Source: an uncultured virus (IMG/VR IMGVR_UViG_3300022555_000019)
Lineage: Duplodnaviria; Heunggongvirae; Uroviricota; Caudoviricetes
IMG/VR virus record: IMGVR_UViG_3300022555_000019
Strand: one strand, 5' to 3'
Length of the DNA: 60,328 bases
Shown: positions 1 to 60,328 of the stretch, in pieces
Layout: each line of letters opens with the position of its first letter
Position numbering within the stretch: the first letter of the stretch is position 1
The notes under the pieces: generated by a model
What the model was told of the DNA's origin: nothing
Database searches by the model: none
Seen by the model: only the letters and a program-made list of their open reading frames with translations
Program-made: the position numbers and the translations under genes

Positions 1-133
1 AAAACCCAAAATTTGTCATAACAATAACCATAGCCTCCCGAATTTTCTTCAAAGCACTTTGATCGACAGCACCATTTACAGTCCATTCATTCAAATGATA
101 GTAATTACTATAGTCTTCAAATTTAATTAGCAT
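1..133 (-). CDS. N-terminal part (runs off window) of DUF2201-N metallopeptidase-like protein, paralog of 2654..3613
   Basis: Manual translation MLIKFEDYSNYYHLNEW...ALKKIREAMVIVMTNFGF aligns with MKKYLEYSNWIKINEW...ALRKIREAMATILTNFGF. Confidence 0.8.
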   Translation of the reverse strand, partial: MLIKFEDYSNYYHLNEWTVNGAVDQSALKKIREAMVIVMTNFGF

Positions 134-139
134 GATTAT

Positions 140-1696
140 TTACTTTTTTTTGCCTTTAGGTTTATCTTTATCTGGGGGTGTATTATCCCCTTCACCCTCA
201 ACTTTGTCAATGAATTCTTTACCATATTTGTCTTCGTGCCATAAGTTAAGATAATCTTGATATATATCCCTGTAAGGTTCATCTGTCTTAATATAAGGAT
301 GTACTTTCTTAAAGAACGATATCAATAATGTAGTATTTTCGAAGTTATCCAATGTCATAGCCCAGTCAATAACATTTTTCATTTCTTGAAGTGTAACTTT
401 TTTATTTCTCTTGAAGAATGCAATTGAGAAGATAGCAGCGGATTGTTCATGAACATTAAGACCCTTTAATGTAGCTTTAGCTTTAGCTCCATTTTCATAT
501 ACATCTTGAACCTGTGCATAGTTAAACTTATCCTTCAAATCAAGGTATGCAGCAAATTGACCAGCAGCTTGTGGGCCAACATAATCAGTGAAGATATCAA
601 CAATTTTCTGTCTTGGAAGTTTACCACCAGCTTCTTCTTTTCTTAAAACATAGTCATTATTAGCTTTTACCCATGTACGTGGGCTGGGCCAGTTTTCTTG
701 TTCATCATCAGGGTCCATCTTATGTAACCATTCTTCGGAAAATTTAATGAATCCAATTAAATCACCATCAATATCAGGATTATTTGAAGCCCATTTTATC
801 CAGTGTGGGGCATCAGTTATCATATTCATATGTTTAAAACGGTTACTCATTCTAAACCCCATATCTGTAACATCAGCATCTTCCTTCCTATTACCAGCAG
901 CAATTATTATCCACTTGGAAGGAAGCTGATAACTTGCAGTAGGAATTGTACCGTCAAGGGCTAAGTTTAATGACGCATCAAGAACTTTTGGAGTAGCATT
1001 ATTCATTTCATCTAAGAACATTATTCCGCCATTAAGACCTAAAGATTCACAATTATCCCAAGGCATAATTATTGGAACGTTATATGAAGTTCTTCTAACA
1101 TCTTTACCTCTTGAATCAGTCGCAACTGTGACTATTTCTGGAATTCCAATAAAATCTTCAGGTGAGCAGTTTGCTAAATTTACTTCAATCATAAAAAGCC
1201 CCAGTTCTTCACAAACGGCACGAACACTTTCACTTTTACCAATACCAGGAGCCCCCCAAACAAAAAGATTTGGGTGAGATTTTGGGTTTTTAAGCTTCAT
1301 TCTAAAAAGAAATTTAATTTCATCCTGAACTTCTTCTGGAAATACATCACGAACACGCCTTGCATGCTGTAAATTATGTGCTTCAAGTGCAAGGTCTTGT
1401 TCCGATTGAATGCTTCCAGCACTTTTAAAATCATCATCTGTGTCATCTTCAATGCTCATTTTATTAATTTCAGACTCGGACGGAATATTTATTTTTTTAT
1501 TGTTTGGCATATATATTTTAACTTTACCTTTATACTGCCCCTTCTTAACTAAGAATTGTAATAATGGAAGCCACCAAGAGCTACCAGAAAACTTACGTTT
1601 AAAATATGCTAATACCTGATCAAAAGCATTTGTAAGCCAATTCTCATTAAGTCTATATTCATCTGAGAACATATCAAATTTCTTCAACTTTTCCAT
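140..1696 (-). CDS. MoxR-like AAA+ ATPase
   Basis: Walker A GAPGIGKS, Walker B MFLDE, AAGN sensor, NRF arginine finger, WPSPRTW motif; adjacent to VWA gene. Confidence 0.9.
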   Translation of the reverse strand: MEKLKKFDMFSDEYRLNENWLTNAFDQVLAYFKRKFSGSSWWLPLLQFLVKKGQYKGKVKIYMPNNKKINIPSESEINKMSIEDDTDDDFKSAGSIQSEQDLALEAHNLQHARRVRDVFPEEVQDEIKFLFRMKLKNPKSHPNLFVWGAPGIGKSESVRAVCEELGLFMIEVNLANCSPEDFIGIPEIVTVATDSRGKDVRRTSYNVPIIMPWDNCESLGLNGGIMFLDEMNNATPKVLDASLNLALDGTIPTASYQLPSKWIIIAAGNRKEDADVTDMGFRMSNRFKHMNMITDAPHWIKWASNNPDIDGDLIGFIKFSEEWLHKMDPDDEQENWPSPRTWVKANNDYVLRKEEAGGKLPRQKIVDIFTDYVGPQAAGQFAAYLDLKDKFNYAQVQDVYENGAKAKATLKGLNVHEQSAAIFSIAFFKRNKKVTLQEMKNVIDWAMTLDNFENTTLLISFFKKVHPYIKTDEPYRDIYQDYLNLWHEDKYGKEFIDKVEGEGDNTPPDKDKPKGKKK

Positions 1697-1717
1697 ATGG
1701 TGAGTAATTTTTTATTT

Positions 1718-1726
1718 TATATATTA
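1718..1726 (-). promoter_or_regulatory. Putative phage late promoter TAATATATA (representative copy)
   Basis: Same 9-mer shortly upstream of starts at 5385, 6273, 18588, 41045, 56268, 58800 (minus) and 18632, 19539, 25150, 41065, 58830 (plus); analogous to the single-box T4 late promoter TATAAATA. Confidence 0.65.
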
Positions 1727-1752
1727 TTTTTAAAAATCAATTTTTAAATAAA

Positions 1753-1781
1753 AAAAAGGTGAAACAAAATCTCACCTTTTT
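1753..1781. terminator. Intrinsic terminator
   Basis: AAAAAGGTGA...TCACCTTTTT inverted repeat after 1800..2639. Confidence 0.7.
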
Positions 1782-1799
1782 ATTATTCTATCCCGATCA

Positions 1800-2639
1800 T
1801 CATTTAATTGTATCAACAAAAATCTTTTTGCCGAATTTTATGAATCCCGCATTATCTTTACCTTTAATAACCCAGAACACTCTATCCCTATATCCAGACA
1901 CCATTGTTGGGGTTGGCACTGGGGACACATCACCATCAGTAAAATAAATAATAAATGCAGGAGATGAACCCCTCGGAAATTGTATTTTTCTACTTGATAA
2001 TGGGCAATTACTACTATACGGTATATTTTTATCACCATTAATCCATTTAAATGGTGGGATAAAACTGGTTCCACCATATCCTTTAGGTCTTAATTTACTA
2101 ATATCTAATGGGTTATCCTTACCAACTGATACTTGTTGAATATTTGTAATGGCATCATCGCACCAAACAATATAGCAATCATTAATATCATATTCTTTAA
2201 ATAATTCCATTAATTCTGATGCAAACGTATTTAATTCTGCCTCACCAATTGAGCCTGATGTGTCAATAGCAACAACAACATCTTCGAAACCACCACTACC
2301 AATATCTTTCAAAGTATTCATATGCATTCCAGAATGAGTAAATCTTCTGTCAGAATATGCATAATCAGATTCATTAAAAATAGAAGAAACAAAATTTCTA
2401 AGCTCATTCCGCCAATTCACTTTTGGTTTTACAAGTCCACGAATAAATCTATCAAATCCAAGTGTACCTTCACCTGATGTATTAGACCTTCCAGCTTTTT
2501 TTCTTAAATCATCCCATTTTTTGGCAAGTTCTTTTGGATCAATCTTTGTCGGTTGCTTTGGCCCACCTCCAGAACTGTCTCTATTATCGTGGTTTCTACC
2601 ACACTTTGGGCAAACATAACCATCATTTTCATTAATCAT
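1800..2639 (-). CDS. VWA domain protein (DUF2201 C-terminal type)
   Basis: MIDAS DTSGS, GGGT-like YGGTSF, FTDG motifs; VNWRNEL motif. Confidence 0.85.
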   Translation of the reverse strand: MINENDGYVCPKCGRNHDNRDSSGGGPKQPTKIDPKELAKKWDDLRKKAGRSNTSGEGTLGFDRFIRGLVKPKVNWRNELRNFVSSIFNESDYAYSDRRFTHSGMHMNTLKDIGSGGFEDVVVAIDTSGSIGEAELNTFASELMELFKEYDINDCYIVWCDDAITNIQQVSVGKDNPLDISKLRPKGYGGTSFIPPFKWINGDKNIPYSSNCPLSSRKIQFPRGSSPAFIIYFTDGDVSPVPTPTMVSGYRDRVFWVIKGKDNAGFIKFGKKIFVDTIK

Positions 2640-2653
2640 ATTATCTTATATTT

Positions 2654-3613
2654 TTACATAGTTAAGCCACCACCTCCACCGTAAATAGGGGCTCCTTTAT
2701 CATCAACAGTACCACCGCAGTCTGAACAAGAATTCCCGTCTTCGGTTCCATCAGCGGAATCAATAAAAGATGATGTTCCGCCCTTCAATTCTCCAGGGCT
2801 TTTTACGTCATTTGGTGTAAGAGCACCATCTTGATCCATTCCAGCACCTTTCAAAATTCTATCTACAAGTTCATCAATATCACTTTGAGTAAATCCACCA
2901 GCACCTTTACCTTGACCTTGACCTTGACCTTTACCTTGACCTTTACCTTGTCCTTGTCCTTGACCTTGTCCTTGTCCTTGTCCTTGTCCTTGTCCTTGTC
3001 CTTGTCCTTGTCCTTGTCCTTGTCCTTGTCCTTGTCCTTGTCCTTGTCCTTGTCCTTGTCCTTGTCCTTGTCCTTGTCCTTGTCCTTGTCCTTGACCGCC
3101 ATCACCATTACCTTTTTTATATTGGCGACCCTCTTCAAGAAGTTCTTCGTATATCTGTTCAGTACTCATATCCTCATATTTCATATCCAATAAAATTTTT
3201 ACTGGCACTTGAACGACTTTAGTATTCATACCATTAAGCTTAGCATTAATAAAATAATCCCCAGCAATATTCCAAAGTACTGGATGCCTTGAAAATTGCC
3301 TATCAAAATGTAACACCGCATTGTGCATAATCTCATGAATCAATACAAATGTAACTTGCTGAACAGTTAATTTTTTAACAAAATGGGGACTATAATAAAT
3401 ACTTACACCGTCCGTTGCCATTGTGGTAATTTTTGGATCATCAGATTCTACAATTTTTAATGCATATAATAACGTTGTAAAAAACCCGAAGTTTGTTAAA
3501 ATTGTAGCCATAGCTTCCCGAATCTTCCTTAATGCTGCTTTTTCAGCATGAGGATTCGCTTCCCACCACTCATTTATTTTAATCCAATTACTATACTCCA
3601 AATATTTTTTCAT
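2654..3613 (-). CDS. DUF2201 N-terminal putative metallopeptidase with Gly-Gln repeat
   Basis: TMATDG, HEIMH (HExxH), WNIAGDYFIN motifs. Confidence 0.85.
   Translation of the reverse strand: MKKYLEYSNWIKINEWWEANPHAEKAALRKIREAMATILTNFGFFTTLLYALKIVESDDPKITTMATDGVSIYYSPHFVKKLTVQQVTFVLIHEIMHNAVLHFDRQFSRHPVLWNIAGDYFINAKLNGMNTKVVQVPVKILLDMKYEDMSTEQIYEELLEEGRQYKKGNGDGGQGQGQGQGQGQGQGQGQGQGQGQGQGQGQGQGQGQGQGQGQGQGQGQGQGKGQGKGQGQGQGKGAGGFTQSDIDELVDRILKGAGMDQDGALTPNDVKSPGELKGGTSSFIDSADGTEDGNSCSDCGGTVDDKGAPIYGGGGGLTM
2904..3095 (-). repeat. Hexamer tandem repeat (CAAGGA)n, about 32 units, encoding (GQ)n
   Basis: Directly visible (ccttgt)n on the plus strand. Confidence 0.95.
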
Positions 3614-3624
3614 CCAAATCTATT

Positions 3625-5361
3625 TTATTTTCCTTCCCCAATCTCTTCGAAAAATTCGGGATTATATTTTTTTTCATGCCACAAGTTAAGATAATCTTGA
3701 TATACATCTCTGTAAGGCTCCTCCGTCTTAACATAAGGATGAACTCTTCTAAAATATTTTATAAGCATAGTTGTCTCATCAAAATTCTTTAATGTCATAG
3801 ACCAATCTAAAACATTCTCCATTTCTTTAAGTGTAACCTTTTTTCCCTTTTTAAAAAATGCGATTGAAAAAAGTGCTGCAAATTCTTCGTCAATTTTAAG
3901 CCCCTTGACAGAAGCTTTAGCTTTACTACCATTTTCATATACATCAATTACAGATTCCGTATTAAATTTATCTTTCAACAATAGAAAACTATAAAATGCG
4001 GATGCTGCTGCTGAGCCTACAAAAGCTTGAATAGTGTGTGTGATTTGTTTTTGAGATAATCTGCCACCTTTGTACCGTTTTAGAGTTATATAATAATCAC
4101 TTGCTTTTGACCAACTTCTTGGGCTGGGCCAATTTTCCCCAGTTGTATCAGGATCAAGCTTATAAAACCACTCTTCATAGGCATGTAAAAATGCAATTAT
4201 ATCGCCATCAACATTATTCTTTGCTGCCCACGCCCCCCAAGATTTAACATCAGATGTCATATTAATATGCATAAACCTATTATTCATTCTACTTTCCATG
4301 TCTTGCATCTTTTTAACATCAGATACTCTATTACCAGCAGCAACAACAATCCACTTTGAAGGTAATTTATATTTTGCGTTTGGAATTCTACCCTCAAGTG
4401 CTAAAGGTAATGCAGCCCTCATAATTGCTTCCCTACCATTATTCATTTCATCTAAAAAGAAAATTCCACCTTTACGATTTTTGCCATTCGTGTATGGCAT
4501 AAGTATAGGAAGCTTATATATACTTCTTTGAACAGGAACGCCTTCATCATCTACTAATTTATTGCCTGTTGATTTTTCATAGTCATCAGGAAATCCAGTT
4601 AAATCTTCTGGTATACAAGTTGCTAAATTTAACTCTTCCATATCTAACTTCAAATCCCTACACACCGCTTGAACAACAGTACTTTTTCCAATTCCAGGGG
4701 CACCCCAAATAAACACATTTGGGTTGCTATTTGGGTCTTCGACCTTCATCATATATAGAATATTTATTGTTTCTTCAACCTCTTCTGGAGTTGAATTTGG
4801 AACATCTGTTGGGTGTACAAACTCAACCGATTCCTCATTAATAGTAAAAAATTTATTAAACACTTTTCTATTAATAAATTTCTCATTAACTCCAAAATAA
4901 TCATGTATTAATCTTTCCAACTCTGATTGTACTGGTTGTGCTTGCCTCATACCCATTCCCATTTGACGCTGGCCCTGTGCTTGAGCACCAGATTGCCCCT
5001 GTACTTGAATTTTATCTGGAGCATCGTTTACTTCTTCTTCAGGCTCTTCAAGTTCTTCGGGTTCCTCTACTGAAACTGGAACATCTTTCGAATATTCATT
5101 ATCCTTATTTACAGCCATTTGAATTTCATTATCTAAAGGTATTCCAAGACCACTTGAACCAAATGGATAAAATTTTACTTTATCTTTACCATTTTTCTTA
5201 TATACACCTTTTCTTATTAAAAACATTAATAATGGAATCCACCATGATTCTTTAAATTTTTTAACAAAAAATGAAATAATTCTATTTACCCCCCCTGTTA
5301 AAAAGTTTTCATTCAATCTATATTCTTCAGAGAATGCACCATAATTTTTAAGTCTGCTCAT
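3625..5361 (-). CDS. MoxR-like AAA+ ATPase, paralog of 140..1696
   Basis: GAPGIGKS, FFLDE, WPSPRSW; C-terminus nearly identical to 140..1696. Confidence 0.9.
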   Translation of the reverse strand: MSRLKNYGAFSEEYRLNENFLTGGVNRIISFFVKKFKESWWIPLLMFLIRKGVYKKNGKDKVKFYPFGSSGLGIPLDNEIQMAVNKDNEYSKDVPVSVEEPEELEEPEEEVNDAPDKIQVQGQSGAQAQGQRQMGMGMRQAQPVQSELERLIHDYFGVNEKFINRKVFNKFFTINEESVEFVHPTDVPNSTPEEVEETINILYMMKVEDPNSNPNVFIWGAPGIGKSTVVQAVCRDLKLDMEELNLATCIPEDLTGFPDDYEKSTGNKLVDDEGVPVQRSIYKLPILMPYTNGKNRKGGIFFLDEMNNGREAIMRAALPLALEGRIPNAKYKLPSKWIVVAAGNRVSDVKKMQDMESRMNNRFMHINMTSDVKSWGAWAAKNNVDGDIIAFLHAYEEWFYKLDPDTTGENWPSPRSWSKASDYYITLKRYKGGRLSQKQITHTIQAFVGSAAASAFYSFLLLKDKFNTESVIDVYENGSKAKASVKGLKIDEEFAALFSIAFFKKGKKVTLKEMENVLDWSMTLKNFDETTMLIKYFRRVHPYVKTEEPYRDVYQDYLNLWHEKKYNPEFFEEIGEGK

Positions 5362-5413
5362 AGTAATAATTATTTTTATTAAAATATATATTATTTTTAA
5401 AAATCAATTTTTT

Positions 5414-6259
5414 TCATTCAACTATATCTGAATCTTGATTCTTATCACGTTCTTCTTCTTTTTCTTTAAATAATTCTTGCTTACTTTTCTTTTCAATTAA
5501 ATTATTATACCAATTAACACGCTTAAGTCCCTTACAATTTTCATTTCCTTCAATGGTAGGTCTTGGTATTCCAAGAAAATTCCAATCGATTTGATCGTCA
5601 TTATCACAAACTTCACAATCCTCACTATCAGTATTGAAAATTGGAAAATATGTTTGTACCTCCAGCGAAAATTTAATTGTAGGTGTTACTGGGTCAGATG
5701 TTAAATTATGCTCTCTCGGTATTTCAATACCCGAATCTGGCGGAAGCTTAAAAAAAGAATCTATTTTAATCCCAAAATAATCAAAACTATAAAAACGATA
5801 ATTCCACATAGTACTTAATATCTTAGCCCAGCATGTTTCTGCTTCCCATTCATTATCCAACCTAATTTCTATATCATAATTTAAACTTACTGGAACAGCT
5901 TTAGCTCTTGATACAAGAGTTCTAAGTTTATTGTTTATTTTGAATGTTTTTGATAAAAATTGATTTGGATTGGCAAATTCATCATCCCTTGTTGTCCCAC
6001 CCTTAAAAGCAACCATACCTCTTTGCTTCTGATCTGTATTAAGTTCAACTCTTTTATCTGGGATATCATCAACAAAAGCATCAAGTAAAAATCGTTCTTG
6101 CCCGCCCATTGCTGCATAGAATGGCAATATAACTCGTATTTTTTTATCCTGAAACTTATTAATCCATCTTATTTTAGTACCAAAAACCTTAATTAATCCA
6201 ATAGTCACCATTCTTACAAAATTGTCATCATAATGATATTCGTGTCCTATGTTTGCCAT
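5414..6259 (-). CDS. T4 gp15-like tail terminator/completion protein
   Basis: N-terminal Y..F.R.....F...I and VPVSLNYDIEI pattern recalled from the gp15 family; TAATATATA upstream. Confidence 0.55.
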   Translation of the reverse strand: MANIGHEYHYDDNFVRMVTIGLIKVFGTKIRWINKFQDKKIRVILPFYAAMGGQERFLLDAFVDDIPDKRVELNTDQKQRGMVAFKGGTTRDDEFANPNQFLSKTFKINNKLRTLVSRAKAVPVSLNYDIEIRLDNEWEAETCWAKILSTMWNYRFYSFDYFGIKIDSFFKLPPDSGIEIPREHNLTSDPVTPTIKFSLEVQTYFPIFNTDSEDCEVCDNDDQIDWNFLGIPRPTIEGNENCKGLKRVNWYNNLIEKKSKQELFKEKEEERDKNQDSDIVE

Positions 6260-6290
6260 AATTTTTTTCCTTTATATATTAAAAAAGTTA

Positions 6291-6298
6291 TACCTTTG
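6291..6298 (+). promoter_or_regulatory. Bacteroidota sigma70-type -7 box TAnnTTTG (representative copy)
   Basis: TACCTTTG here; minus-strand copies at 16258, 27696, 28590, 31353, 32832, 33002, 35967, 40376, 46441, 46533, 48270, each upstream of a gene or RNA. Confidence 0.7.
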
Positions 6299-6302
6299 AG
6301 TT

Positions 6303-6659
6303 ATGGATAATAAACCTCGTGGATTTACAAGAAAAAATGGCAGATATTGCCACGAAACAGATTTGATTCTTAATCTAAGAAAGACTGAAACAATTATTGT
6401 TGAATTTAATGTATGTTATCAATATTTAGATGATAAAACATTAACGACTGTAAATAATGATTTGCTAAAAATATTTTTAGATAGAAAAATAGGAGTAAAT
6501 AATTATTCTTATGAAATAGATTATTTCAAACGTGATAGCGGATTATTTCCATTTATTGCTCGAATTTGGATAATGGAAGAAGATATGTATAACATAGTCT
6601 TATTAAAAAACAAACGTCTTAAAAAGTTATCTAAACTTCGTAGTAAATGGCAGCTATAA
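6303..6659 (+). CDS. Hypothetical protein with C-terminal RxxKLxxL motif
   Basis: ORF ending RLKKLSKL. Confidence 0.7.
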   Translation: MDNKPRGFTRKNGRYCHETDLILNLRKTETIIVEFNVCYQYLDDKTLTTVNNDLLKIFLDRKIGVNNYSYEIDYFKRDSGLFPFIARIWIMEEDMYNIVLLKNKRLKKLSKLRSKWQL

Positions 6660-7618
6660 TAGCCATGACAATACGAGATCACATGTGGTGGTATAAGTAC
6701 CAACCAAGAAATTTAAACAACATAATTCTACTTCCAAGAATCAGATCATTGGTTAAGGATGGAATTAAGATGAATATGGTATTTTATAGTGATACCGCTG
6801 GTACAGGCAAATCTACCTTAGCCAGAATCCTATGTAATGACACTGACGGTATTGAATTTAATGCATCTGAAGATACAAGTGTTAATATTCTTAGAAATCA
6901 ATTGGGCCGACACTGCAAAACTGCAAACCCATTTGCTAAAACATCCCAAAAAACTATTTTCTTAGACGAATTTGATGGTGTTTCTGACGAATATAAGAAA
7001 GCCATGAAAGGATTTAGTGATAAATATGAATATGTTAGATTTATCCTGACAACTAATCATATTGAGGATATTGGTGATAAAATTCTATCAAGATTTACTA
7101 AAATTGATTTCACACCAAACGGTAAAGAAGAAATTGATTATCTTCATGAGTGGTATTTGAAATATTTAAAAGTTATTGCATCTAAAAATGATATGTCAAT
7201 AACGGACGATGAACTTATGAAAATAATTTTGATAAGTTTTCCCGATCTTAGAAGTGCAACTGTCGTATTACAAACATTATTTCATTCAAACAATAAAAGT
7301 ATTATTGAAGCAATATCAACATCGGGTGTTGATGATATTTTCATGTTTTTAATGGATGGAAAAAATAATATTGTGGATAATTACAATTTTGTAATGAATA
7401 ATTTTCAAGATAAACCATTAGAATTAATGAAAACCCTTGGTAGACCATTATTTAAGAGAATAATGTCAATGGATCATGTTGGATTAATAAAGAAAGGTGC
7501 AACGATTGTTAATTTACAAAAATTGTACAATGAAAGATATAATGAAACAATCGATCCTCTGATACATTTGGTTTCTTATGTTTCAGATATAAAAGAAGTA
7601 TTAATGAGTGCAAAATAA
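6647..7618 (+). CDS. Sliding-clamp loader ATPase subunit (T4 gp44/RFC-like)
   Basis: KYQPRNL, GTGKST, FLDEFD, ILSRF, FPDLR motifs; real start may be 6667. Confidence 0.9.
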   Translation: MAAIIAMTIRDHMWWYKYQPRNLNNIILLPRIRSLVKDGIKMNMVFYSDTAGTGKSTLARILCNDTDGIEFNASEDTSVNILRNQLGRHCKTANPFAKTSQKTIFLDEFDGVSDEYKKAMKGFSDKYEYVRFILTTNHIEDIGDKILSRFTKIDFTPNGKEEIDYLHEWYLKYLKVIASKNDMSITDDELMKIILISFPDLRSATVVLQTLFHSNNKSIIEAISTSGVDDIFMFLMDGKNNIVDNYNFVMNNFQDKPLELMKTLGRPLFKRIMSMDHVGLIKKGATIVNLQKLYNERYNETIDPLIHLVSYVSDIKEVLMSAK

Positions 7619-8024
7619 AAAAAATATCGTCTCCAGTTGGGCCAAACTTGGGCTATTACCAAATATAAGCGGAGCATCATTCTTGAATACAATGGCTTCG
7701 TCAATGAGTGGATTGTCATCGAATTTGATGCCAATATCAATACAAGTTGCTTCGAGTACTATTGGGTTAGACCTTGTAGCTGTAAAACCTATGCAATCCC
7801 CAGACGCACCTTGGCGAAAATCTGATAAACAACAGCTTAAAGAGGATAGAATGAATAAAATAAGAAAGCTTGAAGGTAAGGAGCCAAATATAGTTTTACC
7901 TAATGATGCTGGTGGTGGGAACTTATTATTTTTAGATTATGTTTATGGTGGAAACAGCGGAAGCACACAAAAAAAATATATACCTAAACCCAAAAGGTCA
8001 AAAAATAATAAAAAATCAAAATGA
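7608..8024 (+). CDS. Small protein resembling an N-terminal fragment of gp23-type major capsid protein
   Basis: LMPISIQVASSTIGLDLVAVKPMQSP...LLFLDYVYG recalls gp23 LIAFDICGVQPMNSP...RAVYG. Confidence 0.5.
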   Translation: MQNKKNIVSSWAKLGLLPNISGASFLNTMASSMSGLSSNLMPISIQVASSTIGLDLVAVKPMQSPDAPWRKSDKQQLKEDRMNKIRKLEGKEPNIVLPNDAGGGNLLFLDYVYGGNSGSTQKKYIPKPKRSKNNKKSK

Positions 8025-8302
8025 ACGAAATTAAAAACTTAAAAGAACAGCAAATTAATAACTTTATTTATCAAATGGATTTGCAAAATGCAACAGCAAG
8101 TCAAATAAAAAATGGATTGAGGCAAATCCTTGGTGAAGAACCCGCTGTTAAATTTTTATATGCAAGTGAAAAAAAATTAAATGAAAAAACTGGCGCAGTC
8201 GAAAGAACACCACAAACATTGGAATCGGTAGAAATTTTCTACACATTTATTGGTGATGATAATACATACCAAGCTGGAACCTGTCGATACATTGTTAATT
8301 AA
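8021..8302 (+). CDS. Hypothetical protein
   Basis: ORF coupled by ATGA overlap. Confidence 0.7.
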   Translation: MNEIKNLKEQQINNFIYQMDLQNATASQIKNGLRQILGEEPAVKFLYASEKKLNEKTGAVERTPQTLESVEIFYTFIGDDNTYQAGTCRYIVN

Positions 8303-8317
8303 AAATAATAACTATGA

Positions 8318-9286
8318 ATGAATATTAATATGATCCTGGATGGAAATTATATGCTCTATCGTTCTGTATTTCTGTTACATAGACTAAAAACATTGTATGT
8401 TGATCTTGAAACATTAATGCTAAATGACTACAACAATCTTACAAATGACTATCATTATGATATGATATATTTTGTATCTGATAGTAAAAAAAGCTGGAGA
8501 AAGATGATAAATCCAGAATATAAACTCGGAAGAAAAAAAGATGCTGATATTGATTGGAATTTTGTTTTCGACACATTTGATAAAGTTAAAGATGTAATTA
8601 AAAATAGACATAATTGTTTATTATATCAGATTGATCCATTTGAAGGTGATGATATTATTGCCCATATAGTAAATGAATCAAATAAACAAGGATATTCAAA
8701 CTTTATTGTATCAAATGACGGTGACATTCATCAGCTACTTAAATTCTCAGTGGCTGATAACTATATTAACATGATGTACAACCACAAATTCTCAGACGAG
8801 AAGATTTATGTGCCGAAAAATTATCAAATATTCATGCATCATCTTGAAAGCTTAGAAGTTGATCTGTTTGACCTGACTGATGATAACGATTTTGTTAATT
8901 TCTTTGAAAAAGTTAAACAAAAAAGTAAAGTTGTAGCTGTTGATGGTGAAGAATCATTTTTTAAGAAAATTGTTGGTGGTGACGGTGGAGATAATATTTT
9001 GAGTGTAGTTAAATTCACAAAAGAAATTCGTGGTATAGGTGATGTTGGTGCCGACTCTGTATGGAAAATGTATAAAGAAAAATTTCCACAGGAAATTGAT
9101 TTTGATTCGAATAATTTTATTGAAAGATTGTGTGACATCTTAAGTATTTATAGAAAAAACAAAGAACTTGATTTTAGAAAAAAAGTTGCGGAAAACATCA
9201 GAAAATCAAGAATAATGACAAGATTGGATAACAGATATCTCCCAGATGGGTTATATAAACAACTACTCGAAAATGTAAAAGTTTAA
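8318..9286 (+). CDS. T4 RNase H / 5'-3' flap exonuclease family
   Basis: LDGN, EGDD, SNDGD, GDGGDNI and GIG helix-hairpin motifs. Confidence 0.88.
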   Translation: MNINMILDGNYMLYRSVFLLHRLKTLYVDLETLMLNDYNNLTNDYHYDMIYFVSDSKKSWRKMINPEYKLGRKKDADIDWNFVFDTFDKVKDVIKNRHNCLLYQIDPFEGDDIIAHIVNESNKQGYSNFIVSNDGDIHQLLKFSVADNYINMMYNHKFSDEKIYVPKNYQIFMHHLESLEVDLFDLTDDNDFVNFFEKVKQKSKVVAVDGEESFFKKIVGGDGGDNILSVVKFTKEIRGIGDVGADSVWKMYKEKFPQEIDFDSNNFIERLCDILSIYRKNKELDFRKKVAENIRKSRIMTRLDNRYLPDGLYKQLLENVKV

Positions 9287-9287
9287 T

Positions 9288-10037
9288 ATGGAAACTGTAA
9301 ATATTAAAAATATAAATTCTGATTTATATTCAATTAAATTATCTGAACAAAGGAACACAAGTATATTATATGTCGATTTTCATTATGATATTTCATCAAA
9401 ATCAAAATCAATTTATAATAGGGTTACTGGAGTTATGCCGCAACCAGCCGTAATTGGACCAGATGTTTTTACAATGACCGTAACCTTAAATGAAGTTCAA
9501 CTTGATTTAGAAAACTCTATATTGAATAAATTCAAAAAAGATTTTGATGATAAATTTGCATTAATGGCACTTGAATTAGGTAAAAAACATCGATTTGAAC
9601 TATCATTAATTGAGGAAAGAAAGAAAAAACTTCAAGAAATAATGGGAATCACAACTAAGAATGATTTTGATATTGTTAGTATGGATAAAGCTGTTTTAAA
9701 AATTTTCCAAGTACAAAACTTAATTGCTGTTGATGGTCGTATTGGGCAGGGTGAATATATATTAATGAATGAAAACACATACAATAAATATATTAAACGT
9801 CTACAAGAACCAGTTAATATTAAATTCATAATTAATGATAATATACCAGATAAAGCTTTTGTTATGGGTAGGAAAACAACTCAAGAACAACCTGGGATTT
9901 TAGGGATAGTACTCACTGATAAACTTGGAAATATTGAGTATACTATCACAGATGATAAATTTAAAATTAATGCAAGCCTTGTTTCTATCGGATTTCACCC
10001 CCAAAGGCAATTTTACACATTTTTTATTAAGTGTTAA
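9288..10037 (+). CDS. Degenerate, shortened gp23-like capsid-fold protein
   Basis: NLIAVDGRIGQGEY, VMGRK...PG, LVSIGFHPQ recall the gp23-family C-terminal half. Confidence 0.45.
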   Translation: METVNIKNINSDLYSIKLSEQRNTSILYVDFHYDISSKSKSIYNRVTGVMPQPAVIGPDVFTMTVTLNEVQLDLENSILNKFKKDFDDKFALMALELGKKHRFELSLIEERKKKLQEIMGITTKNDFDIVSMDKAVLKIFQVQNLIAVDGRIGQGEYILMNENTYNKYIKRLQEPVNIKFIINDNIPDKAFVMGRKTTQEQPGILGIVLTDKLGNIEYTITDDKFKINASLVSIGFHPQRQFYTFFIKC

Positions 10038-10338
10038 GATTATAAACTTTTATTCGCTTTGTACCATTAACAAAGAACTTTTTCCAAACCTTTCTGGTTT
10101 TATTTTCTTCATTATCATCAAATGAACACCATCCACTTTTTTTTGTACCATTAAGGTTTAATTTTGCATATCCTTTAGCCTTTATTTCAACCCTGCCATT
10201 GTCAGCATTAACTATACTGAAGTCAGTCACCAGCACAGAAGGATTACCTTTTACATCCTCAATTAAAACTTTATAATCAACAGTGATCATTTTAGTTTTA
10301 CTTTCTTCAGATTCAATAAACATTTTATAATTTTTCAT
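10027..10338 (-). CDS. Hypothetical protein with CTS-like N-terminus
   Basis: Starts MKNYKMFIESE. Confidence 0.75.
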   Translation of the reverse strand: MKNYKMFIESEESKTKMITVDYKVLIEDVKGNPSVLVTDFSIVNADNGRVEIKAKGYAKLNLNGTKKSGWCSFDDNEENKTRKVWKKFFVNGTKRIKVYNLNT

Positions 10339-11276
10339 AGGTCAAATCTTGTGGTGATCATATTTTTTTTAATATCCTTCCATGTACCTTCTTTAATATC
10401 TTTATCACTTACTGGAGCCCCAAAACGAGTATTTGGTACAAAGTCTTTTACAACTATATTATCACCAGCCCCATTTTTAACAAGCATTTTTATACAATCA
10501 ATAGCATCTTCAGTCTTTTCACCTTTATAAATCCACGGTGAAAATTGAATTATTCCATTTTCATATTTTTTACTAAATCCTATATACCCACGAATAGTAT
10601 AATGATCATCAAAACAATCCACTTTTAAGGCAACATTTGTAGGATCATCACTCACCCTACCATTTGTATTCAAAATCAGTTCTTTTTCACTTGGGCTATA
10701 CATAAAGTACCTGTTTTTAATATCTTTAACATTAAATGATTGAATTTTGGTATCAATTAACATCGGTCCGTTTACAATTTCAACATAACGATCCTTATAA
10801 TAGATAAAATTTTCAAATATTGTGTTTCTTTCAAATCTATAATGATAGTTATCTAATTTTGTATTTTTCCCCGACACATCTATATAAGGAGCGTAATCTT
10901 CTTTTCCAGTATTATCAGATTTACCAAGAATTGTATATTTATATTTACCATTACTATTTTTAATTAAATCTATAATTTTTTTATTCATGTAATATGCCGC
11001 AGTTGATGCTGAATTTTTATTAGGTATACCAGTTTCAATCTTTACCCACTTATCCAGCAGCATAAATATTAATTTTGTTGCTGCTCCTTTTTCTTTTGAT
11101 TCTATATGTCTAATCAGCAAATCATTTTTGAGTTTTTTATCATTACTAACGGAGGCAACTATATTTCCATTATGATACAAGCACCAAGATGAATAGCCTT
11201 CTGAATATCCGCCCCAAGGATATTTTTCATATTTTACAGTATATTCAGAATTAACAAAATTTTCAAATGTCATCAT
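10335..11276 (-). CDS. CTS-like/FDL-tail protein, possibly with a GNAT-like first domain
   Basis: Start reassigned to MMTFENFVNSE (ATGA overlap); ends TTRFDL. Confidence 0.7.
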   Translation of the reverse strand: MMTFENFVNSEYTVKYEKYPWGGYSEGYSSWCLYHNGNIVASVSNDKKLKNDLLIRHIESKEKGAATKLIFMLLDKWVKIETGIPNKNSASTAAYYMNKKIIDLIKNSNGKYKYTILGKSDNTGKEDYAPYIDVSGKNTKLDNYHYRFERNTIFENFIYYKDRYVEIVNGPMLIDTKIQSFNVKDIKNRYFMYSPSEKELILNTNGRVSDDPTNVALKVDCFDDHYTIRGYIGFSKKYENGIIQFSPWIYKGEKTEDAIDCIKMLVKNGAGDNIVVKDFVPNTRFGAPVSDKDIKEGTWKDIKKNMITTRFDL

Positions 11277-11746
11277 ATTGTTGGCATATTTATAATATTC
11301 AATATTTCTATTGCTTTTTTCAAACATTTATCATCAAATCCTTTTGTTTGATCAACATGTACATATCGACTTACTTGAGAATATAATATGTCGGTACAGT
11401 CATCTATAATAACATAATTTTCGACATACTTATCAACTGTTGTATATTTTTTAATCCACTCCTTTATTTCACTACCTCTTGGGATTTCAACGCCATCAGC
11501 TTCAAACTTTTTATCGATTTTAAGCAACGGAGTAACATCTATTATTTCACCAACAATAAGATCACCAAGTTTGTTTTGAACGTAGTCCATACCATTTATT
11601 CTCCATCTTGATGATATTACTATATTGGCACCAGTTTTTTCAATTAATTCATTCAAATTATTGATACTTTTGGTGTCAATCCCTTTTCCACGAATTTTTT
11701 TAAGAACCCCATCAATATCAAGAAATATGACTTTAATTTTTATCAT
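11273..11746 (-). CDS. HAD-superfamily phosphatase (Swiss-army-knife RNA repair type)
   Basis: FLDIDGVL, VISSRWR, RGSEIKEW, YVIIDD motifs. Confidence 0.85.
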   Translation of the reverse strand: MIKIKVIFLDIDGVLKKIRGKGIDTKSINNLNELIEKTGANIVISSRWRINGMDYVQNKLGDLIVGEIIDVTPLLKIDKKFEADGVEIPRGSEIKEWIKKYTTVDKYVENYVIIDDCTDILYSQVSRYVHVDQTKGFDDKCLKKAIEILNIINMPTI

Positions 11747-12054
11747 ATGATATGATATGCTTTTACTTTTTGATCACCAGCTAAAGATTCATCTTTTTCA
11801 CACTTATCTATGAATCCCTGAGCTGTTAATTCATCAACTATTTCTTTTGGAATATCTGGAGCCATATAAAATTCATCATCATCCAAATTCTTCGTGTCTG
11901 GAGTCTCTATATCAAGTTGCTGGTATACATCATCATCTTTCATGAGATATACCCTCATATCGTCTCTTTTGAGGGTAAAAACGTTTTCTACGCCATCAAT
12001 TGTAATACTGACTGCGCCAGTTCGATAAGATTCAAATTTTTTTAGGTATTTCAC
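11743..12054 (-). CDS. Hypothetical protein with CTS-like N-terminus
   Basis: GTG start gives MKYLKKFESY, just downstream of a TATATA-type promoter. Confidence 0.65.
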   Translation of the reverse strand: MKYLKKFESYRTGAVSITIDGVENVFTLKRDDMRVYLMKDDDVYQQLDIETPDTKNLDDDEFYMAPDIPKEIVDELTAQGFIDKCEKDESLAGDQKVKAYHII

Positions 12055-12197
12055 GATTCTATATATAATTTTTAATTTTTTCATTTTTGTATAGTTGACA
12101 AATTGTCAAAACTTGTTGACAAATTGACACTATAACAAATAAAACATATCGTTGGTATGAAATTTGAAAAAGATTAAATAAAAAATAATATAAAACT

Positions 12198-12626
12198 ATG
12201 AACAGTATTGTTAAAAACACAGACTTGGGTAACTTCATCAATAAATTCTTTGGTGATGACTATTCCCACAAAATTTTTATGCCAAGCATCAATACACTTG
12301 GGCATTCAAATGTAATCGAAAATGAAAATGAGTTTTTGGTTGAAATGCTTGCTACTGGATTGAAAAAAGAAGATGTTAAAATCGATCTTGACAATGATGT
12401 ATTATCAATTTCAAGCATTAAGAAAGAATCAAAGGAAGAAAAAGGTGATAATTATTGCCGAAAAGAATTTCATTACGGTGAATTCGACAGAAGTTTTACA
12501 GTTCCAAAGACTATTGACAAGAAAAACATTTCGGCAAAAATGGAAGATGGCATTTTAACTGTAACTCTTCCAAAATTAACACCGACCGAAAAAAGTAACG
12601 AAAACATTTCAATTAAGATTCAGTAA
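12198..12626 (+). CDS. Small heat-shock protein (Hsp20/alpha-crystallin)
   Basis: GLKKEDVKI, EFHYGEFDRSF, AKMEDGILTVTLPK. Confidence 0.93.
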   Translation: MNSIVKNTDLGNFINKFFGDDYSHKIFMPSINTLGHSNVIENENEFLVEMLATGLKKEDVKIDLDNDVLSISSIKKESKEEKGDNYCRKEFHYGEFDRSFTVPKTIDKKNISAKMEDGILTVTLPKLTPTEKSNENISIKIQ

Positions 12627-12639
12627 ATGGATCATTGGT

Positions 12640-12665
12640 AAAAAAGGGGCGTGAGCCCCTTTTTT
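12640..12665. terminator. Bidirectional intrinsic terminator
   Basis: AAAAAAGGGGC-GTGA-GCCCCTTTTTT between convergent genes. Confidence 0.88.
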
Positions 12666-12669
12666 ATTT

Positions 12670-13294
12670 TTAATAACCTTGTTTTATAGCTTTTATTCGC
12701 ATATCAATTTCATTTTTTTCCTGCGCATATAAATTTTTAAATTTTGTTTGGACTGCCTGTGTAAGTGCATTTACTATATCATCATTAACTCTCGGACTCC
12801 ATCCACCATTAGCCATTGGGTCTTTAATTCCACCATATTTATTTATAATAGTGTGCATATACTTATCAAAATCCTGAATAGTTTGTGGAGCTGCTGGAGT
12901 TTTTGGAGCTGCTGGCTGGTGCTGGAGCTGGTGCTGGAGCTGCCGCTGGAGCTGGTGCTGCTGGAGCTGGTGCTGCCGCTTGATCTTCATACAGTTTTTC
13001 AATAGTTTCATTTAACCATTTCATATCAAAATTTTGATGAACTTTAACTTTGATCATTTCCAAAGTTAATATTCTTTCTTTAACACGAGCTTTATCAATA
13101 TAATTATTAATAGCTTCAACCAATTTTTCTTTACCATCAAGAGCTATATCAACATTCGAAAGTATCTCTGGATTTACACCAGACAATTTAACTGTTACAT
13201 TTTTTTCAATCAGCTCATACAGATCATTTTTGATCGGTTCTTTGATTCCATATTTTGGCTCTACTGATTCATTTAAACTACTAAATTTTTTCAT
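12670..13294 (-). pseudogene. Single gene frameshifted within a Pro-Ala linker (or assembly error)
   Basis: 12866..13294 reads ...APAPAPA then continues PAAPKTPAAP in another frame (12670..13011); break near 12916. Confidence 0.7.
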
Positions 13295-13312
13295 GTTTTG
13301 CTAATTATTTTT

Positions 13313-13567
13313 TTATTTATATGTATAACCTGTTCTCCAATCCCAACGAAGACCTGATAAAAGAATTGTTGTAAATTGAGTATTATATGTTTCTCCAGAA
13401 CCAGTTGGATATTGATTGTACAACACCCCACCGATAACAGATTTCTTTCTTATTGACCATTTGGGCTCATAATCTTGTGTCCCTGCTGGTGCATATCCAT
13501 AATAGGTGGTTCCTGTATTTGAATCGCCATTCCATGGGTCTATTCTTGATGGAAGATCGTATGCCAT
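13313..13567 (-). CDS. Hypothetical protein
   Basis: ORF with TAATATATA upstream. Confidence 0.7.
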   Translation of the reverse strand: MAYDLPSRIDPWNGDSNTGTTYYGYAPAGTQDYEPKWSIRKKSVIGGVLYNQYPTGSGETYNTQFTTILLSGLRWDWRTGYTYK

Positions 13568-13735
13568 AAAAACTGTTTTTTTCTTATATATTAATATTTA
13601 AAAGGCAAATTTTTTAATACAAAAAAAAACCCTTGGAATAATCCCCAAGGGTGTGTTTGTGATGAAATATTGATTGATTTATATCAGGCACCACTCACCA
13701 ATCAAAATCACAAACGATATCTTACAATCTATATA

Positions 13736-14494
13736 TTAATAAAGTTCTTTATATTTTGATTCATCAACTTCAATAAAATCAATAATATTTGAAATTGATT
13801 TAGATTTATTTTTCAAATAGTATTTTTCGGAAATTCTTAATAACCTTATGTTGTTAATTTGGCAATACTCCTTAAGCAATTGATCCTTTTTCTGAACTTC
13901 ATAAAATCTATCTGGCTGACCAAATCTATCATAAATTTCTTTATTAAAATGCCATACACCGTCATATTCAATTACAATATTTCTTTCTTTCATATAAATA
14001 TCAACCGATTTTCCATTTATTTTTCTATGAGCTAACACATTACTTGCCCCATATCTATCTTTTAATATTACTCTTAATGCTCGTTCCCCAACACTGGAGC
14101 TTCTTTTGTTATTGCCAGCCATTGTTAAATTTTGAATACTTTTATGATAATATGTCGGTGAAGTCTTCATTAATAATTTAATTTTATCACTCTGTTTTTT
14201 TGTAGATTCGGCATCATGAGTATTCGCACAAGATTTACAACAATAATACTTTTGTTTATTTGGGAATGTAAATTCCCGCTCCATAACCTCAAATTCTTTA
14301 TAGCAAACCCAGCAAGAAACTTTGAACGGCTTAATTTCGCCCAATTTTTCATCATTTATTTTTTTTCTCGATTGGCGTATCTTTTCACGATAATTATCTA
14401 AGAATATTTGATCCTTATGATTCCACCTTATATGATTGGCTTTTTTTGAATGACTATCAAAGATTTCTCCGCATTCACCACAAACATGCTCCAT
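13736..14494 (-). CDS. Free-standing putative homing endonuclease (Zn fingers plus Vsr/DUF559-like PD-(D/E)xK domain)
   Basis: C2H2 finger, YCCKSCA, VDIY...IVIEYDGVWH...KD...LLRI. Confidence 0.75.
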   Translation of the reverse strand: MEHVCGECGEIFDSHSKKANHIRWNHKDQIFLDNYREKIRQSRKKINDEKLGEIKPFKVSCWVCYKEFEVMEREFTFPNKQKYYCCKSCANTHDAESTKKQSDKIKLLMKTSPTYYHKSIQNLTMAGNNKRSSSVGERALRVILKDRYGASNVLAHRKINGKSVDIYMKERNIVIEYDGVWHFNKEIYDRFGQPDRFYEVQKKDQLLKEYCQINNIRLLRISEKYYLKNKSKSISNIIDFIEVDESKYKELY

Positions 14495-14529
14495 AAAATA
14501 ACATTTTTTGTGGTATATATAAAAAAAAT

Positions 14530-14552
14530 AAAAGCCCGAAATTCGGGCTTTT
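14530..14552 (-). terminator. Terminator after tmRNA
   Basis: AAAAGCCCGAA-ATTCGGGCTTTT. Confidence 0.85.
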
Positions 14553-14555
14553 ATG

Positions 14556-15146
14556 TGGAGCAGAAGGGATTCGCAATTTTCACTGATTTATCAGTGCTTA
14601 GACTATATCATCACCCAATATGGGTGTTGGGCACTCTTGATGGTCATTAAGAGGACTACACCTCTCCATTAGTCGTTGAACCGTCATGATGTGTACATCA
14701 TGCTTGGCTGCTGATTGCCATATATCATATGATACTTAGGTTTCCAGCAATTCACCCAATTTTTAACTCACTATTACTAATGAGTGGGTCCGATCTGAAC
14801 CCTTGTCCTACATAGTCTTTTGAAGACATCTACAAGTTTAGTACATTTCTTCCAAATGAACAAACTATATGATTTTTAGCGGTAATCATCAAATCCTCTG
14901 AACATTTTTGATTTAAATCACAAAATAGTTCACTAAAACGATTTCCTGGTTTTTTCCGAATTAGGCTACGAGAACTCTATTCTCAACTACAGTCCCAGCG
15001 ACTGACATTGTTGAGTTTGAATTTACGATATGCATGTGTGCTTCGCCATTTAAAATTTGTTCCTACTTATTTATCAATCGCATATTAGAAAAAGCGATAC
15101 TTGCAATCATTCGCATTACACTTTGCAGTCAAAACCGTACTGCCCC
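14556..15146 (-). ncRNA. ssrA: tmRNA interrupted by a group I intron
   Basis: 5' GGGGCAGUACGGUUUUGAC; 3' GGGUU^CGAAUCCCUUCUGCUCCA; G3.U70 pair; tag frame 15047..14961 after UAAAU. Confidence 0.93.
14574..14797 (-). mobile_element. Group I intron (224 nt, no ORF) in the tmRNA T-loop
   Basis: P1 GGGUUC/GGACCC with U.G at the splice site; P AAUUGCUGGAAA, Q AAUCAGCAGCC, R UUCAACGACUA, S GAUAUAGUC; terminal G. Confidence 0.93.
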
Positions 15147-15211
15147 ATAAATTAAAGAACATTTAATGATATATATAGTAATGTTTATAAGTTAAGTTTT
15201 TCCAAAAACAA

Positions 15212-15236
15212 AAAAACCCCGATTTTCGGGGTTTTT
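15212..15236 (-). terminator. Intrinsic terminator
   Basis: AAAAACCCCGA-TTT-TCGGGGTTTTT. Confidence 0.85.
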
Positions 15237-15255
15237 CTGGGTGTCAATTATAAAT

Positions 15256-15585
15256 TTACTTTATTTTATCCGCTAATTTATCAACTCTTGAATCTATTTT
15301 ACGATCCAATTCTGTCACATTTTCATCGATCTTTGTATGAAGTTCACCGATATGGCTATCCATTGTTCTATAAAGACCTTTTTCTTTTTCATCAATTGCA
15401 GCCCAAATATTCTTTTCTTTTTCATCCATGGCTGACCATATTGATCGAACCTCTTCTTCGTGATTACGATCATACACTTTTATAAATCTATTCGAGCGAC
15501 CAGACGCTAACCACAACCATACTAAAAGTACGACCAAACCAGCCCCCAACAACGTCAAACAAATCGTTATTAAAATTGTTGTCAT
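15256..15585 (-). CDS. Membrane-anchored coiled-coil protein
   Basis: N-terminal hydrophobic helix and 11-residue repeats. Confidence 0.75.
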   Translation of the reverse strand: MTTILITICLTLLGAGLVVLLVWLWLASGRSNRFIKVYDRNHEEEVRSIWSAMDEKEKNIWAAIDEKEKGLYRTMDSHIGELHTKIDENVTELDRKIDSRVDKLADKIK

Positions 15586-15643
15586 TTTGTTTTATTTTTT
15601 TTAGGTTATTGACACCCAAACTATATATTCAAAATGATAGGGC

Positions 15644-15973
15644 CTAAATGTTAAGTTTTTTCAATTTTAAACTTCGAAGTATAAATAAATATATTTGTTG
15701 TATACTTTTATCAACCTTAATATAAACTTTTAATTCATCTGGCGTAAAAAACATGGTATACATATTACGATCCAGTCTCATATATTTCTGGTATTCATCA
15801 ATTGAATCATTATCGTAGCACTCTAAAACTATTGCTGCTTTCCTTTCCAAATCCCTCCAAGCAGCGGCTTCTTCAAATCTTTGAGTTGTCACAAAATAAT
15901 TTTTAGCATCACGACAACTCTCCTGTATATCAAGAATTCTAAATCTTCTTCTTAATCTTTCGGGGGAATCCAT
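15644..15973 (-). CDS. Hypothetical protein (UVR-like helix pair; RxxKLxxL tail)
   Basis: QRFEEAAAWRD; ends RSLKLKKLNI. Confidence 0.7.
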   Translation of the reverse strand: MDSPERLRRRFRILDIQESCRDAKNYFVTTQRFEEAAAWRDLERKAAIVLECYDNDSIDEYQKYMRLDRNMYTMFFTPDELKVYIKVDKSIQQIYLFILRSLKLKKLNI

Positions 15974-15974
15974 A

Positions 15975-16253
15975 TTACTCAGCTCTGCTTCTCTTTTCTT
16001 CTAATGAAGTTAAAATCTTTTCTGCTGCTTTTTCAGCTTTTTCTCCAGATGTTTCATCTCTTGTTATGTCTAACAACATTAGAATTTTTTCTGCTGCTGT
16101 TTCTGCCTGTTCTCTTGATACTCTATGCCTATGATTATACGTTGACATCGTTCCCATGAAACCTTCGGAAGTACTCGTATATTCAAATTCAGTATTTTTA
16201 CGAATAATTGTGGCAATCTTGCCTTTCATTCGATCATAAATATATGCTTTCAT
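15975..16253 (-). CDS. Hypothetical protein
   Basis: ORF with duplicated AAEKIL; TAACTTTG 4 nt upstream of ATG. Confidence 0.7.
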   Translation of the reverse strand: MKAYIYDRMKGKIATIIRKNTEFEYTSTSEGFMGTMSTYNHRHRVSREQAETAAEKILMLLDITRDETSGEKAEKAAEKILTSLEEKRSRAE

Positions 16254-16262
16254 ATTACAAAG

Positions 16263-16655
16263 TTAACGATTTTTATTAATCTTTTCAAGTTTTTCTTTTC
16301 TTTCAAATGTTCTATAAGACTGACCGCTACGGGAAATGATAGACTTAAGCATTGTTATTCTACAACGATTAAATTCCCACGCCCCAAAACGTTTAATAAA
16401 TGCTTCAGAATTAATCCTTATTCTTTCCTGAACTGTTGACTTATCCCAGCAATCCTTACACATAAAGCTATAAGATTTTTCAGAATTATATCCAATTAAA
16501 TTGCCATGGCAACCATATGCTGGTTGATCCACATAAAATGTTATTGCTTGTCCTACGGTTAAAACTGGAAATGGTAGATTACACCCACGGCAATAAGGAT
16601 AATTCTTATATATTCTTCTTAATAAATTATTTAAAATCGGTACTTTTAAGTTCAT
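16263..16655 (-). CDS. Hypothetical Zn-finger protein with RxxKLxxI tail
   Basis: CRGC...CKDC; ends RKEKLEKINKNR. Confidence 0.7.
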   Translation of the reverse strand: MNLKVPILNNLLRRIYKNYPYCRGCNLPFPVLTVGQAITFYVDQPAYGCHGNLIGYNSEKSYSFMCKDCWDKSTVQERIRINSEAFIKRFGAWEFNRCRITMLKSIISRSGQSYRTFERKEKLEKINKNR

Positions 16656-16854
16656 TCAACTTAGTTTTAATATCATCTTCCCCCGTAAATGATGTTTCTG
16701 TATCATTTTCATCAATTAGAACTAATCTTGGCTCCCACCCGTCTTTAGTATTCTGTAAAATCGACATAGATTTATATCCGATTTTTTTTAATTTGTTGTC
16801 ATCAATTTCATAAATTAGTGCCATAATATCGGCATTTTGGATTAAACTTTTCAT
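16627..16854 (-). CDS. Hypothetical protein
   Basis: ORF in coupled operon. Confidence 0.65.
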   Translation of the reverse strand: MKSLIQNADIMALIYEIDDNKLKKIGYKSMSILQNTKDGWEPRLVLIDENDTETSFTGEDDIKTKLNELKSTDFK

Positions 16855-17225
16855 TTTACATATTTCATTATTTCTGTTTGAATATCATCTTTAGATATAT
16901 TTGGGTACTTCTCTTTTATGGCAATATATAAGCGATCAGCATCACCTCTAAGACTTTCAATATTTTCATAATATGGCTTGATAGAGTCCTGAATTTTTTT
17001 AATGCTTCGTTCAATATCAAGTAATCTATTATTTAATGTTAATGTTTTGCGAACATCACTCAAGTCTGGGTCCTTTATTATACTTTCAAGTTCTTTTTGA
17101 AATTCAACAATTTTGTTTTTTTCAACATCAACAAATTTTTCAAGACGAACTATTTCTTTCATATTTGAAAGATATATCTTTCTTATTCGCTCCGCTTCAG
17201 TAATGTATTGCTTAGGAATTGTCAT
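16851..17225 (-). CDS. Hypothetical coiled-coil protein
   Basis: ORF in coupled operon. Confidence 0.7.
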   Translation of the reverse strand: MTIPKQYITEAERIRKIYLSNMKEIVRLEKFVDVEKNKIVEFQKELESIIKDPDLSDVRKTLTLNNRLLDIERSIKKIQDSIKPYYENIESLRGDADRLYIAIKEKYPNISKDDIQTEIMKYVK

Positions 17226-17661
17226 CTTTGTGCTTATTTTTTTGTCTTCTTGGTGTTTTTTCTTTATTCAATTTCACAGTAGAATCTGTGTCATCAACTT
17301 GAGTCGCTAATTCTTTTCTTTTTTCGACCATAGCTTCAATATACTGGTCTTGATTCATCTGCTGAGTGCCACTTCTAAATTCTTTTGTTGAAGAGTTAAA
17401 TATATCATATTTTAACCTTTCCCATTCCCCAAGATTAACATCAATATCTTCAACTTTTTTGTTTAACTCATTATCATTGTATTCCTGAACCAATTGCCAA
17501 GTCGAATGCTCAAAGAAATATTCAATTAATAGTCCTTGAATTTCAGAAAAATCATTACTTTCTATGGCTCGGTCTATATAAAAATCTGATAACACACCAG
17601 CCATTTTTATGAGCTTCATTTTATACTCATTATACTTTCTACGTGATTCTAAATTATCCAT
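17212..17661 (-). CDS. Hypothetical protein
   Basis: ORF in coupled operon. Confidence 0.7.
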   Translation of the reverse strand: MDNLESRRKYNEYKMKLIKMAGVLSDFYIDRAIESNDFSEIQGLLIEYFFEHSTWQLVQEYNDNELNKKVEDIDVNLGEWERLKYDIFNSSTKEFRSGTQQMNQDQYIEAMVEKRKELATQVDDTDSTVKLNKEKTPRRQKNKHKDDNS

Positions 17662-18565
17662 CTTGTGATTGTTTTTTTCTTGGTTTTGGCGGAAGCTTCT
17701 TTTTTGTTTTTTTCAAAACAATAGCACCACCCTTCATTTCTTTATCAATAACATCTTTTAATTGTGCGTAAATTTCATTTTTTATCACTGTTGGGTCTTT
17801 TAAAAATTTATCTAAAATTATTTTAGCATAATAGTCTACAACATCAACATTAACATTATCCATAATTTCACTCATAAATGTTGGTTTTGGTATCATTTCC
17901 TCAATACTGAATGTTATAGTTACTGGATGGTTGCTCTTAAACATTTTGAATAATACCTGTAAAGGGTCCTGAGTTACTTGCTGTGTATGATGCTGACCTT
18001 GCGGGGCAGCTTGTCTATTATCAGTCAGTAAAGGATCAGCAGTTGGGTCGATCCTTTGAACCTCATCCCTTTCAATTGGTACTGCTTGTCCCTTCACAAT
18101 CTCATATTCTATTTCACCTTTTGCATTTTCCTTGAAATTTACAGTTTCTGGTACAGGTGAATTTGGGTTATTCCTCATCCACGTTTCTAATACCATTTTT
18201 CGCTGCTGATCACTTAACACGATACCTTCAGTATCTTCAATTTGTGGTGATAAAACTTTTTTTTCTGTTCTTGAATCATCGGACAGCACTTGAGCTGGCT
18301 TATATTTAACTCTTGTGTTTGTATCATTTTCACTTGTCATTTTTGCGGTATCCATACTCTTTATCTGATTCGCCAAGTTTACCAATGGATCAGCACTACT
18401 CCCAAGTTGTGGATTCAAAAAGGCGTTTGGATCAATCGACTCTTCGTATTTATTCGAAAAAATATTCTTTTTAATACTTGCCTTGTTACTTAAAACATAG
18501 TAATCAGCCTCTTCACGTACAATTTGAATGTGTTCACCTGTTACTTTATCCGTATACATATTCAT
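17654..18565 (-). CDS. Hypothetical protein
   Basis: 303-aa ORF with TAATATATA upstream. Confidence 0.75.
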   Translation of the reverse strand: MNMYTDKVTGEHIQIVREEADYYVLSNKASIKKNIFSNKYEESIDPNAFLNPQLGSSADPLVNLANQIKSMDTAKMTSENDTNTRVKYKPAQVLSDDSRTEKKVLSPQIEDTEGIVLSDQQRKMVLETWMRNNPNSPVPETVNFKENAKGEIEYEIVKGQAVPIERDEVQRIDPTADPLLTDNRQAAPQGQHHTQQVTQDPLQVLFKMFKSNHPVTITFSIEEMIPKPTFMSEIMDNVNVDVVDYYAKIILDKFLKDPTVIKNEIYAQLKDVIDKEMKGGAIVLKKTKKKLPPKPRKKQSQDG

Positions 18566-18645
18566 ACTAATATGGTTGTTTTTTAGATATATATTAAATA
18601 TATAGGTTTCTTCAAAAAAAGTTTCACAATTTAATATATAGATGT

Positions 18646-19068
18646 ATGATAACCACGTTTAAATTGTTCGAAAATCAATCATATTATTTGATAAACATAG
18701 ATTTATTTTGGCAAGCGTATAGGGAAAATTATTATTTATTATATCCAAATGAAAAAAAAATAGATGATTTATTTAAAATAATGTCATCATTTAGAAAAGA
18801 TATCGTAAAAACTTTAATTGGAAAACATGCTGAAGTAACAATAACCACTTCAGTACCAGATAATCAAACTTTAACTGGGAAAATCAATGATGTGTTTGTT
18901 AGATTCGATTCACACAGAAAAATCGATCCTAATTGGGAATTTAAAGTCAAAATAGATAAATCTGGATGGCTAATTCTCGATAGTCTTATGATAAAAATAT
19001 TCAGTCCAAAAACAGAATTTGAAAATAATATTTTTAAGTTCTTAAATTTTAAAAGATTTGATCTATGA
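18646..19068 (+). CDS. CTS-like/FDL-tail protein
   Basis: MITTFKLFEN...FKRFDL; paralog of next gene. Confidence 0.8.
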   Translation: MITTFKLFENQSYYLINIDLFWQAYRENYYLLYPNEKKIDDLFKIMSSFRKDIVKTLIGKHAEVTITTSVPDNQTLTGKINDVFVRFDSHRKIDPNWEFKVKIDKSGWLILDSLMIKIFSPKTEFENNIFKFLNFKRFDL

Positions 19069-19535
19069 TATATCTAAAACTTTTCGAAGAGTACCAAGGG
19101 TCACACCAATTAAATTTGAAATCTTTCTGGAATACGTACAGGGATAATTACGAACAATTATTTCCAGAAGTATATAAATTAGACCCAATTGACCCATGGT
19201 ATGTTAGAAATTTCGAAAAACGGATAAAAAATGAAATATTCTGGGAATATAGAAAGGATATGACCAACATACTTGTTAATAATGATGTTGGATTTACAGT
19301 TGGAAAGAAGGTTGTAGAATATAGAAAGATTCGTGGAATTGTCGATAATGTAAAGATTTTAAATAATGCATTCGATGGGCATGTTGGTGAATATCAGCCC
19401 GATCATATCATAAAGTTGAAGGACTCTACCAAATGGGGTAAAGTTAAAAATGGAACCATTAAAATATTTGCACCATTATCTGAATTAGAAACCAAAATTT
19501 TGCGAATTCAAACACAAAAAAGATTCGATTTGTAA
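19065..19535 (+). CDS. CTS-like/FDL-tail protein
   Basis: MIYLKLFEE...QKRFDL; shares FW..YR.NY..L with 18646..19068. Confidence 0.8.
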   Translation: MIYLKLFEEYQGSHQLNLKSFWNTYRDNYEQLFPEVYKLDPIDPWYVRNFEKRIKNEIFWEYRKDMTNILVNNDVGFTVGKKVVEYRKIRGIVDNVKILNNAFDGHVGEYQPDHIIKLKDSTKWGKVKNGTIKIFAPLSELETKILRIQTQKRFDL

Positions 19536-19553
19536 ATTTAATATATAGGTGTT

Positions 19554-20414
19554 ATGAGATATGTAGAATTGAAGCATAAGGGCCAAACAATCACTGAAAA
19601 ATGGAGAATTGAAGAAATTCTACTTGAAAATAAGTTTAATTGGGTATTAGACGCTGAAATCGAAAATGCCAGAATTGAAATTTTCGAAAAAGGTGAAACT
19701 AAATACTTTGTATGGAATTCTGGTACATGGTATAATGGAGATTGGTATTTTGGAGTTTGGAGAGACGGTGAATGGAAATATGGTACATGGAGAAATGGGG
19801 TTTGGAGAAATGGTAAGTGGAAAAACGGAACATTCAAATCTGGAATCATATACAAAGGTATTTTTATAAAAGGAAAAATTGAAAGCGGTGAAATAAGAGG
19901 TGGTCAATTTATTGATATTGAAATTGCTGAAGGTGTCACTGAATTAACGGAAGAAGAAACAATAAAAACTCAAATCGCAGTAGCACAAGTTCCACAAACT
20001 CAGCCGCAAGCTCAGCCAGTGCAACCTGTTCAACCAACCAGTGGGCAAACTCAAGTACAGCCAGCTCAAGTTCAAGCTCAGCCGCCAGTTAGTGGACAAA
20101 CACAGGAGCCCACTACACAAACTCAAGCACAACCAGTTCAACAGCAAAAGGAATCAAAAAATAATATAACAATCATGAAGAAAAATAGATTATCTGGGTT
20201 TATACAATTTGTAAATGAATCCACAGGAGATTTACAAGAAACATTTGTCAAAATAAAGGGTGAATTTTCAACCGTAGATATCAAACAAGAACCTGGAATT
20301 ATTATAATTGAAGCACCAAGTGAAGCCACTATCGATAATATCAAGAAGCAATATGGTGGGGAAGTTATAAATAAAAATGGGGTCTATTATCTTCATATAA
20401 AAGACAAAAAATAA
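19554..20414 (+). CDS. WxxGx pentapeptide-repeat protein with Gln/Pro linker
   Basis: WNSGTWYNGDWYFGVWRDGEWKYGTWRNGVWRNGKWKNG. Confidence 0.75.
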   Translation: MRYVELKHKGQTITEKWRIEEILLENKFNWVLDAEIENARIEIFEKGETKYFVWNSGTWYNGDWYFGVWRDGEWKYGTWRNGVWRNGKWKNGTFKSGIIYKGIFIKGKIESGEIRGGQFIDIEIAEGVTELTEEETIKTQIAVAQVPQTQPQAQPVQPVQPTSGQTQVQPAQVQAQPPVSGQTQEPTTQTQAQPVQQQKESKNNITIMKKNRLSGFIQFVNESTGDLQETFVKIKGEFSTVDIKQEPGIIIIEAPSEATIDNIKKQYGGEVINKNGVYYLHIKDKK

Positions 20415-20431
20415 TATTTTTGACATTACTT

Positions 20432-20463
20432 AAAAAAAGGCGAAGATTTCTTCGCCTTTTTTT
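20432..20463. terminator. Bidirectional intrinsic terminator
   Basis: AAAAAAGGCGAAG-ATTT-CTTCGCCTTTTTT. Confidence 0.88.
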
Positions 20464-20825
20464 TATTTCTTACGCCCAAGCGTTTTTAATGTATCTAAAA
20501 TGTGTTTATTAATAGATTTTGTTATTTCTTCAACCAGTGCTGTTTCCATAAGACATTCTTCAGTAATTAATATGCACTTTTTAAGAATTTTCTTCCATAA
20601 AATACCGTCTGGGGTTTCATTTAGAACTTCTAATTTTATTTCCCTAAGTTTTTGCTTACCAAAAATAAACCCAAATTTTAAATAGCCATCTATGTATTGA
20701 ATTGATTTGGCATATTTTTTTATCAATAGTAACTCAGCGACATTTTTTCGAGTCGTAGTATAATAATATACAATATTTGGCCCCATCCCATTAAGTTTAA
20801 TTTTTTTAGCCAATATTTTTTTCAT
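20463..20825 (-). CDS. Hypothetical protein (RxxKL motif; capsid-like C-terminal helix)
   Basis: REIKLEVL; ETALVEEITKSINKHILDTL. Confidence 0.65.
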   Translation of the reverse strand: MKKILAKKIKLNGMGPNIVYYYTTTRKNVAELLLIKKYAKSIQYIDGYLKFGFIFGKQKLREIKLEVLNETPDGILWKKILKKCILITEECLMETALVEEITKSINKHILDTLKTLGRKK

Positions 20826-21240
20826 AATTCACATACGAAATAATATTTTCTGCAATATATTCTGTATAATCCATCGTTTTACTCAAATTTTCGTTAATGT
20901 ATTCAGCGTATGAAATAGAATTATCTAAATGCGACCCAATATATTCACTATATGATATATCTTCTGATGATAATTTTTCTGAATTAGTAAAAATCTTATT
21001 TATTATATGCTTATCATAATCTGAAAAATGGAAGCTATCTAATTTTAATTTTCTAACTCCTTTAGTTGTTAAAATATAATGAACACCATCTTTTGGCTCA
21101 ATTTTATATCCAAAATAAAGTCCATCATTTGATGGGTGCCCATAAACATCAAAATATTCTTCAATTATTTCCGCTTCACGCTCTTTATCCTTTGTGTAGA
21201 TATATTCATATCTTGAATTTCTTTTGTTTTCTTCTGTCAT
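20806..21240 (-). CDS. Hypothetical protein (RxxKL motif; YxEYI repeats)
   Basis: RKLKLDSF; three 14-residue YxEYI repeats. Confidence 0.65.
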   Translation of the reverse strand: MTEENKRNSRYEYIYTKDKEREAEIIEEYFDVYGHPSNDGLYFGYKIEPKDGVHYILTTKGVRKLKLDSFHFSDYDKHIINKIFTNSEKLSSEDISYSEYIGSHLDNSISYAEYINENLSKTMDYTEYIAENIISYVNYEKNIG

Positions 21241-21255
21241 TTCTATAAATTATTT

Positions 21256-21705
21256 TTATTGAACTCCAGTCGAGTTAAAACCGCCACCCCCACGTACAGT
21301 TTCACTTAAGGTGCCTACCACTTCCCATTCAATTCTTTCAAACTTATTTATGATCATTTGAGCAATTCTATCACCATGGCTAATTTTAAACGGTTCGTTA
21401 GACAAATTTATCAGCAAAACACAACATTCACCACGATAATCTGGGTCCAAAGTCCCTGGAGAGTTAATGATAGTAATACCATTCTTAATTGCCAGACCAC
21501 TTCTTGGTCGAATTTGAGCTTCATATCCATCTGGTAATTCAATAAATATTCCAGTTGGGATCATTTTTCTTTCCATAGGGAGCAATATTATTCCATTACT
21601 TGAATATTCGAGTGGAATATTGGCTCTTAAATCCATTCCAGCAGACATTATTGTCTCATACTTTGGCAATTCTAAATTCGATTTGTTTACAATTTTTATT
21701 TTCAT
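21256..21705 (-). CDS. dut: Trimeric dUTPase
   Basis: [38 protein letters not shown]. Confidence 0.96.
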
Positions 21706-22211
21706 ATGTTTTTCTTTTTTTCTTTTTTTCCATTTTTTATTTCAGCGATTATTCTTTTAAAATTTTCCATATTTTTACCAGTCAACGGTGGTAAAATAAA
21801 TGGCTGATCAGATTCATCAAATGCCGTTAATAACGACACAACACTTTCTAATGAATCCAAAATGCCTTGAGCTTCAGCTTTAAATTCTTCCATTTTCTGA
21901 GCTTCTCTGTATAATTCATCGGGGTCTGTAATATTTCTAATCTTAGTTATCACCCGCTCAACATTAGTATCAATATTTGGATGCTCAGCGTATCTCTTTC
22001 CTTCTATTATAATTTTTATTTTACTGGGGCTGTAATCATAGTAATTTTTATCCAGCAATTCATAAAGAATAGCGGTTTTATCATACTCACCATTTTTTAA
22101 ATATACATCCAGTGAGAATTTTAGATCAGTCTTACAAAGCTTAGTACTTTGAAGCAAGGTAAACATCAAATTTGCCATAACTAATTCTGGGTCATCAATT
22201 TTTTCTTTCAT
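21702..22211 (-). CDS. Hypothetical protein
   Basis: ORF. Confidence 0.7.
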
Positions 22212-22218
22212 AGTTTAT

Positions 22219-22824
22219 TTATATTACATCATATCTTGTTATCGTTTCAAATCCATGGGGGGTTAATCCGATACTTTGAATAATACACTTATCAATATAC
22301 AAAACCGCCCCCGTCTTAAGCTTACTGTTAATATCACTTACAATCATACCTTGTAGCATTTTTTCAATTCTATCGATAGGTGATGTACCAGTAACAATAA
22401 AATTAGCAAAATTTGATGGTGTCATTTTTTCCAACTTAGCCCGTCTCTCCAGCTTGATATCATCATACTCTTTAGTAATAGATAATGTTATCTTATTTTT
22501 TGGTACACCATCAACCAAAACCAATCTACTGTTATTTAATCCATAAAAATATACAGCTCGATCACTAATATTTAATTGTGATAAAATGCTCATATTAATA
22601 GGTAATAAATTAAAATTACCTAAATGCCCAGTAGGTGATACTGGAATGCTTGATGGTATGAAATGATGGGGGGCAAATGGTTGTGTTTGCGAATCATTAA
22701 ATGAATACCATTCAGCAAAAATAGACATCATCTCCGTTTTATATGGGTCATTATTTACACCAAGGCTTTCGCAAATTGGAGCCCATTTTTTTATTGCTTT
22801 GTTTTTATCGATTACTATATCCAT
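22219..22824 (-). CDS. Hypothetical protein with capsid-precursor-like N-terminus and RxxKL motif
   Basis: KKWAPICESLG; RRAKLEKM. Confidence 0.6.
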   Translation of the reverse strand: MDIVIDKNKAIKKWAPICESLGVNNDPYKTEMMSIFAEWYSFNDSQTQPFAPHHFIPSSIPVSPTGHLGNFNLLPINMSILSQLNISDRAVYFYGLNNSRLVLVDGVPKNKITLSITKEYDDIKLERRAKLEKMTPSNFANFIVTGTSPIDRIEKMLQGMIVSDINSKLKTGAVLYIDKCIIQSIGLTPHGFETITRYDVI

Positions 22825-22859
22825 GTGTATTATAAAAAGATATTTAAAAAAAGTTGTAT

Positions 22860-23726
22860 CTAAATTCTATTTAAAAACTCATTATAGTCCATATCAATGA
22901 TAAACATGAAATTGTACCCAAGTTCTAATACCGTGTATCTTTTTATTTCATTAACATCTAAATATCTATTATATGTCCATAAACTTTTTATTTCTACAAT
23001 TAAATTTTCTTTTGGAAAATAAAAATCTGAAAAATAATAATGATATCTACCATCATAAAAATATTTGAATCGTTTTCCTTGCTCTATAATTATATTATTG
23101 GTAACGCAAAAATCTAAAAAATCCTTTTCATAAGTTCCCCTATACGATAATCCAGTTTCTTTATGATATTTAAGTCTAAACCCACTTTTTTGCTGTTTTA
23201 TATGAATAGATGGAACTTGAGACACATTTTCAACTCCATATTTTTTCAAATTTGATTTAATTAAATTATCCTTGAAATATTCAGATTGAAATATATTTTC
23301 AACTCCATATTTATCCATCAATGTTTGCTTAGACTTATTTTTTATATTTTCATTCTGAAAAGCATTCTCAACACCTAATCGCTCTACCATAGTCTTGAGT
23401 CTTTTATTTTTTTTCTCTGGGCAATTAGAAGCATTTAAATACCCGAAATTTTTAATTGATGTTTTCTCAACTTTTTCGTGCGCACATTTTGAAGAACAAG
23501 CATAAAAATCACAATTCTTAATATTTTTATTATATTTTCCATACGAAACAATTTTTATTTTTCCACAAACATCACACTTAACGTTTATTCTTCTTCCGCT
23601 ACCTTTTAATAAGTAATTTATTGGTACATGTAAAATATCACCAACTTTTGTAGTAATATTCATTTCAATCAATCTTTTAACATCCATTGAATTGACAACA
23701 ATTTCTATATAATTATCTAATATCAA
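22860..23726 (-). CDS. Putative homing endonuclease (KYGVEN repeats plus PD-(D/E)xK domain)
   Basis: CDVC/CSSKC, repeated KYGVENxxQ, DFYFPKENLIVEIKS. Confidence 0.75.
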   Translation of the reverse strand: MILDNYIEIVVNSMDVKRLIEMNITTKVGDILHVPINYLLKGSGRRINVKCDVCGKIKIVSYGKYNKNIKNCDFYACSSKCAHEKVEKTSIKNFGYLNASNCPEKKNKRLKTMVERLGVENAFQNENIKNKSKQTLMDKYGVENIFQSEYFKDNLIKSNLKKYGVENVSQVPSIHIKQQKSGFRLKYHKETGLSYRGTYEKDFLDFCVTNNIIIEQGKRFKYFYDGRYHYYFSDFYFPKENLIVEIKSLWTYNRYLDVNEIKRYTVLELGYNFMFIIDMDYNEFLNRI

Positions 23727-23869
23727 TTTTTTACTTTTATTTTTTCAATTATATAATATTTAATAGCATTCTCAATGAATAATGATTTGTTGAGTGAGTT
23801 AGATTTTGCCAATTTATTAAATTTATCATAAATATTTCTATCTATTGTAAAAGTCTTTTGAATTTTCAT
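23723..23869 (-). CDS. Ribbon-helix-helix small protein coupled to the endonuclease
   Basis: Manual translation MKIQKTFTIDRNIYDKFNKLAKSNSLNKSLFIENAIKYYIIEKIKVKN; stop overlaps the endonuclease TTG start. Confidence 0.65.
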   Translation of the reverse strand: MKIQKTFTIDRNIYDKFNKLAKSNSLNKSLFIENAIKYYIIEKIKVKN

Positions 23870-23955
23870 ATTGTTTTATATTTATATATAAATATTTTTA
23901 ATTCATTTTTAAACATTCCCGCAAAATAATAATATAAAAAGAAAAATCTCCACCT

Positions 23956-24972
23956 ATGGGTGTAAAAATTTTCTCAACATCTAAATCCAAATATTTAGCA
24001 AAAAAAATATCTGATGCTTATGGCAAACCGTTAGATAACTCCCAATTGACTATATTTTCAGATGGCGAATTTTGTCCTGTTCTTGAGGATAATGTTCGTG
24101 GTGAAACTGTTTTTATTATTTCATCTCTTTATTCATCATATAATGAATCGGATAAAATATTAGCTTTAATACCTGAGGATAAGCATAAGGATGCCAGAGA
24201 AATACTGAAATATCTAATATCATCATCGGATAGTGTTTTTGAACTTTTACAAATGATAGATGCTGCAAAAAGAGCATCAGCTAAGGATATTGTTGCAGTA
24301 ATACCTTACTATGGTTGGGCAAGACAGGATAGAAAAGATCGCCCAAGGGTACCAATTACAGCTAAATTGTTAGCAAACATCATTCAAACCGCTGGAGCTA
24401 CCAGAGTAATCACTATGGATTTGCATTCAGATCAGATTCAAGGATTCTTTGATATCCCATTAGACGCTCTCAGATCATCTTTTGTATTTATACCGTACAT
24501 AGAGTCACTTAAGCTAAAGAACTTAATTGTTGGGGCCCCTGACGAGGGTGGCGGTAAAAGAACTAAGCCTTATGCGGATTATTTTAAAACCAGAATGATT
24601 TTTATGCATAAGGAGCGAGGGGGGGCTAATATAATTGATAAAATGGAATTGATTGGTGATGTAAATGGGTGTGATGTCATTTTCATTGATGATATTGCCG
24701 ACACTGCTGGGACAATAGTTACCGCTGCTGATATTTTGATAACTAAAAAAGGAGCAAAAAGTGTAAGAGCTTGTATTGCACATCCAGTATTATCTGGGAC
24801 AGCTTACGAAAAAATTGAAAAATCTAATTTAACAGAATTAATTGTTACGGACTCAATACCATTAACACATCATTTAGATAAAATAAAAGTTTTAAGTGTT
24901 GCCGATTTATTTGCAAAGGCTATTAATAAAATGTATAACAATGAATCAATATCAAATTTATTCAAAAAATAA
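23956..24972 (+). CDS. prs: Ribose-phosphate pyrophosphokinase
   Basis: FSDGE, PYYGWARQDRK, MDLHSDQIQGFF, IDDIADTAGT. Confidence 0.95.
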   Translation: MGVKIFSTSKSKYLAKKISDAYGKPLDNSQLTIFSDGEFCPVLEDNVRGETVFIISSLYSSYNESDKILALIPEDKHKDAREILKYLISSSDSVFELLQMIDAAKRASAKDIVAVIPYYGWARQDRKDRPRVPITAKLLANIIQTAGATRVITMDLHSDQIQGFFDIPLDALRSSFVFIPYIESLKLKNLIVGAPDEGGGKRTKPYADYFKTRMIFMHKERGGANIIDKMELIGDVNGCDVIFIDDIADTAGTIVTAADILITKKGAKSVRACIAHPVLSGTAYEKIEKSNLTELIVTDSIPLTHHLDKIKVLSVADLFAKAINKMYNNESISNLFKK

Positions 24973-25179
24973 TATATGAATATGACTACGAATTATGATG
25001 ATATCAATGAAGATGACAGGATGCTGATTAACGATTTAATACCTCAAAATCTATATGATAGAGAAAAATTGATATTGCTAATTACAGCTAATAAAAAATA
25101 CAATCTTGATCAATTAAAAGATAAATTGGGAATTAATAATGATGAAATTTAATATATACTACAAAATCATCATTTATTT

Positions 25180-25734
25180 TTGCATACAAAATTTGAAACA
25201 TATACATTCGGGGATTTATCAAAATTTGATAAAGGTGACTTAGATAATGATCTTGATTATTATAGGGGGGAATATGAATTTTCAACAGGTGTCACCGAAG
25301 AATTTACAAATATCGTAAAAATGGCTGTTGAGTATTTTAAAAATCATGTTCCAATATTCGATAAAATACATATTCAATTAGCTGAAGAACTACCAGATAA
25401 TTGTTTAGGGATGTATATTCATGAAAGTGTTTTGAGAATTCCAGTAGTATTATTATCATTGAAAGCTATTAATGAAAGTGCCGAAGAAGGTTATTCACTT
25501 GGAATGGTAATCAGGACAACCATCTTTCATGAACTTGGGCATGCAATCGTTGACCTTGACAATCAAATGGAATTCAAAGAAGGTGAAAGCATCCTTAATT
25601 TTGAAGATGGCGAAGAAGAAGATTATGTAGAAGAATTTGCCCATGATCTACAGGAATTCGGTTCTGTCCCAGAAGATATACTTGAATTAATTAAATTATA
25701 TAAGGAACAACCAGATGCCAATGTTAAACAGTAG
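25180..25734 (+). CDS. Putative zincin metallopeptidase
   Basis: HELGH followed by EE..VEEFA; start uncertain. Confidence 0.65.
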   Translation: MHTKFETYTFGDLSKFDKGDLDNDLDYYRGEYEFSTGVTEEFTNIVKMAVEYFKNHVPIFDKIHIQLAEELPDNCLGMYIHESVLRIPVVLLSLKAINESAEEGYSLGMVIRTTIFHELGHAIVDLDNQMEFKEGESILNFEDGEEEDYVEEFAHDLQEFGSVPEDILELIKLYKEQPDANVKQ

Positions 25735-25784
25735 TAACGGTAGAATTTACGATAAAGATTTACTTCAAAAAGCCATCAGCGAAT

Positions 25785-26102
25785 TTGGGGCTGAATTATC
25801 TAAAAAATGGAATAGAGATGTTCGTAAAGCCAAACTTTTACGACTTGATAAGTGCGAAAAAGAATCAGAAAATAGTGAAAAAGAAAGCCCCTAAGATTTA
25901 TAGTAAAACGGTTAGTGTTGGAACAAGAAGTATAAATGCTACAGTAACACAAGAACAGATCAAAGATATATATGCAATGTCGATGAAAATGGATGAATGG
26001 AAAGATTGGGAATTGTTGGAACGGGAGCTTGATCGCAAATTACGAAGAGAAGAACGACTTAAAAAGATTGATAAATTAAATAAATTGAGTGATGAATCAT
26101 AA
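25785..26102 (+). CDS. Hypothetical protein (capsid-like segment; RxxKIxxL tail)
   Basis: KTVSVGTRSINATVTQEQIKDI; RLKKIDKL. Confidence 0.6.
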   Translation: MGLNYLKNGIEMFVKPNFYDLISAKKNQKIVKKKAPKIYSKTVSVGTRSINATVTQEQIKDIYAMSMKMDEWKDWELLERELDRKLRREERLKKIDKLNKLSDES

Positions 26103-26129
26103 AAAAAGCCCCAAATCGGGGCTTTTTTT
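26102..26129. terminator. Bidirectional intrinsic terminator
   Basis: AAAAAAGCCCC-AAATC-GGGGCTTTTTT. Confidence 0.85.
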
Positions 26130-26147
26130 ATGTCATGAATGAAACAA

Positions 26148-27644
26148 TTACGGATCAATCTTGATGAACATGGTCTGAATTGCCGCTGTGGGGGCATTTG
26201 CTGGAGTTCCGTGGGGGATAAATATAATACACGCCCAGCCACCTGTCGGTACATGGTAATTGACACCATACTGATCACACGCATTTCTCATAGTGGTAGA
26301 TAATCCCGATGGGGTTGGAATAGGTGAAACATTGTCATAACTCCAAATAACATCTTCAATATTATTCATAGTTGCGGTTGGGAACCAATCAAGATGATTA
26401 AATAGCCAATTAATCTTTGCCCACTTCCCACTGGCTGACTGTGCAAATAATGGAAGTTTTTCAGGATACAATGAGCTATAAACATCCATATTATATGATA
26501 CTCCATAGTTGATTGTAACATTGTGATCACCACAATAACTGGCGAATGTTCCATTCGAGATATCAAACCCAGTTGAAATGTTACCAAGAGTAGCATTAAC
26601 ATATCCGCCTAATGTTGCTGGTGACATATAATATGTCACAGATGGCACCTGATTAGATAATGGTAAATTCATCCATGGGGCATAAATATAATCTGGCGGA
26701 GTTGATGGATCATAACAATTTCCAAGTACAAAATCAATTACACCATCACTTCCAGTAGTTATATTACTGATATCTGTAAAAGTATAGCTGTTAAATTGCA
26801 CATAATCAAATGTAGTTCCCTGACGAACAAGAATGAAAAATTTCACTTCAAAATAATCGGTGCTCTGTTTGTAGTCACCATAGGTAACAGAAACCTTATC
26901 ACCATAATTATGTGCGGCATCATTATTGGTAAATGTGTTTTGCAAGGTCTTGTTGGTTGGTGTTGTACCTCTCCAAACTTCAACCTTTATAATTGCTGGA
27001 ACATCACCGTAACCAACACCACTCCAACCTGACCGCAACGCATAAGATGAACCAGCATAAAGCGACTTATCTTTAACACAGAAGTCACCAAAAAACCACA
27101 TTTGCCTAACGGTCAATTCATTTAATTGAAAATACACAAATCCGAATTTTGTATAGTATTGCGGCTGGAAACAAACAACATCCAACTTAACTTCCAATTT
27201 TTTATCAGTTTCAACAACAAATGATTGATTTAATGGGGTTGTTACATAGCCAGCAAATCCACTACCAGCGTGAGGAACAGCAGATAATAATACATCATCT
27301 GTTGAATCGTTTGGAGTGTTGTTGTCAGAGTACACCATAAATTCATTAATAGTGTGCGGCCCGATTGGTAACTTTATTGAATTTGTCCAAGGAATTCCAC
27401 CAACGTAAAAAACCGAAATGGCTTTGAAATTACCATTATCAAGCTTATATTTCACATAGTCGGATGATAAAGTTGTACAGATAATAGTATCGGTTGCAGT
27501 AGATTTCAAGCCACTTTGAGTGACAGAATTTACATTAAACGATACATCGGCAGTTCCCGTAATAGGATCAGTAGAATCTTTTGTGCAATTTGTAGTGGCA
27601 AATGCCACAATGATAATTGCTAACATAGCAATAAACTTCCTCAT
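26148..27644 (-). CDS. Bacteroidota-type lipoprotein
   Basis: Signal peptide ending in Cys (FATTNC-TKD), beta-rich body, TAnnTTTG promoter. Confidence 0.75.
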   Translation of the reverse strand: MRKFIAMLAIIIVAFATTNCTKDSTDPITGTADVSFNVNSVTQSGLKSTATDTIICTTLSSDYVKYKLDNGNFKAISVFYVGGIPWTNSIKLPIGPHTINEFMVYSDNNTPNDSTDDVLLSAVPHAGSGFAGYVTTPLNQSFVVETDKKLEVKLDVVCFQPQYYTKFGFVYFQLNELTVRQMWFFGDFCVKDKSLYAGSSYALRSGWSGVGYGDVPAIIKVEVWRGTTPTNKTLQNTFTNNDAAHNYGDKVSVTYGDYKQSTDYFEVKFFILVRQGTTFDYVQFNSYTFTDISNITTGSDGVIDFVLGNCYDPSTPPDYIYAPWMNLPLSNQVPSVTYYMSPATLGGYVNATLGNISTGFDISNGTFASYCGDHNVTINYGVSYNMDVYSSLYPEKLPLFAQSASGKWAKINWLFNHLDWFPTATMNNIEDVIWSYDNVSPIPTPSGLSTTMRNACDQYGVNYHVPTGGWACIIFIPHGTPANAPTAAIQTMFIKIDP

Positions 27645-27725
27645 AATTGTTTGGGATTTGGGTTAATGATTGTACGTTATGTACGTGAATTCATGCAAAT
27701 ATAAATAAAAAATTACAAATTTCAA

Positions 27726-28238
27726 TTAAAAATTCAATGTAAACAGTGTCTTTAAGAAGGAAATGAATTTTACAGGAAAAAATACTGGAGTATTTTTTGT
27801 ATAATCATCATATTCTGCAAAATTTTTCTTCAGCCTATATTCTTCTTCACTCATTGCAATAAATGTCAATAATGTGTAAAGAATTACAAAGCACAACAAA
27901 TAAAAACCATGGAAAGCATATAAAATACCAAGATATAATACCCAAAAACCAAAATAAAATGGATGTCTGGTATATTTAAATAGCCCGTCAGTTACTATTT
28001 TATTTCCTTTTGAGCCATCAAGCATAGTTTTGAACTCCTTTCTGGTAAAGAAAACATATCCCATTTTTATCATGATTAAAGCACCAAACCCAATGATAAT
28101 CATTGAAATGATTGAACCGTTCCATTGACTACTATCAGCATAAATACAAATTGGGAAAACTAAAAAACTTAGTAATCTTAACATTGTCCAAGCACCTTCA
28201 GGTGTCTTTATCCAATTTAAAAAAGGTATATTTTTCAT
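27726..28238 (-). CDS. Isoprenylcysteine carboxyl methyltransferase/PEMT-family membrane protein
   Basis: GLFKYTRHPFYFG, EEYRL...Y..Y...TP. Confidence 0.85.
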   Translation of the reverse strand: MKNIPFLNWIKTPEGAWTMLRLLSFLVFPICIYADSSQWNGSIISMIIIGFGALIMIKMGYVFFTRKEFKTMLDGSKGNKIVTDGLFKYTRHPFYFGFWVLYLGILYAFHGFYLLCFVILYTLLTFIAMSEEEYRLKKNFAEYDDYTKNTPVFFPVKFISFLKTLFTLNF

Positions 28239-28564
28239 ATTTTTACAATTGATGATTTTAATGAATACTGTGTCTGAAATTTTAGAATTAATACATTACC
28301 CATAAAATCCTTCAGGTAATGAATATGGTGATGAGTGGATTCTTTAATTTTCTTCGGAATTTCACGCTCGAATTCCCCCATTTGAATATCATTTCGACTA
28401 TTTAAATGAATAAGAACTAATAACACCTGACCAGTTTCATCCAATTCCGCCACACAATTCACTTTGTATGGGCCATTAATGTATGGTTTTAAAGCCGAAG
28501 TATTAAAAAAACTACGAATTTTACCATTTACATTTTCAATGATGAGAGGATTCACTGCTTTCAT
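28235..28564 (-). CDS. Hypothetical protein
   Basis: ORF with TAnnTTTG upstream. Confidence 0.65.
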   Translation of the reverse strand: MKAVNPLIIENVNGKIRSFFNTSALKPYINGPYKVNCVAELDETGQVLLVLIHLNSRNDIQMGEFEREIPKKIKESTHHHIHYLKDFMGNVLILKFQTQYSLKSSIVKI

Positions 28565-28665
28565 ATCGATAGTGTTTTTAAATTAATGACAAAAATACAA
28601 AAAGTTTTGATAAAAAAAAAAACGGGGATTTCGTTTCCAAAACCCCCGCCTTTGAACAACCTATA

Positions 28666-29664
28666 TTAAACCGTGATGGCTTCATATCTTTTGCTCATAA
28701 CAGTCCTTAACATCAACCCTTCTGGGGAGTCAATCTTACCTTCCAATATGGACTTTAAGATCGATGGACTGAATCCAGAAACTAACCCAACACCCTTTGT
28801 TTGAAAATTTACTGGGATGTTTCCAAGTCTACCGTTTACGTTCCAGAAAATAATCTCTGGCATCTTGTACCCAGCGTCAGAATACTTTCTTCCAATCATC
28901 TTGAAAGCTGTATCGCTACGATTTGTTGCACAACTATCGAATTCCATATCGGAAATGATAAGAATCTTAGTAGGCATGTCGCTTTCAGCAACACTATTCT
29001 GAACAGCCTTACTTAAGATGAGATCATACACTGCTTCAAGGTTGGTGTTTCCACCCCATGCCGCAGTATGAAGCTGCTCCAACCTTTCATACAATGTACC
29101 TCTTAAATACTGCATTACTGGACGTGAAGAGAAGGTGATGAACGCATCCTTGAAAATGCTTCTATTCCTTTCGGAAATATAAACTCCAAGTGATACAGAT
29201 ACATCCATTGGTGACACACCAACTGAACCGCTTTCCATGCTACCAGAAACATCACAAACTGGAATAATTCTCTCAGTCGAATCTGCCATATAATCTGGTA
29301 AATTGATCCACTGTGCTTCCACAGCTCTCTTCTGTTCATTTCTCTTATAAGCCTGATATAACTGGTGTGGAAAAAGTACACCAGCCTTTATTTCTTCCTT
29401 ACCTTCATGAACCAAGGTAATATAATCGTTGAAACGACTTTCATCGTTCTTTAAAAACGCCTTCCTATACTTGTTCATAGCAACAGATGGTACATGCGGA
29501 TAAGTAATGGCTGACCAATCCTTTGCGCACATCTTCTGTTCAATGGTGTTAGACAAGCTAACAACAAGCTTACGGTATTCTTTTGGAGTCATACCTAAGT
29601 ATTTGCGAATTTTCTCAAATTCGTATCCTTTTCTACTTAACCACTTTGCTAATAAATTTTTCAT
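28666..29664 (-). CDS. DUF2828-family (Ro60/TROVE-like) vWA protein, C-terminal part
   Basis: AKW..RK, VPSVAM, DVSGSM MIDAS, WGGNTN, ISDMEFD, FWNVN, VSGFSP. Confidence 0.85.
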   Translation of the reverse strand: MKNLLAKWLSRKGYEFEKIRKYLGMTPKEYRKLVVSLSNTIEQKMCAKDWSAITYPHVPSVAMNKYRKAFLKNDESRFNDYITLVHEGKEEIKAGVLFPHQLYQAYKRNEQKRAVEAQWINLPDYMADSTERIIPVCDVSGSMESGSVGVSPMDVSVSLGVYISERNRSIFKDAFITFSSRPVMQYLRGTLYERLEQLHTAAWGGNTNLEAVYDLILSKAVQNSVAESDMPTKILIISDMEFDSCATNRSDTAFKMIGRKYSDAGYKMPEIIFWNVNGRLGNIPVNFQTKGVGLVSGFSPSILKSILEGKIDSPEGLMLRTVMSKRYEAITV

Positions 29665-29932
29665 AGGTTTTAATTTTGTTTTTTATTTCGTTTGAAAATT
29701 TTTCTGCATCAATTTCATTCTTAAAATTTTTACATTTCTGAATTCCATGTTCATCTTTATATGGAACTCTCCAAGCCTTATCACTCGTATGATAATGATA
29801 TCCTTTTGGTTTATATACTACAATTTTTAAATATTTATCATATTTTCTATTCATATAGATAGAAGAATTATCATATAAAAAATCTAATATATTTTTACAA
29901 ATTCTGTTACCACTATAAATAAGTCTCCAGTA
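29633..29932 (-). pseudogene. Remnant of a homing endonuclease (LAGLIDADG-like tail plus AP2-like domain)
   Basis: Open frame YWRLIYSGNRICKNILDFLYDNSSIYMNRKY...AWRV...KNFKNEIDA with an in-frame stop upstream. Confidence 0.6.
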
Positions 29933-29976
29933 TTTTTCATTTTTACTTTCATATTAAGCTAAAATCTACGAATTCA

Positions 29977-30411
29977 TTATTTATCACCTTCTAAAATTTC
30001 TTTTATAAGATGCAATATTTCATTATCAACATTATCATTTACATCTGCACTTAATAAAAAAGTCAAATCATCATATCTACCATATTCAGCAATATTTTTC
30101 AAGTTTTTTATCAATAATTCTGGATAATTTTTTCTCAAAAACTTTGAACAAATTCTGAAGAACCTTCTCTCACCAGCACCGCCACGTGCATCTCTTGCCC
30201 AGAACAATGTCCTGAGGGCTACAAGTGGGTTTTCAACAATTGCCTTCTGGAAAAGGACCTGAATGTCCCTGTCAGACATCTGTCTTGATGCTCCAGCTAA
30301 AAAGAACATATCGACATTCGAGTTCAAACTTGTGGTGTTTGTAACCATACCATTTGTGGTGACAGAATCTTCCTGTCTCAACACATTAACTAAAGTAGAA
30401 TTTGACTTCAT
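29977..30411 (-). CDS. DUF2828-family protein, N-terminal part
   Basis: TTNGM, VDMFF, LFWARDARGGAGERRFF, EYGRYDDL. Confidence 0.85.
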   Translation of the reverse strand: MKSNSTLVNVLRQEDSVTTNGMVTNTTSLNSNVDMFFLAGASRQMSDRDIQVLFQKAIVENPLVALRTLFWARDARGGAGERRFFRICSKFLRKNYPELLIKNLKNIAEYGRYDDLTFLLSADVNDNVDNEILHLIKEILEGDK

Positions 30412-30442
30412 ATTAACCTCCTATTTTGATTTTTATTATCTC

Positions 30443-30477
30443 CAGATTGCGTTGGAGTATTTTGCTGTAAGCAATCT
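30443..30477 (-). ncRNA. CAGCAA stem motif copy 1
   Basis: AGAUUGC-UUA-CAGCAA...GCAAUCU-G. Confidence 0.7.
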
Positions 30478-30611
30478 TAAGTTTTTGCTCTTTTGGCTTA
30501 ATGTTTAATACTTTTGTTTATAGCGAATATTAACACCCCCTATCAAAAAAAAACCCAACCAAAAAACTTATATCTGACGAAACAAGCAAAAAATGGTTGG
30601 GTTTAAAAAAT

Positions 30612-30716
30612 GAGTACGGACTAAGAGGCGGTTGAACGGTTCAGGTGATTGTTTGGTTTTTTTGACTCCATCAAACTTTCCCCCTGTTCAACTTTTTCGA
30701 GAGCTTAGCGGCACTC
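30612..30716 (-). ncRNA. Candidate long irregular hairpin RNA
   Basis: Nested helices GAGUGC/GUACUC, CUAAG/CUUAG, GUUGAAC/GUUCAAC, GUUUG/CAAAC. Confidence 0.55.
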
Positions 30717-30732
30717 TATACTTTAAACTCAA

Positions 30733-30939
30733 CAGAATACGGGTGTGGGTTTTTTACTTAGTAAACCGTCTTAAAAAAGCACCTATCAAAATTTTAATTT
30801 GCCATAGTTCCATTTATTGATATGTTCGGCTGAGCAAAATCTTAGATTGGATTCTAATCTCAACACATCATGGTCTTGTGATCCACTGATCAAAATTGAA
30901 TTTATAGTCATATAGTTTCAATTTTGCTGCATGTATTCT
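30733..30939 (-). ncRNA. CAGCAA stem motif copy 2 (long insert)
   Basis: AGAAUAC-AUG-CAGCAA...GUAUUCU-G. Confidence 0.65.
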
Positions 30940-30970
30940 TCAATGAGTAAAGACATTTAAGTTTAATTAA

Positions 30971-31180
30971 CTGAATACAAGTAAGGTTTTTTCGGAACTA
31001 TTACCATCAAATCACACAAATAACTTTATTCATAATGTGAGGGTTTGAACCTCACTATCGCTCCCCTCTATCTCAAGGTTTAGAAGTAATCCCAGCAATC
31101 GGCAAGTTATATTGCGATATTGCCCCTGAGAAAACACTGCGAATCAACCATTGGTTTGTGCTTTTTGCTGCACGTATTCA
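30971..31180 (-). ncRNA. CAGCAA stem motif copy 3 (long insert with a T-arm)
   Basis: UGAAUAC-GUG-CAGCAA...GUAUUCA-G; contains GUGAGG-UUCAAAC-CCUCAC. Confidence 0.65.
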
Positions 31181-31408
31181 TCAATAATTAAAACTTTAAT
31201 TCAAAGAACGATATTTATGATATTATACTTTTCGAAAAAAGTTTAATATTTTTTGTAAAACAATATATATTTTAACAAAAATGTCATTTTTTTCCATTTT
31301 TGAAAAAGTGCTAACTCAAAAGAAAGTTGTGAGAACTTTCGAAATGGATCGGCAAAGATATAAAAGTTTTTTTAATAAAAAAAAAATTAAATAAAAAATA
31401 AAAATTAA

Positions 31409-31440
31409 AAAAAACCTGAGTGAACAACTCAGGTTTTTTT
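31409..31440 (-). terminator. Intrinsic terminator
   Basis: AAAAAACCTGAGT...ACTCAGGTTTTTT. Confidence 0.85.
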
Positions 31441-31457
31441 CTGGGATTATTTTTAAC

Positions 31458-32807
31458 TTAATTCTTTATCACCTTATGTGTGCTTAACACCCCGTTAATC
31501 TGTGTCCTGAAATAATAAACACCTGTTGGTAAATACGAAATATTGATATTATAATCATTCGAATTTGGAACAGTATGAGCAACTTCAGCACCAAGCAAAT
31601 TGATGATGTAAAGCACCTGAACAGGCTCAGATGATTTGATTGTAACGTTCCCTGTTGTCGGGTTCGGATAAATCTCAATTGTCGGATTGGATGTGTTTTC
31701 ATGTACACCCGTATAAATTCCACAAGGATTATTGGGATTGCCAAGTGTGGTATCACTATAAGTGGTATTGTACTTATTCATGATTTTACAATAGTATCTG
31801 CAAGTGGTATCAGATGCAGACACCCCCTTAAGTGTATTGGTTGTGGATAAAATTGTCGAATTATCACCGACTTTATACCACGCATAGTGAAGTCCATTTT
31901 CTGCACAGTATCCGCTGGCTTCGATGAATGTTTTATATGTGGTGCTGGGGGATTTTAATGTTGATGGAACAAAGCCACTTGGCTGGTGCACGAGTGTAGG
32001 TGCCGTTGTAGATGAGAGCCACAAAGAATCGATTTCATCATCGGTCATTGCAAAATTGTAAATATCTACCTGATCGATTGTACCTTTTGCATAACCGAAA
32101 CCATTCGGAAGCCCTCCACAATTACGACCCAATTCCAGAATAGTTCTATTCATCCCAGGATTACATGGACGGTAATCACGACCATAAATTGAATCGGCTT
32201 CGAGTCCGTTTACATATAATTTATAGCAATAACGGGCACTGTCTGGGTATTGAAATCCACGATCTTTGATGGTTCCACACACAAAATACCATGTATTAAG
32301 AACGATAGAATCATTATGATATAGATCAACCAAATCACCGTTCCACTGCTTATCCCTCATATGAATTACAGTATCCCCACCAGTTGGGGTTTGAGTGGTT
32401 GGGCAGAACTCATATCCTGTTGTTACACCCTGAGGATCATAATAATTCATGTGGAATATGTATCCATCCCTAACGGCAAATTTATACCAGAATGCCATCG
32501 TAATATCTCCTTGTGCAGCGGCTAATAGGGATGCTGACGTATCAATCAAAATCCAATTCTGTGGTGTTCCACCACCCAGATAAAGGGCTTTATGAGGAAC
32601 GCCAAAACGATCACTAACAAACATTGAATCGTTTACCCCATATCCATGTGCAATTCCATCATGAAGAGTATCACCATTAACACCATAGTGCCAAATGGTA
32701 TCATACAGATTTCCATCCATCGGAAGAGAAAGAACCAAATGTGATTGCTGTGCAATCGAGGCAACAGTCATAAAAATGAGTGCCAAAATAAAAATTATTT
32801 TTTTCAT
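31458..32807 (-). CDS. Secreted LamG/concanavalin-like protein with T9SS type A sorting domain
   Basis: Signal peptide MKKIIFILALIF; DRFG...A, W.FV, LYVNG, G.IDQV.IYN; C-terminal IYPNPT...LPTGVYY...KVIKN. Confidence 0.85.
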   Translation of the reverse strand: MKKIIFILALIFMTVASIAQQSHLVLSLPMDGNLYDTIWHYGVNGDTLHDGIAHGYGVNDSMFVSDRFGVPHKALYLGGGTPQNWILIDTSASLLAAAQGDITMAFWYKFAVRDGYIFHMNYYDPQGVTTGYEFCPTTQTPTGGDTVIHMRDKQWNGDLVDLYHNDSIVLNTWYFVCGTIKDRGFQYPDSARYCYKLYVNGLEADSIYGRDYRPCNPGMNRTILELGRNCGGLPNGFGYAKGTIDQVDIYNFAMTDDEIDSLWLSSTTAPTLVHQPSGFVPSTLKSPSTTYKTFIEASGYCAENGLHYAWYKVGDNSTILSTTNTLKGVSASDTTCRYYCKIMNKYNTTYSDTTLGNPNNPCGIYTGVHENTSNPTIEIYPNPTTGNVTIKSSEPVQVLYIINLLGAEVAHTVPNSNDYNINISYLPTGVYYFRTQINGVLSTHKVIKN

Positions 32808-33018
32808 AGCGTTATGTTTTAAATTTCGATACAAAGATATATATAAATATTGAATAAAAAAAATTTAGAGCAACATTTTTCAAAAAAAATAGAGAATAAA
32901 CCTTTCTTTCTCCTGTTTGTCGTGGGTTCCCGCTTCTATGTTATTCGGTTATCATTCCACATCAACTCAGGTACTCGATCCAGTGTTCTCTAATTGAACT
33001 GCAAAAATATAAAAAATA

Positions 33019-33504
33019 TTGAACAAAAAAAATTTATTGTACTATATAAATAAAAAATTAATTATGGCAATGATAACAGTAGCACCATTCGCTAAGCCAC
33101 AATCTGGCACATCTGGCACATCTGGGACTGCTGGGTCAACTGGATATAATGCACCACTTTACAGTACCAGCGGATCAAGCGGATATGCAAAAATATCAGA
33201 TAAGAATCAATATCTGATCATAAAAATTAAAGATGAATTTCAACCCGAAGTACTAAAAGAATGTAAAGAACTTCAAATATTTACTTGGGAAATACATTAT
33301 ATTGAAAAGAAATTTCTCAGAAAATTAAAAGTTCAAAAAATAGACAAACATATAATTTCAAAAGATAAAGAACTACTTGACGTTCTATTAGATGAAAGAT
33401 ATGTTAAAATGCTATCTTATGACGAAACGGTGTTAAGAGTTGGGTCTGGATATGGAACTGGTTCGTTTGGAATATCTGGAAGTTCTGGAATATCTGGTAC
33501 CTAA
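33019..33504 (+). CDS. Hypothetical protein (SGTSG repeats; RKLK motif)
   Basis: ORF; start probably 33064. Confidence 0.65.
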   Translation: MNKKNLLYYINKKLIMAMITVAPFAKPQSGTSGTSGTAGSTGYNAPLYSTSGSSGYAKISDKNQYLIIKIKDEFQPEVLKECKELQIFTWEIHYIEKKFLRKLKVQKIDKHIISKDKELLDVLLDERYVKMLSYDETVLRVGSGYGTGSFGISGSSGISGT

Positions 33505-34226
33505 GACAAATTCTTCATATGCTCACTTCGTAGCACAAGGCAATCAGTTGAATTCTCAAATACTTTACCGTCAGGTGAAATTAAATAGAATTCAACTGGA
33601 TTGTCTATTATAAAAGGTAATTCATAATCTTCCAAATCTTTAGCTTTTCCGTATTTTTGAAAGAAAAATACATTTGACATCCCAAGCAAATTGCGATTTT
33701 CCAATTCATCCAAAATCCATTGATCACCTACAGCTCTTTTACGAACATTGAAATTAATACGGAAATCGTGATCTTCATCTTCAATATAACAAATTACATC
33801 TTTTAATATTTCAGCTTTATCAAGCAAATTAGAATCCCGTTCAATAAGATAGTTATTGATACTTGGCTTTAATGTGAAAGGCTTCTGGATCATTTTGAAA
33901 TAATCTACCAAAGATTCAAAACTTCGTTTCTTATCAACTTTACGGTTAGAATCAAAAACATACGGAAACATTGAAGCATTAGTAGTTAATACAATTTTTA
34001 TGCAATTATTATCGTTGTTTAGATAATCGATGATACGATAATAATCTGGATGCATTGTTGGCTCACCGCCTTCTAATTGGGCTTCATATTCCGAAGTTTG
34101 AGACGATAAATACTTTTCTATCCACTCATAAGATAAAAATGTCTTACGAGTAGGATCGGAAAATGTACAGCAAAGCTCACACTCCCTGTTACAATGGTTG
34201 GTTATTGCCAAATAAAATCTTTTCAT
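33501..34226 (-). CDS. Radical SAM protein
   Basis: CNRECELC, GGEP, TTNA. Confidence 0.9.
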   Translation of the reverse strand: MKRFYLAITNHCNRECELCCTFSDPTRKTFLSYEWIEKYLSSQTSEYEAQLEGGEPTMHPDYYRIIDYLNNDNNCIKIVLTTNASMFPYVFDSNRKVDKKRSFESLVDYFKMIQKPFTLKPSINNYLIERDSNLLDKAEILKDVICYIEDEDHDFRINFNVRKRAVGDQWILDELENRNLLGMSNVFFFQKYGKAKDLEDYELPFIIDNPVEFYLISPDGKVFENSTDCLVLRSEHMKNLS

Positions 34227-34242
34227 TCTGCATCTTTTTTAT

Positions 34243-34479
34243 TTATAATAATGCACTTAGTTCAACGATAACGATGAGCCACCATATAATGAGTGAAAGT
34301 ATCATCCTTCCTTTATTAATTACCAGAATATACTCCGCTGTGGTTAATCCAGCAGTAAGTAAGCATACAATAAAAACAACGATAGCTAATGTCTTAAGTG
34401 TAATAAATATTGTGCTTATGATAAACAATAATGATAAAAGAACGAATAAATCCCTTAATTTACTGATTAATCCGATCAT
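34243..34479 (-). CDS. Small membrane protein
   Basis: Hydrophobic ORF. Confidence 0.6.
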   Translation of the reverse strand: MIGLISKLRDLFVLLSLLFIISTIFITLKTLAIVVFIVCLLTAGLTTAEYILVINKGRMILSLIIWWLIVIVELSALL

Positions 34480-34898
34480 AACTTTGATTTCTTTTGGTTT
34501 AACACTACGATTCCTGTTAAATATTTTTTCTTGTGCATCGGGTCCTTAAATTTCCACTGGCGATCAGCAATCTTTTCAAACCCACCAATATCATAAATAA
34601 GTAAGATCGGCTCTTTGTAAATTTTGAATTTTTTAAAAGATGATGACTTATTTTCATCCGCTTCAGCCGCTATGATATCATCACAAGTCGTTGCAAACAC
34701 TGTATCTTCAAATGGAATGTTTGTATTTTCCCACAATTTTCCATTTTTATATCCACCACGATTGGTACCATAACGAAAAATTCTTTTTATATCTGATTTT
34801 TCAGCGGCACGGTACAAGTTACCTTCTTTGTGAACAAGTTCCAGTAATTTTAAATTATACCCATCATAGGGTAATTCTCTTATAGAAAAAACATTCAT
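34476..34898 (-). CDS. Hypothetical protein
   Basis: ORF between the radical SAM genes. Confidence 0.7.
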   Translation of the reverse strand: MNVFSIRELPYDGYNLKLLELVHKEGNLYRAAEKSDIKRIFRYGTNRGGYKNGKLWENTNIPFEDTVFATTCDDIIAAEADENKSSSFKKFKIYKEPILLIYDIGGFEKIADRQWKFKDPMHKKKYLTGIVVLNQKKSKL

Positions 34899-34907
34899 AA
34901 ATATTTA

Positions 34908-35945
34908 TTAAGGTGCAATTAATATATCTTCCCATTCACGCCAGCTACCATTTAATGATCCGTTTGGGTGAATAACCATTTCGTAAACAACTGGAATACC
35001 TATTTTCTTGGTTGAACTTTCTTTTTCCAAATAAATCTGCTTTAAGTTAGCAGATTCAGAAACCATTGCAATCCCGTTGTAGTTATAAACTTCAACATAA
35101 TAATAATATCCAAGAACCTGATTCAAAAATGAAAAATTAGAATCATTATCCAACTGCTCCCAAATATCAACGAGATTAATACGATTTCTTTCACAAAAAT
35201 TGAAAATTACACTCTCACGATTCACAGTATCCATGTTATATCTCATCAATTCACGAAAAACAACATTATCTACCTTATGTTTCAGAGCAACATCCATATA
35301 CTTTTTCATTTCAGGAACAGTTCCAACACCATTATTCAAAAGTACACATGAAAGACGTAATCTTGGTGCCCTACCAGCTAAAGTTTTCTGAATTTCACCC
35401 AAAAATTCGTTATCCAATGAATATTTATCATATCTCATGATTTTGAAGTTTGTTTCATCGTCATAATGAGCTTTACTGATATTTAAATGAACAAATCCAT
35501 TATCGATAAGATGCTCAAGAATAGTTTTTCCTTCATACATGAAAAATAATCCAGTACCATTTGTGGTGATCGTTCTTTTTCGAATATTATGTTTGTTGAG
35601 TAATTTTATTATTGGGACAACTCTTTCTGGATAATGAGTTGGTTCACCGCCAGTGATAGAAACACTTGGATTTAATGGTCTAATTTGTCCAAGTAGATAA
35701 TCCACCCGTTTTAAATATTCATCAGTATCTTCAATCTTGGGTTTTAAATATTCAGAGCCATCGTTGGCATACCTGAGCTTTGCTACGCAAAAATCGCAAT
35801 CAGCGTTACAGTAATCCCCAACAAATATCGAAAGATTAACATTATCATAAACAAATCTGTCGTTACCTTCAAAGGCAAACTGATTCAATTTTTTCTTTGT
35901 TATATCAAAGCATTCTTGTCTTTTATATCTCCAATCAAGATTCAT
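34908..35945 (-). CDS. Radical SAM protein
   Basis: CNADCDFC, ITGGEP, TTNG. Confidence 0.9.
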   Translation of the reverse strand: MNLDWRYKRQECFDITKKKLNQFAFEGNDRFVYDNVNLSIFVGDYCNADCDFCVAKLRYANDGSEYLKPKIEDTDEYLKRVDYLLGQIRPLNPSVSITGGEPTHYPERVVPIIKLLNKHNIRKRTITTNGTGLFFMYEGKTILEHLIDNGFVHLNISKAHYDDETNFKIMRYDKYSLDNEFLGEIQKTLAGRAPRLRLSCVLLNNGVGTVPEMKKYMDVALKHKVDNVVFRELMRYNMDTVNRESVIFNFCERNRINLVDIWEQLDNDSNFSFLNQVLGYYYYVEVYNYNGIAMVSESANLKQIYLEKESSTKKIGIPVVYEMVIHPNGSLNGSWREWEDILIAP

Positions 35946-36314
35946 AAAAATGTATTTGGTATATAACAAATTTAATCATAGTTATTGGTTAAAAAAAATT
36001 ATGTTAGATTTTTTAAATTTGAAATTTCTTTATTATAATCACGATCTGGATACATACGTTTAAATTGCCGTTTTGGAACAATCATCATAAAATCATACCA
36101 TGGAATAAATCCAAGTGCTGATCTTACATACATCATCCTGTAATTTCGTATTATTGGCTTTATTTTTAATGCGGCTTTTAGTTTTTCTTTATTTGACCAC
36201 CCAAAAATAGAATCAAATTCGCTCCACCATTCATTATTTACACCAAACCGTTTAGTTCTAAATAATAAATGCAAAATCAGTTTCCAATTAGCAATAAAAT
36301 ATCTAATTCTAAAA

Positions 36315-36524
36315 CTAACCTTCTTCACCGTCAGGACTTGAATTTTCTGGGAGCTTATCCAAAACGCTAAAATTACAGCCATGATATGGTAATTCTGGAT
36401 TATCGCCAAACCCAAAGCTATCTAATGCATTTGATAATTCGGTATTTGATGCAACTAAAATACGTGACATTATTAATCCAATAGCTTTATCTCTACTGAT
36501 GTCAACTGTCGATTTCCACCCCAT
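36315..36524 (-). CDS. Hypothetical protein
   Basis: ORF in operon. Confidence 0.6.
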   Translation of the reverse strand: MGWKSTVDISRDKAIGLIMSRILVASNTELSNALDSFGFGDNPELPYHGCNFSVLDKLPENSSPDGEEG

Positions 36525-36732
36525 TTTTACCCCATTTTTTTATCACCTTAGGTTCAATAAAAACCAAATAAGGTATAATTATTGCAGCCAATACAATATA
36601 ACTGATAATTTCCGATGTCATTCTACTAATAGATAATGTGATCATGCAGAAATATAAAACTGCCATAGATGCAAAAACTGAAATAAGACCCATAATAAGT
36701 CTCCCAATAAATTTAACTATGATCGTTTTCAT
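36502..36732 (-). CDS. Small two-helix membrane protein
   Basis: Hydrophobic ORF. Confidence 0.6.
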   Translation of the reverse strand: MKTIIVKFIGRLIMGLISVFASMAVLYFCMITLSISRMTSEIISYIVLAAIIIPYLVFIEPKVIKKWGKNGVEIDS

Positions 36733-36829
36733 ATATTATTTTCTTTTACGATTAATAATGTAACCAACTATGAATAGAGCAACAATTAAAACAAAAAATT
36801 TCCCAATGACATTGTAATATTCCATATAA

Positions 36830-37177
36830 TTATTTATTTTTATCTTCTCTGGACAAAATAAGAATGTGATCAGCCAAAAAAACTTTACTCTTACTATGCT
36901 TCTTTGGTCTTAGGTCTTTGGCTAAACACTTAAAAATTGCCTTTGTTTTGCGATTTTTAAATCTTGTAAGATATTTTTCACAAAGATCGTAAGTCGGAAG
37001 AACATGCCACCCTGAAAGATAAAGCGGTCCTTTACCATCGTTAACCATTTTCTTATCAGCAGTCAGCCAAGTCTCAGTCGGGATCGTTCTTGAGTTGTTG
37101 ATTCCATGAAATAAAGTACGAACCTTACCATTCTCAAATTCAACTATCTTATACCAAAATTCTGTTTGTTCTTGCAT
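36830..37177 (-). CDS. Hypothetical protein
   Basis: ORF in operon. Confidence 0.7.
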   Translation of the reverse strand: MQEQTEFWYKIVEFENGKVRTLFHGINNSRTIPTETWLTADKKMVNDGKGPLYLSGWHVLPTYDLCEKYLTRFKNRKTKAIFKCLAKDLRPKKHSKSKVFLADHILILSREDKNK

Positions 37178-37178
37178 A

Positions 37179-37367
37179 TTAATGACCCCCCTGTACTTCA
37201 GTAATTATACCTTTTTCAACCACTACTCGAATCCGATTCTGATTCATTTCTTGGGTTAAATAATATTCATTACCATCTTCCATAATAGCACAAACAAAAT
37301 ATGGTTTTGGTACCATCTTTTGCCAAGTTGAAAACTGAGTTCCAACCAATTCTTTGAAATCTGTCAT
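37179..37367 (-). CDS. Small protein resembling the I78/potato-inhibitor fold
   Basis: LVG...T.E....RIRV.VE.G.IT.V..G pattern. Confidence 0.5.
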   Translation of the reverse strand: MTDFKELVGTQFSTWQKMVPKPYFVCAIMEDGNEYYLTQEMNQNRIRVVVEKGIITEVQGGH

Positions 37368-37867
37368 AATTTTAAAAATTGTTTGTTTATATCAAATTTT
37401 ATTCGATGTTTCTTCTCAACCATGTTATCAAAATCCAACATCAAAGACTCTGGTACTTTTATATTAAAATCTGTAAAACATTCTTTTATGATTTCATCCT
37501 TGGTGAATAAAAAGTCAGATATTCCATCTGTCCACTCTTTTAACCACAACCCCCAGCCTTTCTTACCGATTATAACAGCTCTTAGAATATTATTGTGCCT
37601 ACTCTTCAAATCGAGCTTTATAACCCCGTTTTCAAATTTTTTGAAGCTTATTTTTGCATCATCACCGCTTCTATCAAAATTAACATCAACGCTGGTTCCA
37701 CAAAAATTCAAAACCCCACACCGATACGACATTAAAAAGAAATTAAAAATTTCATTGAACCGATCTGAATGAACTTTACGCCTTCTATCATTTCTGGAAC
37801 CAATAAATTTCTTTCTCTCTTCAATTTTGTTCAGTTTTTCTTCAATATGCACAGTTTTATCTGGCAT
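37364..37867 (-). CDS. Hypothetical protein
   Basis: ORF in operon. Confidence 0.7.
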   Translation of the reverse strand: MPDKTVHIEEKLNKIEERKKFIGSRNDRRRKVHSDRFNEIFNFFLMSYRCGVLNFCGTSVDVNFDRSGDDAKISFKKFENGVIKLDLKSRHNNILRAVIIGKKGWGLWLKEWTDGISDFLFTKDEIIKECFTDFNIKVPESLMLDFDNMVEKKHRIKFDINKQFLKL

Positions 37868-38254
37868 TTACTTTATATCAATTTCGGCACCAGTTTCTTT
37901 CAAAGCCTTCTGCAATGCATCAGCTTCGTCCTTAGAGACCCCAGATTTGATTACTACTGGCGAATTGATGGCTTCATCCACTATCACCTTAGCTTCAATT
38001 AAACCGATCCCAGTCATCTCTTTGAGCATTTTCATAAGACTCAACTTGGCTGGGCCTACTTCTCGTAAGACAACATCGAATTTAGTTTGTTCTGCAACTT
38101 CAGCGGGTTGCGGTGCATAAAAAAGACCAGTAAAAACTGGTGAAGATTGAGGTGGGTCAAGACCATACTCATCTTTTAAAATCTGTGCCAACTCGTGGCA
38201 TTCCTTTACAGTTAAGCTAACCAACTTTTCTGCAACCGCTTTTATATCTGTCAT
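37868..38254 (-). CDS. rplL: Ribosomal protein bL12 (L7/L12)
   Basis: AEKLVSLTVKE..ELAQILKDEYG; EQTKFDVVL...GL.EAK..VD...KSGVSKDEA..L.K.L.E.GAE. Confidence 0.93.
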   Translation of the reverse strand: MTDIKAVAEKLVSLTVKECHELAQILKDEYGLDPPQSSPVFTGLFYAPQPAEVAEQTKFDVVLREVGPAKLSLMKMLKEMTGIGLIEAKVIVDEAINSPVVIKSGVSKDEADALQKALKETGAEIDIK

Positions 38255-38256
38255 AG

Positions 38257-38391
38257 CTATTTATTTTTTTCGATTTTTTTCAATTTTTCTATTCTTACCT
38301 TTCTCAATGCTTCCTTGTATAATTTTTCAACATCCCTCTTTTTCCAAGGAATTCCATTCTTATTCCACCAAGAGTCATCAAAGGGGGTCAT
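38257..38391 (-). CDS. Small protein with RxxKLxxI tail
   Basis: Manual translation MTPFDDSWW...RKVRIEKLKKIEKNK. Confidence 0.55.
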   Translation of the reverse strand: MTPFDDSWWNKNGIPWKKRDVEKLYKEALRKVRIEKLKKIEKNK

Positions 38392-38415
38392 AGTTCAAAA
38401 TTATTGTTTAGTTTA

Positions 38416-39776
38416 TCAAAAATACGAATTTTTTTTATAAATTCCCAATTTTTCCAACTTTTTCTTTCGCATACGTTTTAAATCGTATTCAAAATCATCT
38501 TCTAAATAATCAACTTGATAATTTAAATCATTACGTATATAAATAGTTGGAAGTGACGGTGGGCACTGGACAAGTGATGGATTTATTTTACCAATACCAA
38601 TAACTTCATAAACCCCACCAATATGAATTTGAAAGTGATAACGAGTACGATTATTTCTAATACATTTAACTATGTCACCTACCTTAAACATGATTCAATC
38701 TTTCTAATTTTTTCCTCCGAAGGTCTTTTAAATATATTTTAAAATGTGATTCATAATATTCAATTTCCGTATCTGAATCGTTATTTATGATAATAAATCT
38801 ATAATCTACATCAGCACCTTTGCCAAGTGCATGACCTTGACCAATATCAATAACATCATAAATCCCACCAACATGAATATTGGCAAACATTTTATCATCA
38901 ATACATTGAATTTTATCTCCAACCTTAAACATCTTTCAATAATTGTTCTAATTTTCGTTTCCGCTCGTCTTTCAAATGAAGGAATTTAAAGCATTCCTTT
39001 GGAAATTTATCAACACGACCGTAATTATCATTAATTGTTATTGTATTGGAATTAGATTTAAGAACTTCATAAGCACCACCAATATAAAGTCTAATAAAAT
39101 AATATTCTTTACGTACAGAGCCTGAACCTATATATTTAACAATATCACCAGCTCGAAACGGATTAACAAGGATTCTGCACATCATTTAGTTTATTCAGTT
39201 TAAATTTACGCTCTTCATGAGTTGTATAAAAATAATCATAAACATATGGTCTCGTATCACGTAGAGAACTATCAGAACTATCAGGGTACATCAAAAAATA
39301 AATATGACTCAAAACTAAAGTTGGGCCATGCTGAATTTCCATCACATCATAATATTTTCCAGCAATAAATTCCTCTCCTGAATATTTGTAATACTTTTTA
39401 CACAAATATTTTGATTTTGTACGATTTATTGGTAAATCCCCCGTATAATAAACATTCATGATGATAATTTCTTAATCTTATTTCGCCTTTCAGTTACAAT
39501 TGGTGGCTCAAAATACTCCCAAACCCTTCTGTTTGCATCCAAATCATCATTATGCATATATTCTTGCAGATAACCGAAACCGAAATTATTTTCAATCCTA
39601 ACGACATTATGCCCAATAGACAAAATTTTATATTCCCTCCCAGCAGTATGCTCCAATATGCCAGTAAAAAGCGTAGCAAATCCTGTTGATGGAAAACTTT
39701 TAATACAAAGTAATTTGTCACCCTCTTTAACTGGATGACCTTTCCAATATATCGGATCGTGATTATTTATTCTCAT
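38416..39776 (-). CDS. Five tandem small beta-barrel-like proteins with RxxK[LI]xx[LI] tails (38416..38691, 38684..38932, 38925..39185, 39163..39459, 39456..39776)
   Basis: Shared FKVGDxVxC / GxxYxV pattern and C-terminal motif. Confidence 0.75.
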
Positions 39777-39780
39777 TTTG

Positions 39781-39854
39781 TGACCCCAGTAGGATTCAAA
39801 CCTACAGTCCCCGCCTTAGAAGGGCGGTGCTTCATTCAGTTAAGCTATGGGGCC
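39781..39854 (-). tRNA. tRNA-Arg(UCU)
   Basis: Cloverleaf, CCGCC-CUUCUAA-GGCGG. Confidence 0.9.
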
Positions 39855-40371
39855 AAATTATTAATTTTATTAAGCTTCCATTTTCTTATATCACTCTTTG
39901 TTACATACCGCCATTTTTTAATAGTAAATGAATTAAACTCATTTGCTTCGTCATTTATTAGATCAGTTTTCATCCATTTATATTCACTCGACATTAAATA
40001 CCAAACGACATCATAATTTTTACCATCAGTAACCAAAACATCAATTCCTTCGTTTGGAAAAGTGTCAATATCGTTTAGTGTTAAATAAACCCAATTCTCC
40101 ATTATAGTTTACTAAGCTTATCAAGTTTCATTTTTCTTATATAATTCTTTGTTGGAACATTTATAATCGCTTCACCAAGCAATGTTTCAAGTTTAATTAT
40201 ATCCCATAAAGATAAAGTTCCTTGATTCATAATATTGTCAACCTCAAACACTTTATTCTTTTCAACGGCTAACGATTTAATTCTGGCATAAACCAAATTT
40301 TCTTTAGTCCATTCAGGATCACGTTTTCTCATTTTTGCTGCTGTATTGATGGTAACCCATTTGACATTCAT
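39845..40371 (-). CDS. Two small proteins with RxxKLxx[LI] tails (39845..40102, 40102..40371)
   Basis: RKWKLNKI; RKMKLDKL; TATCTTTG 4 nt before ATG. Confidence 0.72.
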
Positions 40372-40394
40372 AAAGCAAAGATATCACAAAAAAA

Positions 40395-41039
40395 TTATAA
40401 ATCAAATCTTTGTTGAATTTTTTTCTTATTATATTCCTTCATTTCTTTTTCAATTGTAAAATTAACGAATGTTGCATCTCCACCAACCCATGTGTACCCG
40501 TCAGGCATCATATTTATAGGTTCCCAGTCAGCAGAAAGATTTGTTTTACGAATATAATGCTGCCCAGAATTGTCAGTTAAAACTTTATAGCCAATTCCAA
40601 CTTTGAACTTAGACTTAGATTCTGTGCAAGTAACTGTGCCACTTTGTGTATGCGCTGGAGATAAGAAGTTATTTAAAAATTGTAGTTCCTTAAGTCTTTT
40701 ATATAATTTATCATATTCTGGTTTCAAATCCGCTTTCAAAAATTCATACCCACCTTTCCAATCACCACCAAGTCTAACACTTGGTTTCTTTGGCAATATA
40801 AATTTACCAACACTGGAGCCATTCTCATCCCACTCAATATAACAATCAGAACCAGTCTTAACAACAGTTCCGCTTTGACCTTTTTTATAAATAACCCGTT
40901 CACCATTATTCAAATGACCACCAGAATTCACTAACTCATTTATTTTAAAAAAAATGTCACTAATTTCTTCAGTAAGGTCATCCTTTATAACATCAAAAGA
41001 ATCAGCACGGCTTTCATTATATTTTCTCAAATATTTCAT
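40395..41039 (-). CDS. CTS-like/FDL-tail protein
   Basis: MKYLRKYNES...QQRFDL. Confidence 0.78.
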   Translation of the reverse strand: MKYLRKYNESRADSFDVIKDDLTEEISDIFFKINELVNSGGHLNNGERVIYKKGQSGTVVKTGSDCYIEWDENGSSVGKFILPKKPSVRLGGDWKGGYEFLKADLKPEYDKLYKRLKELQFLNNFLSPAHTQSGTVTCTESKSKFKVGIGYKVLTDNSGQHYIRKTNLSADWEPINMMPDGYTWVGGDATFVNFTIEKEMKEYNKKKIQQRFDL

Positions 41040-41077
41040 TGATCTATATATTAAATTCAATAATTAATATATAATTT

Positions 41078-42173
41078 ATGATCAATATAAAAACATTCGA
41101 GCAAAATAAAACTGGTGAAGGTTTTTTCAAAGGTATGGACGACCCATATCTTTATCCAAAAAGATCATTCATGAAAAAAGTTTGCTATGCAACTGGATTC
41201 GTTTATAAAAGAAGATTTGAACGAACAGAAAATATATTTCTAATTGGCTCAAAATCTTCATTAGAAATAGATAGTTGGGGCGGAAATGCTGGGTCATTCA
41301 ATATTATTATTAATACACGTAGTGAATATGTTGATATATGCTTTAATGAAAATAACGGTAGTTTATCTAATAATAATAAAAAAGTTATTGATGAAGCAAA
41401 GATGATAGTTCAACTAATGAAAAATTATCCAAATTGGTCACAATATATGAGATGTGATACTCACCAATGTGCAAATTTTACAACTATTTATGCACATGTG
41501 TGGAAATTAAACATGAATAACTATTGGGAAGATTTATTAAATTATTTAACCCCAGATAAATTTAGAAAAATAATATCCTTCAAACAATTTGATCTATGAT
41601 AACAAAATTTAAACTATTTGAATCTGATGAAGTCATACTGGCTAAGTGCATAGATACTGGTAGAATGAAAAATATTAAAATAGGTGATTTATTTCAAGTT
41701 GCTTGGCATCATGATATAGGCTGGTATTTAACTGATATAAATAAAGGTGAACAAAAACATTATGAAGTTGAACCACTCCCGTATAGAGATGGTGGTAATA
41801 GTAAAATTTGGGGTGCAATATTTTCAACAGTTGACGATTCCATGGAAGACTATAAAAAACGATTGAGAGAAGAACAATTTGATCTATGATAACAAAATTT
41901 AAACTATTCGAAAATAATTTTATTGATGATGTATCAACTTGGAAAGAAGGAGATTTCGTATGTTGTATTAATAATGAAAAACAAGAATGGTTAACTATTG
42001 GAAAACCTTATAGAATAGATAAAATAGAATTTGGGGGAATTAATAAAATTATGGGTATCCAAACAGTAACTACTATCGATATCGAATTAACTTCTGGCGG
42101 ATTTGTTACACTTAACGCAAACAGATTTACTAAAGACCCACAGAAAATAAAAGAATACCAATTTGATCTATGA
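41078..42173 (+). CDS. Three coupled CTS-like/FDL-tail proteins (41078..41599, 41596..41889, 41886..42173)
   Basis: MINIKTFE / MITKFKLFE starts, QFDL ends, ATGA overlaps. Confidence 0.8.
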
Positions 42174-42245
42174 GGCTCCACTCAGGGTCGAACTGAGAAC
42201 ACAAGATTACGAATCATGCATTTTACCTGTTAAAACTATAAAGCC
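42173..42245 (-). tRNA. tRNA-Thr(CGU)
   Basis: Cloverleaf, loop UUCGUAA. Confidence 0.8.
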
Positions 42246-42249
42246 ATTG

Positions 42250-42420
42250 TGGAGTAGGCGGGAATCGAACCCGTAGCGTTCTGACCAATCAATGCGCTTC
42301 CCTTGCTTGTTATTTTACACCCACCTTAAAAAAAAAGGTCGCTATAGGTGCTTCTGCAACTTGGTATCAGATGGTGGCTTCATTGGCAACCGCAGCCGTC
42401 CGTTGTCTGCGTTCTACCCC
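42250..42420 (-). ncRNA. 171-nt tRNA-like RNA with Ala-type acceptor stem
   Basis: GGGGUAG/CUACUCC-A (G3.U70) and T-arm CGGG-UUCGAUU-CCCG; no normal anticodon arm. Confidence 0.7.
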
Positions 42421-42428
42421 AATTAATG

Positions 42429-42502
42429 TATTCCCGACAGGACTTGAACCTGTGATCTTCACTACGTCAAAGTGATATGTTAGCCACCTACACCACGAGA
42501 AT
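42429..42502 (-). tRNA. tRNA-Val(GAC)
   Basis: UCACU-UUGACGU-AGUGA. Confidence 0.85.
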
Positions 42503-42507
42503 ATGTA

Positions 42508-42586
42508 GCCGTAATCCTTGTGTAGCGTAGGGTCTTAACCCCTCAAACGGCTTCACCAGGCAGTGAACGTTCCGCTACATTACGGC
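42508..42586 (-). ncRNA. Structured three-way-junction RNA
   Basis: GCCGUAAU/AUUACGGC, GUAGCG/CGCUAC, UUCAC/GUGAA and AGGG/CCCU helices. Confidence 0.6.
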
Positions 42587-42588
42587 AG

Positions 42589-42662
42589 TGCAACTGGAAG
42601 GATTCGAACCTTCGCTGACATAGGATGTAAACCTATCGCTCTTCACACTGAGCTACAGTTGC
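42589..42662 (-). tRNA. tRNA-Val(UAC)
   Basis: AUAGG-UUUACAU-CCUAU. Confidence 0.88.
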
Positions 42663-42678
42663 ATGATAATATAAACTT

Positions 42679-42753
42679 TGGAGCAATAGGAGAATTTTCA
42701 AATCTCGACCCTAAGTTTGGAAAACTTATGCTCTGGCTCTGAGCTACTATTGC
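42679..42753 (-). tRNA. tRNA-Gly(UCC), atypical T-loop
   Basis: UAAGU-UUUCCAA-ACUUA; UCCA end. Confidence 0.8.
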
Positions 42754-42763
42754 ATTTTTATTG

Positions 42764-42850
42764 TGCAGAGAACAGGAATTCAACCTGTGATCCTCCCCGA
42801 CTATCTTATGACAGCTTGCGTGGGGTACTCCTTCTCTGAGCTTTCTCTGC
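42764..42850 (-). ncRNA. tRNA-like RNA with extended anticodon arm
   Basis: GCAGAGA/UCUCUGC, D and T arms present; CCCC-ACGCAA-GCUGUC-AUAA-GAUAGU-C-GGGG replaces the anticodon arm. Confidence 0.65.
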
Positions 42851-42861
42851 ATTTTTAATTG

Positions 42862-42961
42862 AGTTGGGGGAAGGATTCGAACCTTCGCTGGTGTTATCAT
42901 TGTGTGTTCTCTTGGCTTGTTTCCTCACTACGTCACCCTTGTTTACGTAAGCAACCCCAAC
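42862..42961 (-). ncRNA. tRNA-like RNA (acceptor stem and T-arm only)
   Basis: GUUGGGG/CCCCAAC and GAAGG-UUCGAAU-CCUUC. Confidence 0.65.
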
Positions 42962-42966
42962 AATTG

Positions 42967-43040
42967 TGCAGTAAATGAGGTTCGAACTCACCCCTGAAGT
43001 TTGGAAGACTCCCATGCTTAGCCACTAACACCACTACTGC
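42967..43040 (-). tRNA. tRNA-Gly(UCC)
   Basis: GGAGU-CUUCCAA-ACUUC. Confidence 0.85.
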
Positions 43041-43043
43041 ATC

Positions 43044-43120
43044 TGGAGTCGGTGAACGGGATTGAACCGTCTCTATTTTGGCTTGGGAAGCCAATGCACC
43101 ACCATTTATGCGTCACCGAC
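43044..43120 (-). tRNA. tRNA-Gly(CCC)
   Basis: UUGGC-UUCCCAA-GCCAA; UCCA end. Confidence 0.88.
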
Positions 43121-43124
43121 ATGG

Positions 43125-43202
43125 GGGACTCAACATGCTACCAGTTACACCATAAGAACTTATCACTAAATCCTTAGAAAGATTCGAACTCTCACCAGTC
43201 CC
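43125..43202 (-). ncRNA. Circularly permuted tRNA mimic (YrlA-like order: T-arm, closed acceptor, D-arm)
   Basis: GGGACU-[GAGAG UUCGAAU CUUUC]-[UAAGGAU/GUUCUUA]-[GUGU AACUGGUA GCAU]-AGUCCC. Confidence 0.75.
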
Positions 43203-43207
43203 TTGCG

Positions 43208-43281
43208 TGTAGGTAATCGGGGTCGAACCGACTCTATTCCAGCCTGGCAAGCTGGTGCACCACCAGTTATGCGTCACCTAC
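43208..43281 (-). tRNA. tRNA-Gly(GCC)
   Basis: CCAGC-UUGCCAG-GCUGG. Confidence 0.88.
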
Positions 43282-43332
43282 AATAATACCCTTCCTAACT
43301 CCGTGTAGGGTCAACCGTAACAGTTTTAACGA

Positions 43333-43397
43333 CAGATTACCTTTTTAGAATTACAAATTACAAGTTTGTTCCTTTTTAAGTTTGCTGAACGTAATCT
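43333..43397 (-). ncRNA. CAGCAA stem motif copy 4
   Basis: AGAUUAC-GUU-CAGCAA...GUAAUCU-G. Confidence 0.7.
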
Positions 43398-43417
43398 TTA
43401 GGTTTAGATTTAAGAAA

Positions 43418-43475
43418 CAGAATACAGGTTTTCACATTTTGCAGAAGTGTGTTTTTTATTTGCTGTGTGTATTCT
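43418..43475 (-). ncRNA. CAGCAA stem motif copy 5
   Basis: AGAAUAC-ACA-CAGCAA...GUAUUCU-G. Confidence 0.7.
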
Positions 43476-43481
43476 TTATTC

Positions 43482-43844
43482 TTATATGTTTACAAATTCT
43501 GAAGTATTACCAGCATATACAATGCCTGTCATGTTAGCAGCCATCCATTTCCAATGTGAATGCTCAGCTTTATTTATTTTGGCTTCTGGTGAACCGTCAA
43601 TTGTTACTGTATAGATATCAACATCCGTTCCTGTTACCGATTTTTTGGTTCCAACAAATGTTATTTCCTCTATGCTGATGCTCAAGCCAGTTTCTTCAAG
43701 CACTTCTCTGATCAATGCAATTTCAGATGTTTCACCATCTTCAACTTTTCCACCTGGAAGTGCCCAACCAAATGGTGATTTCTTTCTTAATAAGAATAAA
43801 ATTTGTCCAATGTTATTCTTAATTATTAATACAGTTGCTTTCAT
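43482..43844 (-). CDS. Nudix hydrolase
   Basis: Nudix box [24 protein letters not shown]. Confidence 0.93.
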
Positions 43845-43893
43845 AATTTTAATTGTTTTTAGTTAATAATTTATGTAGATCATTGATTATCAG

Positions 43894-43970
43894 TGGAGAA
43901 TATGGGATTTGAACCCATCTGATGTTTTCGGTGCAAACGAAATGACCACTCGCAAGCAGTCCCATTCCCC
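43894..43970 (-). tRNA. tRNA-Ala(UGC)
   Basis: G3.U70; UUUCG-UUUGCAC-CGAAA. Confidence 0.88.
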
Positions 43971-43976
43971 ATAAAT

Positions 43977-44050
43977 TGGAGCCAAAAGACGGGTACGATC
44001 CGTCATCTCAACTTTACCAAAGTTGCGTTCTACCATTGAACTACATCGGC
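43977..44050 (-). tRNA. tRNA-Thr(GGU)
   Basis: CAACU-UUGGUAA-AGUUG; weak acceptor stem. Confidence 0.82.
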
Positions 44051-44052
44051 AT

Positions 44053-44138
44053 TGGAGCTTCCTGTTGGATTCAAACCAACGTGGACTTTCGTCTCTGGTT
44101 TACAAAACCAGCCCAATCGGTCACTATGGGAAGGAAGC
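44053..44138 (-). tRNA. tRNA-Thr(UGU) with long variable arm
   Basis: CUGGU-UUUGUAA-ACCAG followed by GAC-GAAA-GUC. Confidence 0.82.
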
Positions 44139-44143
44139 ATTAT

Positions 44144-44219
44144 TGGTCTGGGTGGTGGGTCACGATCCCACGCCCTCGTGATCCCAAATCACGAAATCTA
44201 CCAACTGATATACACCCAG
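44144..44219 (-). tRNA. tRNA-Pro(UGG)
   Basis: CGUGA-UUUGGGA-UCACG; C1-G72, ACCA end. Confidence 0.88.
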
Positions 44220-44286
44220 TTATTTCAAATTTTTACCAGTTTTTGATTCTACTGGTAAATATTGGACCTAATTTGATTTTATGAAA

Positions 44287-44335
44287 CAGAATACACTTGT
44301 TTGCATCCTTGCGTTTTTATTGCTGTAAGTATTCT
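44287..44335 (-). ncRNA. CAGCAA stem motif copy 6
   Basis: AGAAUAC-UUA-CAGCAA...GUAUUCU-G. Confidence 0.7.
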
Positions 44336-44343
44336 TTATTCTG

Positions 44344-44414
44344 TGGAAACAACCAGACTTGAACTGGACTTTCGGAATGCTAAACCGATGTGCCGCCATT
44401 TACACCATAGTCCC
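44344..44414 (-). tRNA. tRNA-Ala(AGC), possibly degenerate
   Basis: G3.U70; UCGGU-UUAGCAU-UCCGA; several stem mismatches. Confidence 0.6.
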
Positions 44415-45293
44415 AATATAAATTTTATTTAATTCATCTAATGTGATATAAATTTTAACATTAAAATTATAATATTTACCATATTTTTCATCATGAATAT
44501 CGATATTCTTTAAAAGATCATCCAACGAAATATCACATTTCTCTTTCTTTATCTCATTATCTTTTTGAAGCATCAATTGACAATTTGATGGATGTGAAAG
44601 TAACAATGGATTAATCATATTTCTAAATCCTTCAGCAACAGAAAAGATATGATCCCGACTAACACCACCTCGATTATCCCCATGATTTTTTGCTTTATAC
44701 CAACCATAGTCCTTAATTAAATTAAAATCAAATTCATCATATTTATTTAATTGAAACTTAAATCTGGCTAATGATTTATAAATTTTCAATTCTTTAGATA
44801 CTTTAAGATGTTGCTCTTTTTTATACCCATATGAACACTCAGATGAACAAAATTTACGATTCCTTTTTTTAATGTATACATCATACGATATATTTTTATG
44901 GCAGCGCAAGCAAGTGATAGGATTTAAATTATATTTTTCTATCGATTTTTCTACATGATTTTTTTCAAAGTTAAAATTTTTGTATGCTATATCCTTCAGT
45001 TTTTCTAACTTATCTTTTGAATAATATACAATTCTTTTTTTATTAGAATTTGACCTTGCACAAGAACGACTACAAAATTCATTCCGTCTTTTATTATATG
45101 GTATTTCTTTTCCACACTCACATTTTTTATGTTCTTTTACATATGAATCTTTACATTTAAGTGCCAACCCAATTGAATTTTTGGAATAATCCCTCAAATT
45201 TTTATTTACATATATATTTCGACATTTCAAACAGCAATATGTTCTATTATCATTTATTAAACATTCACACTCATCATTTTTACACCTTTTCAT
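44400..45293 (-). CDS. HNH-type homing endonuclease with Zn fingers, inside the tRNA array
   Basis: Repeated C..C/FCS..C; RDHIFSV...HPSNCQLM...N. Confidence 0.75.
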   Translation of the reverse strand: MKRCKNDECECLINDNRTYCCLKCRNIYVNKNLRDYSKNSIGLALKCKDSYVKEHKKCECGKEIPYNKRRNEFCSRSCARSNSNKKRIVYYSKDKLEKLKDIAYKNFNFEKNHVEKSIEKYNLNPITCLRCHKNISYDVYIKKRNRKFCSSECSYGYKKEQHLKVSKELKIYKSLARFKFQLNKYDEFDFNLIKDYGWYKAKNHGDNRGGVSRDHIFSVAEGFRNMINPLLLSHPSNCQLMLQKDNEIKKEKCDISLDDLLKNIDIHDEKYGKYYNFNVKIYITLDELNKIYIGTMV

Positions 45294-45371
45294 TTATAAA
45301 TATAATTTTATTTATATATTATAGCTAAATTGTGGAAAAAAGTCGTTATGAACCTTTAATACCTAAAAATT

Positions 45372-45482
45372 TGGTGGCGAGGGTAGGATTCCCACCTACA
45401 TTCGGAATCCATCGGTTTCACCCGACTGTACCGAACCTCATGTGTTTTGCATGAGTACGTCTGGTAATTTCGTCACCCCGCC
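45372..45482 (-). ncRNA. 111-nt tRNA-like RNA with very large variable arm and non-standard anticodon loop
   Basis: GGCGGGG/CCUCGCC-ACCA; CUCAUG-CAAAACA-CAUGAG; T-loop UGGGAAU. Confidence 0.7.
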
Positions 45483-45493
45483 AATTTTGTTTG

Positions 45494-45599
45494 TGGATTG
45501 GATGGGATTCGAACCCATTCGGGCAACAACTCCCGTTATCCGTTATTACCTTCGGTTTCAACCGAACTGTGGTGTCAAACCACAACAGATTCTCAACCC
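45494..45599 (-). ncRNA. Branched tRNA-like RNA with Ala-type acceptor
   Basis: GGGUUG/CAAUCC-A (G3.U70), T-arm AUGGG-UUCGAAU-CCCAU, internal helices AUCUGUU/AACGGAU, UGUGGU/ACCACA, UUCGGU/ACCGAA, CGGG/CCCG. Confidence 0.65.
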
Positions 45600-45608
45600 A
45601 AATGCCAT

Positions 45609-45680
45609 GGGCAGCGTCCGACCATTAGACTAAACGGAACTTTCGTGGTTCCCCCGCAGATTCGAACTGCATTTCCGCCC
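45609..45680 (-). ncRNA. Circularly permuted tRNA mimic (YrlA-like), second copy
   Basis: GGGCGG-[UGCAG UUCGAAU CUGCG]-[GGAAC/GUUCC]-[GUCU AAUGGUC GGAC]-CUGCCC. Confidence 0.75.
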
Positions 45681-45684
45681 TCCG

Positions 45685-45764
45685 TGACTCGAATGGGACT
45701 CGAACCCACATCTGCCTATCCGATTACGTTACTACAGTTTAGGAAACTGTGACGATACCGAGCC
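45685..45764 (-). tRNA. Rearranged tRNA-Arg(CCU): D-loop 3' of the anticodon arm
   Basis: GGCUCGG-UAUCGUC-[ACAGU UUCCUAA ACUGU]-AGUAACGUAAUCGGAUAGGCAGAU-T-arm. Confidence 0.75.
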
Positions 45765-45772
45765 ATTAATTT

Positions 45773-45855
45773 TGGTGACCCCAGAGGGACTCGAACCCTC
45801 ATCTTCCTATCCAATTACGTTACTAATGCTTAGAAGGCACTGACGATATGGAGCC
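45773..45855 (-). tRNA. Rearranged tRNA-Arg(UCU): D-loop 3' of the anticodon arm
   Basis: GGCUCCA-UAUCGUC-[AGUGC CUUCUAA GCAUU]-AGUAACGUAAUUGGAUAGGAAGAU-T-arm-ACCA. Confidence 0.75.
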
Positions 45856-45860
45856 GTTTG

Positions 45861-45946
45861 TCGAGTTGAGAGGACTTGAACCTCCAATTTCATATTGAAA
45901 CCTACTTCCGAGGTAGGGCCGCTGCCGATTACGGGTATACAACTCG
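45861..45946 (-). tRNA. tRNA-Pro(CGG) with long variable arm
   Basis: C1-G72, A73; CCUAC-CUCGGAA-GUAGG; UUUCA/UGAAA variable arm. Confidence 0.78.
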
Positions 45947-45953
45947 CTGTTTG

Positions 45954-46027
45954 TCGGGTAGATGAGATTTGAACTCACGAACACTTGTCTCCAGAACAAG
46001 CCCATATAGCCACTGTGGAACTACCCG
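45954..46027 (-). tRNA. tRNA-Pro(UGG), C at position 33
   Basis: CUUGU-UCUGGAG-ACAAG. Confidence 0.78.
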
Positions 46028-46033
46028 ATATTT

Positions 46034-46061
46034 GGGTGAGAGTGTTGGTGCACTCTCACCC
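46034..46061. other. Perfect 11-bp hairpin in tRNA spacer
   Basis: GGGTGAGAGTG-TTGGTG-CACTCTCACCC. Confidence 0.7.
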
Positions 46062-46134
46062 GTTTTATTTCAGCCCAAGATGTCAAAGAACATTGATTAT
46101 TTGCAATTTGCGAATTGCGAATTGCGAATTTCAG

Positions 46135-46209
46135 TAAGGGTGGTGGGCTACGACCCCACGAATACTGCGCCCCGAACGCAGCCCATATAGCCATCTGTGG
46201 AACACCCTT
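46135..46209 (-). tRNA. tRNA-Pro(CGG)
   Basis: CUGCG-UUCGGGG-CGCAG. Confidence 0.82.
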
Positions 46210-46235
46210 ATTTCAATATTTTAAAGAACAAAAAC

Positions 46236-46263
46236 AAAAAACCCGACTTGTGGGTCGGGCTTT
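46236..46263 (-). terminator. Attenuator-type terminator upstream of the tRNA array
   Basis: AAAGCCCGAC-CCACAA-GUCGGGUUUUUU; its 5' arm can alternatively pair with UCGGGCU (46314..46320). Confidence 0.85.
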
Positions 46264-46290
46264 CTGTGTTTCAATGAGTTTTTATGATTG

Positions 46291-46401
46291 TTAACTCTTT
46301 TTTCGACACGTATAGCCCGAACATACCACTGGTCTGCCTACTCCCGTTGTTGCGGGGGTCGCTGTGGTTGTAACTGCTGTATGTGTCCTAAAAGTTAACA
46401 T
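46291..46401 (-). CDS. Putative attenuator leader peptide (36 aa)
   Basis: MLTFRTHTAVTTTATPATTGVGRPVVCSGYTCRKKS; TAGTTTTG promoter at 46441..46448. Confidence 0.8.
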   Translation of the reverse strand: MLTFRTHTAVTTTATPATTGVGRPVVCSGYTCRKKS

Positions 46402-46554
46402 AATATTTTTCTTTTTTAATTCGTTTTTCAAATTGAGTTGCAAAACTACAACTATTTTTCTTATAAAAAAAATTCTTAACTATATATTATCAAAAAAAAG
46501 TCAAAAAATTCCGTTTTCGTATTAATTTAGTGCAAAGATACAAAAAAGTTTTAA

Positions 46555-46794
46555 TTATTTACAAAAAAGTTGATTTAATTTTTGTTTTCTTATATAAGAT
46601 TGTGTAATTATTGTAAATTCTTTTAATTGAATTGAGTATAAAGTTTCATAAAAACCTTCGTAACGTGGCGTTAATGCTATCATATCAACATATATATCAT
46701 GCATATTATGGTATATAAGAATTACTCTGAATTTTTCACCAGAATAATTTAATTTAATAATATCATTTACTTCAAGTGTTCTATTGGATGCCAC
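46555..46794 (-). CDS. Small protein with RxxKLxxL tail
   Basis: RKQKLNQL. Confidence 0.7.
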   Translation of the reverse strand: MASNRTLEVNDIIKLNYSGEKFRVILIYHNMHDIYVDMIALTPRYEGFYETLYSIQLKEFTIITQSYIRKQKLNQLFCK

Positions 46795-46966
46795 CTCTAT
46801 AAATTTTATCTATTTCTAAATCAGTGTAAGTTCCGTTATCAGTAACAATCTTTAATCCTTTCTCCTTATTTGTATTGGAGCAATCAACGCACATTTCAGT
46901 TTTAGGTAATGCTTTTAATCTACCTTCTGAAATATCCTTACCACATTTTTTACAAATTTTATTCAT
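46781..46966 (-). CDS. TraR/DksA C4-type zinc finger protein
   Basis: CKKCGKDISEGRLKALPKTEMCVDC. Confidence 0.85.
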   Translation of the reverse strand: MNKICKKCGKDISEGRLKALPKTEMCVDCSNTNKEKGLKIVTDNGTYTDLEIDKIYRGGIQ

Positions 46967-47264
46967 TTAATTTTTTTATTTTTAATTTTCGTAAATCCAT
47001 TGGATGAATAAAGTATTCGAACAATGCTGGCTCCAACGGTGTAAGTTGCGAATATACAATTTCATAATAAAATCCTTGTCGATTACCACTACCATCTAAT
47101 ATTATTACATATATATCTGGCCCCAACGAAGTTGTTGCAAAGAGGACAATTTTATATTTTTTCCAAGCTGTGTAAGATACATCTTCATTATGATTGCCAG
47201 CAATGTCGGAAAAATCTAAATAATAATTTTTTCTACAAACTATTTCATCACCTTCTTTATCCAC
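46959..47264 (-). CDS. Small protein with RxxKIxxL tail
   Basis: KEGDEIVC; RKLKIKKL. Confidence 0.7.
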   Translation of the reverse strand: MDKEGDEIVCRKNYYLDFSDIAGNHNEDVSYTAWKKYKIVLFATTSLGPDIYVIILDGSGNRQGFYYEIVYSQLTPLEPALFEYFIHPMDLRKLKIKKLNE

Positions 47265-47769
47265 AATTCTTTTTAAGAACCCACAAACTTATTGTATTGT
47301 TTATGAAATCATCCCTAAGTTTAGTTAAAGTTTCGCCAAGATAGTTTGTACCAAGCCATTTACTGCGGTCAAGGCACTCTGGGGCATCTGCATAAAATCC
47401 AATCCCCCAAATTTTGTCTTTCTTGCTACATTCAACCAATGTTGTTCCATTGGTGGCTAAAAGTTGTTTTTTTAATTCTGGATTTTGTTCGAATTTAAAA
47501 TAGCATCCAGTATAGACAACTTTCTTTGATATTTGATCCCAAGCTTTGGCATCAAAATTTTTAACTGTACGACCAAGGGCTTTTTGTTCTCTTGGGCTCT
47601 GTTCTTTCATGATCAGATCGGCAGTTTCGGTATCACCAAAGGTCATTGCTTTACAATACATCATATATTGCTCAGTACAATTGAATTTGGTACCGTTGAT
47701 ATCAACGAAATCAACTAAGTGCCAGTTGGAATATATTCCATTATAGAATAGTATAAATTTTTCGGTCAT
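47257..47769 (-). CDS. NADAR (YbiA/DUF1768) family protein
   Basis: EQYMM..KA..FGD, KALGR.V.NFD, KFEQN, LVE.S..D.IWGIG, G.N.LG..L. Confidence 0.93.
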   Translation of the reverse strand: MTEKFILFYNGIYSNWHLVDFVDINGTKFNCTEQYMMYCKAMTFGDTETADLIMKEQSPREQKALGRTVKNFDAKAWDQISKKVVYTGCYFKFEQNPELKKQLLATNGTTLVECSKKDKIWGIGFYADAPECLDRSKWLGTNYLGETLTKLRDDFINNTISLWVLKKNCG

Positions 47770-47775
47770 AATTTT

Positions 47776-48252
47776 TTATATTTTTCCTTCATAGAATTCT
47801 TTTATCCATCGAAGGTAATTCTTTTCTTGTGCTGATAAGGAGTTGATCCAAGAAATTGAATCAACTTCTATTTTATCTTTAGCTGGAAGTTGCTTGATTA
47901 ATTTTTTAAACATAGCATCACGATCATGGGTATTTAGATGTCTGGCATCTTCTTGAATACGATTATCATGATGTGCTATACATTCATCCTTATCTTCTGA
48001 AAAGTTGCAATATGATAATCCATATCCATTCAGGTATAGATGAATATTCATTGAGTCATTAAATTTACCACCAATTACTTCCCACTCAAAATAATCTCCT
48101 CCATACTGTGCTTTAACTAATTTCAAAATTTTTGCTTGAAAAAGTCCAGTATAATTGGTTATTTTATTTCCTTTATTACTTAATCGAAAAAAATAGGTCC
48201 AATATGTTTTTCCAACCTCAAGTTTATCCTTTTCGTAGCTACTTATCATCAT
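47776..48252 (-). CDS. Hypothetical protein
   Basis: ORF with TATCTTTG upstream. Confidence 0.7.
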   Translation of the reverse strand: MMISSYEKDKLEVGKTYWTYFFRLSNKGNKITNYTGLFQAKILKLVKAQYGGDYFEWEVIGGKFNDSMNIHLYLNGYGLSYCNFSEDKDECIAHHDNRIQEDARHLNTHDRDAMFKKLIKQLPAKDKIEVDSISWINSLSAQEKNYLRWIKEFYEGKI

Positions 48253-48311
48253 ATTTTTCTGATTTATAGCAAAGATATAAAAAAATGTTTAGAAAAAAAA
48301 TATATACTAAT

Positions 48312-48791
48312 ATGAGAACATACCTTCAGCATTTAGAATCGATAGAAATTAAAATACCAAAAGAAGTATTTGAGCATGTTGATAATTTCTTTTGTGAACT
48401 ATTAAAAATTAAAGACGAAGAATTACCAGATGGTACACCATCACATTTTATTTGGTATAACAAAAATTCAAGTGATAAGTTTGGCGGGGCATCGTATTCA
48501 AAATGGTATGGTGCGGATGAAAAACATTATGGTATAAAAGTGAAAGAACTTAGCTGGACAATTGATTACATGACTAATAATTTTATATTTTACATTTACA
48601 ATAATGAAGAGTCAAATCATCCACTATATTCATTGATTAGTGATTATGTTGAACATATTCTTGGCGAAAAAGGTGATTATGTACAACGAAATGTTAAATT
48701 TTATATTCCAATCAATAACATAGACATATTATTAAGATTAAATAGTAAAGCTATCCCAACATTTACAACAACAAGAAAATTCGACTTATAA
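48312..48791 (+). CDS. CTS-like/FDL-tail protein
   Basis: MRTYLQHLES...TRKFDL. Confidence 0.75.
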   Translation: MRTYLQHLESIEIKIPKEVFEHVDNFFCELLKIKDEELPDGTPSHFIWYNKNSSDKFGGASYSKWYGADEKHYGIKVKELSWTIDYMTNNFIFYIYNNEESNHPLYSLISDYVEHILGEKGDYVQRNVKFYIPINNIDILLRLNSKAIPTFTTTRKFDL

Positions 48792-49412
48792 TTACCTTCT
48801 ACCACCAGATGATCTTTGCGGTGATGGAGATTGGCGCATTTGAGGTTGAACTTTTTGAGGTTGTGAACGCTGTTGTGGTGCAGAATAACGTTCTGGCGCA
48901 ACTCGCTGTGGCGGTCTCATATATTCTTCATGGTTCTTTGGCTGTCTATAATATGGCGGCATATAACTATTAGGATTTCTTTCATGTCTATCATATTTTT
49001 GAGGGGCACTTTGATATTTTGGTTGTTGTGGTTGTACTGGTCTTTGATATTTATAATTTCCATTTCTTGGTTGATTATAATTATATCTTTTGCCATAGTA
49101 TCCATGATGATTATGATGCCAATTATAGCCATAATTATGATAACTGTGATGATACCAATAAGGATAATATGGATATTGGTTAAAATACCAATATGATGAA
49201 TAGAAATATGGGGATGGACTTATATACCACCCAGCCCAGTAATAATACTTCCAATAGTAGGTAGATATACTCCAGTCATAAACTGGTGGTAAAATATAAG
49301 TCGTTGTGTTCTGCGGCTGGGAGTATTGAAGTGCGGTGGAATCAAAATCGAATGTTTGGGAAAATGAAACGGTTGAAAATAGCAACAAAAGTAAAAGAAT
49401 GAATTTTTTCAT
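48792..49412 (-). CDS. Secreted low-complexity protein (Tyr/Trp/His-rich then Gln/Pro/Arg-rich)
   Basis: Signal peptide MKKFILLLLLLFSTVSFSQ. Confidence 0.7.
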   Translation of the reverse strand: MKKFILLLLLLFSTVSFSQTFDFDSTALQYSQPQNTTTYILPPVYDWSISTYYWKYYYWAGWYISPSPYFYSSYWYFNQYPYYPYWYHHSYHNYGYNWHHNHHGYYGKRYNYNQPRNGNYKYQRPVQPQQPKYQSAPQKYDRHERNPNSYMPPYYRQPKNHEEYMRPPQRVAPERYSAPQQRSQPQKVQPQMRQSPSPQRSSGGRR

Positions 49413-49455
49413 GTGATGTTTTGTTTTTTCCTTATATATAGCAAAACATATGCCA

Positions 49456-52400
49456 CTATAGATCAAATTGGGAAGTTTTACGCAAAATATTAAGTCTTTG
49501 ATCAAGTTCGTATACTGGCACAGTAAAAGTTACCAGTGTGATAGGTTGTGCATCTCTAAGCATTGAGTCGTGACGGGCTGCTGATAAAACTGGATTATAT
49601 CCTCTTTCATATAACGATCTAAAAAATCGTGCCATAAGGTCTAACGCATCTGGAGACGAGCCGATATAGAAATAAAACATATAATCAATTTCGGAACCAA
49701 TGAGTGTTTCATCACTTTCGGCATCTATATTGTCTCTATATTCATAATCGTAAAAACCTACCTTCTTGGATAGTCCAAATTCTCGTTTCAACTTATTACC
49801 CCATGCAATTATTTGTGCATTTGGGTCATTCCAATCGTTTACGTTATTAAATCTTTTAATCTTCATAAGTCAAATCTTTTTGTATGAACGTTTTGAATTC
49901 GAGTACCGTTTTTATTGATATTATTAATATTTAAATGGTCACAATATCCGATGAATAAGGCACTATTTGAATTCATTTGATCGGTAATTTTTAATAACTC
50001 GTTCTTTGTGATAAAAAATGCATTATTAGTATTGAGCTCACCATGATAACCACCAATATCGTTAAATTTTATATCTTTTATTTGTACATCATTTTCTTTT
50101 GTCCAAAGAACAACAGAATTATATTCATTCCCTTTATAATATAAGATATTCATATCATCAAGCTCACCACTTCTAACACTTTCATTAAATCTTTTAATTT
50201 TCATAGGTCAAATCTTTGTCCTTTTGCTTTAGCCACGAGGCTTCTAAAATAATTGGCAACATCTTCGTTCCTCATAATTGAAAGTTCTATAGTTTTAAGC
50301 GACCGAATAAGTTCAGCACTACTAATATTTTGTGCATCCCCCATCATTTTACCAACAATCTTAGTTAAATCACTATACTTCTTTGTTGGTTCTTCTTTCA
50401 TAAATATCGAAAATTGCCATGTCATATTTCTTGGTGGATCACCTTCTTTTTCCATTATAGGTAATGTAAATTGAACACGATGATAATAATTAATAATATC
50501 GTCAGTTGATTTGTTTGGCTTTTGAAATTCGTCAATAAAATTAAATTTAACAGGTATATACAATTTACGATTAGTTCCCTTATGAGCCCACATTCCAGAT
50601 CGATCTTCTGTGATAAATGGTGTTTTAGAATTATATGGTGGATGTTTTTGCCATCTTATAACATCAACATCTTTTAATACAATTCCCCAAATGTGACGAT
50701 TATTTGGACTTAAGAATTCTTGGGCAAACGATACTTTATTCATATGAAAATCTATTTTATAGAATGGGATATCGGATGAGGTTAATTCGGATTCTGGGTC
50801 ATATACCGTAACACTATGAATACCACCAAACGTATGATTTTCGCCTAATTCAAATAATTCATCACAAAATAAATCATATTTACGATTTTTTTCTGGGTCA
50901 GAATCTGGTTCTTTATCTCGTGACGGGTCCATATGAAGAACGTATTCTTTACCGCCAGTATTTTCATTAAATCTAATTATTCTCATAGGTCAAATCTATT
51001 TGTGTGACTTTTTTTAACTACCTCTGGGTTAATTTTAACATTTCGTAAAAACTCAGATTTTTTACAAAATAAAGTATATCCAAGTCTATTATTATCATTA
51101 TATATTGCTATTTTTTCTTCAAATGGTTTTTGTCTGAATTCATCAGTTTTAACATCACCTTTAATCTGCCACCCAGCCAATTCGTCCATAAGTTCATTCA
51201 AAGGTACTTGAGCTTGCTCTTCTGTTGTGAATGCTGTTACTTCATTTAATTTATTTGTATTTAAAATTATCGATAACCAACAAGATTCTTCAATTTTTTC
51301 GTTGGATTTAGCATTTACTATATAAAATTCAGTATCCATTGAACTATTCCAATATTCCAACGCTTTATTATATTCAATATACTCTGAATCTATATTATCA
51401 TTAACAATATTTATAAGGTTATTCTTTAAACTGGTTAAATCATCAGAAACTGAAGCATATAATATATCCTTTGGGATTTTACCAAATCTACTACCTTTCA
51501 TTTCAAATAAAGCAAAATGAACATTTCCACCAACACTTTCATAAAAACTTTTTATTTTCATAAATCAAATCTTTCACCTTTTGTTTTTGTAATAATCTTA
51601 TAAAAAAAATTGCTTATTACTTCATCCGTTTTTATTTTATCAATTATTTTTTCTAATGCACTTTTGAACTCATAATTTGTTTGCTCTCCAAAGAGAGTTA
51701 AAATTTTAATAATTTCATCACCGTAATTGGTATTTTCTGATCTAAGGAACGTTTTAAATGTTATTGTGAGTGGTACACTACCTTGCGCATTTGCCGTCAT
51801 ATAAGCAGTATCTAAAGTTATCTCATGTATATCATAAAAGCTTATATAATCTTTTTTATGATCTTCTTTAACTTCACCAATATATTTATAATGTACCAAA
51901 TCTGATGGTATAAACAATGTTAAGCCATCACTAACAAAATTTTTTGAGTCTTTTGGAGTTTTTGCAACAAATGGCGTACTAAGTGAAAGATCAATTTTAC
52001 GTTTTGATAAAATATCATTAAAACGTACAGCGTATGGTTCTGTACCATAAGATTGACCCTCAAGCCAACCCTGACGGGTTTGAAAAATTTCTTTCTGCTT
52101 TACTTTATCATAAAAAATTATATTTACAAGTGGTCTGCCATCAAAATTCAGAGTCTTAAGATAGTTAGGTTTTTTTGTAACCAACCCATCCTCATTTAAA
52201 TGACCATATTTAGCTAAATATTTCATAAATCGAATTGCTTTTCTCTTTTTTCTTTAATACGACCATCAATTATAAGTTGTGATAAATGAACTTTCTGCGT
52301 TTTCATTCTTGCATCATAGAAATCTATTTTAGATTCATCATTATGTTTATTCCATATATTTAATGCATCTTCAGCATGCAAAATAAGTTCATCTGGATGA

Positions 52401-54022
52401 TCCTCACGCATTTCATTAACTATTTGAACAATATAATCTTCAGCATTTTGTTTGTCTGGAAATATTGTTACCGTTCCTGGTGCATAGTCTGAATATTCAA
52501 CAACAACCCAGTATTCTTCTGGATCAAGAGTGATATCCATTCGTTGAATAGATTCGTTAAATCTTTTTATTTTCATAGATCAAATCTTTTTGTGTGAGCT
52601 CTTTTTAGTACTTCTGGATCAATTTCAATTTTATCTGTACTAATAGAAATTTTCTTATATTCAATTCCTTCGTCATTTTTACCCCATTCATCCCACCAAT
52701 CCATAGCTTCTTTTAAAGTTATAAACGATCTATCTTCTTCTTCATTAATATAATTTATTATAAAATTATCAGCATTTTTTTCTTCTGAGAAAGCAAAAAC
52801 TTCACTATCTTCACTTTTATGTAGGAATACAACAATCCAAGCCACTTGTGATCCATCATTTTTGAATTGATTCATATTTGCTTCGTTAAATCTGATTATT
52901 TTCATAGATCGAATCTTTTTTGCTCAATACTTCTAATTACTTGCCTGAAATATTCAAATACTTCTGGAGATTCTGATATTCTTCTTGTTAAATATTCCAA
53001 ATTATCTTTCCAAGCTTCAGTTATATCAACACTCCCAGTACCAAAAGGAATGAAAAATACACCATCCATATGCTTAACAACATCATCTAATGTGACAATT
53101 TTATTTTCGTTAAATCTTTCTATTTTCATAAGTCAAATCTTCCTGTATTTCTATTTTTCCATTCATTATAATATTTTGCCTGTTGAACATAATCATCAGC
53201 TTTTTCGCCAAAGGGAATTTCTTCATCATCCTTAATTTCTTCGAGGTCTTCTATTGGTGATTCTTTCAATCTTTCAATTAATAATGGAACGGAGAGTTGA
53301 ATTACATCTTCCTGTGACATATATTCTGGTGCCACAACTCTGGTCATTGGCGCAAGGCATACCAAATATGCTTTCATTGGTGGGCCATTAAACTCTGATT
53401 TTGATTCACCAACTCCAGACATTAACTTATTGTATATATTTTTAAATGCTTTTGATTCTTGAACACCATAAATAACATCCCTGTGCAAATTTTCAGTACG
53501 TGCATACTGTAAAAACATTTTCATGAATTCATCCTTAGAATTTACATGCGAAATTCCAGCAAAAGCATCATCTAAAATTCTTTTTGCATCCATTTCATGG
53601 TCTTCGGTTGTTACTTCATTTATAATAGCAACTGGAATCTCATTGATACCCATTTCTCTTGCCACCCAAGCACGATTGCGCCCTTCTTGGGACAATCTAC
53701 CATTCCTATAATCAAGATGCGGCATATCTATTATATTGCCGTTTTTCATGGCTTGCTTAATTAAGTCTATACTCATTGGACTAATTCCAGTATCAACTTC
53801 AGATTTAAATCCTTCACGAACTTTTCTTAAATATTCATCTGGTGACATTTTCACAACTTTAACTTTGATATTTTTATACCAGAATTGATAACCAGTCGTA
53901 TCATTGATAACACAATCTATATTACTAAGCCCAGTTTTTTTAGTACTAAAGCCATTTAAAACTTCTTCATCCAATAAGGAGTTTCTTTCTATATTTTCGT
54001 TAAATCTTCGTATCCTCATCAA
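49456..54022 (-). CDS. Nine tandem CTS-like/FDL-tail genes (49456..49866, 49863..50204, 50201..50986, 50983..51561, 51558..52226, 52223..52576, 52573..52905, 52902..53129, 53126..54022; the last has a ParB/Srx-like domain)
   Basis: MKIKRFNE-type starts, [RQ]FDL ends, ATGA overlaps; EGRNRA...GINEIPV in 53126..54022. Confidence 0.82.
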
Positions 54023-54957
54023 AAATTTCCTATTTCTTCAAAATTAAGTCCAAGTGTCTTACCTAATTGTTGTAATTGATTTTTATCCAATGTTGAAATC
54101 TTATTTAAAAGTTGTGTCTTTGCCAATATATTATTTGATGATTTCATCATTTTAGCAACGTCTTCAATACTACTGTTAGTTGGGGCTTCTTTTGTGGCTT
54201 GAGTCATAAGTTCTCTTGAACTATCGAAAATCATTTTATAGAATCCGTTAAACCAATTCTTTGTAGCCACTTTATATTTTTTAACATTATCAACCTGTTC
54301 TTTTTCCTGATTTTGTGTATTTTGCTGTGGTTGCTGTGTAGTCTGAGGTTTCGTATTTTGCTGTGGTTGCTGTGGTTGCTGTGGGGCTGTTGTCGCTGGC
54401 TGCTGACCATCAGCTTCCAATATCTTCATCAAAACGCTCAGATGTTCAGCGACTGACTGTTGTGGTTGCTGTGGTTGTTGTGGTTGTTGAGTTTGCTGTT
54501 TAATACCAGATTTTGCCATAATATCATTAACAATATTTTGATTTACATCTGTAGATATTTTATTTGCAAATTCTTTTTCTGGAATAGCCATAATTTGTTT
54601 AATACCAGAATTACCAAAAATAGTATCGATAGTGAATGTATCTTTATTAACTTTTAATATTACTGGTCTTATAGCAAAATATATAATTTTTATATCGTCA
54701 TTGATTAACTTATTTATCTGGTCAATACTTTCTAAGGTTTCAACTTTTCTATTAAACGTTGTTTGGTTCGCTGTTAAAAATTGGTTATAAATACGAGCTA
54801 AATTGTTTGAATTGTTTTCATTTTCAATCTTCTTCATATATTCTCCGAAATCACGATACATATCCTGATCAACACCGTTGAACAATTTAGAATATTGAGT
54901 CCTGAAATCTTCAAAAAACCCTTCATTTAAAAAAATTTCATACTTAGTTATATTCAT
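54019..54957 (-). CDS. Gln/Pro-linker protein with CTS-like N-terminus
   Basis: MNITKYEIFLNEG. Confidence 0.75.
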   Translation of the reverse strand: MNITKYEIFLNEGFFEDFRTQYSKLFNGVDQDMYRDFGEYMKKIENENNSNNLARIYNQFLTANQTTFNRKVETLESIDQINKLINDDIKIIYFAIRPVILKVNKDTFTIDTIFGNSGIKQIMAIPEKEFANKISTDVNQNIVNDIMAKSGIKQQTQQPQQPQQPQQSVAEHLSVLMKILEADGQQPATTAPQQPQQPQQNTKPQTTQQPQQNTQNQEKEQVDNVKKYKVATKNWFNGFYKMIFDSSRELMTQATKEAPTNSSIEDVAKMMKSSNNILAKTQLLNKISTLDKNQLQQLGKTLGLNFEEIGNF

Positions 54958-54965
54958 ATCAATTA

Positions 54966-56249
54966 TTATTTTGCTGCGGGTGCTGGTGCTTTAGCTGGTG
55001 CTTTAGCTGGTGCCACTTTTGCTGGAGCGTTCTTTGTTGCTGCTGGGGCTTGAGTTGTATTGGCACTTGTAGTTTGTTCTGCTGGGGCAGGGGCGGCTTC
55101 TTGTTTAAGCTTACTTCCAAGAACCCAAAATTTATTCCCACTTGTTGAATTTTCAACTCTATAATCATTTGTATGCTCTGGGTCAGGTTTTCCATCATCA
55201 CCAATACCTTTTTCACCAAGAACCTTAACCGTAATATCCTGATTTGTACTATCACTATGATAACCATAGTTCTTATCTTTTGCAATCTGTGGAGCTGCCG
55301 CTGTCTCACCTTTGGCGGCTGGCTGCTCAGTTGTTGGGGCTGCTGGCTGTTCACCCGCAGTAGGTGTCGTTGTTGCTGCGTTGGCTGGTGCAGCTTCTTT
55401 GTTAATTTCATTATCCAATACTTTCATAGCATCTGCCAAAAGTTTTTCATTTTCTTTCTTTTTTGTCATGAGAGATTGTAATTGATTCTGATCCCCGATA
55501 TCGGTATAAACTTTATACCAAAGATCATATACAAAACCACCGAATTCATTTTTAATGATTTCAGCCAATTGTTTCAATTGATTTGATGAATATTCTTTAT
55601 TCTGACTAAATTTGCCAAGAACTCCATTTATTTCATTTTCAAAATTCTTTCTTAAATCACCAATTCTATTCTGTGTTTCCTGAATCAATCTCTTTGTCTG
55701 TGGATCATTTAAATTCAACTGTTTCTTTTGATCATCTGTAACATTACCACCGCCATTAGGTTTAGCACTGGGGGACGCTGCATTAGGTGCTGCGGGTGCT
55801 GCGGGTGCTTCGGGTGCTTCGGGAGCTGAAGTATCCTCAAATAATTTTGGACCACGTGGAGTATTTACAGACGCATGTTGCGATGTAGGCGTAGTTCCAG
55901 CGGCTGGTTGATTTACAGCGGCTGGTTGCTGAGTTGCCCCACCAGTTGAAGGTGAATTAGGAACTTGACCTTGAGACGCTGGTTTAGCTTCTGTCGTATT
56001 TGGCTGCTGTGGCTTAAGTTTTTGATTAGCATTATCTACTTGCTCAACACCGCCAAGTTTTTGGAAAGCTTGCTCAATTAAAGTTTTATATTTATCAAAT
56101 ACCTTTTGCATTTCCCCACCGCCTTTAACTTTTTTTACATATTTAACTACACTGGCAAATAATTTCTGAAATATTTTACCAAAGAAGCCTTCATTTAAGA
56201 CATCTTCATGTAAAGAAACAAACTCGTCCCTTGAATATAAATTCTTCAT
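54966..56249 (-). CDS. Ala/Pro-linker protein with CTS-like N-terminus
   Basis: MKNLYSRDEF...LNEG; internal KLFE; TAATATATA upstream. Confidence 0.75.
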   Translation of the reverse strand: MKNLYSRDEFVSLHEDVLNEGFFGKIFQKLFASVVKYVKKVKGGGEMQKVFDKYKTLIEQAFQKLGGVEQVDNANQKLKPQQPNTTEAKPASQGQVPNSPSTGGATQQPAAVNQPAAGTTPTSQHASVNTPRGPKLFEDTSAPEAPEAPAAPAAPNAASPSAKPNGGGNVTDDQKKQLNLNDPQTKRLIQETQNRIGDLRKNFENEINGVLGKFSQNKEYSSNQLKQLAEIIKNEFGGFVYDLWYKVYTDIGDQNQLQSLMTKKKENEKLLADAMKVLDNEINKEAAPANAATTTPTAGEQPAAPTTEQPAAKGETAAAPQIAKDKNYGYHSDSTNQDITVKVLGEKGIGDDGKPDPEHTNDYRVENSTSGNKFWVLGSKLKQEAAPAPAEQTTSANTTQAPAATKNAPAKVAPAKAPAKAPAPAAK

Positions 56250-56286
56250 ATTCGATGATTTTTCTTTTATATATTAAAATTAAAAA

Positions 56287-58794
56287 TTAAAAAGGTAAGA
56301 ATCCAAGCACGAAATCAAATATAGTTTTAAGTATTTGGAAAAGAACATTTGGAAAATTGTTCATGGTATTAACATATGAAAGTGCATTATCCCCAATACT
56401 ATCTGTGTTTGGTGGAGTTAATGAATTTTTCTTCATTTCTGCTAATGTTGATGCTGATTTAATCTGAAATTCTTTCACTAATTCAGATTTATTGTTTTTT
56501 ATAACTTCAATGTTTATATTTATAGAATCAAATAAATTTGTAGTTGCTGTTTTAAGTGTATCAGGAAAATCGGTATTTATTTGAAGTAATGATTTAATAT
56601 TCAAAAAATAATCATCTAATACAAGTCGTAAATCTTTAGTTGAAGCTTGCTTAATATTAAAGTCGAACATTAAATTAAACCTATTTTTTAGCCCCGCCAA
56701 AGCAGTATTATTATATACGGTAAAAAATGTTGTATCTTTTAATATTAAATAATTATAGTGTGTATTTAAGAATGAATCAATATCTTGCTTCAACTTTGGT
56801 TCTTGTGGATAATTATTAAAAAATTTATTTATAACACCCAAACGCTCTGGCTCAGTAACACCTCTTATAATATTAATTTTGCCTGTTGTCCCAGAATAAT
56901 ACGTCACAATAGCATTTTCATTGACTGGCTTCGACATTAAATTATAATTACTATCATATGTTTTTGAATCAAGTGAATTAATAGTACTCATCAAATTATA
57001 TATCGCTGTTAACCCGCTACTTGTAGATAGAACATCTGGTATAAATGCATCTGATTGCATTTTATTTATTTCGGTTAATTTAGACGTTATTCCACTTTGC
57101 TTAAACGCATCTATAAAATATTTTAATTGCCAAGGATTTAATGCAGAAAATCCATCTTTTTTGGTTCCAAGATCATTTATACTTTGTTCTAATTCGGCTA
57201 CTTTATTTTCAATCTGAGTTGAAATATCGCCTGTATTATCAGTGGTCTGAACTTTAGCATTTTTCGTGAACTCTGTTAATTTTGTAATATCTTTATCTAA
57301 TGATAAATCTAACTTATTAGTTTTTATAAATGGAGCCATTTGGCTAAAAACTTTACTGAAGTTGGGAACTACAGCGTCAATAATAACGCCACTGAATATC
57401 GTCAAGCCTTCTATTGTTGGGGTTAGCATTTTAATCAAATCGCCAATTTTGCTAAAATCGAATGTTATAGCACCAATAATAGCAGATAATAATATATTCA
57501 TGAATCCAACAAGTAATTTGATTGGAAATGATGCCACATTTTTAATCATCTGAACAGTTTTTAGCTGTTGAGCAGATAACTCAGTACTTGAATTATCCAT
57601 TTCAATTTTTTCAACTACCGCATTAGTATCAACTTTATCTAAATATGGGGTATTAAACAATAAATTCATTTTAACTAAATCTGTTGGGTCGAGTTTTGTT
57701 AAATCAAATGAATCTTTATCATCTACACCATCCAATGTATGGTTCAAAGGTGGGATTGGAATAGGTACTGGAAATGCTGGAACAGCTTCACCAAGATTGT
57801 ATACAAATGTCGGGGATGGAATCTTTATATCGGCTAACGGACCCATAAATGTATCGAACATCCATTTCTTAGTATCAGTTATAAATTTAACTACACTTTG
57901 AATTAAAATTTTAAGCCCACTTACAGTATCTGTAATTTTTGTAACATTCTGTGGGTCAGTAGGATTTTTTAATAAATCTATCAAAGTTTTAACAGCTTTT
58001 AACAATACTATAACATATCCACCAAAAGTTGCGACCGCATCTGCATTCATTTTCATAAATGTTTCTAATAGTGATGGTAATCCAGGTTGCTTAAAAGATG
58101 GTAATCCCTTCGCTTCCATAAACTTATTCAATTTATCATCAGGTGCGGCATCATTTATTTTATTAGCGTCAATTTCTGGGACAGCACTATCCATTTGAAA
58201 AACCGCAAGTGTTATTTTTGCAGCCATTGGCTGAATATTTATTGCAACTGGATACGGGCTACTATTTTGACCAGCCATATAAGGTACGCCAAATTGTGAA
58301 ATATCAACAGTAACATCTTTTGGTGCTGGTGGATTATCATCCAATGCTGTACCTAACCCCGTAGCTGGAGTTTGTATTGATGGAACTGCTGGAGTTGTAG
58401 TGGCAGATAACTGTAATGGTGTAACACTTGTCGGAAGCCCACTTGGTGGCTGAACTAAAGTTATCTTTGGATTTTGTGGGAATACACCAAATCCACCTAA
58501 TTTATCATAATATGTTTGAGCAGTTTCAGTTGTTGGTTGGGCTGCGGATACATCAACCCCAGCAATGTTAAGTGATTTTAAAATTTGAATATTAGTACCA
58601 GTACTTACTGTTATATTGTCAAGTAAAGCACCAGCATTAAGTAATGCATCAAAAATTTCTACACTATTTTGTTCAACAGAATATATTATTGCGGTTTTTC
58701 CATAAACATCTGTGATGTTTAAATCGACCATAGCACTTATTTGGGCCAAAACTTCTGCAAGATCATTATTTTGAACAGCTTGAATTATTGTCAT
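56287..58794 (-). CDS. Large protein with N-terminal ankyrin-like repeat
   Basis: DLNITDVYGKTAIIYSV...LLNAGA; start reassigned to MTIIQAV. Confidence 0.7.
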   Translation of the reverse strand: MTIIQAVQNNDLAEVLAQISAMVDLNITDVYGKTAIIYSVEQNSVEIFDALLNAGALLDNITVSTGTNIQILKSLNIAGVDVSAAQPTTETAQTYYDKLGGFGVFPQNPKITLVQPPSGLPTSVTPLQLSATTTPAVPSIQTPATGLGTALDDNPPAPKDVTVDISQFGVPYMAGQNSSPYPVAINIQPMAAKITLAVFQMDSAVPEIDANKINDAAPDDKLNKFMEAKGLPSFKQPGLPSLLETFMKMNADAVATFGGYVIVLLKAVKTLIDLLKNPTDPQNVTKITDTVSGLKILIQSVVKFITDTKKWMFDTFMGPLADIKIPSPTFVYNLGEAVPAFPVPIPIPPLNHTLDGVDDKDSFDLTKLDPTDLVKMNLLFNTPYLDKVDTNAVVEKIEMDNSSTELSAQQLKTVQMIKNVASFPIKLLVGFMNILLSAIIGAITFDFSKIGDLIKMLTPTIEGLTIFSGVIIDAVVPNFSKVFSQMAPFIKTNKLDLSLDKDITKLTEFTKNAKVQTTDNTGDISTQIENKVAELEQSINDLGTKKDGFSALNPWQLKYFIDAFKQSGITSKLTEINKMQSDAFIPDVLSTSSGLTAIYNLMSTINSLDSKTYDSNYNLMSKPVNENAIVTYYSGTTGKINIIRGVTEPERLGVINKFFNNYPQEPKLKQDIDSFLNTHYNYLILKDTTFFTVYNNTALAGLKNRFNLMFDFNIKQASTKDLRLVLDDYFLNIKSLLQINTDFPDTLKTATTNLFDSININIEVIKNNKSELVKEFQIKSASTLAEMKKNSLTPPNTDSIGDNALSYVNTMNNFPNVLFQILKTIFDFVLGFLPF

Positions 58795-58842
58795 GGTATT
58801 ATATATTAATAAAATTTGGCTCACCAAATTAATATATAGCGT

Positions 58843-59565
58843 ATGATCATAAAATTTGAATTATTTGAACGACAAGATGTAGAAAAAGCTCAAGTTATTC
58901 GTAGAGCTTCAATTATTATATTAGAAAAAATTAAAAATCATATTCTAAATTCAATAAAAAGTAGTGAACCAATAAAATTTAAATTTAAATTAACCGATAA
59001 TTTTTATTGCATGTTCGAAAGAGCCAATGATAGTGGCGGGGCATACGGAATACCGCAATCAGGTGATATGAGATTTTTATTCATCAGAAATAATGAATTA
59101 TTAGATAATTTAGATAAAATTAATATTAGTAGTAATAGAAAGCTACAAATTTTTTATAAAATAAATTGGGATTTAGTTAGGTATGTAATATATCATGAAA
59201 TAACTCATAGATACGATGATTTAAAATACGATTTAACAAAAATTGATAAAAATGTATTTAGAAAAGATATGTGGGATTTATTACAATCTAACCCAGACGA
59301 ATATAAAAAAAAATCTCAGACGCAATATCCAAAAAATACATCAGAATATAACGCATATTTTTTAACTGGTATAAATTTACTTAAAGATGCCACCGCTTCA
59401 GGCAAGTATTCAATACCTAATAATTTTCAGGATTTTAAATCAGATTTTGAAGAATTCATTGGAAAAAATTTTTTTATTAAATCGGAAAAATTCCGCAAAC
59501 ATTTCAATAAAAGAATCTATGATCTCTGGATTAAAATTCAGGAGCGTGGAATAAAAGGTATTTAA
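58843..59565 (+). CDS. HExxH protein with CTS-like N-terminus
   Basis: MIIKFELFE; HEITH; EYNAY. Confidence 0.7.
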   Translation: MIIKFELFERQDVEKAQVIRRASIIILEKIKNHILNSIKSSEPIKFKFKLTDNFYCMFERANDSGGAYGIPQSGDMRFLFIRNNELLDNLDKINISSNRKLQIFYKINWDLVRYVIYHEITHRYDDLKYDLTKIDKNVFRKDMWDLLQSNPDEYKKKSQTQYPKNTSEYNAYFLTGINLLKDATASGKYSIPNNFQDFKSDFEEFIGKNFFIKSEKFRKHFNKRIYDLWIKIQERGIKGI

Positions 59566-60328
59566 GATTTCTTAAAATTTTCGAATTTGGTTGTAATTTT
59601 ATCCATTTGGATCGGAAACTTTGTTGGTGTACGTAATGTTATGATGTGTGTTTCAAATGGGTTAGCTTCATTATTAGAAACCAAATTTGTTATCAATTGC
59701 GGATGTATTTTTAATCTTTCATTAATATATTCAACAACTTCATCATCAGATTTTCTAACAAGGGTATCAAAATATTCCTGAATCGCATTTGTGCTCATAA
59801 TATTTTGTCTGACATCATCATAAAAATATACTTTATCATACATATCCTTTTTTATCGGAATGAAATGATCATCTTTAATTGTAAGCCCAAGCATATGCTC
59901 CAACAAAACTTTATTTTTATTGTATGTAATCTTACCTGTAAGCCCAACCATTCTTATACTTTCGGACACAAAATAAATCTTGTCAATACTAAAACCATGC
60001 TCCGCAAGTTTTTCCCTTAACTTATTTAACAGTGGGGCATGTCGTCTTCTATCACTTCTTGCAGTTATGACACCTATTTCAACATCTTTACCAATCAAAT
60101 GCTTGATATTATGTAATAGTAATTTAACTTCATTTTTATTTAGGATTTCTTCATCGAAAAATTCAGAATATGAAATTCCAAACTTGCTTAATTTAGGATA
60201 CCTAATTTTTCTGCCAAGTTTTTCATAAATATCATTTGAAATATAAAAAGTTTCGCCATTATATTCAATTGGATAATTATCTTTTATATAAATTCCACTT
60301 TTTATTAATGCAAAATCAATTGGAGATA
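59562..60328 (-). CDS. Partial HAD-like protein (5' end outside window)
   Basis: Frame is open to the window edge; ITARS and FYDD motifs. Confidence 0.65.
   Translation of the reverse strand, partial: SPIDFALIKSGIYIKDNYPIEYNGETFYISNDIYEKLGRKIRYPKLSKFGISYSEFFDEEILNKNEVKLLLHNIKHLIGKDVEIGVITARSDRRRHAPLLNKLREKLAEHGFSIDKIYFVSESIRMVGLTGKITYNKNKVLLEHMLGLTIKDDHFIPIKKDMYDKVYFYDDVRQNIMSTNAIQEYFDTLVRKSDDEVVEYINERLKIHPQLITNLVSNNEANPFETHIITLRTPTKFPIQMDKITTKFENFKKS

Follow-up and report, generated by a model that had tools for sequence, protein, structure and literature searches.

The carriage of tRNA genes by phages, and the control of these genes, have been debated for decades. A locus from an uncultured virus (IMG/VR record IMGVR_UViG_3300022555_000019) raises the question of control in a specific form: what is the role of a short open reading frame (ORF) that ends just before a terminator-like hairpin at the head of an array of tRNA genes? 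The locus lies in a stretch of 60,328 nucleotides, referred to here as the window, which is part of an AT-rich genome (G+C ∼31%) in which phage-family genes are present. The initial annotation, made from the sequence alone, proposed that the ORF and hairpin form a leader-peptide attenuator with the layout of those of the his, thr and ilv operons.

The tRNA array and its setting

The array occupies 46209..42172 on the minus strand of the window, and a separate single tRNA is found at 39854..39780. ARAGORN reported 14 tRNAs in the window at default settings and 17 at a relaxed threshold, with Pro, Arg, Ala, Thr, Gly and Val as the complete set, while an Rfam scan of 38000..48000 yielded an extra tRNA at 42682..42753. 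The components of the array are as follows:

46134..46209, minus strand: first tRNA-like gene, Pro, anticodon CGG (ARAGORN)
42172..46027, minus strand: body of the tRNA array (Pro, Arg, Ala, Thr, Gly, Val; ARAGORN and Rfam), which encloses the two protein genes below
45293..44400, minus strand: gene for the 297-amino-acid array protein (phrog_23051), located inside the tRNA array
43844..43482, minus strand: NUDIX gene, also inside the array

The tRNA-like gene at 46134..46209 was not listed by the Rfam tRNA model at E ≤ 1. The 297-amino-acid protein displayed no match to a solved structure at E ≤ 1, and its only Pfam match, to a zinc finger, was sub-threshold. A homologue of this protein in Cronobacter phage GAP32 is encoded on the strand opposite the tRNAs, which represents a different arrangement. 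A blastn search with 45600..47300 against GenBank phages returned zero matches.

Codon content of the leader ORF

The 36-codon ORF that had been proposed at 46401..46291 was borne out by translation, which located both an ATG and a TAA:

46291..46401, minus strand: leader ORF, 36 codons plus stop, MLTFRTHTAVTTTATPATTGVGRPVVCSGYTCRKKS, with the ATG at 46401 and the TAA at 46293..46291 (translation)
46324..46380, minus strand: regulatory run, codons 8–26, all of which encode Thr, Ala, Val, Pro, Gly or Arg (translation and shuffles)

Translation also agrees with the earlier reading of codons 8–26 as 19 consecutive Thr, Ala, Val, Pro, Gly and Arg codons. A run of this length occurred in none of 20,000 dinucleotide shuffles of the 111-nt ORF in any frame, the largest being 15, and shuffling the 73-nt ORF core had the same outcome. 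When all six frames of the whole window were inspected, runs exceeding that of the leader were confined to simple-repeat genes. These six amino acids are, as first claimed, all that the 17 downstream tRNAs serve according to relaxed-threshold ARAGORN. The array serves 25 of the 35 leader residues, compared with a background of 0.25 (binomial p = 7e-9), and the other 10 codons specify amino acids for which the array contains no tRNA. The further suggestion that the synonymous codons of the leader track the anticodons present is only weakly informative, because anticodons starting with U, G or C read almost any codon of their box. Simple wobble rules allow 22 of the 35 codons to be read (GCG and CCC are unread by the listed anticodons).

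The leader ORF also forms a single long hairpin. Its 5′ arm consists of an (RCN)n run, and codon position 2 pairs opposite codon position 1, so the Gly and Val codons of the 3′ arm are in part explained by hairpin complementarity. The opposite strand of the leader is likewise open and contains a 15-residue run of Thr, Ala, Val, Pro and Gly.

Alternative structures of the leader transcript

Folding assigned the transcript to the following regions:

46353..46400, minus strand: region 1, the 5′ arm of the leader hairpin, which is base-paired to 46346..46289 and contains the UG of the start codon AUG (folding)
46289..46346, minus strand: region 2, the 3′ arm of the leader hairpin, which contains the antiterminator strand (46329..46294) and the stop codon (folding)
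46234..46267, minus strand: regions 3 and 4, an intrinsic terminator formed by GCCCGAC/GUCGGGU and extended by A/U pairs, with a U-tract behind it (folding)

The intrinsic terminator predicted to follow the leader was recovered by folding, as the hairpin 46267..46234 plus its U-tract. The core hairpin has a free energy of −12.1 kcal/mol, which falls to −19.8 kcal/mol when the A/U extension is included. The gap between the hairpin and the first tRNA is only 25 nt, and thus a promoter cannot fit between the terminator and the array. A search of IMG/VR with the exact terminator pattern gave zero matches.

In the alternative structure the partner of region 2 is the 5′ arm and loop of the terminator. 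The antiterminator joins 46329..46294 to 46281..46250 through the segments GUGG/CCAC, UCGGGCU/AGCCCGA, GUGU/ACAC and GAGUU/AACUC, with UCGGGCU (46320..46314) and AGCCCGA (46261..46255) as the core. The initial annotation had drawn attention to the complementarity of UCGGGCU to AGCCCGA and to its extension through GUGU/ACAC and GAGUU/AACUC, and the folds agree with it. The core antiterminator duplex has a free energy of −13.5 kcal/mol, compared with −8.2 ± 1.9 for shuffled upstream sequence (p = 0.016), and the antiterminator as a whole reaches −17.8 to −22.1 kcal/mol in transcripts that end before the 3′ arm of the terminator and in which the 5′ arm of the leader hairpin is masked. Both conformers that the earlier reading called for, the leader hairpin with the terminator and the alternative antiterminator, were obtained in silico.

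The leader hairpin alone has a free energy of −36.4 kcal/mol (z = −4.4). In the full-length fold it coexists with the terminator (−59.9 kcal/mol, z = −5.7), and base pairs join the start codon to the region of the stop codon, implying that ribosomes must load during transcription. When the complete terminator is included and equilibrium is assumed, nearly all simulated stall states favour the terminator; the pair probability of the antiterminator does not exceed 0.005 across these states, with the exception of a value of 0.36 at codon 12. The choice between the two structures would thus have to be kinetic, as in classical attenuators. The Rfam scan of 38000..48000 (E ≤ 1) found neither a T-box nor another leader family in the leader, for which the best match was a rimP-leader on the opposite strand that was sub-threshold (26.7 bits versus a gathering score of 47).

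Population variants provide a view of the unit over short evolutionary distances. Two loci (L011 and L012) are 99.98% identical to the window, each with two differences over 12,510 and 10,917 positions, respectively, and both differences fall in the 3′ end of the leader. The variant at 46301 converts AAA to AGA at an unpaired base, while that at 46292 converts TAA to TGA and replaces a U–A pair with U–G. Both alleles preserve the ORF, its stop codon and the fold, and the allele of the L011/L012 type was present in contigs from all four of the freshwater or lake runs examined. None of the sequencing runs listed for the stretch was an RNA run. A more distant strain, from one run, carries 33 substitutions in ∼190 nt of the upstream protein gene, and four substitutions plus one insertion across 46217..46555. 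This contrast fits with constraint acting on the unit, although a recombination boundary explains it equally well. Further contigs share the U-tract and boxA tail of the unit, with different terminators ahead of it.

Promoter and boxA-like motifs

Four short motifs flank the leader and terminator:

46533..46565, minus strand: best candidate for a Bacteroidota-type promoter, comprising TTTG (46565..46562), a 21-nt spacer and TATCTTTG (46540..46533), read from the sequence
46441..46448, minus strand: second −7-like box, TAGTTTTG, read from the sequence
46221..46230, minus strand: boxA-like site 1, TGTTCTTTAA, immediately 3′ of the U-tract
46075..46092, minus strand: boxA-like site 2, TGTTCTTTGACATCTTGG, in the form seen in Bacteroidota 16S–23S spacers

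The promoter boxes were named on the basis of TTTG/TAnnTTTG, which we take to be the consensus of Bacteroidota promoters. A promoter had previously been placed at 46441..46448; a −7-like box does exist at this position, but there is no TTTG at the −33 distance and it is the weaker of the two candidates. The boxA-like site expected between the terminator and the array was found at 46230..46221, with a fuller copy at 46092..46075. Site 1 (TGTTCTTTAAAA) differs from the spacer form over its 3′ half, where AAAA replaces GACA; it shares only TGTTCTTTAA with the rRNA-spacer motif, while site 2, which contains the second boxA copy TGTTCTTTGA (46092..46083, minus strand), carries the fuller motif.

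The sequence GTTCTTTGACATNNTGGA was found in at least 122 stretches of prokaryote genomes, and ∼61 of the 80 matches listed are, by title, from Bacteroidota. Twenty rRNA loci were chosen from the listed matches, all with Bacteroidota titles, and in 17 of these GTTCTTTGACATNNTGGA lies within the 16S–23S spacer, after the spacer tRNAs and 40–200 nt before the 23S rRNA on the same strand. This position, just before the 23S rRNA, is that of the spacer boxA of rRNA operons. The boxA of rRNA operons mediates processive antitermination that depends on NusB and S10. The boxA motif is identical to that found at this position in Bacteroidota rRNA spacers. Together, the promoter boxes and the boxA motif point to a likely Bacteroidota host and to putative processive antitermination after the attenuator. 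When the boxA motif was used as a literature search string only unrelated papers were retrieved.

Equivalent units in related phages

The initial annotation had suggested that the regions upstream of other tRNA arrays be inspected for leaders whose codons match the local tRNA set. The 297-amino-acid array protein was used as the anchor for relatives, as it is independent of the leader; its homologues were collected from IMG/VR and adjoin tRNAs on the same strand in 38 of 39 loci. A unit was defined as a short ATG-initiated ORF that ends just before a hairpin and U-tract, with a tRNA no more than 450 nt downstream of the hairpin. Where several short ORFs preceded the terminator one was chosen, usually the longest, while that nearest to the terminator was selected in L068 (159..233) and L073 (412..495). 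Scanning 42 loci revealed units in 24; removal of redundancy left 22 units, which come from 18 loci of large uncultured phages. In the remaining 18 of the 42 there was no accepted unit within the DNA examined. The search therefore yielded 21 units beyond that of the window, and it is mainly these that support the initial view of a his/thr/ilv-like attenuator layout ahead of tRNAs. A NADAR-domain gene upstream of the leader was also tried as an anchor, and rejected: the loci retrieved (L001 and L013–L048) lacked adjacent tRNAs, with the exception of one tRNA in L001, and were uninformative with respect to the leader. The near-identical contigs L011 and L012 also came from this anchor.

The leaders fall into classes. 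Homologues of the window leader account for eight units and are found in L049, L052, L053, L054, L055, L056, L058 and L210, exemplified by MKNFRTNTATVATTTAPVGGRPVRLRSDVLYLI in L049 and MNNIRRNTTVATTTTAPVTGGRPAMDSGVLYLFE in L054. Within this class the leader of L055 contains four Gln codons and its array a tRNA-Gln, and that of L052 contains three Glu codons with tRNA-Glu as the first tRNA. A leader of this class is also encoded in LR756501, a 735-kb public record of an uncultured phage, where the tRNAs that follow it are those for Arg, Thr, Val, Ala, Gly and Pro. Among the other leaders MKNLNNIQQQPQQHPQMSERGSYV lies upstream of Pro, Pro, His and Gln tRNAs, MKNLLETLLVAMVADLLWLDAEDMLCDVG upstream of Asp, Glu, Val, Leu, Ala and Trp tRNAs, and MFTINNRRGMKPGFNPAKPRCFFLRPCL upstream of Gly, Ala, Asn, Phe, Lys and Pro tRNAs. 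The leader MKKMSLCLCLLLPGCSQSRLNGIFLHK precedes four tRNA-Leu genes and one tRNA-Cys gene, and its Leu codons (TTA, TTG, CTA and CTC) correspond to the four Leu anticodons present. Four loci (L057, L068, L007 and L073) contain two units each. A candidate leader in Lak-C1 is of mixed composition. The promoter boxes described above are present in the units of relatives, and across the units boxA and the tRNAs are located 5–290 nt 3′ of the leader and terminator with no promoter between them. By manual count, 11 of the 22 units have an exact GTTCTTT[GA]A 3′ of the terminator.

The correspondence between leader and array was assessed across the 22 units. On average a fraction of 0.544 of leader residues is served by the unit's own array, compared with 0.31 ± 0.03 for permuted pairings, and the observed value was reached in 0 of 20,000 permutations; binomial p values for individual units, calculated against the amino-acid usage of the loci, range from 7e-9 to 0.06. 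When one representative was taken from each of nine classes, the true pairing of leaders and arrays was the sole one of 362,880 to reach the observed value, whether amino acids or codons were compared, and the leader that best fitted each array was its own in all nine. An anticodon present in the array reads 321 of the 366 codons that specify served amino acids. The match is specific to the reading frame, with 366 of 661 codons matching in the ATG frame compared with 151 and 142 in the two shifted frames, and the ATG frame is the best in 22 of 22 units. This frame specificity argues for translation of the leader and against an effect of base composition.

The 3′ end of the leader is complementary to the 5′ arm of the terminator beyond the level of shuffled sequences in 19 of the 22 units (combined p = 2e-21), the antiterminator being not significant against shuffles in the other three, and the complementary segment lies 0–30 nt before the stop codon. 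As the terminator arms differ between units (examples are CCCGAC, UCCGAG, CCCGG, CGCCUUGGAC, GCUCGAUGU and UCUCAUCC), the antiterminator appears to covary with the differing terminator sequences. The frame and the antiterminator, whose absence from relatives had been named in advance as evidence against an attenuator, are thus conserved in the relatives. In silico, the ribosome-free fold retains the terminator in 19 of 22 units, and stall positions that give the alternative pairing exist in all 22, in a simulation that was run without a null model.

Weighing the alternatives

A leader ORF, codon enrichment, a terminator, an antiterminator and region 1:2 pairing, the features by which attenuators are recognized at the sequence level, are all present at this locus. 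On the window alone, however, a non-coding GC-rich hairpin with composition-driven ‘codons' was favoured over an attenuator. Such a structured RNA, equipped with its own promoter and terminator, might act as a small RNA or a processing hairpin, or might represent a decayed tRNA; the ORF would then be fortuitous, the hairpin being GC-rich and the genome around it AT-rich. The folding of the whole ORF into one hairpin, with z scores that stand out with and without the terminator, is consistent with this explanation, as is the open reading frame on the opposite strand. The explanation was dropped once relatives and the frame test were considered. It does not account for a match that is confined to the ATG frame in every unit, no Rfam family covers the leader beyond the sub-threshold rimP match on the opposite strand, and AT-rich leaders (Asn/Lys/Phe and Leu/Cys) match their arrays equally well, showing that base composition is not the cause. 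We regard a non-coding RNA as the least probable of the explanations considered. A further explanation, likewise very improbable, is that the ORF is a gene for a small protein that functions independently, with the hairpin as its ordinary terminator, and that the tRNAs are produced by leaky read-through or processed from another transcript. The peptides are similar within a class, as illustrated by MKNLL..LLW..ED...VG in five units, and the leader hairpin is stable, both of which favour such a protein. This explanation, however, leaves the change of peptide from class to class with the tRNA set unexplained, together with the presence of boxA and tRNAs within 5–290 nt without an intervening promoter, and cannot explain why the last codons copy the 3′ arm of the terminator in 19 units whose arms differ.

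A subtler alternative accepts both a translated leader and a working switch, but proposes that the leader senses general translation capacity (the supply of ribosomes, shut-off of the host or anything that slows elongation), or that its main role is to time the expression of the tRNA genes in the infection cycle. The structural evidence is silent on what slows the ribosome, and the mixed composition of the Lak-C1 candidate leader is in keeping with a general sensor. Such a sensor, however, requires neither the sharp differences between leaders nor their adherence to their own arrays, which is evident from the optimal pairing among 362,880 and from the frame specificity in all units, and we therefore consider it unlikely. 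The unit is, with good confidence, interpreted as a ribosome-mediated (leader-peptide) transcription attenuator that gates the phage tRNA array and is followed by a host-type boxA antitermination site. The phage probably makes the tRNAs of the array when ribosomes decode the leader codons slowly.

A model for attenuation of the tRNA array

In the proposed mechanism transcription would start at the Bacteroidota-type promoter and a ribosome would load on the 36-codon leader. If decoding is fast, the ribosome at the stop codon would cover region 2 (46329..46294), allowing the terminator to form; if no ribosome has loaded, region 1 would sequester region 2 in the leader hairpin, with the same result. 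Formation of the terminator (46267..46234) is predicted to end transcription 25 nt before the first tRNA. A ribosome slowed within codons 8 to ∼20, among the Thr, Ala, Val, Pro, Gly and Arg codons, would instead cover region 1 and leave region 2 free to pair with the emerging 5′ arm of the terminator, and RNA polymerase would read through. The polymerase would then pass boxA, where it probably becomes resistant to termination as in rRNA operons, and transcribe the structured, untranslated array. The tRNA products would relieve the slow decoding, which would make the unit a switch that adjusts the supply of one set of tRNAs by negative feedback. Translation of the leader, stalling of ribosomes within it, a kinetic choice of structure and binding of Nus factors are all inferred. 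Starvation or host anticodon nucleases may be what depletes the tRNAs in nature and triggers the predicted read-through. The feedback logic is incomplete, as extra tRNA would not cure a stall that results from amino-acid starvation.

As a textbook form of leader-peptide attenuator placed on tRNA genes, the unit would sense the product of its own operon, and the supply of decoding capacity would be coupled directly to demand. A single genome can contain several leaders that are tuned differently; this modular form, and the coupling to the boxA of host rRNA operons, generate clear predictions. A broader, tentative view, which we regard as possible rather than probable, is that large phages of Bacteroidota divide their tRNA genes into autonomous feedback modules, each comprising a host-type promoter, a leader that samples exactly the downstream anticodons, a switchable terminator and a boxA borrowed from rRNA operons. 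The phage would in this way measure decoding for each codon class and replace missing tRNAs, including those destroyed by host anticodon nucleases. If this were the case the leaders would constitute a readable record of the tRNAs that each phage expects to lose. Should the trigger include tRNA cleavage by host defences, the leaders would be sensors in the arms race between phage and host and would provide a new means of predicting the tRNAs under attack.

Comparison with known systems

Phage tRNA genes have been discussed, in the portions of two articles consulted here, in terms of codon compensation or of counter-defence against tRNA-cleaving immunity (eLife 2023, PMC10264068; Nature 2024, PMC11464382). 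These portions share with the present work the question of why phages carry tRNAs and its link to depletion of host tRNAs, but address the function of the tRNAs rather than control of their transcription (PMC10264068, PMC11464382), and neither ‘leader peptide' nor ‘transcription attenuation' was matched in them. A survey of attenuators (PMC2965389) contains 0 occurrences of ‘tRNA gene', ‘tRNA operon' or ‘Bacteroidetes'. The literature outside subscription journals was searched for leader-peptide regulation of tRNA genes and no account of it was encountered, in keeping with the initial annotation, which was not aware of a described phage example. Leader-peptide control of amino-acid operons is already published; tRNA genes as the target of attenuation, modular tuning and the coupling to boxA are new within the literature covered.

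Leader-peptide attenuators of enterobacteria can be multivalent, as in the thr (Thr/Ile) and ilvGMEDA (Ile/Val/Leu) operons, and also control trp, his, leu and pheA. The phage unit resembles these in its short leader rich in regulatory codons, its mutually exclusive 1:2, 2:3 and 3:4 hairpins and the location of the terminator before the first regulated gene, and it is predicted to share their default termination and read-through upon ribosome stalling. It differs in that it regulates tRNAs, rather than biosynthetic enzymes, so that its product acts directly on the sensed step, and in that its leader samples six amino acids in a single 19-codon run. It is found, moreover, in a phage of Bacteroidota, with a boxA 3′ of the terminator, and one phage genome can hold several units, each tuned to its own block of tRNAs.

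The pheST attenuator, with its pheM leader, and T-box riboswitches control genes for aminoacyl-tRNA synthetases. In common with the phage unit, they act on the translation apparatus by way of a terminator–antiterminator choice that reflects the state of a particular tRNA, but their targets are synthetases whereas that of the phage unit is tRNA genes. The T-box, in addition, binds tRNA directly without translation; in contrast, the signal in the phage unit is frame specific and has no Rfam T-box match. With the boxA of rRNA operons the phage unit shares GTTCTTTGACATNNTGGA, and in both settings the motif precedes long untranslated genes for stable RNAs. The phage copy, a putative site for Nus factors, differs in that it lies behind a conditional terminator and heads viral tRNA arrays.

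Leader alleles and probable further units

Over 12.5 kb, the window differs from two metagenome contigs of 99.98% identity only at positions 46292 and 46301, both of which lie within the last codons of the leader, the minus-strand 36-codon ORF proposed to act as a ribosome-mediated attenuator of the tRNA array. The other allele (AGA and TGA) was present in all four of the lake or freshwater runs compared, and the window thus carries the rarer form of the leader. Among contigs of four metagenome sequencing runs (X2, X5, X7 and X8) are others that match the window only at the U-tract with the boxA tail and at the promoter stretch; different hairpins and flanks are joined on, with loose ends at 46210..46246 and 46439..46474. 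Further units of promoter, leader, terminator and tRNAs are probably present outside the window, in the same phage or its neighbours.

Additional elements of the tRNA array

46127..46105, minus: (TTCGCAA)3 repeat, 3' of the first tRNA-like gene and 5' of boxA-like site 2 (the form found in Bacteroidota 16S-23S spacers)
46062..46033, minus: strong 13-bp hairpin, between boxA-like site 2 and tRNA-Pro(UGG)
45684..45294, 43976..43845, 42965..42754, 42587..42503 and 42427..42246: array spacers holding tRNA-like pieces with T-arm motifs
44400..45293, minus: 297-aa Cys-rich protein, phrog_23051, with homologues at related phage loci L002-L010, L049-L087 and L210-L212
44344..44280 and 43481..43410, minus: repeated hairpin/boxA-like module, with a further example at related locus L054 (about 2830..2915)

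The 13-bp hairpin is followed by a T-run on the plus strand, where it was scored as a terminator. Numerous tRNA-like pieces in the spacers, bearing T-arm motifs such as GGTTCGAATCC and similar, went uncalled by ARAGORN at default settings, and several of the called array tRNAs measure 86-96 nt. Relaxed settings yielded additional Pro-CGG, Arg-CCU and Arg-UCG calls, together with doubtful Ser, Cys and Ile calls when introns were allowed.

The module comprises a hairpin and then a boxA-like tail (GAATAAAGAATAC...GTATTCTGTTTC). One copy lies 3' of the Ala tRNA behind the 297-aa gene and the other 3' of a NUDIX hydrolase gene (43482..43844, minus) embedded within the array. In L054 the same hairpin leads directly into GTTCTTTAAAA. 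The module may be a boxB-boxA-like reloading site.

Proteins encoded in and around the array

The phrog_23051 protein is encoded within tRNA arrays, on the same strand as the tRNAs, at 38 of 39 IMG/VR loci. Its homologues occur in phages of 350-735 kb, among them Lak phages and enterobacterial jumbo phages, and its invariant residues include GWYKAKNHG, SRDH and HP.NC. A Pfam search returned no family above the cut-off and a PDB search no relatives; a role in tRNA processing or as a nuclease is only a guess. Elsewhere in the window, minus-strand genes encode a 43-residue Arg-Thr repeat (2964..3092) and a 22-residue Ala-Pro repeat (12914..12979).

Two genes lie just upstream of the array promoter:

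46781..46966, minus: DksA/TraR-type zinc-finger protein, 61 aa
47257..47769, minus: NADAR-domain protein

In bacteria, the promoters of rRNA and tRNA genes are targets of DksA, which makes it suggestive that a phage encodes a DksA/TraR-type protein next to an array of tRNA genes.
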